A DNA stretch of 28,337 nucleotides from Candidatus Thorarchaeota archaeon (lineage in GTDB: Archaea; Asgardarchaeota; Thorarchaeia; Thorarchaeales; Thorarchaeaceae). Positions within the stretch are counted from its first letter, which is position 1; each line of letters begins with the position of its first letter. The notes under the pieces were generated by a model that was given only the letters and a program-made list of their open reading frames with translations, searched no databases and was not told where the DNA came from. The stretch lies in contig JAEOUG010000092.1 in the NCBI GenBank assembly GCA_016839445.1, positions 1 through 28,337 on the forward strand. The letters are read 5' to 3'. Below are positions 1 through 28,337 of this stretch, one piece after another. A program made the translations under genes and the position numbers.

Positions 1-1059
1 ACCGTATTCGATGAGGTCGACGGCATCTCGATTTCTGAGAGCAACTTCACGAGAAGCGGCGTGTCCATTGGCAACAGTGTTGGGGTCACAGTGAATGGCA
101 ATTCGTTCAGCACCGAGGCTACTCAGGACCAGCTCAGTGTCTATGGCTGCAACATAGGAACAATCAGCGGCAATACGTTCAATATCAACTCCCTTGCTGG
201 ACTTCGCCTGCAGAACTCCATCAATCTTATCGTCACAAACTGCGAGTTCGTATCTTCAGGTCCATGGGGCAGTCTCGGAATCGACTCGAGGGGCTTTGAG
301 GGTATGAGTGACATTACAATTGAGGGTTGTACGTTCGAGTCAGTGGAGTGCCACGCAGGATACTGCGAAACCGGACTCGTAGTGACGGACTGCACCCTCA
401 CAGACGCAGGGATACTAGTAGTTGACTCACCTGAAGCGGAAGTGAGTTCAAACTCCATCACGCGAGGAACCATTGTCGTCACGGATACCTGCCAGGACTC
501 GCTCATCTTCAACAACACACTGATTGGATGCAGCAATCATGGCATCAGAATAATGGAGAACAACACGGGAATCGTGGTTTCTTCGAACTCCATGGTCGGT
601 GCGAAGATATCACTGCGATATGGCATTGCCATTGAGTCAGACGGTGTTGTGGCAAGGCTCAACGAGATTGAGAACTTCGATGTGGGCATCCACCTTTCGG
701 AGGCAGACAGCTGCGATATCTACAACAACACGGTCTTCGGAAATAACATAGGCATCGAGATAGCCGATGGCTGCTCACTTCATCGGGTCTACTACAACAT
801 CCTCTATGGCAACACACAGAACGCAAGAGATGACGGTGCAGACAACACGTGGGACGACGGAATCATGCTGGGCAACTACTGGAGCAATGTCGGAGCGCCC
901 GGAGAGTACGCCGTTCCTGGAGCAGCTGGAAGCGTTGATCGCTACGCGCAGCCCTACGTGACTGATTCGGGGATTCCGCTGCAGATTCTACTGGTGGCAT
1001 CAATCGCTGGTGTTTTCGTGATATTCGCAGCCGCCTTCCTCAAGATGAGGCGGAAGTAG
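1..1059 (+). CDS. Right-handed beta-helix (NosD/CASH-like) surface protein with C-terminal membrane anchor, 5'-partial
   Basis: Frame is open from base 1. Repeated I-x-x-N-x-I and N-x-x-G-I motifs, a WDDG..GNYWS motif, and a hydrophobic C-terminal helix followed by KMRRK. Confidence 0.8.
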   Translation, partial: TVFDEVDGISISESNFTRSGVSIGNSVGVTVNGNSFSTEATQDQLSVYGCNIGTISGNTFNINSLAGLRLQNSINLIVTNCEFVSSGPWGSLGIDSRGFEGMSDITIEGCTFESVECHAGYCETGLVVTDCTLTDAGILVVDSPEAEVSSNSITRGTIVVTDTCQDSLIFNNTLIGCSNHGIRIMENNTGIVVSSNSMVGAKISLRYGIAIESDGVVARLNEIENFDVGIHLSEADSCDIYNNTVFGNNIGIEIADGCSLHRVYYNILYGNTQNARDDGADNTWDDGIMLGNYWSNVGAPGEYAVPGAAGSVDRYAQPYVTDSGIPLQILLVASIAGVFVIFAAAFLKMRRK

Positions 1060-1080
1060 TCAGAACAGAAAGGAATTGAA

Positions 1081-1155
1081 TGGTGCGGCCACCGGGATTC
1101 GAACCCGGGTCACGAGCTTGGAAGGCTCATATCATAACCCCTAGACTATGGCCGC
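1081..1155 (-). tRNA. tRNA-Gly(TCC), CCA encoded
   Basis: Reverse complement reads GCGGCCA...TGAGC CTTCCAA GCTCG...GGTTCGAATCCC...TGGCCGC A CCA. TATA-like CTTAAAT on the minus strand at 1182-1188. Confidence 0.97.
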
Positions 1156-1246
1156 AGTGGGGCAGTCCTCTCGAAGTGTTGATTTAAGCATATTGGAGCA
1201 GATAGTGCTACCAAGCCACAACGTTCAGCCATCAGAAGAAATCCGG

Positions 1247-1942
1247 CTAGTCGATGCGTCTTTCCCATGTGTATGCCCAGATGACCTCGGAGCAAACGTG
1301 CCACGCCATCATCACCTGAGAATCAAGTTCGATGTGCCTTGAGAACAGATCCTTTGTTTCCTCAGTGAAGTCGCCGTGAGGGAACGCGCCGATTCCGACA
1401 ACAGCCTGGTCCGGCGTAACTAGGAGCTGGCCCAGATCTCTCATCCCTACTATCTGCCCACCCTCGATTGCCAGGACCGTGCATTCATGATTCTTCTTGC
1501 TGAGATCGCTTACGAGCTGTGGAAGACTCCCGCCCTTCATTGCCAGGAGTGCATCTCCCTCAGGAGGAACTCTCCCATGTGTCAATAGCTGTTCCATGAG
1601 GCCGACAAATCGGTCGTAGTTACGAGGAAGCCGCACTGAGGAATCAACATCCACGATTCTTCCGTCCTGAAGATGTAGGAAGACCTTAAGGAGACCCTGC
1701 TTGCACAGAGGGGTCTCGAGCAGGTTCATCAGACAGAGATAGACGATGTCAGGGCGTCCTCTGCGTTCTCCGTCCCCTAGCTTGGTCATGGCTCTACCAT
1801 GTAGGCTCTGGTCAAGAAGAAGATCGGTGGGGCTCTTCTTCCTTCGACTGGCGTGTTGCTGAATCTCCTTTATACTGGACAGCTCAGACGGGACTAGCTC
1901 GAGGGCACATTCAAGCAGGATGACATTGAGCACAGGACTCAC
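1247..1942 (-). CDS. nep1: 16S rRNA pseudouridine N1-methyltransferase Nep1/EMG1 (SPOUT)
   Basis: Motifs LLDQSLH, RGRPDIV, RLPRNYDRFVGLMEQL and IGAFPHGDF. Confidence 0.95.
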   Translation of the reverse strand: MSPVLNVILLECALELVPSELSSIKEIQQHASRRKKSPTDLLLDQSLHGRAMTKLGDGERRGRPDIVYLCLMNLLETPLCKQGLLKVFLHLQDGRIVDVDSSVRLPRNYDRFVGLMEQLLTHGRVPPEGDALLAMKGGSLPQLVSDLSKKNHECTVLAIEGGQIVGMRDLGQLLVTPDQAVVGIGAFPHGDFTEETKDLFSRHIELDSQVMMAWHVCSEVIWAYTWERRID

Positions 1943-1965
1943 CTTACTGAAGTCGTGTCACGAAC

Positions 1966-1974
1966 GATTTAAGC
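1966..1974. promoter_or_regulatory. Probable bidirectional TATA box between nep1 and rnp4
   Basis: TTTAA at 1968-1972 lies about 25 nt from both divergent start codons (1942 and 1997). Confidence 0.5.
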
Positions 1975-1996
1975 AGTATGACCACCCAGTGAGGAT

Positions 1997-2338
1997 GTGA
2001 TGAAGCGACGAGCCCCCTCAAGGAAGAGGTCTGCAAAGCAACGGTTGCAGACTCTGGCCAGCCAAAGGATAGAGGTCCTCTGGAAGGAGGCTAGGAGAGA
2101 GGCCATAAGCCGGCCGGAACTGGCACGAATGCATGTGGGAAGTGCGAAGAGAATCGCGCAAAAGGCGCGAGTCAAGCTGCCGAGACAGATGGTCCGTCAA
2201 ATCTGCAGAGGGTGCGGAGGAGTCCTTGTCCCCGGCGAAAACGCTCGAGTGAGATTGAGAAGCAACCGAGCACGACATGTTGCCATAACCTGTCTTGGGT
2301 GTGGTCACATCACTCGTTTCTATTCGGATCGCCAATGA
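1997..2338 (+). CDS. rnp4: Ribonuclease P protein component 4 (Rpp21)
   Basis: A..RI..L N-terminal helix, zinc ribbon CRGC...LVPG...CLGCG, canonical position before yhbY-rps19e. Confidence 0.95.
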   Translation: MMKRRAPSRKRSAKQRLQTLASQRIEVLWKEARREAISRPELARMHVGSAKRIAQKARVKLPRQMVRQICRGCGGVLVPGENARVRLRSNRARHVAITCLGCGHITRFYSDRQ

Positions 2339-2388
2339 CTACAAGCATAGGTTAATGTAATCTCACTTGGCTCCCGAGGTGAACGAAG

Positions 2389-2655
2389 ATGACTCAGAAG
2401 GCAGACCCCACAAGGATCTCCATTGCCTGGCAGGACCCGGCAATACTGCAGATTGGCAAATCAGGTGTGACAGAGGGTCTCATAAAGGAGGCTACGAGGC
2501 TTCTGAAGAAGCACAAGTACATCAAGGTGCGCTTGCTCAGGAGTGCCTTGGGAGACCGCACGAAAGAAGAGCTCATCGAGCTGCTCTGTGCTGAGAGTAA
2601 GGCCACTCTCTCAGGCTTCAGAGGGAACACAGCCGTGATTTTCAGACTCCGCTGA
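2389..2655 (+). CDS. yhbY: YhbY/CRM-domain RNA-binding protein
   Basis: QIGKSGVT, IKVRLL and RGNTAVIFR motifs; synteny. Confidence 0.92.
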   Translation: MTQKADPTRISIAWQDPAILQIGKSGVTEGLIKEATRLLKKHKYIKVRLLRSALGDRTKEELIELLCAESKATLSGFRGNTAVIFRLR

Positions 2656-2682
2656 GCACACATCATCAAACACAACGATAAT

Positions 2683-2690
2683 CTTATATC
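2683..2690 (+). promoter_or_regulatory. TATA box for the rps19e operon
   Basis: CTTATATC about 90 nt upstream of the rps19e ATG, implying a leadered transcript. Confidence 0.55.
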
Positions 2691-2780
2691 CAGACCCTAG
2701 ACGGTTGCTCCAGCCTTTTGAGGAGGTCATCTGCCGAAAGGGTTTGAGGTGACCGGCTCAATGCGATTGGTGACTGACAG

Positions 2781-3233
2781 ATGCCTACAGTCTATGACAT
2801 TCCAGCCAACATCCTGATTCGCCGACTTGCTCAGGACCTTAAGTCCAGAGAGGAGTTCGCTCCTCCAGACTGGATTCCGTTCGTCAAGACCGGAGTACAA
2901 AAGGAGAGGGCACCAGATGACCCAGACTTCTGGTTCGTCAGATGTGCTAGCATCCTTCGCAAGGTCTACCTTAATGGTCCTATCGGAACTGAGAGGCTGC
3001 GAATCGCCTATGGCGGCAAGAACCGGCGTGGTACAAAGAGAAACGAGTTCCACAAGGGTAGCGGAGCCATAGTCCGGACTGCCTTGCAGCAGCTGGAGAG
3101 CGCTGGCTTTGTCAAGAAGAGGGGCAACCACGGACGTGAGATGACCGATATCGGTCGGTCCTACATGGACAAACTGTCATCAGCACTCAAGCAGGAGCTC
3201 TCAAAGGCGATCCCCGAGCTAGAGAAATACTAG
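2781..3233 (+). CDS. rps19e: 30S ribosomal protein S19e
   Basis: MPTVYD start, PDW..FVKTG..KERAP, ASILRK and LQQLE.AG motifs. Confidence 0.98.
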   Translation: MPTVYDIPANILIRRLAQDLKSREEFAPPDWIPFVKTGVQKERAPDDPDFWFVRCASILRKVYLNGPIGTERLRIAYGGKNRRGTKRNEFHKGSGAIVRTALQQLESAGFVKKRGNHGREMTDIGRSYMDKLSSALKQELSKAIPELEKY

Positions 3234-3252
3234 GTCAGGTGAAGCAGCCGCA

Positions 3253-3582
3253 ATGAGTGATGAGGAACTAGAGGCCATACGTCAGAGGAAGCTGGCACAG
3301 CTTCGCGACCAGGCCCTACAGGAACAGGCTGATGAGCAGGCTTCCCTTGAAGCCCAAGCTCAGAAGGAGGCCATCCTGAGAAGAATCCTCACACCAGAGG
3401 CACGAGCTCGGCTGACAAACATCAAGCTGGTCAAGCCTCAATTCGCAGAGCAGATAGAGCTTCAGCTCATTCAGCTGGCAAGCGCTGGAAGGCTCCGGTC
3501 GAAGATGACAGACGAGCAACTGAAGACGCTTCTGAAACAAGTGCAGGGTCAGGAGCGAGAACGGAAGATAACGTTCAGATAG
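3253..3582 (+). CDS. PDCD5-like DNA-binding protein
   Basis: DEELEAIR and [18 protein letters not shown] motifs; synteny. Confidence 0.95.
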
Positions 3583-3602
3583 TAGCTGCATGGGTGAACA
3601 CA

Positions 3603-3758
3603 ATGGCAAGAAACAAGCCGCTAGGAAAGAAACTCAGAATGGCAAAAGCCATGAAAAGCAATTCCTCAGTCCCAACCTGGGTTATCGTGAGGACCGGAGG
3701 AAGAATACGAAGGACCCCATCGCAGCGAAACTGGCGTCAAACAAAGCTAAAACCATAG
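3603..3758 (+). CDS. rpl39e: 50S ribosomal protein L39e (51 aa, absent from the ORF track)
   Basis: Manual translation [51 protein letters not shown]; GGTGA ribosome-binding site upstream; canonical position before rpl31e. Confidence 0.96.
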
Positions 3759-3772
3759 TCAGGTGTCACTAG

Positions 3773-4180
3773 ATGTCGAAGAAGAAGAAGGCAGAGGTCT
3801 CCGAAGAGGCAGATGAGCTCGAAGAGATAGAGGAGATCGAGGAAGTCGAAGAGAGAGAAGAGAAGGTAGAGGCACCTGAGGAAGAAGAGGTCACTCCTGA
3901 AGAGCCGGAGGAAGAGGAGGAAATCATAGACGAGAGAATCTATACAGTCCCTCTTCGTAAGGCATACTGGGCAGGAAGTAGACTGAAACGCGCAAATAGG
4001 TCAGTGAGAATTCTAAGAGAGTTTGTGGAACGACACATGAAGCCTGAAGAGCTTCTGATACAGCCGGAAGTGAACGAGCTCATTTGGGCACGCGGCATCC
4101 AGAAGCCACCACGTAGGCTGAGGATAAGGGCCACCAAGAACTCTGAGAACCTTGTGCGCGTATATTTGGCGGAGGGATAG
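3773..4180 (+). CDS. rpl31e: 50S ribosomal protein L31e with long acidic N-terminal extension
   Basis: ERIYTVPLR, FVERHMK and NELIWARGIQKPP motifs. Confidence 0.96.
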   Translation: MSKKKKAEVSEEADELEEIEEIEEVEEREEKVEAPEEEEVTPEEPEEEEEIIDERIYTVPLRKAYWAGSRLKRANRSVRILREFVERHMKPEELLIQPEVNELIWARGIQKPPRRLRIRATKNSENLVRVYLAEG

Positions 4181-4186
4181 CCCGGC

Positions 4187-4852
4187 TTGATCGCCCGAAC
4201 GGACTTCGAGGGCGATTCTAATGTTGGAGCCTATGGAATCGCCACAGACCGTTTCATGTTTGTAAGCTCGAACATGTCAGAGAAGGCCATGGACGTAATA
4301 GAGAGGGCATTCAATCTCCCTCTTGTTCAGAGCACTGTGGCAACCCTGGATGCCGTAGGACTTGTTTCCGTAGCAAACTCAAACGGCATCCTTGTTCCCT
4401 ACACTACTACGAATGAAGAGCTCGCAGAGTTGCAGGCTTCAGCCGAGGTGCCTGTTGACTGGATAGAGGACAAGATGACAGCCCTCGGGAATATCATCGC
4501 CGCAAACGATCACGGAGCACTATGCCATCCAGACTTCAATGCGAAAGCAAGACAGAAGATTGCTGACGTTCTTGGTGTCGAAGTGGTTCCCGGCACAATT
4601 GCGAGACTGCCCATTGTCGGCGCGAATTCGGTTGTGACCAATAATGGCGCTGTCGTTCATCCGCTTGCTACGGATGACGAGATTGACCTGCTATCACAGC
4701 TGTTAAAAGTGCACGTCGAAGTGGGGACAGTAAACCGAGGAAGCCCATATACAAGCCTCGGAGTCATAGCAAACGTAGACGGCCTGATTGCGGGTTCAGA
4801 CACAACTGGAGTCGAGCTTGCTCACATAAGCCAAGTTCTAGGCTTCGTATGA
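4187..4852 (+). CDS. eif6: Translation initiation factor 6 (aIF6), TTG start
   Basis: SNVG, ALGNII.AND.GAL.HP and GTVNRG motifs. Confidence 0.96.
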   Translation: MIARTDFEGDSNVGAYGIATDRFMFVSSNMSEKAMDVIERAFNLPLVQSTVATLDAVGLVSVANSNGILVPYTTTNEELAELQASAEVPVDWIEDKMTALGNIIAANDHGALCHPDFNAKARQKIADVLGVEVVPGTIARLPIVGANSVVTNNGAVVHPLATDDEIDLLSQLLKVHVEVGTVNRGSPYTSLGVIANVDGLIAGSDTTGVELAHISQVLGFV

Positions 4853-4865
4853 TAAGGTGATACTA

Positions 4866-5111
4866 ATGAGTCAGAGAGTATGGCGTGCTGATGGAAACTA
4901 CAGGAAGAAGGGACGCACCTTCGTCTTCACGAAGGAGCTGCTGGCGGACAAGGAGTCTCACGTTAGGGAGAGGCTGCTCTCGGAATTGGGTAGCCGTCAT
5001 CGAGTCCCCAGAAGAGACATAACAATCAAGGAAATCAAGGAAATCAAACCCGAAGAACTCCAGAGTCTTGAACTCAGGAATCTCCTAGGTGTGGAGAGCG
5101 AGTTTGAATGA
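4866..5111 (+). CDS. rpl18a: 50S ribosomal protein L18Ae/LX (eL20)
   Basis: FTKE and SELGSRHRV.R..I.I motifs; located between eIF6 and pfdA. ATG at 4866 follows AGGTGA; alternative GTG at 4857. Confidence 0.92.
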   Translation: MSQRVWRADGNYRKKGRTFVFTKELLADKESHVRERLLSELGSRHRVPRRDITIKEIKEIKPEELQSLELRNLLGVESEFE

Positions 5112-5557
5112 CCGATGAACAGCAGCAGCTTCTACAGAGAATCTACGCCCAGCAACAGCTTACTGAACAGAACATAGGTCTCTATCAACAGCAGCTTGAG
5201 CTGATACAAGCCCTCATCAGGAGCTACCAATCGGGCCTGATGATTCTCGAGGAAATCGAGAACAAGAAGGAGGGCGAGGAAATGCTGATGGAGGTCGGAG
5301 GCAAGATTCAGGTTCAGGCGAAGCTCGTCAACCCTAAGAAGGTCATCAGAGGAATCGGCAGGAACGTGAAGATCGAGCAGAGCACGGCAGATGCAAGGAA
5401 GGCACTTGAGGAACAACTCGAGAACTTCGGAAAGCAGTATGACGTCCTACGCCAGGAATATGAGAAGAACCTCGTACAGGCTCAGGCATTAAGTAACCAG
5501 TTTGAGCAGATTGCTGCACAGATCCAGGGAGCAATGGGGAAGAGCGAGGAGGAATAG
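5108..5557 (+). CDS. pfdA: Prefoldin subunit alpha
   Basis: Coiled coils flanking a double beta-hairpin (LMEVGG...VIRGIG..V.IE); ATGA overlap with the previous gene; synteny. Confidence 0.92.
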   Translation: MTDEQQQLLQRIYAQQQLTEQNIGLYQQQLELIQALIRSYQSGLMILEEIENKKEGEEMLMEVGGKIQVQAKLVNPKKVIRGIGRNVKIEQSTADARKALEEQLENFGKQYDVLRQEYEKNLVQAQALSNQFEQIAAQIQGAMGKSEEE

Positions 5558-5561
5558 CTGG

Positions 5562-6473
5562 GTGTTTGACAGGCTCCGAGGCGCCCTCGACTCAGCAATC
5601 ACCAAAGCCACGACCAGAGAACTCAGCGAGAAGAACATGGCAGATGCAGTATGGGATCTGCAGATGGTTCTGATTCAGAATGACGTGGCCGTTGAGGTCG
5701 CAGAGCATGTCTGTGAACTTACAAAGCAGAAACTTCTTGGCTCACGAGCGGGACGACTAGATAACATCGGTCGTCTGTACAAGACGGCAATCCACGACTC
5801 TGTGCTCGAAGTCCTCAAGCCCGAACACCCTCTGGAGCCAATCGAGTTCGTGACCGCAAGAAAACAGAAGGGTGAAACCACGATCATAATGTTCGTGGGC
5901 GTGAACGGAACGGGAAAGACGACGACCTTGGCGAAGATGGCCCACATCTTCAAGAAGAAGGGCTTCTCCGTTGTCATAGCCGCAGGAGATACTTTTCGAG
6001 CAGGAAGCATTGAGCAGCTGCAGCAGCACGCTGACAGGGTCGGTGTCAAAGTAATCAAGCAGAGCTACGGCTCGGACGCAGCGGCAGTGGCCTACGATAC
6101 TATTGCTCACGCCAAGGCCAAGCACATAGACGTTGTTCTGATTGATACTGCCGGGAGAATGCAGAGCAACAAGAATCTCCTTGAAGAAATGAAGAAGATC
6201 GCAAGAGTAGCCGAACCGGACCTGAAGCTATTCGTTGGAGATGCACTTGCAGGAAATGATGCATTGTCGCAGGCCAAGGAGTTTCATAGCGCAATTGGCA
6301 TTGACGGAGCCATCTTGACCAAGGTTGATGCGGATCCCTCGGGAGGTGCTGCTCTATCCATCGCCTTTGTCACGGGCAGACCTGTGGTCTTCGTGGGCGT
6401 GGGTCAGGGATACGATGACCTCAAGAAGTTCGACCCTGAGTGGTTTGCAAAGAGGCTTGTAGGAGCAGACTAG
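5562..6473 (+). CDS. ftsY: SRP receptor FtsY (NG domain only; probable GTG start at 5562)
   Basis: GVNGTGKTTT, DTFRAG, DTAGR and TKVD GTPase motifs; MFDRL-type start just after the pfdA stop. Confidence 0.97.
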   Translation: MFDRLRGALDSAITKATTRELSEKNMADAVWDLQMVLIQNDVAVEVAEHVCELTKQKLLGSRAGRLDNIGRLYKTAIHDSVLEVLKPEHPLEPIEFVTARKQKGETTIIMFVGVNGTGKTTTLAKMAHIFKKKGFSVVIAAGDTFRAGSIEQLQQHADRVGVKVIKQSYGSDAAAVAYDTIAHAKAKHIDVVLIDTAGRMQSNKNLLEEMKKIARVAEPDLKLFVGDALAGNDALSQAKEFHSAIGIDGAILTKVDADPSGGAALSIAFVTGRPVVFVGVGQGYDDLKKFDPEWFAKRLVGAD

Positions 6474-6486
6474 ACCAGTGGAGAGC

Positions 6487-6494
6487 TTTTTATA
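6487..6494 (+). promoter_or_regulatory. TATA box upstream of argF
   Basis: TTTTTATA about 35 nt before the start codon. Confidence 0.6.
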
Positions 6495-6529
6495 CGAGGC
6501 TCCAGAGATAGCCCTCAACACACCATGAG

Positions 6530-7462
6530 GTGCAATTGTTGGATTTGAAGGGTAGACACTTCATTGACCTCTCACAGTACAAGAGGGACGAGCTTAGACA
6601 CTTCTTGGACAAAGCCATTGAACTGAAGGAGATGCAGAAGCGAGGCGAACCTCATGAGCTCCTTAAGGGAAAGTCTCTGGCGATGATCTTCATGAAGTCA
6701 TCAACGCGGACTCGTGTGTCTTTTGAAGTAGGAATGACGCAGCTTGGCGGACATGCTCTATATCTGCAGCCCAGCGGAACCCAGCTTGGCAGAGGCGAGA
6801 CAATAGGAGACACAGCGAAGGTTCTGAGCAGGTATTGCGATGTGATAATGGCCCGGGTGTTCGCACACTCAGAAGTCACTGAGCTAGCAGAGCACGCAAC
6901 GGTTCCCGTCATCAACGGTCTCTCTGACCTGCTGCATCCTTGTCAGATCATGGCAGACATGCTGACCATAGAAGAGCACAAGGGCAAGCTAGAAGGACTG
7001 AAGATAACCTACGTTGGAGACTCCAATAATGTCAGCAATTCCATCATGCAGGGTTGCACGATCATGGGTATGGATGTCACAATCGGTTCACCAGAGGGGT
7101 ATACTCCGGCCGATGACATACTCAAGAAGTCCACAGACCTAAGCAAGAAGTATGGCACGACACTAGAGGTAGTCACAGAGCCATATGAGGCAGTGAAGAA
7201 CGCAGATGTTATCTACACAGACACCTTCTTCAGCATGGGTCAGGAGAGAGAGAAGAGCAAGGAAGAGGCCCTCATGCCCTTCCAGATTAATAGGACCTTG
7301 GTCGAGAAGGCCAAGAAGGACGTAATCGTGATGCACTGCCTGCCTGCACACAGAGATGAAGAGCTCACTTCTGAAGTGATGGACGGACCTCACTCCGTTG
7401 TCTTCGATCAAGCGGAGAACCGGCTTCATGCACAGAAGGGCATCATGGCATTGTTAGTCTAG
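6530..7462 (+). CDS. argF: Ornithine carbamoyltransferase
   Basis: SSTRTR, HPCQ, SMG loop, HCLP and QAENR motifs. Confidence 0.96.
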   Translation: MQLLDLKGRHFIDLSQYKRDELRHFLDKAIELKEMQKRGEPHELLKGKSLAMIFMKSSTRTRVSFEVGMTQLGGHALYLQPSGTQLGRGETIGDTAKVLSRYCDVIMARVFAHSEVTELAEHATVPVINGLSDLLHPCQIMADMLTIEEHKGKLEGLKITYVGDSNNVSNSIMQGCTIMGMDVTIGSPEGYTPADDILKKSTDLSKKYGTTLEVVTEPYEAVKNADVIYTDTFFSMGQEREKSKEEALMPFQINRTLVEKAKKDVIVMHCLPAHRDEELTSEVMDGPHSVVFDQAENRLHAQKGIMALLV

Positions 7463-7473
7463 AGGCGCGAATA

Positions 7474-8448
7474 GTGGTCGGCGAAGTCGTATCAGTTGGC
7501 AGAATCAACATTGATGTTGACCTCAGAATGGAGAATCTCCCCGAAGTTGGAGGGCACGTCATCTGTGACAAGGGGCAGATTAACTTCGGAGGATCTGCGT
7601 CCAACTTCGCCAGCCAGTGCTCTCGGCTTGGACTGAAGGTAAGCCTTGTGAGCTGCGTTGGTAACGATGCCTACGGTTCACTGGCTGTCAAGGAGATAGC
7701 AAAGCTCGGTATAGATACCAGCTGTGTCATGGTGCTTGATAACCAGCCTACTGGAATCTTCGTTATGGCCAGGGACTCAACTGGCAAGCAGATGGTAATG
7801 GCGGAGCCGGGGGCCAACAGGTTCCTAGATAGGAGGGTCTTCGAAGACGACTCTATTGCTGAGGCTCATGTCATGCACATCGCCGGCGCGTTTCCCATGA
7901 TGATAGACAGAGCCATGGAGATGACCTCTACCTACGGCATGGTGCTGTCACTCGATCCCGGCCGCGCTGCGGAAGGGCTTGACTTCAGCCGAATCCTAAG
8001 GGGCACTGACCTGCTGTTCCTGAACCAAGAAGAACTGAAGGAGTACTTTGGGATAGAGCCGAGGGAGACCGAGCTCAAGAACCTCGCCAAGACATTTCCC
8101 GGCGTACTCATAGTAAAGATGGGAAAGAAGGGAGCAATTGCCACGGATGGCTTCGAGTTCGTCTCCTCCAAGATCTTCGAGGTCAAGGTCGCCGACACTA
8201 TGGGAGCCGGTGACGCTTTCGCAGCAGGATTCGTCACTGCTTGGACACGGGCTGAAGACATCAGCAAGGCACTACACTTCGCCAACGCAGTGGCAGCGAT
8301 AACCATCACCAAGCCCGGTGCACAGAACGGACAGCCGGACCTTGACGAAACTAACGACCTGCTTAGATCGCATGGAATTCAGGTCGATAGCATCGTGCGG
8401 ACATTCAAGAAGGGGCCGAGGCCCAAGAAGGCCAGACGCAGCAAGTGA
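7474..8448 (+). CDS. PfkB/ribokinase-family carbohydrate or nucleoside kinase
   Basis: GGSASN, VGND..G, N..E and DTMGAGDAF signatures. Confidence 0.92.
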   Translation: MVGEVVSVGRINIDVDLRMENLPEVGGHVICDKGQINFGGSASNFASQCSRLGLKVSLVSCVGNDAYGSLAVKEIAKLGIDTSCVMVLDNQPTGIFVMARDSTGKQMVMAEPGANRFLDRRVFEDDSIAEAHVMHIAGAFPMMIDRAMEMTSTYGMVLSLDPGRAAEGLDFSRILRGTDLLFLNQEELKEYFGIEPRETELKNLAKTFPGVLIVKMGKKGAIATDGFEFVSSKIFEVKVADTMGAGDAFAAGFVTAWTRAEDISKALHFANAVAAITITKPGAQNGQPDLDETNDLLRSHGIQVDSIVRTFKKGPRPKKARRSK

Positions 8449-8526
8449 GTAATACCAGTGTAGTATAGCAGTTTTTCTTAGTACAATACTGGGGTAATAG
8501 CATCCAAGCCGATGTGAGTTGTTGCT

Positions 8527-9651
8527 ATGCACCCGTTACTTGAAGAAGTTCTTGGCTCCACAAAAGCCAGGAAGGAAATCCCCAAGAGAACTAAGAAACC
8601 CCCAAAGAACGTGACTACCGATGAAGAACTGGAGAGTCTGCTGGACTCGGTAAGTGCGCGGATTCTCGTTGTTGGTGTCGGTGGTGCCGGGAACAACGCT
8701 ATCACCCGCCTGATGGAGGTGGGAATCGAAGGTGCAGAGACCCTTGCAGCTAACACTGATGCACAGGATCTCTACTTCTGTAACTCACATCACAAGCTGC
8801 TCCTTGGAAAGGAGACCTGTGGAGGCCTTGGTGCAGGAAATAACCCCGATATTGGTGAGGCTGCAGCAATCGAGACCTACGACATCATCAAGGACGTGGT
8901 CAGAGGAGATCTGGTATTCATTACGGCGGGTATGGGCGGCGGGACAGGAACAGGTGCTGCTGCGCATGTTGCCAAGGCGGCCAAAGAGAATGGTGCTCTG
9001 ACCGTAGCGATTGTATGTCTTCCCTTCGAGGTCGAAGGCGCGACTAGGAAGAGGAATGCGACCAGAGGATTGAACGCCCTGATGGAGTATGTCGACACCC
9101 TCATCGCGATTCCGAATGAGAAGCTTCTTGAGATTGCCCCGGACCTCTCACTTCCAGAAGCGTTCATGGTGGCAGATGAGGTTCTTGTGAGGGCCGTGAA
9201 GGGCATCGCTGAACTCATATCAAAACCGGGCCTGGTGAACCTGGACTTCGCAGATGTAAGAACCACGATGCGAAACGGAGGAGTCTCAATCATAGCTCTC
9301 GGAGAGGGAGAGGGCGAGAACAGGGCGGAAGAGGCAGTGGTGAACGCCCTTCGAAACCCACTAATTGATGTGTCCATCGAGAACGCCAGAAACGTACTGG
9401 TGAATGTGAGTGGTAGTGCCGACCTGCAACTCCTCGAAGCGAAGCGTGTTGTTGAGCTTGTCACAGAGCAGGTGAATCCAGAAGCAGAGGTCATCTACGG
9501 TGCGCTGATCGACCCGGCCCTTGAAGAGAAGATACGGGTCACTATCATTGCCTCAGGAGTGAGCTCACCCTATGTATTTGACAAGGCTGAGCCATTCACA
9601 CCCTTGGTTGACGACATCAAATCGGACCTAGGTGTTCCCAGACTGACGTAG
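8527..9651 (+). CDS. ftsZ: Cell division protein FtsZ (FtsZ1-type locus)
   Basis: GVGGAGNN, GMGGGTGTG and NLDFADV motifs; adjacent to secE-spt5-rpl11. Confidence 0.98.
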   Translation: MHPLLEEVLGSTKARKEIPKRTKKPPKNVTTDEELESLLDSVSARILVVGVGGAGNNAITRLMEVGIEGAETLAANTDAQDLYFCNSHHKLLLGKETCGGLGAGNNPDIGEAAAIETYDIIKDVVRGDLVFITAGMGGGTGTGAAAHVAKAAKENGALTVAIVCLPFEVEGATRKRNATRGLNALMEYVDTLIAIPNEKLLEIAPDLSLPEAFMVADEVLVRAVKGIAELISKPGLVNLDFADVRTTMRNGGVSIIALGEGEGENRAEEAVVNALRNPLIDVSIENARNVLVNVSGSADLQLLEAKRVVELVTEQVNPEAEVIYGALIDPALEEKIRVTIIASGVSSPYVFDKAEPFTPLVDDIKSDLGVPRLT

Positions 9652-9753
9652 AGTAAATTGGATACTCAGCAAACGTTAAAAGAGAACTGCCACAGAAACC
9701 AACCGATTCCTGTGGCGGCCAAGGGTCCGCCATAGAGGGACGTGATCCGGAAA

Positions 9754-9936
9754 ATGGGTGTCACTGAGTTCATCAATGAGAGCAGGCGCATTCTCAGACT
9801 GGCTACGAAGCCCTCCAGAAAGGAGCTTTGGACGAGTACAAAGATTAGCTTGCTGGCGATGGTGCTTGTCGGAGGACTCAGTTTCATAGTGCAAGTCATT
9901 ATGACTCTGGTGACCGGCAACTGGGGAACCGGCTAG
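9754..9936 (+). CDS. secE: Protein translocase SecE/Sec61 gamma
   Basis: RILRLATKPSRKE followed by one transmembrane helix; ATG at 9754, alternative GTG at 9742. Confidence 0.93.
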   Translation: MGVTEFINESRRILRLATKPSRKELWTSTKISLLAMVLVGGLSFIVQVIMTLVTGNWGTG

Positions 9937-10042
9937 GCTCCCAGAGACCAAGACTCAACCCCCAATCATCCAGAGCGGCTCGTTTACATGTCCCACTGTA
10001 TGGAATTATGTCAAATCATGATTACTCGGAAGTGCAAGAGAG

Positions 10043-10732
10043 ATGGAGACCAACACAAGCATCTATGCGGTCCGCACAACGATAGGCCAAGAGAAGGGCG
10101 TCACGGATCTGATCACCACAGCGGTCATTGGAGAGAGTGATGTCTGGGAGTGCCCTTTCTGCAAGGAGGACTTCTCATCGGAGAAGGCCACGTTGGACCA
10201 CATGAAGAAATGCAAGAAGAAGGGCAAGAAGGAAGGCGAACCCCAGCTTGTCTCCAGCAATCAACTTCTGGGGAGAGTTAAGGCAATCCTGGTTCCCGAA
10301 ACTCTGAGAGGATACGTCTTCATTGAGACCACTGAGTTCCGAGACGTCGAGATTGCCATCTCAGGTGTCCCACACGTCCGTGGACGCGTCGGGGGAAAGG
10401 TAAGTATCGAGGAGATTGACAAGTTCCTTGCACCACCTCCCGCAGCAGAGGGAATCTCAGAAGGAGACATCGTCGAGATTATCTCAGGCGCGTTCAAAGG
10501 AGAACGTGCGAAGGTACAGAGAGTTGAAGCAGGGAAGGAGGAGCTTATCCTTGAGCTTCTTGATAGTCCTGTGAGCATACCTGTCAGAGTCCATGCGGAT
10601 TTCGCCAAGATCGTTGAGAGAGCGGAGAGGCCTGCCGAAGCTGCTGAGGCCGATGAGGAAGAAGAGGCCCTCATTGATGAGGATGAGTTCGACGAGGAGG
10701 ACTCATTCTGGTCCCACGCACCTGAAGACTAG
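10043..10732 (+). CDS. spt5: Transcription elongation factor Spt5/NusG with zinc-finger insert and acidic tail
   Basis: NGN domain motifs IYAVRTTIGQE and LRGYVFIE; KOW motif GDIVEIISGAFKGE; synteny. Confidence 0.96.
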   Translation: METNTSIYAVRTTIGQEKGVTDLITTAVIGESDVWECPFCKEDFSSEKATLDHMKKCKKKGKKEGEPQLVSSNQLLGRVKAILVPETLRGYVFIETTEFRDVEIAISGVPHVRGRVGGKVSIEEIDKFLAPPPAAEGISEGDIVEIISGAFKGERAKVQRVEAGKEELILELLDSPVSIPVRVHADFAKIVERAERPAEAAEADEEEEALIDEDEFDEEDSFWSHAPED

Positions 10733-10936
10733 ACAGCCAGTCCAAAACGCTTAAAACTCAATCATCGGTCGAGGCCACTGCTCCTTAATCTGACGTGAGA
10801 GCACAGACCTCATGTCTGGGGTGAAGAAAGTGACAAAGAATGCAGTAGACCACACTGGACATAGACAGAATTCTGTCCTCTTGGTCGACCCCGCCGGCAA
10901 CGTTGCGTACGTACCGCGTGCACTGCATCAGGAGTC

Positions 10937-11446
10937 GTGAAGAACTTGAGCGAGAAACCAGTTATTGTAGAAGCCATGGTCGAAGGTGGAAAGGCCAGTG
11001 GGGGTCCCCCCATTGGGCCGGCCTTGGGACCAACAGGAGTCAACGTCTTCCAGGTTGTCACCAAGATCAACGAAGTGACACAACCCTTTACCGGGCTGAA
11101 GGTGCCAGTGAAGATCATAGTCAATCCAAGTGACAAGTCTTTCGAGGTTGAGGTGGGCACTCCGCCGACTAGCGCACTCATTCTCAAGGAAGTTGGTGCT
11201 GCAAAGGGCTCCGGAGAGCCGAACTCCGCGATTGTAGGGAACCTCACGCTGGACCAGTTGAAGAACGTTGCGAAGGGCAAGGCAAGTGACATCACTGCGC
11301 AGACAATGAAGACCGCAGTCATGACAATTGCAGGAACATGTGTTTCGATGGGGGTCACCATCGATGGGAAAAGCGCAAAGGAGTTCCAGGCAGAAGTGCG
11401 CGCTGGGTCCTATGACGAGCAACTGAGCGAACCGTTTAGGGAGTGA
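10937..11446 (+). CDS. rpl11: 50S ribosomal protein L11
   Basis: GGKASGGPPIGPALGP, PPTSAL and GTCVSMG motifs. Start may be TTG at 10946. Confidence 0.98.
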   Translation: MKNLSEKPVIVEAMVEGGKASGGPPIGPALGPTGVNVFQVVTKINEVTQPFTGLKVPVKIIVNPSDKSFEVEVGTPPTSALILKEVGAAKGSGEPNSAIVGNLTLDQLKNVAKGKASDITAQTMKTAVMTIAGTCVSMGVTIDGKSAKEFQAEVRAGSYDEQLSEPFRE

Positions 11447-11452
11447 TAGAGC

Positions 11453-12109
11453 ATGTCTTTCAATATTCGTTCAATAGAGGCTGCCGTTACTGAGGCAAGA
11501 TCCAAGGGAAAGGAGAGAGGCATCAAATTCGAGCAGAGCTTCGATGTTGCTGTCAACTTCCGTAAGAAGGAGATGGACGTTTCAAAACCTGAGAACAGAC
11601 TGAACCAGGAACTCGTTCTTCCTAATGCCCTCTATCCACCTCCAAAAGTCTGTGCCTTTGGAGATGGTGAGTTCGCCGAGAAGGCCACATCTGCGGGAGC
11701 AGAGCAGGTCGTAGGGAAGGATGACATTCCACGGCTGGGCGAGGAGAAGAAGGAGAGGAAGTCTCTGGCCAAGAGCTTTGACTTCTTCATCGCTGCAGTT
11801 GACGCAATGCCCCTGATCGGTAGGTATCTAGGGCAGGCTCTGGGGTCTCGAGGCAAGATGCCCAAACCGTTTCCACCTCAGGCCGATCTGGATGCGATTA
11901 TCAACCAGTATCATCGCACTGTTCGTGTCAGAATGAGAAACACGCCCACTTTCCACGTGAAGGTGGGTCATGAGAAGATGAGTGACAGGGAAATAGCCGA
12001 CAACATCGCCGCTGTACTGAGTATGGTACACAGCAAGGGATTCTCTGCGAGAATAAGCGACGTCCTTGTGAAGACGACGATGGGGCCGATGGTTCCCGTG
12101 ACCTACTAG
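11453..12109 (+). CDS. rpl1: 50S ribosomal protein L1
   Basis: F.QSFD, LG.RGKMP and KTTMGP motifs. Confidence 0.97.
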   Translation: MSFNIRSIEAAVTEARSKGKERGIKFEQSFDVAVNFRKKEMDVSKPENRLNQELVLPNALYPPPKVCAFGDGEFAEKATSAGAEQVVGKDDIPRLGEEKKERKSLAKSFDFFIAAVDAMPLIGRYLGQALGSRGKMPKPFPPQADLDAIINQYHRTVRVRMRNTPTFHVKVGHEKMSDREIADNIAAVLSMVHSKGFSARISDVLVKTTMGPMVPVTY

Positions 12110-12120
12110 GATGTGATGAG

Positions 12121-13137
12121 ATGTCAGTATACGAGAAGACGATTCCGCAATGGAAAATCGATGCTGTCACAAAGCTGGCCAAGGCCATCGACGATAGCGA
12201 GATGATTGGTCTCGTTAATGTAGAAGGCGTTGGCGCAAAACAGCTTCAGGGAATTCGCGATAGCCTCAGAGGTTCCGCGAATATTCGGATGGCTCGAAAC
12301 ACCTTGATGATAAGGGCCCTTGAGGAATCTAAGAAGAAGGGGATTGACCAACTGAAGGACTTCGTGTCTGGGCCAGTTGCCTTCATATTCAGCAATCAGG
12401 ATCCCTTCGCATTGAGCAAGTTCCTAAGCGAAAATAGGGCTGCTGCTCCGGCAAAGGGAGGCCAGACTGCCCCCAAGGACATCATCGTTCCCGAGATGAA
12501 CACCGGGGTAGCACCAGGACCTTTCATCAGCGAACTAGCAGGACTGAAGATCCCCTCCCGAGTAAAGGGAGGAGTGATTCACATAACGGAGGATACTGTC
12601 GCAGTCCAAGCGGGACAGGTCATTTCTAATGCAATGGCGCAGATGTTAACGCGACTCGGTATTGAACCGATGGAGCTACAACTCAAGCTCATTGCTGCCT
12701 ATACAGACGGAGATGTCCTTACACCCAAAACCTTCGAGGTGGACCTTGAGGCTCTCTTCAAGGAGTTCATCGCAGGCCACCAGTACGCAATGAACCTGTC
12801 AATCAACACCGGGATTCCCACAGTGGAAACAGCACCACTGATCATCGCCAAAGCAAACATGGAGGCGAAGAGCCTGACTCTGAAGATAGGCTTCTTCGTA
12901 CCAGAGATGCTCAACGAGTTCCTAGCAAAGGCGAACTCCGAGGCGTTTGCGTTGGCGTCAGCAGCTGCTGAGAAGGACCCCGATGCAATACCCTCTGAAC
13001 TACTCAGCCACGCAAAGGCAGCCACTGCTGCAGCAGTAGCCCCTCAGAAAGAGGAGGTCACCGCTGCAAAGGAGGAGGCCGAGGAAGAGGAAGAAGAGGA
13101 CGAAAGTGTAGCAGGCATGGGAAGCCTGTTCGGATAG
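12121..13137 (+). CDS. rplP0: 50S ribosomal protein L10/P0
   Basis: IPQWK, QLQ.IR, RNTL and NTG..PGP motifs; acidic C-terminus ending GMGSLFG. Confidence 0.97.
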
Positions 13138-13156
13138 AAAACAAGAGGTAACCAAA

Positions 13157-13462
13157 ATGGAGTACGTATACGCAGCACTTCTGCTCCACAAAGCGGGCAA
13201 GAGTCTGACAGCCAAGGCAATGGAAGATGTTATGACCGCAGCAGGTGCGTCCCCCGACAAGGCGAGGATAAAGGCCCTGCTTGCAGCACTCAAGGATGTT
13301 AACATCGATGAGGCGCTGAAGAGCGCAGCAGCCATGCCTGTGGCCGCAGCTCCTGCAGCAGCTGGTGGTGAAGCAGCCGCCGGCGCAGAGGAGAAGAAGG
13401 TAGAAGAGGAAGAGGAGAAGGAAGAAGAGTTCACTGCTGGACTCGGCAGCCTCTTCGGCTAG
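13157..13462 (+). CDS. rpl12: 50S ribosomal stalk protein P1/L12
   Basis: [11 protein letters not shown] start, Ala-rich hinge, acidic tail ending GLGSLFG. Confidence 0.98.
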
Positions 13463-13487
13463 TCCCTCAGACTCGAACCAAGCATAG

Positions 13488-13529
13488 GGTGGGTCAGGCA
13501 ATCTGACCTGCCCACAGACTTCTTTTTCG
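13488..13529 (+). terminator. Hairpin plus T-rich tract after the rpl11-rpl12 operon
   Basis: GGGTCAG-GCAAT-CTGACCT stem (alternative GTGGG...CCCAC pairing) followed by TTCTTTTTC. Confidence 0.55.
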
Positions 13530-13575
13530 TTTGCTAACCCACACACAGATAACCTTGTGTCCACACTCCTCATGT

Positions 13576-14361
13576 GTGAAAGTCATCTACCATCCCCTCA
13601 TGCTGAAGAAGTATGATCGGACTCCCGCGGGGGCCGAAGGAAGATTAGAGTCAGCGGTTGAGATACTCAGCAGCAACCCAGAGTATGAACTGATTGAGCC
13701 GCGTTCCGCTACAAAGGATGAAGTCCTTCTTGCTCACACAGAAGACCTCTACGAGTCAACAAGACACGAATCCGAGAAGTCTCCCGGGAAGCTCCTCTTT
13801 GAGATGGCCGGCCTGGCTGCAGGTGGTGCCATCATGGCGGGTGAACTGGCAATGAAGGGAGAACCCGTTTTCGCCCTGATCAGACCACCAGGGCATCATG
13901 CATCGAGGGACAGCCACTGGGGCTACTGTTACTTCAACAACATCGCCGTTTCTTTGCTCAACCTTCAAGCCAAGGGAATGATATCCTCAGCGTTCATTCT
14001 CGATTTCGACCTTCATGAAGGGGATGGAAACATCAACATACTTGACGACAGGAGATGGATCATCCACAACCCATCTGGGAGAGGAGATGGCGCGTTTCTG
14101 CAAGATGCGAAGCGGGCGTTGGACCAGTCTCCTGACGTAGACATCATTGTGGCGTCAGCAGGCTTTGACCAGTACGTGCATGACTGGGGTGAGAATCTAT
14201 CCACTGATGCATACCGGCAGTTGGGTCTGCTCATGCATGATTTCGCCATGGAGAGATGCCAAGGGAGGAGATACGGCCTTCTTGAGGGCGGCTACAACTA
14301 CGAGGACCTCGGGAAGAACGTGCTGGCATTCTGTGAGGGGCTCAGAGGCATTCGCAAGTAG
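13576..14361 (+). CDS. Zn-dependent histone deacetylase/amidohydrolase family protein (probable GTG start at 13576)
   Basis: RPPGHHA, GYCYFNN, DFDLHEGDG, SAGFD and LEGGY motifs. Confidence 0.93.
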   Translation: MKVIYHPLMLKKYDRTPAGAEGRLESAVEILSSNPEYELIEPRSATKDEVLLAHTEDLYESTRHESEKSPGKLLFEMAGLAAGGAIMAGELAMKGEPVFALIRPPGHHASRDSHWGYCYFNNIAVSLLNLQAKGMISSAFILDFDLHEGDGNINILDDRRWIIHNPSGRGDGAFLQDAKRALDQSPDVDIIVASAGFDQYVHDWGENLSTDAYRQLGLLMHDFAMERCQGRRYGLLEGGYNYEDLGKNVLAFCEGLRGIRK

Positions 14362-14387
14362 AACAGAGGGTTGGCCGCTTCCATATC

Positions 14388-14410
14388 CTATATTTGAATG
14401 ATGATTCAAA
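14388..14410 (+). promoter_or_regulatory. TATA box with overlapping inverted repeat (candidate operator) upstream of the OsmC gene
   Basis: CTATATTT overlaps the perfect inverted repeat TTTGAAT-GATG-ATTCAAA (14393-14410). Confidence 0.55.
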
Positions 14411-14437
14411 AAGGAGGCCGAGGGTTGCACCGAATGC

Positions 14438-14908
14438 GTGGCAACCTCAGAAGGTAACAGAATGGGTAACTCGGTATTCACAGCCAAGCTGCATGACACT
14501 GGCGCCAAGAAGGTTCAGGCCATAACACTCGGCGGGCACCAGTGTACAACGGTATGCCCTCCTAACATGTTGGAGGACCATCCAGGCTCAACAAGCCCTC
14601 ATCACCTGTTCCTCGCATCAATCGGTGCGTGTGTCAATCTTGTCTTCGAAATAGCTATGGAGAGAGCGCGCATCGAGAAGATTGACATCGCCTCAGATGT
14701 CAAGGGCAACTATGAGACCGATGAAGAAACTGGCATGAGCCGCTTCGATAGCATTGAGATATTCACCACGGTCACCGTTTCCAAGGGTGTCAAGAAGGAG
14801 CGACTTGAGAAGCTCTTCGAAGTGGCCCACAGCAACTGCCCGATTGGCAATTGCCTCATCGGTTCGTGTGTGAAACTGGTCACCAGTCTCGAAGTACTGT
14901 ATGAGTAG
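14438..14908 (+). CDS. OsmC/Ohr-family protein
   Basis: SP..LFLASIGAC and A...CPI motifs carrying the two family cysteines. Start could be ATG at 14462. Confidence 0.85.
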   Translation: MATSEGNRMGNSVFTAKLHDTGAKKVQAITLGGHQCTTVCPPNMLEDHPGSTSPHHLFLASIGACVNLVFEIAMERARIEKIDIASDVKGNYETDEETGMSRFDSIEIFTTVTVSKGVKKERLEKLFEVAHSNCPIGNCLIGSCVKLVTSLEVLYE

Positions 14909-14944
14909 AGGAGCGATGTGCTCCCCTACTCCGAATCCCTTTGC

Positions 14945-15256
14945 CTAACGAGTTTCCTTAAGCACATCATCTAGCGCCGATCGGTACGTGTCAAAGGCCT
15001 CTCGGCCAGCTTCAGTCATCCTCAGGACCGTTCGAGGCTTCTTTCCCTGGAATTCCTTGTTTACCTCGATGTACCCCGCTTCCTCAAGCTTGCTCATGTG
15101 AGAAGACAGGTTTCCCCATGTCAGGCCCGTGCGCCTCATGAGGAAGACGAAGTCAGCCTCCTCGACAACGTAGAGCTGTGCCATTAGCTGAAGACGTGCA
15201 GGCTCGTGGATGAGCTTGTCAAGGTCAATTGCTTTCTCGCGGTCTTCATTGCTCAC
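14945..15256 (-). CDS. Winged-helix transcriptional regulator (HTH_34/MarR-ArsR-like)
   Basis: DKLIHEPARL, LTWGNLSSH..KLEEAGY and KKPRT motifs. GTG at 15256 overlaps the end of the upstream gene. Confidence 0.9.
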   Translation of the reverse strand: MSNEDREKAIDLDKLIHEPARLQLMAQLYVVEEADFVFLMRRTGLTWGNLSSHMSKLEEAGYIEVNKEFQGKKPRTVLRMTEAGREAFDTYRSALDDVLKETR

Positions 15257-15875
15257 CAGCATCATCCTCCGGTGTATCAATCACGGGATACTTCCGGATG
15301 AACAGAGTGAACCTGACTGTGCCGAGGACTAGAAAAACCAGTCCCCATCCAACCATGAATACTGCCATGGACATCTCTGCGGGTATCGACGGAGAAAGTG
15401 AAACAGCCACTCCCGTTAGAGAAGTCGACGCTCCAAGGAGGTAATACCTAATCTGGCCTGTCTTGTCCTTAAGATACAGCGATGGCCCCCACATTATGAA
15501 TCCGAAGACCGTCGGGAGCCACTTGTAGATGAAGAACCTGTCAATGGTGCCAATGGACAACATGTAGAAGACTGTGATCACTGAAATGAAGATCAGTAGT
15601 ACAACTACTGCTACGCCCAGGCTCAGCTTCGGGGGCTGGTCCTCTTTCGGTTTCACATACCCTACTCGTGGGTAGACATACTTCTTCTTGACTGCTTCAA
15701 CACACTGAGGCATGAAGATAATGTAGAAGACAACGAAGATCGCGACGAATCCGGGTTCGACTAGCAGTACAGGGAGCACAAGGAAGATCAGACCCATGAA
15801 GATCTCTGTGAATCCATCCTGCATTGTTTCGCGATATGACTGCTGCTCGATTTCTCTCAGACTACCTTCGTTCAT
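15246..15875 (-). CDS. Multi-pass membrane protein of unknown function
   Basis: About six hydrophobic segments, DG..EI and YPRVGYVK motifs. ATG at 15875 lies about 33 nt from a TATA box. Confidence 0.8.
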   Translation of the reverse strand: MNEGSLREIEQQSYRETMQDGFTEIFMGLIFLVLPVLLVEPGFVAIFVVFYIIFMPQCVEAVKKKYVYPRVGYVKPKEDQPPKLSLGVAVVVLLIFISVITVFYMLSIGTIDRFFIYKWLPTVFGFIMWGPSLYLKDKTGQIRYYLLGASTSLTGVAVSLSPSIPAEMSMAVFMVGWGLVFLVLGTVRFTLFIRKYPVIDTPEDDAGEQ

Positions 15876-15906
15876 TGTTATGCACGGTATGTGATACGCA
15901 GTTTCT

Positions 15907-15943
15907 GTATATAAGACTTCTTTGCAGCGCAAAGTACTTTGCG
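15907..15943 (-). promoter_or_regulatory. TATA box and overlapping palindromes (candidate operator of the HTH regulator)
   Basis: CTTATATAC on the minus strand at 15907-15915; CTTTGC-AGC-GCAAAG at 15920-15934; perfect palindrome CGCAAAGTACTTTGCG at 15928-15943. Confidence 0.65.
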
Positions 15944-16006
15944 GAATTGTCGTTCGTCTCAGGACCTTAAATTGAGTGGTTCTAGGATAGGTGTAGGTAT
16001 TGTGCA

Positions 16007-16240
16007 ATGCAGAGTCCACTCACGAACTTCATGGAACTCATACTCACCTATTTTGCTGAAATCTGGGACTTCCTGATCTTCGTGGGGCAGGTTTCTGGAG
16101 TCATCGTGGTAATGATAGGAGCCATATTGTGGTTCACGGAGGCGAATATCAAGCGAGGCAGAGGCTTGGTCTTCGGTGGCATCCTACTATCCGTAGTGGT
16201 AGAATACTTCGTGCTCTTTCCTCCTGCCTTTGTGACATAG
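16007..16240 (+). CDS. Small membrane protein with two hydrophobic helices
   Basis: Two hydrophobic stretches separated by a basic loop (IKRGRG); CCTTAAAT promoter-like site near 15965-15972. Start may be ATG at 16031. Confidence 0.7.
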   Translation: MQSPLTNFMELILTYFAEIWDFLIFVGQVSGVIVVMIGAILWFTEANIKRGRGLVFGGILLSVVVEYFVLFPPAFVT

Positions 16241-16294
16241 ATGATGTCACTCGGAAAGCTTTAATTCAGAAGCGCCGCGACGCTCTAGATACAG

Positions 16295-16427
16295 GGGCCC
16301 GTTGCCTAGCCCGGGGATGTGTACAGTCAGTGCACATCGCGGTTCATAGGGCGCCAGCCTTCTAGAGACACGATTCGTGGCTGAAGACAGTTGGAAATCG
16401 TGAGTTCGAATCTCACCGGGCCCGCCA
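16295..16427 (+). tRNA. tRNA-Arg(TCT) with two introns (D-loop ~16315-16345; canonical 37/38 at 16365-16388), CCA encoded
   Basis: Acceptor stem GGGCCCG/CGGGCCC-G-CCA, T arm GTGAG TTCGAAT CTCAC, anticodon stem CCAGC/GTTGG. Removing both inserts gives D-loop AGCCCGGATA and anticodon loop CTTCTAA. TTTAAT promoter at 16260-16265. Confidence 0.9.
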
Positions 16428-16428
16428 C

Positions 16429-18186
16429 TCATTTCTCGAAGACCATTGCCTGTGCGAGCCAATCTGGGAGATTTGTTTCAAGAAGACTCTCAATCTCGAC
16501 ACGGGAGGATAACTCGGGAGCGGCTTTCACTCGAGCTGCTCTCTTTGATCCAATCCCAGGTATTGCTTTCCATTGACCCAACGTCATCTTCCGGGGAGAG
16601 AGGGGATACGGAAGGACTGTGACGGACCGTGGGCCGTGGTCTACAACGAGGACATTGGCAACCTCCATGTTTGAAGTGCCTGCAGGCATCTGACAGAGTA
16701 ATGGATAGGTCCCCAGTTGCCTCATGAGAAGGTTGTTTCCCTCTTCCTTCTCCACGAATACCCTGCTAAGAACAGTGCCCCTGGGAGCAACGCGTCTGAT
16801 CATTTCGAGGTCTATCTCTTTCCGGACGGTCTCTCGATGTGTGAAGAACTCGTTTCTCTTGATTGCGGAACGTGTCTTCGTGTCCATCCTCGTACCTGCA
16901 AGTCCAATCACCTGACGAATGTTGATGCGCCTCACCATTAGTTCCGACTTGACAAGATCTCTCAAGAACTCGAGATTGTACGAGAGTGTTCTCTTGCTCT
17001 CACCAGGTAATCCGTACAACAGGTTGATTCCCGGAAGTAGGTGAGGAAGGCCTCCAGGTTCTCTCTGAGACCCCACTTCGTTCAGGACTCTGATTGCCTC
17101 AAGCACTTCCTCTTCGTCGGCCTTGAGGTTGTTTCTCCGAATCACCTCTGGGTCAAGGGACTCGACGCCAAAGGCGGCGACATCTCCAGGAGTGTGGTAC
17201 TTGACAATGACACGTGCTGCTTCTCTAGACTCCTCTGGATGGCGGGCAACAGTCCCCGGGTTGACGTTGTCTATGTGCAAGACATCAAGGCCGGGGGCGG
17301 ACTTCCGAATGCCCGAAAAGAAGCCCTCGAGGAACTCTGGATTGGGGGTGGGGAATTCCTCCTCACCCATCTCGGTAGAACCGTAGGTGAAGAGGTCAGC
17401 TTGGCTGCCAATCCTGAATGCCCTGACTCCAGAGGCGTATAGGGCCGCAATCTCTGCACAGACATCCTCGGGCCTACGCTGAAGTGGTTCTCCATAGGAC
17501 GGCTCAACGCAGAAGGAGCACCCACCAGTAAGGAATCTTGGACACCCCCGATAGGTCTCAATCTCGCAGATGAGGTGTTTCCTAGCCATGTTGGGGTGTG
17601 CCGCCACAAGCCTAGCTCCTCGTACCGCATACTCCTCAGACGACTCCAATGACTCTCTCACAGCTCCAAGATACAGGTCAGAGAGACCCCAACTGGAGCC
17701 TGCAAGATTCCCCACTACAACCTCAGGATCACCTGTGACTATGTATTCGAATGGAGGGCTTAGGCGCTCGGGACTCAGCGCGAGCTTCCCTCCCTCAAGT
17801 CCGCAGCCGAAGCGAGCCCACGGACCCACAAGCATCTTGGGCACATCAGAGATGAGAGTCGCCGAGAATAGCTCTCTCGCCTCCCTAACTGAGATGGGAG
17901 TCCCACCGAGATACTTCCCAGGGACAATCATTCCTGCAATGAGGATCAGTAGATCACTCCTCGACCAGCGCTCAATGGCTGCGGAGAAGCTGCTCCGTAC
18001 AGAGTCAATCGTCTCATATTGAACATCAGTTCTGGGCGAATGAGTCCAGATTGCACCTGCCAAGTATCTTGGGTACTGACTCAGATACGGAGGCACTCCG
18101 AGGACTGTAGGTTCATCGACATATCCATCTACGATGGTGACTCTTTGCAGACTAACCCCACTCCCTGAAGCTGTCGTATCCATCAC
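16429..18186 (-). CDS. Radical SAM protein with C-terminal TRAM-like and helix-hairpin-helix regions (COG1031-type); true start probably near 18150
   Basis: VDGYVDEP..LGVPPY, ETYRGCPRFLTGGCSFC, LHIDNVNP, RRINIRQV and IPGIGSKRA motifs. Confidence 0.88.
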   Translation of the reverse strand: MMDTTASGSGVSLQRVTIVDGYVDEPTVLGVPPYLSQYPRYLAGAIWTHSPRTDVQYETIDSVRSSFSAAIERWSRSDLLILIAGMIVPGKYLGGTPISVREARELFSATLISDVPKMLVGPWARFGCGLEGGKLALSPERLSPPFEYIVTGDPEVVVGNLAGSSWGLSDLYLGAVRESLESSEEYAVRGARLVAAHPNMARKHLICEIETYRGCPRFLTGGCSFCVEPSYGEPLQRRPEDVCAEIAALYASGVRAFRIGSQADLFTYGSTEMGEEEFPTPNPEFLEGFFSGIRKSAPGLDVLHIDNVNPGTVARHPEESREAARVIVKYHTPGDVAAFGVESLDPEVIRRNNLKADEEEVLEAIRVLNEVGSQREPGGLPHLLPGINLLYGLPGESKRTLSYNLEFLRDLVKSELMVRRINIRQVIGLAGTRMDTKTRSAIKRNEFFTHRETVRKEIDLEMIRRVAPRGTVLSRVFVEKEEGNNLLMRQLGTYPLLCQMPAGTSNMEVANVLVVDHGPRSVTVLPYPLSPRKMTLGQWKAIPGIGSKRAARVKAAPELSSRVEIESLLETNLPDWLAQAMVFEK

Positions 18187-19144
18187 GAGGTACTGTTACA
18201 TACCCCTCTGGGCCTTCGTACTTCACCCCGGTCCCGGACTCAACATGTCCTATCTCGACTAGCGTCCCTCCCGTGTGCTCTGCTAGTTCCTCTGCCATTC
18301 GCCACTTCCCTTGTGGCACGGTCATCACCGGTATGAACTCCTCTCCCCCCTGCATTACAAGCTTCATCTCATCCATGAAGTGCATCCTGGCAAAGACTTC
18401 AACTCCTGCCGCGGCGGGGAGTCTGTCAACCACGAAAGCGGCGCCGCTATGGGCAGCCATTGTGTTCAAAGTCTTGCCCAGCCCGTCGCTGGAATCCATA
18501 CAGGACGACAAGACTCCAGCCTCTGCAAGAGCGGGGATGAGCCCGAAATTAAGCTCCGGGCGGTATGCCTCCGCAATGGCTCTCTTCTTCAGCGCTTCCT
18601 CAGCCTCTAGGCCATTGAGAAGAACCTGATAGGCTACTGAGGTCAATCCAAAGCGCTTGGAGACTGCTATGACATCTCCATCTTGTGCGCCACCTCGCTT
18701 GATGATGTGTGCAGGGTTGACAGTCGCAAGGGCAACACCCGTTAGGACGACATCTGACGACATACCAAGGTCTCCGCCAATGAAGGGCACTTGCGACTTT
18801 GTGCAGAACTGGGAGAACCCCCTCACAATCTCTACTGCGTTTTCACTAGACAATTCATCAGGGGCACAGAGCGAGAGCATTGTTGCGCTGGGCCGACCAC
18901 CCTTGGCAAGAAGATCGCTTACTGCCATGACCGCAGTCTTCCGGCCGGCTTGGGCCCAGGTCATACCAGGCAGCAGGTCTGTATCTGCCACAAACGTGTC
19001 TACATTGATTAGAATACTGTGAGCGTCTGAAACGGGAATGTCAGAGGCGTCCTCGTCGAATCCAAGACGGGCATTCTTGGCCATTCTCGTGTAGTCCCTG
19101 ATGAGACTTAGAAGACCTGATTCACCAATCTCACTGACCTTCAT
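18152..19144 (-). CDS. thiL: Thiamine-monophosphate kinase
   Basis: IGESGL, SDLLAKGG, IGGD, MDSSDGL and GGEEF motifs. Confidence 0.93.
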   Translation of the reverse strand: MKVSEIGESGLLSLIRDYTRMAKNARLGFDEDASDIPVSDAHSILINVDTFVADTDLLPGMTWAQAGRKTAVMAVSDLLAKGGRPSATMLSLCAPDELSSENAVEIVRGFSQFCTKSQVPFIGGDLGMSSDVVLTGVALATVNPAHIIKRGGAQDGDVIAVSKRFGLTSVAYQVLLNGLEAEEALKKRAIAEAYRPELNFGLIPALAEAGVLSSCMDSSDGLGKTLNTMAAHSGAAFVVDRLPAAAGVEVFARMHFMDEMKLVMQGGEEFIPVMTVPQGKWRMAEELAEHTGGTLVEIGHVESGTGVKYEGPEGYVTVPRDGYDSFREWG

Positions 19145-19255
19145 TGTGAGCCGTCACCCAGAAGGCGAAGCCCCAATCCGCGTATTAAATCATCGAAACT
19201 CCCGGGGCAGCAACATAACCTTTTATAGCGACTGAGAGAGGATGCCGAGATTGTA

Positions 19256-19331
19256 GCCTCGGTGGCTCAGGGGTTAGAGCGTCTGCCTCGTAAGCAGAAT
19301 GCCGCGGGTTCGAATCCCGCCCGGGGCTCCA
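19256..19331 (+). tRNA. tRNA-Thr(CGT), CCA encoded
   Basis: GCCTCGG/CCGGGGC-T-CCA acceptor, TCTGC CTCGTAA GCAGA anticodon arm; TTTTATA at 19221-19227. Confidence 0.97.
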
Positions 19332-19473
19332 TTTCTCGTGCCCGTTTTCTCTTCACATAGAGAGTGCACCCTCAGAAGGGGCATCCTGGGCGTTCCAAAG
19401 GCACTTTTCGGCCTGTGCAGGTTTCCATATCCCTATATGTCAACTCCTCGGGTATTGCTGAAAGGTGAAATAA

Positions 19474-19557
19474 ATGAAAGATAATAGAGAAAGAAAGGCC
19501 CAGAATAAGGCCTCGAAGACCAGCATCTTTGAGTGGCTGGCAGGCACTACCAGATAA
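19474..19557 (+). CDS. Candidate 27-aa small protein MKDNRERKAQNKASKTSIFEWLAGTTR
   Basis: AGGTGA ribosome-binding site 5 nt before the ATG, TATA-like CTATATG at 19433-19439, hairpin downstream. No homology evidence. Confidence 0.45.
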   Translation: MKDNRERKAQNKASKTSIFEWLAGTTR

Positions 19558-19579
19558 TCCTCGTAGTGCGGAATCAACG

Positions 19580-19619
19580 AGAACAGAAGGCATAGTCCCT
19601 AGGCGGACTCCCTCTGTTC
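19580..19619. terminator. Hairpin between the small ORF and the convergent hydA end
   Basis: GAACAGA...AGTCC-CTAGGC-GGACT...TCTGTTC. Confidence 0.4.
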
Positions 19620-19657
19620 CGTGCAACATCTCAATCTTGAAGTGACAGACTCCGACG

Positions 19658-21049
19658 CTAAAGATGGCCATGGGCCTTCCTCTTGAAGAATCGGCCATGA
19701 CCAACCTGCCCGACAAACCTGCCATCCTTGGCCACAATCTCTCCACGTGAGATTGTCACGCTTGGATACCCAGTAAGCTTCCAGCCTTGATAGGGGCTCC
19801 AGTCGCAGTTGGTCTGCAGATTCTCGGCCTTCAGTGTGACCTTCTTCTCAGGATTGAAGACTACTAGGTCTGCATCTGCTCCAACAGCCACAGTCCCCTT
19901 CTCCGGGTACAGCCCGAAGAGCTTGGCAGGATTAGAGCTAACCAGAGAAACAAGGTGGTTCACTGACCAGCCCCGCTTTCCAACACCCTCAGTGTACATC
20001 AACGGCACCATGGTTTCGACACCAGGCATTCCGAAGGGGATCTTGCGGAAGTCTCCATTCCATGCAGCCTTCTGTTCAGTTGTGAACGTGCAAGTATCGG
20101 TCGCCACAATCTGAACGTCACCGGTTGCCAGACCCTTCCAGAGTCGTTCATTGTCATGAGGCTTCTTCACTTGTGGGCAGGTAGCATAGAGATGGCCATC
20201 CTTCTGCTTGAATACGTCATCGTTCAGTAGCAGATACTGAGGACAGGTTTCAGCGTAGACTCGGACTCCTCGTTGCTTTGCCGCATGCACCGCATCAGCG
20301 GCCTCACCCGTAGACATGTGCACAATGTAGAGCTGACCGCCAGTGACCTCAGCCCACTTGATTGCCCGGACAACTGCCTCTTCTTCGGTAACGCATGGAC
20401 GAGAGAGCGTATGTCCATAGGCACCCCACTTCTCCTTTTCAGCTGCGTACCGCTCAACAAGCATGTCCAGGACGAAGACACTCTCTGCGTGGACCCCAAT
20501 ATGCCCACCCCACTTCGCCGTCTCCTCCAGGGCACTGTAGAGCATGCCATCATCTGCCATCCATCCCTCGTTCTTGTAGATCATGAACATCTTGAAGGTG
20601 GGAATGCCATAGTCGATGACCTTCTTGATTTCAGCCTGGGTTTCGGGATTCCAATCAGTTATGGCGGCATGGAGACCATAGTCAATGCAGACCTTGGGAT
20701 CCGCTTCTGCGCGTCGGGCCTTCACCGCATCCATTATGGGCTTGCCCTTTGTCTGGATTGCGAAGTCGATTACTGTGGTAACGCCACCACATGCTGCCGC
20801 CTTCGTGCCATTCTCGAAGTCGTCAGCGGATATGGTGCCTGAGAAAGGGAGTTGAAGATGTACATGAACATCTATGCCGCCGGGAAGCACATACTGACCG
20901 CTTGCATCGACAGTCGTATCGCCTAACCCATCCTCCAAGTTCTTGGAGATTGTGGCAATCTTCCCTTCTTTCACGCCAATGTCAGCCTCAAATGAGTCCG
21001 ACTCTGTCACCACTCTTCCGCTCTTGATAATCAGATCATACTCGGCCAT
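19658..21049 (-). CDS. hydA: Dihydropyrimidinase (D-hydantoinase)
   Basis: PGGIDVHVH, GGVTTVIDF, FKMFM (carbamylated Lys), HAE, VHMS and ATD motifs. ATG at 21049 is preceded by GGAGGT. Confidence 0.95.
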   Translation of the reverse strand: MAEYDLIIKSGRVVTESDSFEADIGVKEGKIATISKNLEDGLGDTTVDASGQYVLPGGIDVHVHLQLPFSGTISADDFENGTKAAACGGVTTVIDFAIQTKGKPIMDAVKARRAEADPKVCIDYGLHAAITDWNPETQAEIKKVIDYGIPTFKMFMIYKNEGWMADDGMLYSALEETAKWGGHIGVHAESVFVLDMLVERYAAEKEKWGAYGHTLSRPCVTEEEAVVRAIKWAEVTGGQLYIVHMSTGEAADAVHAAKQRGVRVYAETCPQYLLLNDDVFKQKDGHLYATCPQVKKPHDNERLWKGLATGDVQIVATDTCTFTTEQKAAWNGDFRKIPFGMPGVETMVPLMYTEGVGKRGWSVNHLVSLVSSNPAKLFGLYPEKGTVAVGADADLVVFNPEKKVTLKAENLQTNCDWSPYQGWKLTGYPSVTISRGEIVAKDGRFVGQVGHGRFFKRKAHGHL

Positions 21050-21146
21050 TAGCTGACCTCCCAAAGCAGGTACACATCCATCCATAAATGGGTTGGCAAA
21101 AAGTGTATATGACGGGGACAGAGTGGGTAGTTCCACTGCTCGTAAG

Positions 21147-22022
21147 GTGAGTAACTTGAGGAAGGTACGTGTTGGACTTGTCCAGGCCTCCTGGGAAGGC
21201 GACGTCAAAGACGACGAGGCGATTGAGAAGAACATAGAGAGAATGATACAGAAGCATGAGAGATTCATTGCAGAGGCCGCAAAGGAGGGTGTGCAGATGC
21301 TCTGCTTCCAAGAGCTGTTTTACGGCCCTTACTTCTGCGCAGAACAAGATAGACGCTGGTACAAGTACACAGAGCCAATTCCAGGGCCAATCACTGAACG
21401 CATGGCAAAGCATGCCAAGAAGCACAAGATGGTGATAGTAGTCCCCATCTATGAGAAGGCAGACGAGGGAATCTACTACAATACAGCTGCCGTCATTGAC
21501 GCTGATGGCACATTACTGGGCAAGTTCAGGAAAATGCACATCCCTCACCTGGATCCTGGATTCTGGGAGAAGTTCTACTTCCGGCCCGGAAACCTTGGCT
21601 ACCCTGTGTTTGAGACCGCCTATGGAAGGGTTGGCGTTTACATCTGCTATGACCGGCACTTCCCAGAGGGCGCGCGGGCGTTGGGCCTCAACGGGGCAGA
21701 GATTGTGTTCAACCCATCCGCGACCGTGGCGGGGCTCTCAGAACATCTCTGGACACTCGAGCAACCAGCCCATGCAGTGGCCAACGGATACTTCATAGCC
21801 GCCATCAACAGAGTCGGAGAGGAGCCATGGAAGACTGGCATCTTCTACGGGAGTTCATATGTAGCGAATCCAAGAGGAGAGATACTCAAGAAGGGATCGA
21901 GAGACAAGGATGAGCTCGTCGTGGTGGACGTGGACCTTGACATGATTACTGAGGTTCGCAACACTTGGCAATTCTATCGTGATCGCCGACCTGAAACATA
22001 TGGCGACCTTACGGAGCTATGA
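21147..22022 (+). CDS. Nitrilase-superfamily beta-ureidopropionase (N-carbamoyl-beta-alanine amidohydrolase)
   Basis: E-K-C triad in FQELF, RKMHIP and ICYDRHF; FWEKFYF and RDRRP motifs. Substrate assigned from gene context. Start GTG 21147 or TTG 21156. Confidence 0.88.
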   Translation: MSNLRKVRVGLVQASWEGDVKDDEAIEKNIERMIQKHERFIAEAAKEGVQMLCFQELFYGPYFCAEQDRRWYKYTEPIPGPITERMAKHAKKHKMVIVVPIYEKADEGIYYNTAAVIDADGTLLGKFRKMHIPHLDPGFWEKFYFRPGNLGYPVFETAYGRVGVYICYDRHFPEGARALGLNGAEIVFNPSATVAGLSEHLWTLEQPAHAVANGYFIAAINRVGEEPWKTGIFYGSSYVANPRGEILKKGSRDKDELVVVDVDLDMITEVRNTWQFYRDRRPETYGDLTEL

Positions 22023-22026
22023 ATCT

Positions 22027-23373
22027 TCAGAGCATCTTCTCGGCCTCGGTCAGTGCCTTATCGAGGATATCGCAGGCGCGTTCAATCTGGTCCGTAGTCA
22101 GCTCAAGCGGCGGTTGAATGCGAATAACGTTTCCATCGAAGCCGCCCTTACCGATAAGCAGTCCATCTACTTTGCATAGCTCCATGACCTTTGCCATCTC
22201 CTTGGTTGCAGGCTCCTTCGTGGTCCGGTCTCGAACGAGCTCGACTCCAATCATCATTCCCTGACCTCGAACCTCTCCGATGATCTTGTGGTCGTCCATC
22301 ATAGACCGCAGTCGACTCTTGAGATGTTCTCCGGCCTTGTATGCCTTCTCGAGGTAGCCGCTCTCCTGAATGATCTCAATGACAGCTACAGCAGCAGCAC
22401 AACTCAGTGGATTACCGCCAAAGGTGGCAAAGCTATCTGTGACTGTGTAGTTGGCCGCATACTCAGGACGCGTGATGAAACCACCTATCGGGATTCCTCC
22501 GCCAAATCCCTTGGCCATAGTGATGACGTCCGGCTCCACATCGCTCTGATGAATCCCCCACCACTTCCTCCCTGTGCGTCCAAAGCCGGTCTGGACCTCA
22601 TCGGAGATGAACAGGCCGCCAGACTCCTTGACGGTCTCATGTGCGATTTTCAGGTATTCTGGAGGGTGCTTCACGATACCACCGACACCCTGAATCGGCT
22701 CTACGATGAAGGCTGCAATGGCCCGATTGGTCTCCGTCCTTATGACTTCCCTCATGTATCGAGCACATTCAATGTCACACTCGGGATACTCCTTTCCGAA
22801 CTGACAGCGGTAGCAGTAGCCATTTGGCACAAAGCGTACTCCAGGGGGATGCCCCTCGGGGATTGTGCGCCATCCCGCAGTGGACAGCTCCCTCGTCAGA
22901 GTCGTACGACCATGGTATGCATGGTGGCAGGCAATGACATACGGATTCTTCGTGAACTTCCTAGCCATGAAGAGGGCTGCCTCATTGGCCTCTGAGCCAC
23001 TATTGACAATGAATGATAGAGTGAGGCCCTTGGGAGCAATCTCTGCGAGCTTCTTCACAAGGACAGCGTAGGGGACTGTCGCATAGAGTGAACTTGTGTA
23101 CACGAGCTGTTCAGCCTGATACTTCAGGGTCGCTACAAACTTGGGATGAGAGTATCCTGTGATGGTCGTACAGATCCCCGCAAACAGGTCGATATACTCC
23201 TTGCCAGTGTGGTCCACGAGCGTTGCCCCTTCCCCACCAACGAAGAGCAGGGGCCGCTCATAGTAGTGCGCCACTGCTGGAGCGAGATGCTTCTTCTCGA
23301 TATCGAGGATTTCTTTGTCGCTATATTTCGCCCGCAAGTCCTTTGGCACAAGTTCGTCATTCATTGTCTTCAC
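22027..23373 (-). CDS. Class III PLP aminotransferase, AGXT2-like (probable beta-alanine aminotransferase)
   Basis: NSGSEANE, YHG.T, EPIQGVGG, DEVQTGFGRTG, MAKG and TFGGNP motifs. Substrate assigned from gene context. Confidence 0.88.
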   Translation of the reverse strand: MKTMNDELVPKDLRAKYSDKEILDIEKKHLAPAVAHYYERPLLFVGGEGATLVDHTGKEYIDLFAGICTTITGYSHPKFVATLKYQAEQLVYTSSLYATVPYAVLVKKLAEIAPKGLTLSFIVNSGSEANEAALFMARKFTKNPYVIACHHAYHGRTTLTRELSTAGWRTIPEGHPPGVRFVPNGYCYRCQFGKEYPECDIECARYMREVIRTETNRAIAAFIVEPIQGVGGIVKHPPEYLKIAHETVKESGGLFISDEVQTGFGRTGRKWWGIHQSDVEPDVITMAKGFGGGIPIGGFITRPEYAANYTVTDSFATFGGNPLSCAAAVAVIEIIQESGYLEKAYKAGEHLKSRLRSMMDDHKIIGEVRGQGMMIGVELVRDRTTKEPATKEMAKVMELCKVDGLLIGKGGFDGNVIRIQPPLELTTDQIERACDILDKALTEAEKML

Positions 23374-23462
23374 CTCGGTTGTAGAGGGGTTCCTGTCATG
23401 TACCTGCCCTCCTAAAGACTTTAGGGCAGAGAGGACTACACTTTGAGAGCCTAGGAGATGAA

Positions 23463-24677
23463 GTGACCTTGGACAAGCTGGAAGTCGAATTCGCAGGGTT
23501 GCGATTCAGGAACCCCTTCATGCTATCCTCAGCCCCTCCTGCCATGGACGCCCGACATATTCTGCGTGCAGCACGTCTTGGCTGGGGTGGAGCAGTCATC
23601 AAGACTGTCACTGAGGAGCCAACTGTTGACCCGAGGGTTCGTCTAGGTGCCCTTCGGCAAGGTAAGAATCTGATTGGCATGAACAACATAGAGTTGCTCT
23701 CCAGAGAGCCGCTAAAGACCTGGACCGATGACTGGATTCCTACAATAAAGAGAGAGGCACCTGAGGACTTCATCTTGGTCGCAAGTATCATGAGTAGTCC
23801 TGAGCCCGAAGGGTGGGAGGCCTTGGCCTCGACAATGACGGCTGCAGGAGCAGATGCCATTGAGCTGAACGTCTCATGTCCGCATGGATCCCCAGAGAAG
23901 CACATGGGAGCGTTCATCGGTCAGAATCCCGACCTTGTGAAGGATGTCACTCGAGCAGCACGGAAGGGGACAGACCTCCCGCTTCTCGTGAAGCTCACTC
24001 CGAATGTGACTGATATGGTTCCCATAGCAGAAGCGGCAATCGAAGGTGGCGCCGATGGGCTCTCAGCAATAAACACGGTGGAGTCCCTCATTGGCATCGA
24101 CGTAGAAACTGCCACACCGCATCCGTTTGCCTATGGGGATGCTCCTTCAGAACCGATGAGCACCTATGGAGGATTCTGCGGTCCATCTGTACGGCCCATT
24201 GGGTTGAGATTTGTGTCCCAGATTGCACGAGCGTTTCCTGGAACACCAATCTCGGGAATCGGGGGAATAGAGGACTGGCACAGCGCAGTGGAGTACCTCA
24301 TGGTTGGAGCCAGCACATTACAGATCTGCACCGCGGCGATGTGGATGGGCTACGGGATCATCAAGGAGATGCTAGAAGGGATTGGCCAGTTCATGGAAAG
24401 GAAGGGCTACGATAGCATCCAGTCTATGGTCGGAAAGGCTCTCCCAAAGATAACATCGTGGACTGCACTCCCGAAACTACCGCCTTTGGTAGCAAAGGTT
24501 TCAGAAGAGAGATGCACAGGCTGTAAGAAGTGTGTCATTGCCTGTGCAGACGGGGGGTATGTGGCGATTCAGATGAGTGGAGGGGTCGCCGTCGTCAAAC
24601 AGGACATATGTGATGGTTGCGGTCTGTGTGCCGTCGTCTGTCCGGACTCAGCCATCGAGTTTGTACACCTGCAGTAG
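23463..24677 (+). CDS. preA: Dihydropyrimidine dehydrogenase subunit PreA/PydA (FMN barrel plus 2x[4Fe-4S])
   Basis: NPF.LSSAPP, NNIELLS, ELNVSCPHG, VKLTPNVT, and the Fe-S motifs CTGCKKCVIAC and CDGCGLCAVVC. Confidence 0.95.
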   Translation: MTLDKLEVEFAGLRFRNPFMLSSAPPAMDARHILRAARLGWGGAVIKTVTEEPTVDPRVRLGALRQGKNLIGMNNIELLSREPLKTWTDDWIPTIKREAPEDFILVASIMSSPEPEGWEALASTMTAAGADAIELNVSCPHGSPEKHMGAFIGQNPDLVKDVTRAARKGTDLPLLVKLTPNVTDMVPIAEAAIEGGADGLSAINTVESLIGIDVETATPHPFAYGDAPSEPMSTYGGFCGPSVRPIGLRFVSQIARAFPGTPISGIGGIEDWHSAVEYLMVGASTLQICTAAMWMGYGIIKEMLEGIGQFMERKGYDSIQSMVGKALPKITSWTALPKLPPLVAKVSEERCTGCKKCVIACADGGYVAIQMSGGVAVVKQDICDGCGLCAVVCPDSAIEFVHLQ

Positions 24678-24751
24678 AGGCGGGTTTGCTTCGCAAGAAT
24701 CAAATAGAGCGCGAGAGAAGAACAGACTCCGCAAAACGGGAAGTGAATGCA

Positions 24752-26206
24752 TTGGCAGGACAAGTTGTAAAGAACTACATCAATGGTCGATGGGTAGAAT
24801 CGAAATCAAAGGAAACACAGGACATCATCAATCCAGCCACCGGGGAACTCTTGGCTAAGACACCCATGAGCACGGCTGAAGAAACCAAGGCCGCCATTGA
24901 GGCTGCCAAGCAGGCCTTTGACCGTTGGCGAAGGACTCCTGTGTTCACACGAGTCAGATACCTGAACCGAATCCGTGATGCCTTCGAGAATCACTTCGAA
25001 GAGCTCTCTGAGATTCTGACAAAAGAGCAGGGCAAGGCCATCGATGAGGCCCGGGGCGAATATCGCAGAACCATAGAGAACATCGAATGCGCAATGAGCG
25101 CTCCTTCACTTCAGATGGGCTACAACACTGAGGATATTGCGGCTGGAATTGACGAGATGGTAATCAAGCAGCCGCTGGGTGTCTTCTTCTGTGTTGCACC
25201 ATTCAACTTCCCGGGTATGGTGCCTACATGGTTCTGGCCGTTTGCTGTGGCCACCGGAAATACCTACATTGTCAAGCCGTCGCCTCAGGTGCCAATGAGT
25301 CAGGTCCGGCAGTTCGAGCTGATTCACGAGATTGGCCTGCCAAAGGGAGTCCTAAACATGGTCAACGGCGGGCCGGAAGTGGTCAATACGCTGATTGAGA
25401 GTCCTGACACTATAGGGATGTCATTCGTCGGTTCCACTCGCGTCGGTAAGCTGCTCTACAAGAAGACCGCAGAACACGGGAAGCGAGCGCAGGTCCAGGC
25501 CGGAGCCAAGAACTTCCTGACAATCATGCCAGATGCAGATCTAGAGAGAACTGTGGCAGCCCTACTAACGTCGTTCTACGGGTGTGCGGGACAGAGGTGT
25601 CTGGCTGGAGGTGTAGTGCTTGCAGTTGGCGACATACACGAGCCGCTTCGAGATGCTTTGGTTGAAGGCTCAAAGGCGCTGAAGGTCGGGTACGGGTTGG
25701 AGGAAGGTGTACAGATGGGGCCTCTTGCATCTAAGCAAGGAATGGAGAATGTCCTGAAGTACATAGAGAGCGGTGTCAAGGAGGGAGCCGAGCTGCTCCT
25801 TGACGGGCGAGGTATCAAAGTGCCCGGGTATGAGAAGGGCTGCTTCGTCGGTCCCACAGTCTTCGACAAGGTGACGCCAGAGATGAAGATTGCATCTGAG
25901 GAGATCTTCGGGCCAGTGATCTCCATTATTCATGTGAAGAATCTTGACGAGGCCATTGACATCATTCACGCCAATCCATACGGGAACGCATCTTCAGTGT
26001 TCACATCAAGCGGCGCTACTGCTAGAGAATACCAGTATAGGGTGAAGGCAGGGAACATTGGAGTCAATATCGGTGTCGTCGCCCCTATTGCCACATTCCC
26101 GTTCTCTGGCATGAAGGACTCATTCTTTGGAGACCTGCACGGCCAGGGCAAAGACGCCGTGGACTTCTTCACAGAGAACAAGGTAGTCGTCACCAGATGG
26201 TTCTAG
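24752..26206 (+). CDS. mmsA: CoA-acylating (methyl)malonate-semialdehyde dehydrogenase
   Basis: PFNFP.M, FVGST, AGAKN, AGQRCLA, EEIFGP and FFGDLH motifs. Probable TTG start at 24752. Confidence 0.94.
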   Translation: MAGQVVKNYINGRWVESKSKETQDIINPATGELLAKTPMSTAEETKAAIEAAKQAFDRWRRTPVFTRVRYLNRIRDAFENHFEELSEILTKEQGKAIDEARGEYRRTIENIECAMSAPSLQMGYNTEDIAAGIDEMVIKQPLGVFFCVAPFNFPGMVPTWFWPFAVATGNTYIVKPSPQVPMSQVRQFELIHEIGLPKGVLNMVNGGPEVVNTLIESPDTIGMSFVGSTRVGKLLYKKTAEHGKRAQVQAGAKNFLTIMPDADLERTVAALLTSFYGCAGQRCLAGGVVLAVGDIHEPLRDALVEGSKALKVGYGLEEGVQMGPLASKQGMENVLKYIESGVKEGAELLLDGRGIKVPGYEKGCFVGPTVFDKVTPEMKIASEEIFGPVISIIHVKNLDEAIDIIHANPYGNASSVFTSSGATAREYQYRVKAGNIGVNIGVVAPIATFPFSGMKDSFFGDLHGQGKDAVDFFTENKVVVTRWF

Positions 26207-26209
26207 CTC

Positions 26210-26653
26210 TTGGAGGCTTTGGATGTGGACTTAGGTACATTCGGCGCGGTGCTGAAGCATGCCTTGGGACTTGAAGATCAGGCAGGTGTGTTCTACGGAG
26301 AGGCAGCCAAAGCAGTCATCGGTTCTGATGCTTCGGAGGTCTACAAGTCCCTTCATGAGCGAGCATTGAAGCGGGTCGCAGTTCTTGAGAGAATCCGCCG
26401 TGAGAACACCACCGAGATGATTCTGGAGCCGATATCTGGTTTGGATAGTGACGACCACATGCCAGTTACGTCTCCGGTGCCTTCCAGCCATGCAGATCTG
26501 GCGGAGATGGCGAAAGGGTTGGAGAGGGAGCTAAGCAGGTTCTACGCGAACGCAGCTGAGAAGGTCGAGTTCCTAATCGAGGCCGCTGATGCTTTCGAGA
26601 GGCTCGGCGACGAGAATCTGGACAACTTGGATAGGCTCAACGCAACAGACTGA
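26210..26653 (+). CDS. Ferritin/rubrerythrin-like four-helix-bundle protein with degenerate metal ligands
   Basis: Duplicated A..LE.....FY motif (ALGLEDQAGVFY and AKGLERELSRFY); ExxH motifs absent. Confidence 0.7.
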   Translation: MEALDVDLGTFGAVLKHALGLEDQAGVFYGEAAKAVIGSDASEVYKSLHERALKRVAVLERIRRENTTEMILEPISGLDSDDHMPVTSPVPSSHADLAEMAKGLERELSRFYANAAEKVEFLIEAADAFERLGDENLDNLDRLNATD

Positions 26654-26722
26654 TTCTCTCCCCCCGAAAAGGTAAAAAGCGACTCGACAACGGCTACCAC
26701 GGCCAAACCCTCAGTAGGCCTT

Positions 26723-26810
26723 GCGGAGGTTGCCAAGCCAGGTCAAAGGCGCCAGGTTGAGGGCCTGGTTCAGTAGTGATTCGCGAGTTCGAATCTCGCC
26801 CTCCGCACCA
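26723..26810 (+). tRNA. tRNA-Leu(GAG), CCA encoded
   Basis: GCGGAGG/CCTCCGC-A-CCA acceptor, CCAGG TTGAGGG CCTGG anticodon arm, long variable arm. Confidence 0.97.
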
Positions 26811-26833
26811 TCTTCTTCTTGGGGGCCACGGTT

Positions 26834-27169
26834 TCACTCGGTCTCGTATCTAGATGGCTCAGCAAAGAAATCCATTGCTCTGAAGAAGGTCTTGAACTCA
26901 GCAGAGTGCACGACTCCTTCAGGTACGTAGTATGAGTCACCTCTCTTGTAGTGCCTAGTTTCATCGCCGATTGTGAGCAGCATCTCACCTTCAATGACAA
27001 AACCGTACTGTGCACCGTGACTGTGTGGAGGTACAGTCCCAATTGGTTCAATCTCGAAGAAGCCAACCTGGAACTCGACTCCTTGGGCAATCCATGCTTG
27101 GACACCTTCTAGAGCGATCTTTGCCCTTGGCAGTTCTCTTATGCAGCTTGGATAAGGTTCGACAGACAT
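26834..27169 (-). CDS. Cupin domain protein
   Basis: PPHSH..Q.G.VIEG and GDSYYVP.GVVH motifs. Confidence 0.9.
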   Translation of the reverse strand: MSVEPYPSCIRELPRAKIALEGVQAWIAQGVEFQVGFFEIEPIGTVPPHSHGAQYGFVIEGEMLLTIGDETRHYKRGDSYYVPEGVVHSAEFKTFFRAMDFFAEPSRYETE

Positions 27170-27249
27170 GATTCCAACCTCCCGCTCCGACCGATATTAG
27201 TCTCGCTCCTCACGCCACTTCTCCATGCATGTGGGGGAGCGAGTCGGGT

Positions 27250-27726
27250 CTACTCATTGGCCCTGATTCGGAGGATAAGGAACACCTGATGGAAGTCTGA
27301 GCTCATGTAGTGAGGGACTCTGGCAACCTCATCGAATCCGAGGTACTTGTAGAACTCCTGTGCGTACAACATGAAGTCGCCTGTGTCGACCCAGATTGTC
27401 TCAACATTGGAAAGCGACTTCCCGAATCTCACCAATTCCTCGACTAACGCGCTTCCTATGCCTTGGCGGAGGTGCGCGTGGTGCGCAATGATTGTTGAGA
27501 TGACGAGCGCACTCCAATCAATCCGCACTGCAGTGAAGCCGACCACCGCTCTGGAATCAGCGTCCTCTGCTACAAAGACACGGCCATACTCGGGATTCTC
27601 TGAATAGACGCCCAGCTTCACACGTTCATGCTCTAGGAACGCATCCCCGAAGTTCTCTGCGTTCAGAATCAGTTCCCTAACAGAATCCCAATCGCTAGGG
27701 CGATACTCACGCACTGCGGCTTTCAT
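27250..27726 (-). CDS. GNAT-family N-acetyltransferase
   Basis: RQGIGSAL acetyl-CoA-binding motif and FY..LGF. Confidence 0.9.
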   Translation of the reverse strand: MKAAVREYRPSDWDSVRELILNAENFGDAFLEHERVKLGVYSENPEYGRVFVAEDADSRAVVGFTAVRIDWSALVISTIIAHHAHLRQGIGSALVEELVRFGKSLSNVETIWVDTGDFMLYAQEFYKYLGFDEVARVPHYMSSDFHQVFLILRIRANE

Positions 27727-27789
27727 GTTTCACTTGAGCCCTGAATCATGACTTAAGGCGTTCGAGTGACGAGTTTGCAGCATCGTGCT

Positions 27790-28053
27790 TCACTTGAAAC
27801 GGCGACTCCCACTGAAGACACGATTTCCCTGTGGGTCGTATTCCGCCCACAGGATGATGTCCCGGTAATCCTTCAGGCACGTGCCTATGTACTGGTCTAG
27901 GGATGCAACATCGCCTGAGGCAAGGCGGAGCACGCAGCGGATGATGCGGGGCGATGCTGGCTCCCTGTACACCTCTTGGAACTTCTCAGCCAGCACTTCA
28001 ATCCGTGATAGAGCGAGATCAGCCAGGTCTCCAAAGTCCTGAGCAATCTTCAT
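27790..28053 (-). CDS. Small helical hypothetical protein (87 aa)
   Basis: MKIAQDFG start; protein-like RIIRCVL.LASGD...DYRDIILWAEY segment resembling bacterial conserved hypotheticals from memory only. The longer 28164 start is unlikely. Confidence 0.7.
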   Translation of the reverse strand: MKIAQDFGDLADLALSRIEVLAEKFQEVYREPASPRIIRCVLRLASGDVASLDQYIGTCLKDYRDIILWAEYDPQGNRVFSGSRRFK

Positions 28054-28121
28054 TCGAATGTCCCGAAGCAACAGACCAGCCCAGTGCTCTCTTCCAGCAC
28101 CTAGAGAAAAGCCGATTGGTC

Positions 28122-28265
28122 GCAGAAGAGGAGTGGCGTGGCAATCTGGATGGACCCACCCCACAGCAGGAGAGAGGCGGCTCCGGCTGCTTCAGGGGTG
28201 GGTCCGGGGAAGGGGGGTCGTATGTCTTGAGGGGGCAAGCATGAGGCGACTGTCGCGCCCTCTGC
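28122..28265 (+). ncRNA. Candidate structured RNA or palindromic element (three-way junction)
   Basis: Closing stem 28135-28143/28251-28259, perfect 11-bp stem 28152-28162/28195-28205, second hairpin 28217-28250. G-U pairs favour the + strand. Confidence 0.45.
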
Positions 28266-28337
28266 ATGTGGTTCTGAGAGTCAGTCCTATGGGAATGATA
28301 TAAGCTCCTTAGGACGCGAGATGCTACTCTAGGGGGC

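Follow-up and report, generated by a model that had tools for sequence, protein, structure and literature searches.

Of all transcription factors, Spt5/NusG alone is common to every cellular lineage, and few known protein modules are as tightly constrained as its NGN domain. Archaeal Spt5 proteins, as represented by the family model TIGR00405 and the structures 4zn1, 3p8b and 3lpe, have an NGN and a KOW domain, a set of residues forming a pocket for RNA polymerase (RNAP), a Glu that contacts Spt4 and a secE-spt5-L11 locus, all of which are shared by the thorarchaeal protein described here; those of solved structure are 147-163 aa long, whereas the thorarchaeal protein has ~44 extra residues in one loop and a 35-aa acidic tail with DSFW as its final motif. 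In M. jannaschii, residues A4, Y42 and L44 of Spt5 form the hydrophobic pocket for the RNAP clamp coiled-coil, an A4R mutant does not bind RNAP, and in the complex with Spt4 the contacts are made by helix 1 and the sheet edge of the NGN domain, with a conserved contact from a Glu of Spt5, E46 (PMC2896526). Accessory domains spliced into the NGN domain of a housekeeping factor are known from bacteria, in the form of the DII domain of T. maritima and Aquifex aeolicus NusG, which binds RNAP and, non-specifically, nucleic acids and is proposed to aid recruitment and the stability of the complex (PMC5224480, PMC7819879). The likeness of DII to the insert reported here is one of architecture and implies no relation in sequence or fold: DII is bacterial and far larger (residues 42-233 in Thermotoga), the available text of those sources does not call it a zinc domain, and no NusG is among the Foldseek matches listed for the isolated insert. 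Metazoan Spt6 also has a predicted C2HC finger within the nucleic-acid-binding fold of an elongation factor, the S1 insertion domain (SID), which is likewise clade-restricted and acidic on its surface, the electronegativity having been judged incompatible with RNA binding (PMC13289920). The SID differs from the thorarchaeal insert in belonging to another, eukaryotic protein and in having S1 rather than NGN as its host domain, and a comparison of the insert profile with Spt6 chains (E 0.93 over 13 positions) revealed no real similarity.

The window analysed here, i.e., the whole stretch of 28,337 nucleotides of contig JAEOUG010000092.1 from a Candidatus Thorarchaeota archaeon, contains the following features, all on the forward (+) strand. 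Residue numbers are those of the encoded Spt5 protein (P0001).

9742..9936 (+): secE, the upstream neighbour (Pfam SecE, 1e-08)
10043..10732 (+): spt5 gene, 229 aa plus stop (Pfam, NCBIfam, Foldseek)
10043..10132 (+): NGN strand 1 and helix 1, residues 1-30 (strand 6-12 and helix 17-30 in the AF2 model; aligned with residues 2-22 of 4zn1)
10133..10270 (+): insert, residues 31-76 (pLDDT blocks of 83-88 in the full AF2 model)
10142..10216 (+): core of the predicted C2HC beta-beta-alpha finger, residues 34-58 (AF2 strands 34-36 and 43-44, helix 47-56)
10151-10153, 10160-10162, 10199-10201 and 10211-10213 (+): codons of the putative ligands C37, C40, H53 and C57, respectively
10214..10231 (+): lysine-rich tract KKKGKK, residues 58-63, directly after the last putative zinc ligand
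10235..10270 (+): return segment G-E-P-x-L-V-S-x-N-Q-L, residues 65-76, with a predicted strand at 68-71
10271..10447 (+): remainder of the NGN domain, residues 77-135, with Y91 and F93 (RNAP pocket) and E95 (Spt4-contacting Glu)
10448..10624 (+): linker and KOW domain, residues 136-194 (Pfam KOW; AF2 strands within 143-192)
10625..10729 (+): acidic C-terminal tail, residues 195-229, with the final motif D-S-F-W (pLDDT below 50)
10700-10711 (+): the D-S-F-W motif, residues 220-223
10937..13137 (+): genes for L11, L1 and L10, downstream (Pfam)

The 229-aa protein is an Spt5 with NGN and KOW domains, encoded at the canonical locus. Pfam Spt5-NGN matches the reading frame in two separate stretches (4.7e-17; 62.1 bits, the cut-off being 22.4) and Pfam KOW matches residues 140-166 (1.9e-6, 27.9 bits against 22.3), so placed after the NGN domain as to give the order typical of archaeal Spt5. 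Residues 78-194 correspond to positions 27-143 of the NCBIfam profile TIGR00405 (5e-42, 143.3 bits against 69.95). When the full model was searched with Foldseek, the Spt5 proteins of P. furiosus and M. jannaschii were matched at E-values of 2e-15 to 2e-13, 1m1g, 2xhc and 2lq8 were also matched via the NGN/KOW core, and the NGN domain superposed on 3lpe_A with a TM-score of 0.90 and an rmsd of 1.8. The order secE-spt5-L11-L1-L10 is canonical, and secE lies upstream of spt5 in all 57 of the finger-bearing loci compared, L11 follows it in 57/57 of these (58/59 among all loci compared), and the wider synteny FtsZ-SecE-Spt5-L11-L1 is found in each of the 57. In the alignment with 4zn1, A4, Y42 and L44 of the M. 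jannaschii protein correspond to A9, Y91 and F93, and E46 to E95; Y91 is conserved at at least 90% and E95 is invariant in 98 sequences. By this comparison of sequences, RNAP binding and pairing with Spt4 have probably been kept.

The same alignment locates the extra segment. Residues 2-22 of M. jannaschii Spt5 (4zn1) pair with residues 7-27 here and residue 30 onward pairs with residue 79 onward; the loop between helix 1 and strand 2 therefore has ~7 aa in M. jannaschii and ~51 aa here, which puts the insert at ~44 aa. The original prediction had named the protein as Spt5 and had placed an extra segment in this loop of the NGN domain at 10133..10270, and both statements hold, the first by Pfam, TIGR00405, the 4zn1 alignment and Foldseek, the second by the 4zn1 alignment, and these coordinates are exactly residues 31-76. 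It had also held that the loop is short in typical archaeal Spt5. Both pieces of the NGN domain were located in 105 representatives of the wider Spt5 diversity, and the gap between them is indeed 3-15 residues in 97 (9 residues in 64), as against 53 by the same measure in the query, while the other 8 have unrelated inserts of at least 31 aa in the same helix-1/strand-2 loop. One of the other insert-bearing Spt5 proteins, P0122, bears a Heimdallarchaeota name.

Within the insert lies the motif C37-x2-C40-x12-H53-x3-C57, followed by KKKGKK, and C37, C40 and C57 are the sole cysteines of the whole protein. When the protein was shuffled, the pattern C-x2-C-x12-H-x3-5-[HC] arose in 7 of 200,000 shuffles. 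A second match in a six-frame search of the window, at ~23877-24062 on the reverse (-) strand, is antisense to a dihydroorotate dehydrogenase-like gene and was taken as chance. The spacing in Spt5 satisfies the classical C2H2 rule, C-x2-4-C-x12-H-x3-5-[HC], as the original prediction had recognized, and the fuller pattern W35-x-C37-x2-C40-x3-F44-x8-H53-x3-C57 adds residues of a hydrophobic core to it. The core of a classical finger has an aromatic residue two before the first Cys, a Phe four after the second Cys and a Leu three before the His; here, the first two positions are the invariant W35 and F44, and the third is an invariant T50 and not Leu.

AF2 predicts a beta-beta-alpha fold for the insert, with pLDDT of 83-88 in the full protein and a mean of 84 when the insert is folded alone (83-91 in the finger blocks). 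The return strand at 68-71 is also predicted for the isolated insert, and so would pack on the finger. The top Foldseek matches of the isolated insert are C2H2 fingers and the C2HC finger of MYST proteins, with an rmsd of 0.4-1.3 A over 22-29 columns; the E-values of 0.6 or worse are what is expected from ~25 aligned residues. A profile of the insert searched against the PDB found classical C2H2 fingers as its best matches (INSM1 7e-6, B-129 9e-5, ZBTB17 8e-4). Pfam zf-C2H2_4 matches all 57 members below E 1 (best 3.2e-5), zf-MYST matches 51/57 and zf-C2HC_2 39/57, and the member in the window scores under the curated Pfam cut-off of every zinc-finger family, the nearest being zf-C2H2_4 at 20.3 bits against 27; the HMM search that had been proposed for the C2H2 side thus gives matches throughout the clade, at scores below the curated threshold for this member. 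The likeness to C2H2 fingers and their C2HC variants (MYST and FOG-type) extends to ligand spacing, aromatic core positions and predicted fold. The thorarchaeal finger differs from classical ones in being single, in lying inside another domain, in having Cys as the fourth ligand and Thr at the Leu position, and in its variable helix face. T50, the scores below the Pfam cut-offs and one protein cluster (P0062) in which Tyr replaces H53 all count against assignment to the classical type. On balance, we are confident that the insert holds a predicted beta-beta-alpha zinc finger of classical type in a C2HC variant, and equally so that the insert as a whole is made up of this putative finger, a lysine tract of 6-8 residues and a conserved return strand that leads back to strand 2.

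The original prediction had left the conservation of the ligands in orthologues to be examined. All four are kept in each of 57 thorarchaeal species genomes, at exactly the same spacing in 56 (H-x4-C in the remaining one), and in all but one of the 120 protein clusters, C37, C40 and C57 being present in 120/120 and H53 in 119/120. Eighteen of the 49 insert columns are invariant among the 57 sequences, with a mean column identity of 79%; the invariant residues include W35, P38, E42, F44 and T50 in the finger and L69, S71, N73 and L75 in the return segment, in which G65, P67 and Q74 are conserved at at least 90%. The insert is under purifying selection, with a dN/dS of ~0.10 that compares with 0.11 for strand 1/helix 1, 0.03 for the rest of the NGN domain, 0.03 for the linker and KOW domain and 0.39 for the tail. 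In a tree built on 156 core columns, from which the insert columns were excluded, the finger-bearing Spt5 proteins make up one side of a branch with an SH-aLRT value of 100, and the finger was found in just 2 of the 150 wider-diversity Spt5 representatives listed. Going by these sequences, the finger is specific to the Thorarchaeota clade and conserved in it, and the finger-bearing proteins very probably have a single origin as one clade. It is also very probable that we are dealing with a single housekeeping Spt5 of Thorarchaeota that gained ~44 residues once, in the ancestor of the clade, in the helix-1/strand-2 loop of the NGN domain.

Searches for a possible donor of the finger gave few leads. 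When the 46-aa insert was used as the query against proteins of 25-81 aa by shared 5-residue words, the one candidate for a stand-alone relative was P0270, which was rejected as a fragment of the same Spt5 at a contig end. A search of the ESM Atlas with residues 31-76 gave no usable match, and a BFVD fold search with the insert gave weak C2H2-type matches alone (E 0.28 or worse) and no lead to a viral origin. In the available text of the literature on Asgard and Thorarchaeota Spt5 and on NGN insertions, no description of this insert was found, and the putative finger with its lysine-rich arm is, as far as its sequence tells, a hitherto undescribed departure from the usual form of a highly conserved protein. 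The addition of modules to Spt5, which is a hallmark of eukaryotes, would thus have taken place within the Asgard archaea also, where it appears to have arisen independently and at a recurrent insertion site. There is a practical warning in this for domain-centric surveys, which will miss such features if rare insertions are dropped; in one published survey, sequences with insertions common to <5% of species were omitted (PMC13289920).

As to what the insert might do, the gain of a nucleic-acid- or protein-binding module, as originally suggested, is plausible on the sequence, and the distribution of charge bears on the choice between the two. Across 58 orthologues the lysine tract, of 6-8 residues, has a mean net charge of +5.5 (range 1 to 8), the charge being conserved and the sequence variable; it is weakly basic in three deep-branching species (EEKKGK, QEKKGK). 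The finger proper has a net charge of -3.0 across orthologues, its invariant exposed residues (E31, D33 and E42) are acidic, and its helix face, with the would-be base-reading positions, is variable. Given the acidic surface of the finger and the variability of its helix face, it is the lysine arm that would supply the conserved positive charge. We tentatively propose, by analogy with the DII domain of Thermotoga NusG, that the finger is a rigid strut that holds this basic arm out towards the upstream DNA or the nascent RNA, a proposal that is possible but to which we would give somewhat less than an even chance. Stiffened by zinc, the finger would form a small strut on the outside of the NGN domain, and this strut would adjoin the Spt4 interface, since helix 1 and the sheet edge, between which the insert lies, are both in contact with Spt4 in the M. 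jannaschii complex. Where the strut would lie with respect to Spt4, the polymerase and DNA is deduced from topology and from published papers: Spt4 is directed away from the polymerase surface there, and the upstream DNA duplex and the non-template strand run along Spt4/5. From there, the lysine arm could make non-specific contacts with the backbone of upstream DNA or nascent RNA, and such contacts might steady the elongation complex or help to recruit Spt5. An equivalent job may be done in Pyrococcus by basic NGN residues, which touch the upstream DNA, are important for processivity and lack conservation among archaea at large (PMC11162788), and in Thermotoga NusG by the unrelated DII insert in its NGN domain, which binds dsDNA at 40 nM and binds RNAP also (PMC5224480).

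Taken together, the identity of the insert and the lysine-arm mechanism form the best explanation that we can offer, one that as a whole falls a little short of even probability. An acidic finger with invariant acidic residues on its surface would be better suited to contact with protein, and the tract is only weakly basic in the three deep-branching species mentioned above. FOG- and MYST-type C2HC fingers, moreover, are mostly protein-binding. The protein offers a compact system (229 aa, one finger, one lysine arm) for relating added contacts on the outer face to processivity, pausing and the recruitment of factors.

The main rival to the strut and basic arm is protein recruitment, in which the finger would dock a partner specific to Thorarchaeota or would touch Spt4, Elf1 or a subunit of RNAP at an additional point. 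C2HC fingers of the FOG/MYST type work in this way, as do the many domains added to Spt5 in eukaryotes, and the matches of zf-MYST and zf-C2HC_2 to most members, the MYST fingers among the top Foldseek matches, the finger's net charge and its acidic invariant residues all favour this alternative. So do the position of the insert beside the Spt4-contacting helix 1 and sheet edge (PMC2896526) and the parallel of the C2HC finger in the S1 domain of metazoan Spt6 (PMC13289920). The invariant acidic residues may, however, merely anchor the finger to the body of the NGN domain, the helix face is variable across orthologues, the neighbouring genes for SecE and L11 suggest no partner and none is known, and the positive charge of the lysine tract is left unexplained unless the partner is acidic. 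We regard protein recruitment as rather unlikely, though as an alternative to be reckoned with. A fuller version, in which the C2HC finger would dock proteins on the outer face in the eukaryotic manner and the invariant acidic-aromatic motif DSFW would act as a second docking peptide, so that lineage-specific partners (e.g., chromatin proteins, RNA-processing factors or the ribosome) are tethered to the transcribing polymerase, is unlikely; if true, such a recruitment platform would mean that the modular Spt5 found in eukaryotes has a forerunner of its kind in archaea.

The finger could instead have a structural role alone, as a zinc clasp that stabilizes the NGN fold or the Spt4/5 heterodimer without a ligand of its own. 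Conservation is highest where a clasp would have it, i.e., at the ligands, in the hydrophobic core and at the junctions with the NGN domain (G30-E31-x-D33 and L69-x-S71-x-N73-Q74-L75-x-G77-R78). In M. jannaschii, Spt5 is made more heat-stable by Spt4 (PMC2896526), and DII and the domain contacts of Thermotoga NusG have been read as thermal adaptation (PMC5224480). A purely structural role is nonetheless doubtful, in that the great majority of the other Spt5 representatives (97/105) make do with a loop of 3-15 residues and the charge-conserved lysine tract would have no explanation.

It is very improbable that the in-cis zinc module took over the role of Spt4 and that spt4 was lost from Thorarchaeota. 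Spt4 (RpoE'') is likewise a zinc-containing element on the same side of the NGN domain, and the putative zinc site of the insert adjoins the Spt4-binding elements. Spt4 is, however, a protein in its own right, its ligands are four Cys, and its four-stranded sheet continues that of the NGN domain (PMC2896526), while the insert is in cis, with the putative ligands C, C, H and C. A beta-beta-alpha C2HC fold is predicted for the insert rather than that of a four-Cys Spt4, none of the 12 Pfam families listed for it is that of Spt4, and E95, the equivalent of the Spt4-contacting Glu, is invariant. A search of the window for a small spt4-like reading frame with two Cys pairs returned only an RNase P Rpr2 gene and non-coding frames; the lack of an spt4 gene in the window is uninformative, because spt4 is not a usual neighbour of spt5. 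A published set of 218 Asgard proteomes, taken as a whole, did yield orthologues of Spt4 (PMC13289920).

The original prediction had further suggested that the finger might read ubiquitin-like modifiers, as a UBZ-type domain with ubiquitin or one of its relatives as ligand, and this part is not supported. The C2HC ligand set and the CPxC start are indeed common to this finger and to UBZ4 fingers. The insert profile also gave weak matches to UBZ-related PDB chains (SLX4 E 0.028, FAAP20 E 0.7, TAX1BP1 E 1.6), and Zn-C2H2_12, an autophagy-receptor finger, matched 21/57 members (best 0.0039). Against this, classical C2H2 and MYST models give better matches in more members, and neither the 12 families listed for the window member nor the 25 with the most matches include one dedicated to UBZ. 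In UBZ4 fingers, ubiquitin is contacted by a helix Asp that follows the His by two positions; position 55 of the insert, two after H53, is not Asp in any of the 120 clusters (K in 91, S in 22, N in 3, T in 2 and R in 2). Thorarchaeota have been reported to lack the Asgard ubiquitin system. In the available text of one source, the Heimdall and Odin lineages alone are named as having it (PMC13053709). A role in reading ubiquitin-like modifiers is accordingly highly improbable. A chance motif, or an artefact of assembly (which the original prediction had allowed for) or of gene calling, has nothing in its favour except that the window is one contig, and with so few shuffles giving the pattern, the insert present with the same synteny in 57 independent genomes and in 120 protein clusters, and purifying selection acting on it, its probability is negligible.

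The C-terminal tail, finally, has a mean net charge of -12.5, and [DE]SFW occurs within its last 15 residues in 58/58 orthologues. That the acidic tail and the lysine tract are coupled in charge, as in autoinhibition, was considered and rejected: the raw Spearman correlation (-0.55, p 8e-6, n=58) is gone with phylogenetically independent contrasts (r -0.15, p 0.27, opposite sign in 21/41). A docked autoinhibitory tail was set aside also, as the AF2 model has no predicted docking and a tail pLDDT below 50. Other forms of the acidic tail motif are common to related Asgard Spt5 proteins.

The 229-aa ORF that carries the finger motif is indeed Spt5, as originally read: Pfam matches it to the domain that binds RNA polymerase (RNAP), Spt5-NGN (4.7e-17, 62.1 bits against a cut-off of 22.4, in two separate stretches), and to KOW (1.9e-6), and NCBIfam to TIGR00405 (5e-42), where residues 78-194 align with positions 27-143 of the 145-position profile. 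The features that concern us are these:

8527..9651: FtsZ, neighbour of spt5 (Pfam)
9742..9936: SecE, neighbour of spt5 (Pfam)
10043..10732, + strand: spt5, 229 aa (Pfam and NCBIfam)
10133..10270, + strand: the insert, Spt5 residues 31-76
10625-10729: acidic tail of Spt5, residues 195-229, with DSFW at 10700-10711
Further neighbours of spt5: genes for L11, L1 and L10 (Pfam), then, after L10, one for an acidic stalk protein

The wider window adds Nep1, Rpr2, S19e, a PDCD5-like protein, L31e, eIF6, prefoldin alpha, FtsY, a carbamoyltransferase and a PfkB kinase, and the window gene order agrees with the Thorarchaeota arrangement described in PMC10833476. Scanning a single genome for each GTDB species gave 59 loci, of which 57 encode a full-length orthologue; of the other two, L055 ends at a contig edge and L059 encodes an insert-free Spt5 of 39% identity. 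Since the order FtsZ-SecE-Spt5-L11-L1 is kept in all 57 finger-bearing loci (SecE 57/57, L11 57/57), the finger-bearing spt5 is the housekeeping gene and not a paralogue. Two Thorarchaeal genomes (L031, at 1798-2451 on the minus strand, and L023) have a 217-aa opposite-strand ORF of unassigned function between secE and spt5, which are consequently about 1.4 kb apart. The insert-free Spt5 of L059 (246 aa; a Promethearchaeota-named genome) lies directly 3' of an ORF that resembles aIF-1A by eye (the two together at 2279-3564), and neither SecE nor L11 was found in the 6.4 kb of sequence covered, so that the canonical locus is broken there.

The placement of the insert inside the NGN domain, between helix 1 and the next strand, is borne out by alignment with M. 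jannaschii Spt5 (4zn1), in which residues 2-22 pair with residues 7-27 of the window protein and 30-144 with 79-193; because the alignment jumps from 27 to 79, about 44 residues are extra, all in the helix-1/strand-2 loop. The insert contains C37-x2-C40-x12-H53-x3-C57 followed by KKKGKK; these three cysteines are the only ones in the protein, and such a motif arises in 7 of 200,000 shuffles of its sequence. A second six-frame match to the finger pattern in the window (23877-24062, minus strand; C-x2-C-x12-H-x5-C) lies antisense to a dihydroorotate-dehydrogenase-like gene at 23463-24677 and was taken as chance.

An AlphaFold2 model of the full protein, built from a 98-sequence alignment, has a mean pLDDT of 78.7 (83-88 in the insert, below 50 in the tail) and predicts strands at 34-36 and 43-44, a helix at 47-56 and an extra strand at 68-71. 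The insert modelled alone (49 aa, 57 sequences) reaches pLDDT 84 with identical elements, and for that reason strand 68-71 is predicted to pack on the finger without requiring the NGN. In Foldseek searches of the PDB with this isolated model the first matches were BCL11A, Tramtrack, ZNF295 and the MYST acetyltransferase finger (rmsd 0.4-1.3 A over 22-29 columns, with E of only 0.6-3, as expected for such a small size), while the insert profile matched PDB sequences of INSM1 (7.2e-6), of B-129 from an archaeal virus (9.2e-5) and of ZBTB17 (8e-4), Spt6 scoring 0.93. Among the 57 insert members Pfam zf-C2H2_4 matches every one (best 3.2e-5), zf-MYST 51, zf-C2H2 and zf-C2H2_jaz 45 each, zf-C2HC_2 39 and Zn-C2H2_12 21; the window member itself falls under the curated cut-offs (20.3 bits where 27 are required). 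The classical zinc-finger spacing noted originally is supported; the likeness to UBZ-type fingers, with weak matches, is not. Classical fingers follow the consensus aromatic-x-C-x2-C-x3-F-x5-L-x2-H, against which W35 and F44 are as expected, T50 takes the place of the Leu, and the fourth ligand is a Cys. We conclude that the insert is, by prediction, a classical-type beta-beta-alpha finger of the C2HC variant that would bind zinc.

The ligands are conserved in orthologues. A word-indexed search found 622 relatives, and the 120 listed clusters are 78-100% identical and 219-241 aa long, the named ones being Thorarchaeota Spt5; C37, C40 and C57 occur in 120/120 and H53 in 119/120. The sole cluster without H53 (P0062, with 4 member sequences and a single 1434-base contig) carries Tyr instead, perhaps through a sequencing error, perhaps as a variant that is tolerated. 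The exact C-x2-C-x12-H-x3-C spacing is found in 56 of the 57 species genomes, and the remaining one (L049, 3001-3687) has one residue more between the His and the last Cys (H-x4-C), a spacing that classical fingers also allow. In an alignment of the window insert with 56 distinct orthologues (the duplicate L030 was left out), G30, E31, D33, W35, C37, P38, C40, E42, F44, T50, H53, C57, L69, S71, N73, L75, G77 and R78 are invariant; they make up the ligands, the core and both of the junctions with the NGN. Nei-Gojobori dN/dS, as the ratio of means over pairs with dS < 2, is 0.10 for the insert, 0.11 for strand 1/helix 1, 0.03 for the rest of the NGN, 0.03 for KOW and 0.39 for the tail, values that are rough because the pair sets are unequal between regions and dS is near 1.1-1.3.

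For a wider survey, 1.84 billion cluster representatives were searched exhaustively with HMMER (E <= 0.001), giving 520 relatives, 150 of them listed. The expectation that archaeal Spt5 normally has a short loop here holds for 97 of the 105 listed representatives in which both NGN pieces were located (gap of 3-15 residues, exactly 9 in 64) and fails for eight (31-162 residues); the gap in the window protein is 53. Those eight (P0122, P0134, P0136, P0143, P0173, P0184, P0230 and P0234) have unrelated inserts of 31-162 aa. The Cys/His finger pattern itself occurs in two of the 150 listed representatives, P0110 and P0121 (the latter diverging after residue 128), and in none of 117 further Spt5 proteins examined. 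A tree was built from 156 core columns, the insert columns being removed by a fill filter, with 80 rows: the window protein, every third orthologue (19/57) and 60 representatives. Because a single branch (SH-aLRT 100) separates the finger-bearing rows from the rest and the other insert-bearing representatives (the first six of the eight) are scattered, the finger was gained once and the same loop was struck independently elsewhere; it is a recurrent insertion site.

The other inserts are varied: that of P0136 is an additional KOW-like segment (Pfam KOW, two stretches), that of the Heimdallarchaeota-named P0122 is helical (88 aa), and that of P0234 (91 aa) contains C-x2-C and C-x6-H-x4-H. For P0184 the 107-aa "insert" partly matches ribosomal protein L1 (E 2.2e-7, under the cut-off), so that a chimera of gene calling or assembly, and not a true insert, is possible. 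One 184-aa Spt5 (P0351), labelled "Candidatus Thorarchaeota archaeon" at source, has no finger pattern and is 69% identical to P0122 over 66% of its length; source names of Asgard bins are an unreliable guide to the clade having the insert. Many Spt5s of ~300-330 aa (among P0272-P0380 and the wider-survey representatives; the named ones are Thermoplasmata) have 100-200 residues before the NGN, either real N-terminal extensions or over-long gene calls.

The core functions of Spt5 appear intact. M. jannaschii A4, Y42 and L44, mutation of which abolishes or weakens RNAP binding, and Glu46, a conserved contact with the partner Spt4 (both from PMC2896526), align with A9, Y91, F93 and E95 of the window protein, E95 being invariant across the 98-sequence alignment, as just one other column is, and the model NGN superposes on 3lpe_A with a TM-score of 0.90 and rmsd of 1.8 A. 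These observations argue against loss of Spt4 pairing. There is no spt4 gene within the window; Spt4, Spt5 and Elf1 orthologues are reported for 218 Asgard proteomes, with lineages not broken down in the main text (PMC13289920).

As to what the finger might do, the finger proper (E31 to C57) has a mean net charge of -3.0 (range -7 to +1), and the 6-8 residues after C57 one of +5.5 (range 1 to 8) in freely variable sequence (KKKKKKT, KKAKKKK, KKREKRD, SKAGKKK, EEKKGK); helix positions that would read bases in DNA-binding fingers vary among orthologues. On either side of the insert lie helix 1 and the sheet edge of the NGN, which in the M. jannaschii complex both touch Spt4 (PMC2896526). Pyrococcus has four basic NGN residues, not conserved across archaea, that contact upstream DNA and add to processivity (PMC11162788), and the large, unrelated domain inserted in the NGN of Thermotoga NusG binds dsDNA at 40 nM and also RNAP, and was proposed to aid recruitment and complex stability (PMC5224480). 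Given this charge pattern, the placement and these two precedents, we favour a model, its geometry argued from topology and the cited papers, in which the zinc finger would be a rigid strut holding out a lysine arm towards the backbone of either upstream DNA or nascent RNA.

The main rival is that the finger could be a protein-docking site, for which metazoan Spt6, with its inserted acidic C2HC finger, offers a parallel (PMC13289920, main text). The finger has acidic invariant residues and is similar to MYST and C2HC models, both of which fit docking. The original suggestion of a reader of ubiquitin or ubiquitin-like modifiers is very improbable: matches to UBZ4 proteins are weak (SLX4 0.028, FAAP20 0.7), the Asp that UBZ4 fingers need two residues after the His is present in 0/120 clusters, and Thorarchaeota are not known to possess the Asgard ubiquitin system. 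The lineages named as having such a system in PMC13053709 are Heimdall and Odin.

A search of main texts found no description of a zinc finger within the NGN of any archaeal Spt5; in the passages concerned, Spt5 add-ons are described for eukaryotes only, and the inserted domain DII for Thermotoga (PMC7819879), and a review of Asgard archaea treats Spt4/5 in general terms only (PMC12993045). Lineage-specific accessory domains in the NGN of housekeeping Spt5/NusG proteins are a known pattern, of which the Thorarchaeal finger is a further variant, one that specialists can be expected to find noteworthy and not astonishing.

The Thorarchaeal Spt5 tail is disordered and acidic (mean net charge -12.5), and [DE]SFW at its end is invariant in 58/58 orthologues; the motif looks like a conserved docking peptide. 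Tails of at least 20 aa occur in 32 of the 145 representatives with a mapped KOW end; in 24 of these Asp and Glu make up at least 30%, and 21 of those 24 finish with an aromatic residue after acidic ones (e.g., DDWAKFF, DEWAKFDGF, DVFSEFF). The insert-free Spt5 of L059 (2824-3564) has the same kind of tail.

Follow-up and report, generated by a model that had tools for sequence, protein, structure and literature searches.

Judged by its sequence, the stretch from position 16295 to 16427 on the forward strand is the gene for tRNA-Arg(UCU) of a Thorarchaeota (Asgard) archaeon, interrupted by two short introns, one within the D-loop and one in the anticodon loop. It is very likely the functional gene for this tRNA and, so far as the assembly shows, the only one in the genome; its transcript would be spliced at both sites. 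The window, i.e. the whole stretch of 28,337 nucleotides that was analyzed, is contig C56 of a metagenome-assembled genome (MAG; labeled G000) that amounts to 2.9 Mb in 190 contigs, with 89.8% completeness and 6.45% contamination.

Gene architecture, flanks and detection

The gene is divided into three exons, all on the forward strand. Exon 1 (16295-16314) provides the 5' strand of the acceptor stem, U8, position 9, the 5' strand of the D-stem and the D-loop as far as G18 G19, where it is followed by intron 1 (16315-16345), an insert of 31 nt that resides in the D-loop between G19 and A20 and displays a relaxed bulge-helix-bulge motif. Exon 2 (16346-16364) continues with A20, U20a and A21, the 3' strand of the D-stem, position 26, and the 5' strand of the anticodon stem with its loop up to A37, including the anticodon TCT at 16361-16363. 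Intron 2 (16365-16388, 24 nt) occupies the canonical 37/38 site in a strict hBHBh' motif, and exon 3 (16389-16427) comprises A38, the 3' strand of the anticodon stem, the variable loop, the T-arm, the 3' strand of the acceptor stem, the discriminator G (16424) and a genome-encoded CCA (16425-16427). The acceptor stem has 7 bp (16295-16301 with 16417-16423). When both inserts are deleted by coordinate, 78 nt remain, for which ARAGORN draws a regular tRNA-Arg(tct) cloverleaf with the D-stem GCCU/GGGC, a D-loop of 10 nt that includes G18 G19, the anticodon stem CCAGC/GUUGG with the loop C-U-UCU-A-A, and a regular T-arm. Similarly, the intron-free orthologue L015, in which exons 1 and 2 are identical to those of this gene, reaches 60.2 bits with the Rfam tRNA model (RF00005; cut-off 29) and is called Arg(tct) by ARAGORN, and this score together with the drawing places the spliced sequence in the tRNA family. 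A preliminary description of this DNA had proposed a tRNA-Arg(TCT) gene with two introns, and all elements which it named were found at their coordinates, with a clean cloverleaf upon splicing.

Upstream of the gene, a putative archaeal promoter (16252-16266, forward strand) consists of a BRE-like stretch rich in purines and, behind it, a TATA-like TTTAATT (16260-16266). TTTAATT is located at -35 to -29 relative to the start of the gene, the BRE/TATA-like motif as a whole lying 29-41 nt upstream, and a near-identical motif, CGGAAAGCTTTATG, occurs at about the same upstream distance in most orthologues, whatever their intron state. The assignment as a BRE/TATA promoter follows the general layout of archaeal promoters and is thus made by analogy. 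Directly behind the CCA, a T-rich trailer (16428-16440, forward strand) might act as an archaeal termination signal, and pyrimidine- and T-rich trailers are likewise present in the orthologues. The trailer shares bases with a convergent gene on the reverse strand (16429-18186; Pfam Radical_SAM), at the end that holds the stop codon of that gene.

It had been suspected that standard tRNA finders may miss the gene, and both programs applied here do so. ARAGORN in default mode did not find it, nor did Rfam at the gathering threshold, while each reported the same three other tRNAs within the window. In its intron mode, ARAGORN mistook the locus, when given in isolation, for a Thr(cgt) gene with an intron of 47 nt, and omitted it when run on the whole genome; the Rfam tRNA model at a relaxed threshold gave a partial match to the T-arm and acceptor region (16340-16424) with 19.2 bits against the cut-off of 29. 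Weak Rfam matches at the locus to Plastid-ycf2, YrlA and Plastid-psbI-rps4 were rejected; they are far below their cut-offs and reflect the T-arm hairpin. The gene illustrates how introns in the D-loop make default tRNA finders under-report the tRNA sets of Asgard archaea.

AGA is the commonest arginine codon of this genome (26.5% of the arginine codons and 14.6 per thousand in 735 open frames with a minimum length of 400 codons). The presence of another Arg(TCT) gene would have called the proposed role of the locus into question, but none was found in the 89.8%-complete assembly by any of four methods, i.e. ARAGORN with introns, a scan for acceptor and T-arm, Rfam and BLAST. Without the gene described here, the genome seems to lack a decoder of its commonest arginine codon. 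The MAG is rich in tRNA introns: among 38 genuine-looking tRNA candidates (42 scan rows, four of which were dropped as non-tRNA), 20 span at least 100 nt between the acceptor ends, and six of these at least 128 nt. One further gene, tRNA-Arg(CCT), has the same layout, with a canonical intron and, at the identical site of the D-loop, an insert of 31 nt. No similarity is evident between the D-loop intron of Arg(UCU) and that of Arg(CCU) in this MAG, so that recent copying of an intron from one gene to the other is not indicated. A scan of the MAG for box C/D-like guides (113 loose candidates) yielded only matches of 8-9 nt to the Arg(UCU) precursor, which we take as chance. The same scan showed a weak box C/D-like candidate on contig C145 with a 12-nt match to the T-arm of Arg(CCU).

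Splice junctions and intron motifs

A BLAST comparison of the 133-base gene with 40 relatives yielded matches in 19 of the 24 genomes of the same genus, the five genomes without a match to the gene being G009, G010, G018, G020 and G021. The match in G017 was rejected as an orthologue, as the matched gene is another tRNA, and an Arg(TCT) orthologue is therefore present in 18 of the 24 congeners. All four intron states are represented among them: one genome has both introns (G016), three have only the anticodon intron (G022, G019 and G008, the last with two copies), 13 have only the D-loop intron (G001, G002, G003, G005, G006, G007, G011, G012, G013, G014, G015, G023 and G024), and one has neither (G004). 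The exons are conserved among the relatives, exons 1 and 2 being identical in nearly all orthologues of the 18 congeners, whereas the intron sequences have strongly diverged and yet keep a hairpin.

Where an intron is lacking, the exons on both sides of its site (1 and 2, or 2 and 3) are directly joined at precisely the coordinates that had been predicted. Intron 1 is missing to the base in five copies (L006, L007, L008, L031 and L015), and the same holds for intron 2 in 14 of the 18 gene-bearing congeners, i.e. the 13 with intron 1 only and the one with neither. An intron-free DNA contig of 85 nt from a metagenome (run X1, record 3) similarly joins 16314 to 16346 and 16364 to 16389, and when Arg(TCG) and Arg(CCG), two paralogues in this MAG that have no introns, are aligned with the gene, the D-arm shows one gap of 31 nt at the position of intron 1. 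At either end of each intron, the terminal base is unlike the exon base next to it, so that the junctions are unable to slide, which settles that of intron 1 as G19|A20. The uncertainty of one nucleotide which the preliminary description had attached to the 19/20 position is accordingly removed by the compact orthologues, the X1 contig and the non-sliding ends.

A wider scan for the exon 1 pattern in one genome per prokaryote species gave 56 loci, most of them from Candidatus Thorarchaeota, some from Bathyarchaeia and Promethearchaeota and one from Iainarchaeum. The 39 loci of this collection that we classified as Arg(TCT) genes again comprise all states: four carry both introns, 19 only intron 1, nine only intron 2, and seven neither, with the reservation that three of these seven (L053, L054 and L076; one contig) have no recognizable 3' end and may hold an intron elsewhere.

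Intron 2 forms a clean bulge-helix-bulge at 37/38, as had been claimed with regard to helix, bulges and coordinates. A central helix of 4 bp (CTTC/GAAG) is flanked by the 3-nt bulges TAG and ACA and an inner stem-loop, and the anticodon stem serves as outer helix. The predicted cut sites after the second base of each bulge would restore the 37/38 junction and coincide with the junctions of the intron-lacking orthologues and the X1 contig. Intron 2 measures 24 nt in all five orthologous copies that have it (L005-L008 and L031), and in L031 the central helix is kept through two G-U changes.

The motif of intron 1 is relaxed, and both its 9-bp hairpin and its single mismatch were confirmed. The inner hairpin (16316-16324 with 16330-16338) contains one G-U pair and a 5-nt loop. 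In the central helix, G15, C16, C17 and C17a of the exon face intron bases -3 to -6, and three of the four pairs form (G15-U, C16-G and C17-G), C17a being opposite a C; alternatively, C17a is able to pair with the G at -7, by which one C is bulged. G18 G19 and the first intron base make up the 5' bulge with an extra G opposite, while U, C and A20 form the 3' bulge, which is closed by C11-A14 with U20a-G23 in a D-stem shifted by one position. Thus, intron 1 departs from the strict form by having three of four pairs, by the extra G and by the need for a shifted D-stem, and conforms to the relaxed form (HBh'/hBH) in which a 5' half with central helix and bulge is followed by the 9-bp inner helix. 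At the same site, the strict form with all four pairs is found in the relatives L017, L019, L020, L066, L081 and L093.

The register of intron 1 that is consistent with the junctions can form 84 of 104 possible pairs across 26 distinct intron-1-bearing genes, compared to 38-57 when the register is shifted by one or two bases; as the genes are kin, the independent events are fewer than these counts suggest. At the pair 17a:-6, seven genes have C:G, three A:T and six T:A, and even so, a position with no fewer than three Watson-Crick pair types requires compensatory change. In a second Thorarchaeota clade (L066 and L093), an unrelated intron at the same site has a central helix with four of four pairs. 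As a MAFFT alignment of the 26 D-arm regions places the partner of 17a in different columns depending on intron architecture, counts anchored at the junction with shifted-register controls were used instead. Covariation in the relatives supports the junction-consistent register as the likely one.

Thermodynamic folding gave a different picture, on which a competing reading of intron 1 is based. The precursor folds with -58.8 kcal/mol (RNAfold; z = -3.55 against 200 shuffles, one of which was equally stable), and in this minimum-energy structure, as well as in that of the local D-arm region, the helix is extended as AGCC/GGTT with a normal D-stem; the helix of intron 2 is also shifted. The explicit model with two bulge-helix-bulge motifs reaches -50.1 kcal/mol and is, hence, 8.7 kcal/mol worse. 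This is the register which the preliminary description had named as an alternative. If EndA were to read A14-C17 with GGUU, the cuts would follow G18 and A20, and the resulting D-loop would be shorter and devoid of G19. We consider this improbable: the intron-free orthologues and the X1 contig have GG directly followed by ATA at the junction, the A14 pair is impossible in relatives of the L012 type, in which C17a:G forms, and the second Thorarchaeota clade has its complete helix in the junction-consistent register. G18 G19 is near-universal in tRNA, which also counts against a product that lacks G19. We therefore weighed the comparative junctions above the energies, as nearest-neighbor energies penalize 3-nt bulges and ignore the protein. 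Only slightly less probable is that the D-loop insert stays unspliced and is kept as an expanded D-loop, or that it is removed by a route other than EndA. The relaxed motif in this gene would fit such a scenario, and the available text of a preprint (bioRxiv 10.64898/2026.10.13.758758) reports a substantial minority of D-arm inserts without canonical motif, some of which are perhaps not introns. However, among the orthologues and the X1 contig the insert has been gained or lost as an exact unit, covarying changes have maintained the pairing between its ends and bases of the D-loop, and the contact between D-loop and T-loop would be disrupted if a hairpin of 31 nt were to remain between G19 and A20. 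Moreover, the lineage holds the type of EndA for which cleavage of relaxed D-loop motifs is reported in the available text of PMC5829648.

The proposed cleavage at G19|A20 and at 37/38 in a working gene also has to be weighed against two readings which question the locus itself. The gene might be a decaying pseudogene, with the true Arg(UCU) gene residing in the unassembled tenth of the genome; incompleteness of the MAG leaves room for this, and G008 carries two copies. Still, all stems are intact, the CCA is retained, the upstream promoter motif is conserved, and exons 1 and 2 match the orthologues of 18 congeners, 17 of which have a single copy among the loci examined. The prevalence of AGA also speaks against a pseudogene, and we regard this reading as very improbable. 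Least credible of all is that the arrangement with two introns is an assembly chimera from reads of several strains, as might arise from the metagenomes in which relatives with other intron states co-occur (X1 record 3 and a variant in X3, record 14). The two-intron form recurs with zero differences in contigs of four runs from four studies, a comparison of DNA contigs in which one run may be the source sample; the whole gene is spanned by X1 record 2, X2 record 8 and X9 record 19, while X3 record 13 reaches only to 16371, within intron 2. In addition, the both-intron orthologue of G016 and the four both-intron genes of the species collection document this arrangement elsewhere.

Splicing enzymes and proposed pathway

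In analogy to the well-studied archaeal route, the gene would be transcribed from its own BRE/TATA promoter into a precursor of about 135 nt, in which EndA would cut the strict motif at 37/38 to release the 24-nt intron and the relaxed D-loop motif at 19/20 to release the 31-nt intron. For the latter, the substrate would be the form in which the intron is base-paired through its 3' end to G15-C17a, and the 3' bulge is closed by the shifted D-stem register. Subsequently, RtcB would join the three exons to a tRNA of 78 nt with a normal G18 G19 D-loop. An RtcB ligase is present in the MAG (590 bits).

The sole EndA gene of the MAG is located on the reverse strand of contig C102 (positions 33766-34245) and has the Pfam N- and C-terminal domains. 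In a phmmer alignment, an Asn takes the place of a His of Methanocaldococcus jannaschii EndA which we take to be a member of the catalytic triad, and this substitution leads us to read the MAG protein as a structural, non-catalytic beta subunit. A catalytic alpha subunit was absent from the 89.8%-complete assembly when searched by tblastn with the alpha subunit of a congener, which retrieved only the beta gene at 28% identity. Two EndA paralogues are present in all 24 congeners and in 12 of 16 more distant relatives. The alpha subunit of the congener G002 (L034), the one catalytic paralogue inspected, matches chain 3p1z_B, the catalytic EndA subunit of Aeropyrum pernix, with an E-value of 5e-46 and without gaps through the N-terminal loop, where a Lys is positioned opposite K44; its match to M. 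jannaschii EndA (1a79) begins only after the N-terminal loop region. It thus possesses the L1 or crenarchaeal-specific loop with the conserved Lys.

According to the available text of PMC5829648, K44 sits in this loop of A. pernix EndA, the L1 loop is conserved in TACK and Asgard archaea, the latter carry an (alpha-beta)2 EndA, and relaxed motifs, including a D-loop HBh' intron, are cut efficiently only by loop-bearing EndAs. The preliminary description had predicted a broad-specificity endonuclease. For the lineage, the prediction is supported by the two paralogues in all congeners and by the loop Lys of G002; for this assembly, in which the beta paralogue alone was found, the support is indirect.

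Relation to known systems

Multi-intron and non-canonical-intron tRNAs had initially been associated with Thermoproteales and DPANN archaea. This context has to be corrected, as the host lineage is Asgard (Thorarchaeota), for which D-arm introns missed by annotators have already been described (bioRxiv 10.64898/2026.10.13.758758, available text). There is little new in kind: genes of this type are in print for Asgard archaea and ordinary for the group, as are multiple introns, relaxed D-arm motifs and an (alpha-beta)2 EndA with L1. Besides annotation, the use of the present gene may lie in the four intron states within one genus, which give base-exact junctions from DNA and could serve studies on intron turnover.

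A more far-reaching and rather doubtful idea is that the D-loop intron at 19/20 dates far back and belongs to the arginine tRNAs of Thorarchaeota as a family, having repeatedly and precisely been lost and regained. The intron occurs in two isoacceptors, UCU and CCU, and additionally in a GCG gene from a MAG that is labeled Iainarchaeum. If the idea is true, the natural series of four states could be used to time intron gain versus loss mediated by reverse transcripts, and to determine which minimal substrate is accepted by an Asgard EndA, an enzyme related to the ancestor of the eukaryotic Sen complex. As a further possibility, the conserved hairpin loop of intron 1 (A-A/G-U-C) might have a role of its own.

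In another phylum, tRNA introns are similarly short, spliced by proteins and located at sites other than 37/38, with relaxed HBh' motifs and a heterotetrameric EndA with the crenarchaeal-specific loop. Besides the phylum, the difference is that the intron of the MAG is without evident similarity to that of its paralogue. The pre-tRNA-Glu(UUC) of Methanopyrus kandleri, which according to the available text of PMC5829648 is cut efficiently by the (alpha-beta)2 EndA of A. pernix, is likewise a two-intron precursor that has a strict motif at 37/38 besides a relaxed one within the D-loop or D-arm, and needs an EndA of broad specificity. It concerns another tRNA, another organism and another exact site, and there the case is proven by biochemistry and RNA-seq (PMC5829648, available text), while here it is argued from the gene.

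The closest systems are the published Asgard genes. Multi-intron, non-canonical tRNA genes occur in Atabeyarchaeia and Freyarchaeia (Valentin-Alvarado et al. 2024, PMC11291895, available text), and the available text of the preprint (bioRxiv 10.64898/2026.10.13.758758) describes D-arm inserts as the most frequent omission of tRNAscan-SE in genomes of Asgard archaea, and two EndA paralogues as usual in these genomes. With the genes of both reports the present gene shares the phylum, multiple introns and a D-arm insert missed by annotators, and the published work likewise defines junctions via compact relatives and provides the background of an (alpha-beta)2 EndA. As far as this work is available, its focus is on Freyr-, Jordi- and Atabeyarchaeia, and the term 'Thorarchae' does not appear in the main text of the preprint. 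In contrast to the published genes, a single gene is found here in all four intron states within one genus.

Inserts in other tRNA genes of the genome

The layout of tRNA-Arg(TCT) recurs in the tRNA-Arg(CCT) gene of the same metagenome-assembled genome (G000), which is located outside the window on the minus strand of contig C102 (positions 32266-32396, corresponding to 3128-3258 of the extracted locus L001) and carries two inserts, one of 31 nt at the D-loop site used in Arg(TCT) and the other a 26-nt intron in the anticodon loop. Further tRNA genes of G000 with inserts outside position 37/38 reside at C20:9651-9754, C133:20224-20324, C137:72-199, C86:3917-4052 and C76:2278-2413 on the minus strand, and at C76:3859-3961 and C102:23188-23291 on the plus strand. 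Alignment, which among these genes was applied to Glu(CTC) and Gln(TTG) only, placed a 30-nt insert 3' of position 8-9 in the former and an insert within the D-loop in the latter. In both Lys(TTT) and Val(TAC), one insert appears to be located 3' of the anticodon arm. At least two inserts per gene are probable in the initiator Met gene, in Asp(GTC) and in the 136-nt gene on C86.

Besides Arg(TCT), the window encodes three tRNAs, Gly(TCC) (1081-1155, minus strand), Thr(CGT) (19256-19331, plus strand) and Leu(GAG) (26723-26810, plus strand), all from compact genes without an intron. Elsewhere in G000, two identical tRNA-Pro(CGG) genes were observed on separate contigs (C40:137-209 and C77:18414-18486), reflecting either a duplication or the contamination (6.45%) or strain redundancy of the assembly.

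Splicing endonuclease genes and a box C/D-like candidate

The gene for the beta-like, non-catalytic paralogue of the splicing endonuclease EndA (C102:33766-34245) is located about 1.4 kb from tRNA-Arg(CCT) in G000. Judged by coordinates, six congeners (G001, G003, G012, G013, G016 and G024) likewise carry the weaker EndA paralogue on the same contig as an Arg-like tRNA match. The gene for the catalytic alpha paralogue is present in all 24 congeners and was not found in the G000 assembly by tblastn with a congener's paralogue, which most likely represents an assembly gap.

A weak box C/D-like candidate was located at C145:1888-1947 (plus strand), with a D guide in which 12 nt are complementary to tRNA-Arg(CCT) on its T-arm/acceptor 3' side. 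The candidate has degenerate boxes and may fall within a coding region.

Variants of tRNA-Arg(TCT) and its D-loop insert

A CGGAAAGCTTTATG-type motif (window 16252-16266), presumably the BRE/TATA promoter, is strongly conserved across the genus about 29-41 nt 5' of the Arg(TCT) gene, as seen in the upstream flanks of loci L005-L022. Four orthologues (L017 from G013, L019 from G001, L085 and L088) have C at position 20a and also at anticodon-loop position 33, where U is near-universal in tRNAs. In the metagenome run X1, the two-intron form occurs together with an allele without introns (contig record 3), which has a different upstream flank and comes from a related strain or species of that sample.

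The D-loop insert has a counterpart in a record titled Candidatus Iainarchaeum (L067), whose tRNA-Arg(GCG) shares an identical exon 1 with Arg(TCT) and contains a 29-nt insert at the same site; an old intron common to both, gene transfer or a binning error could each account for this.
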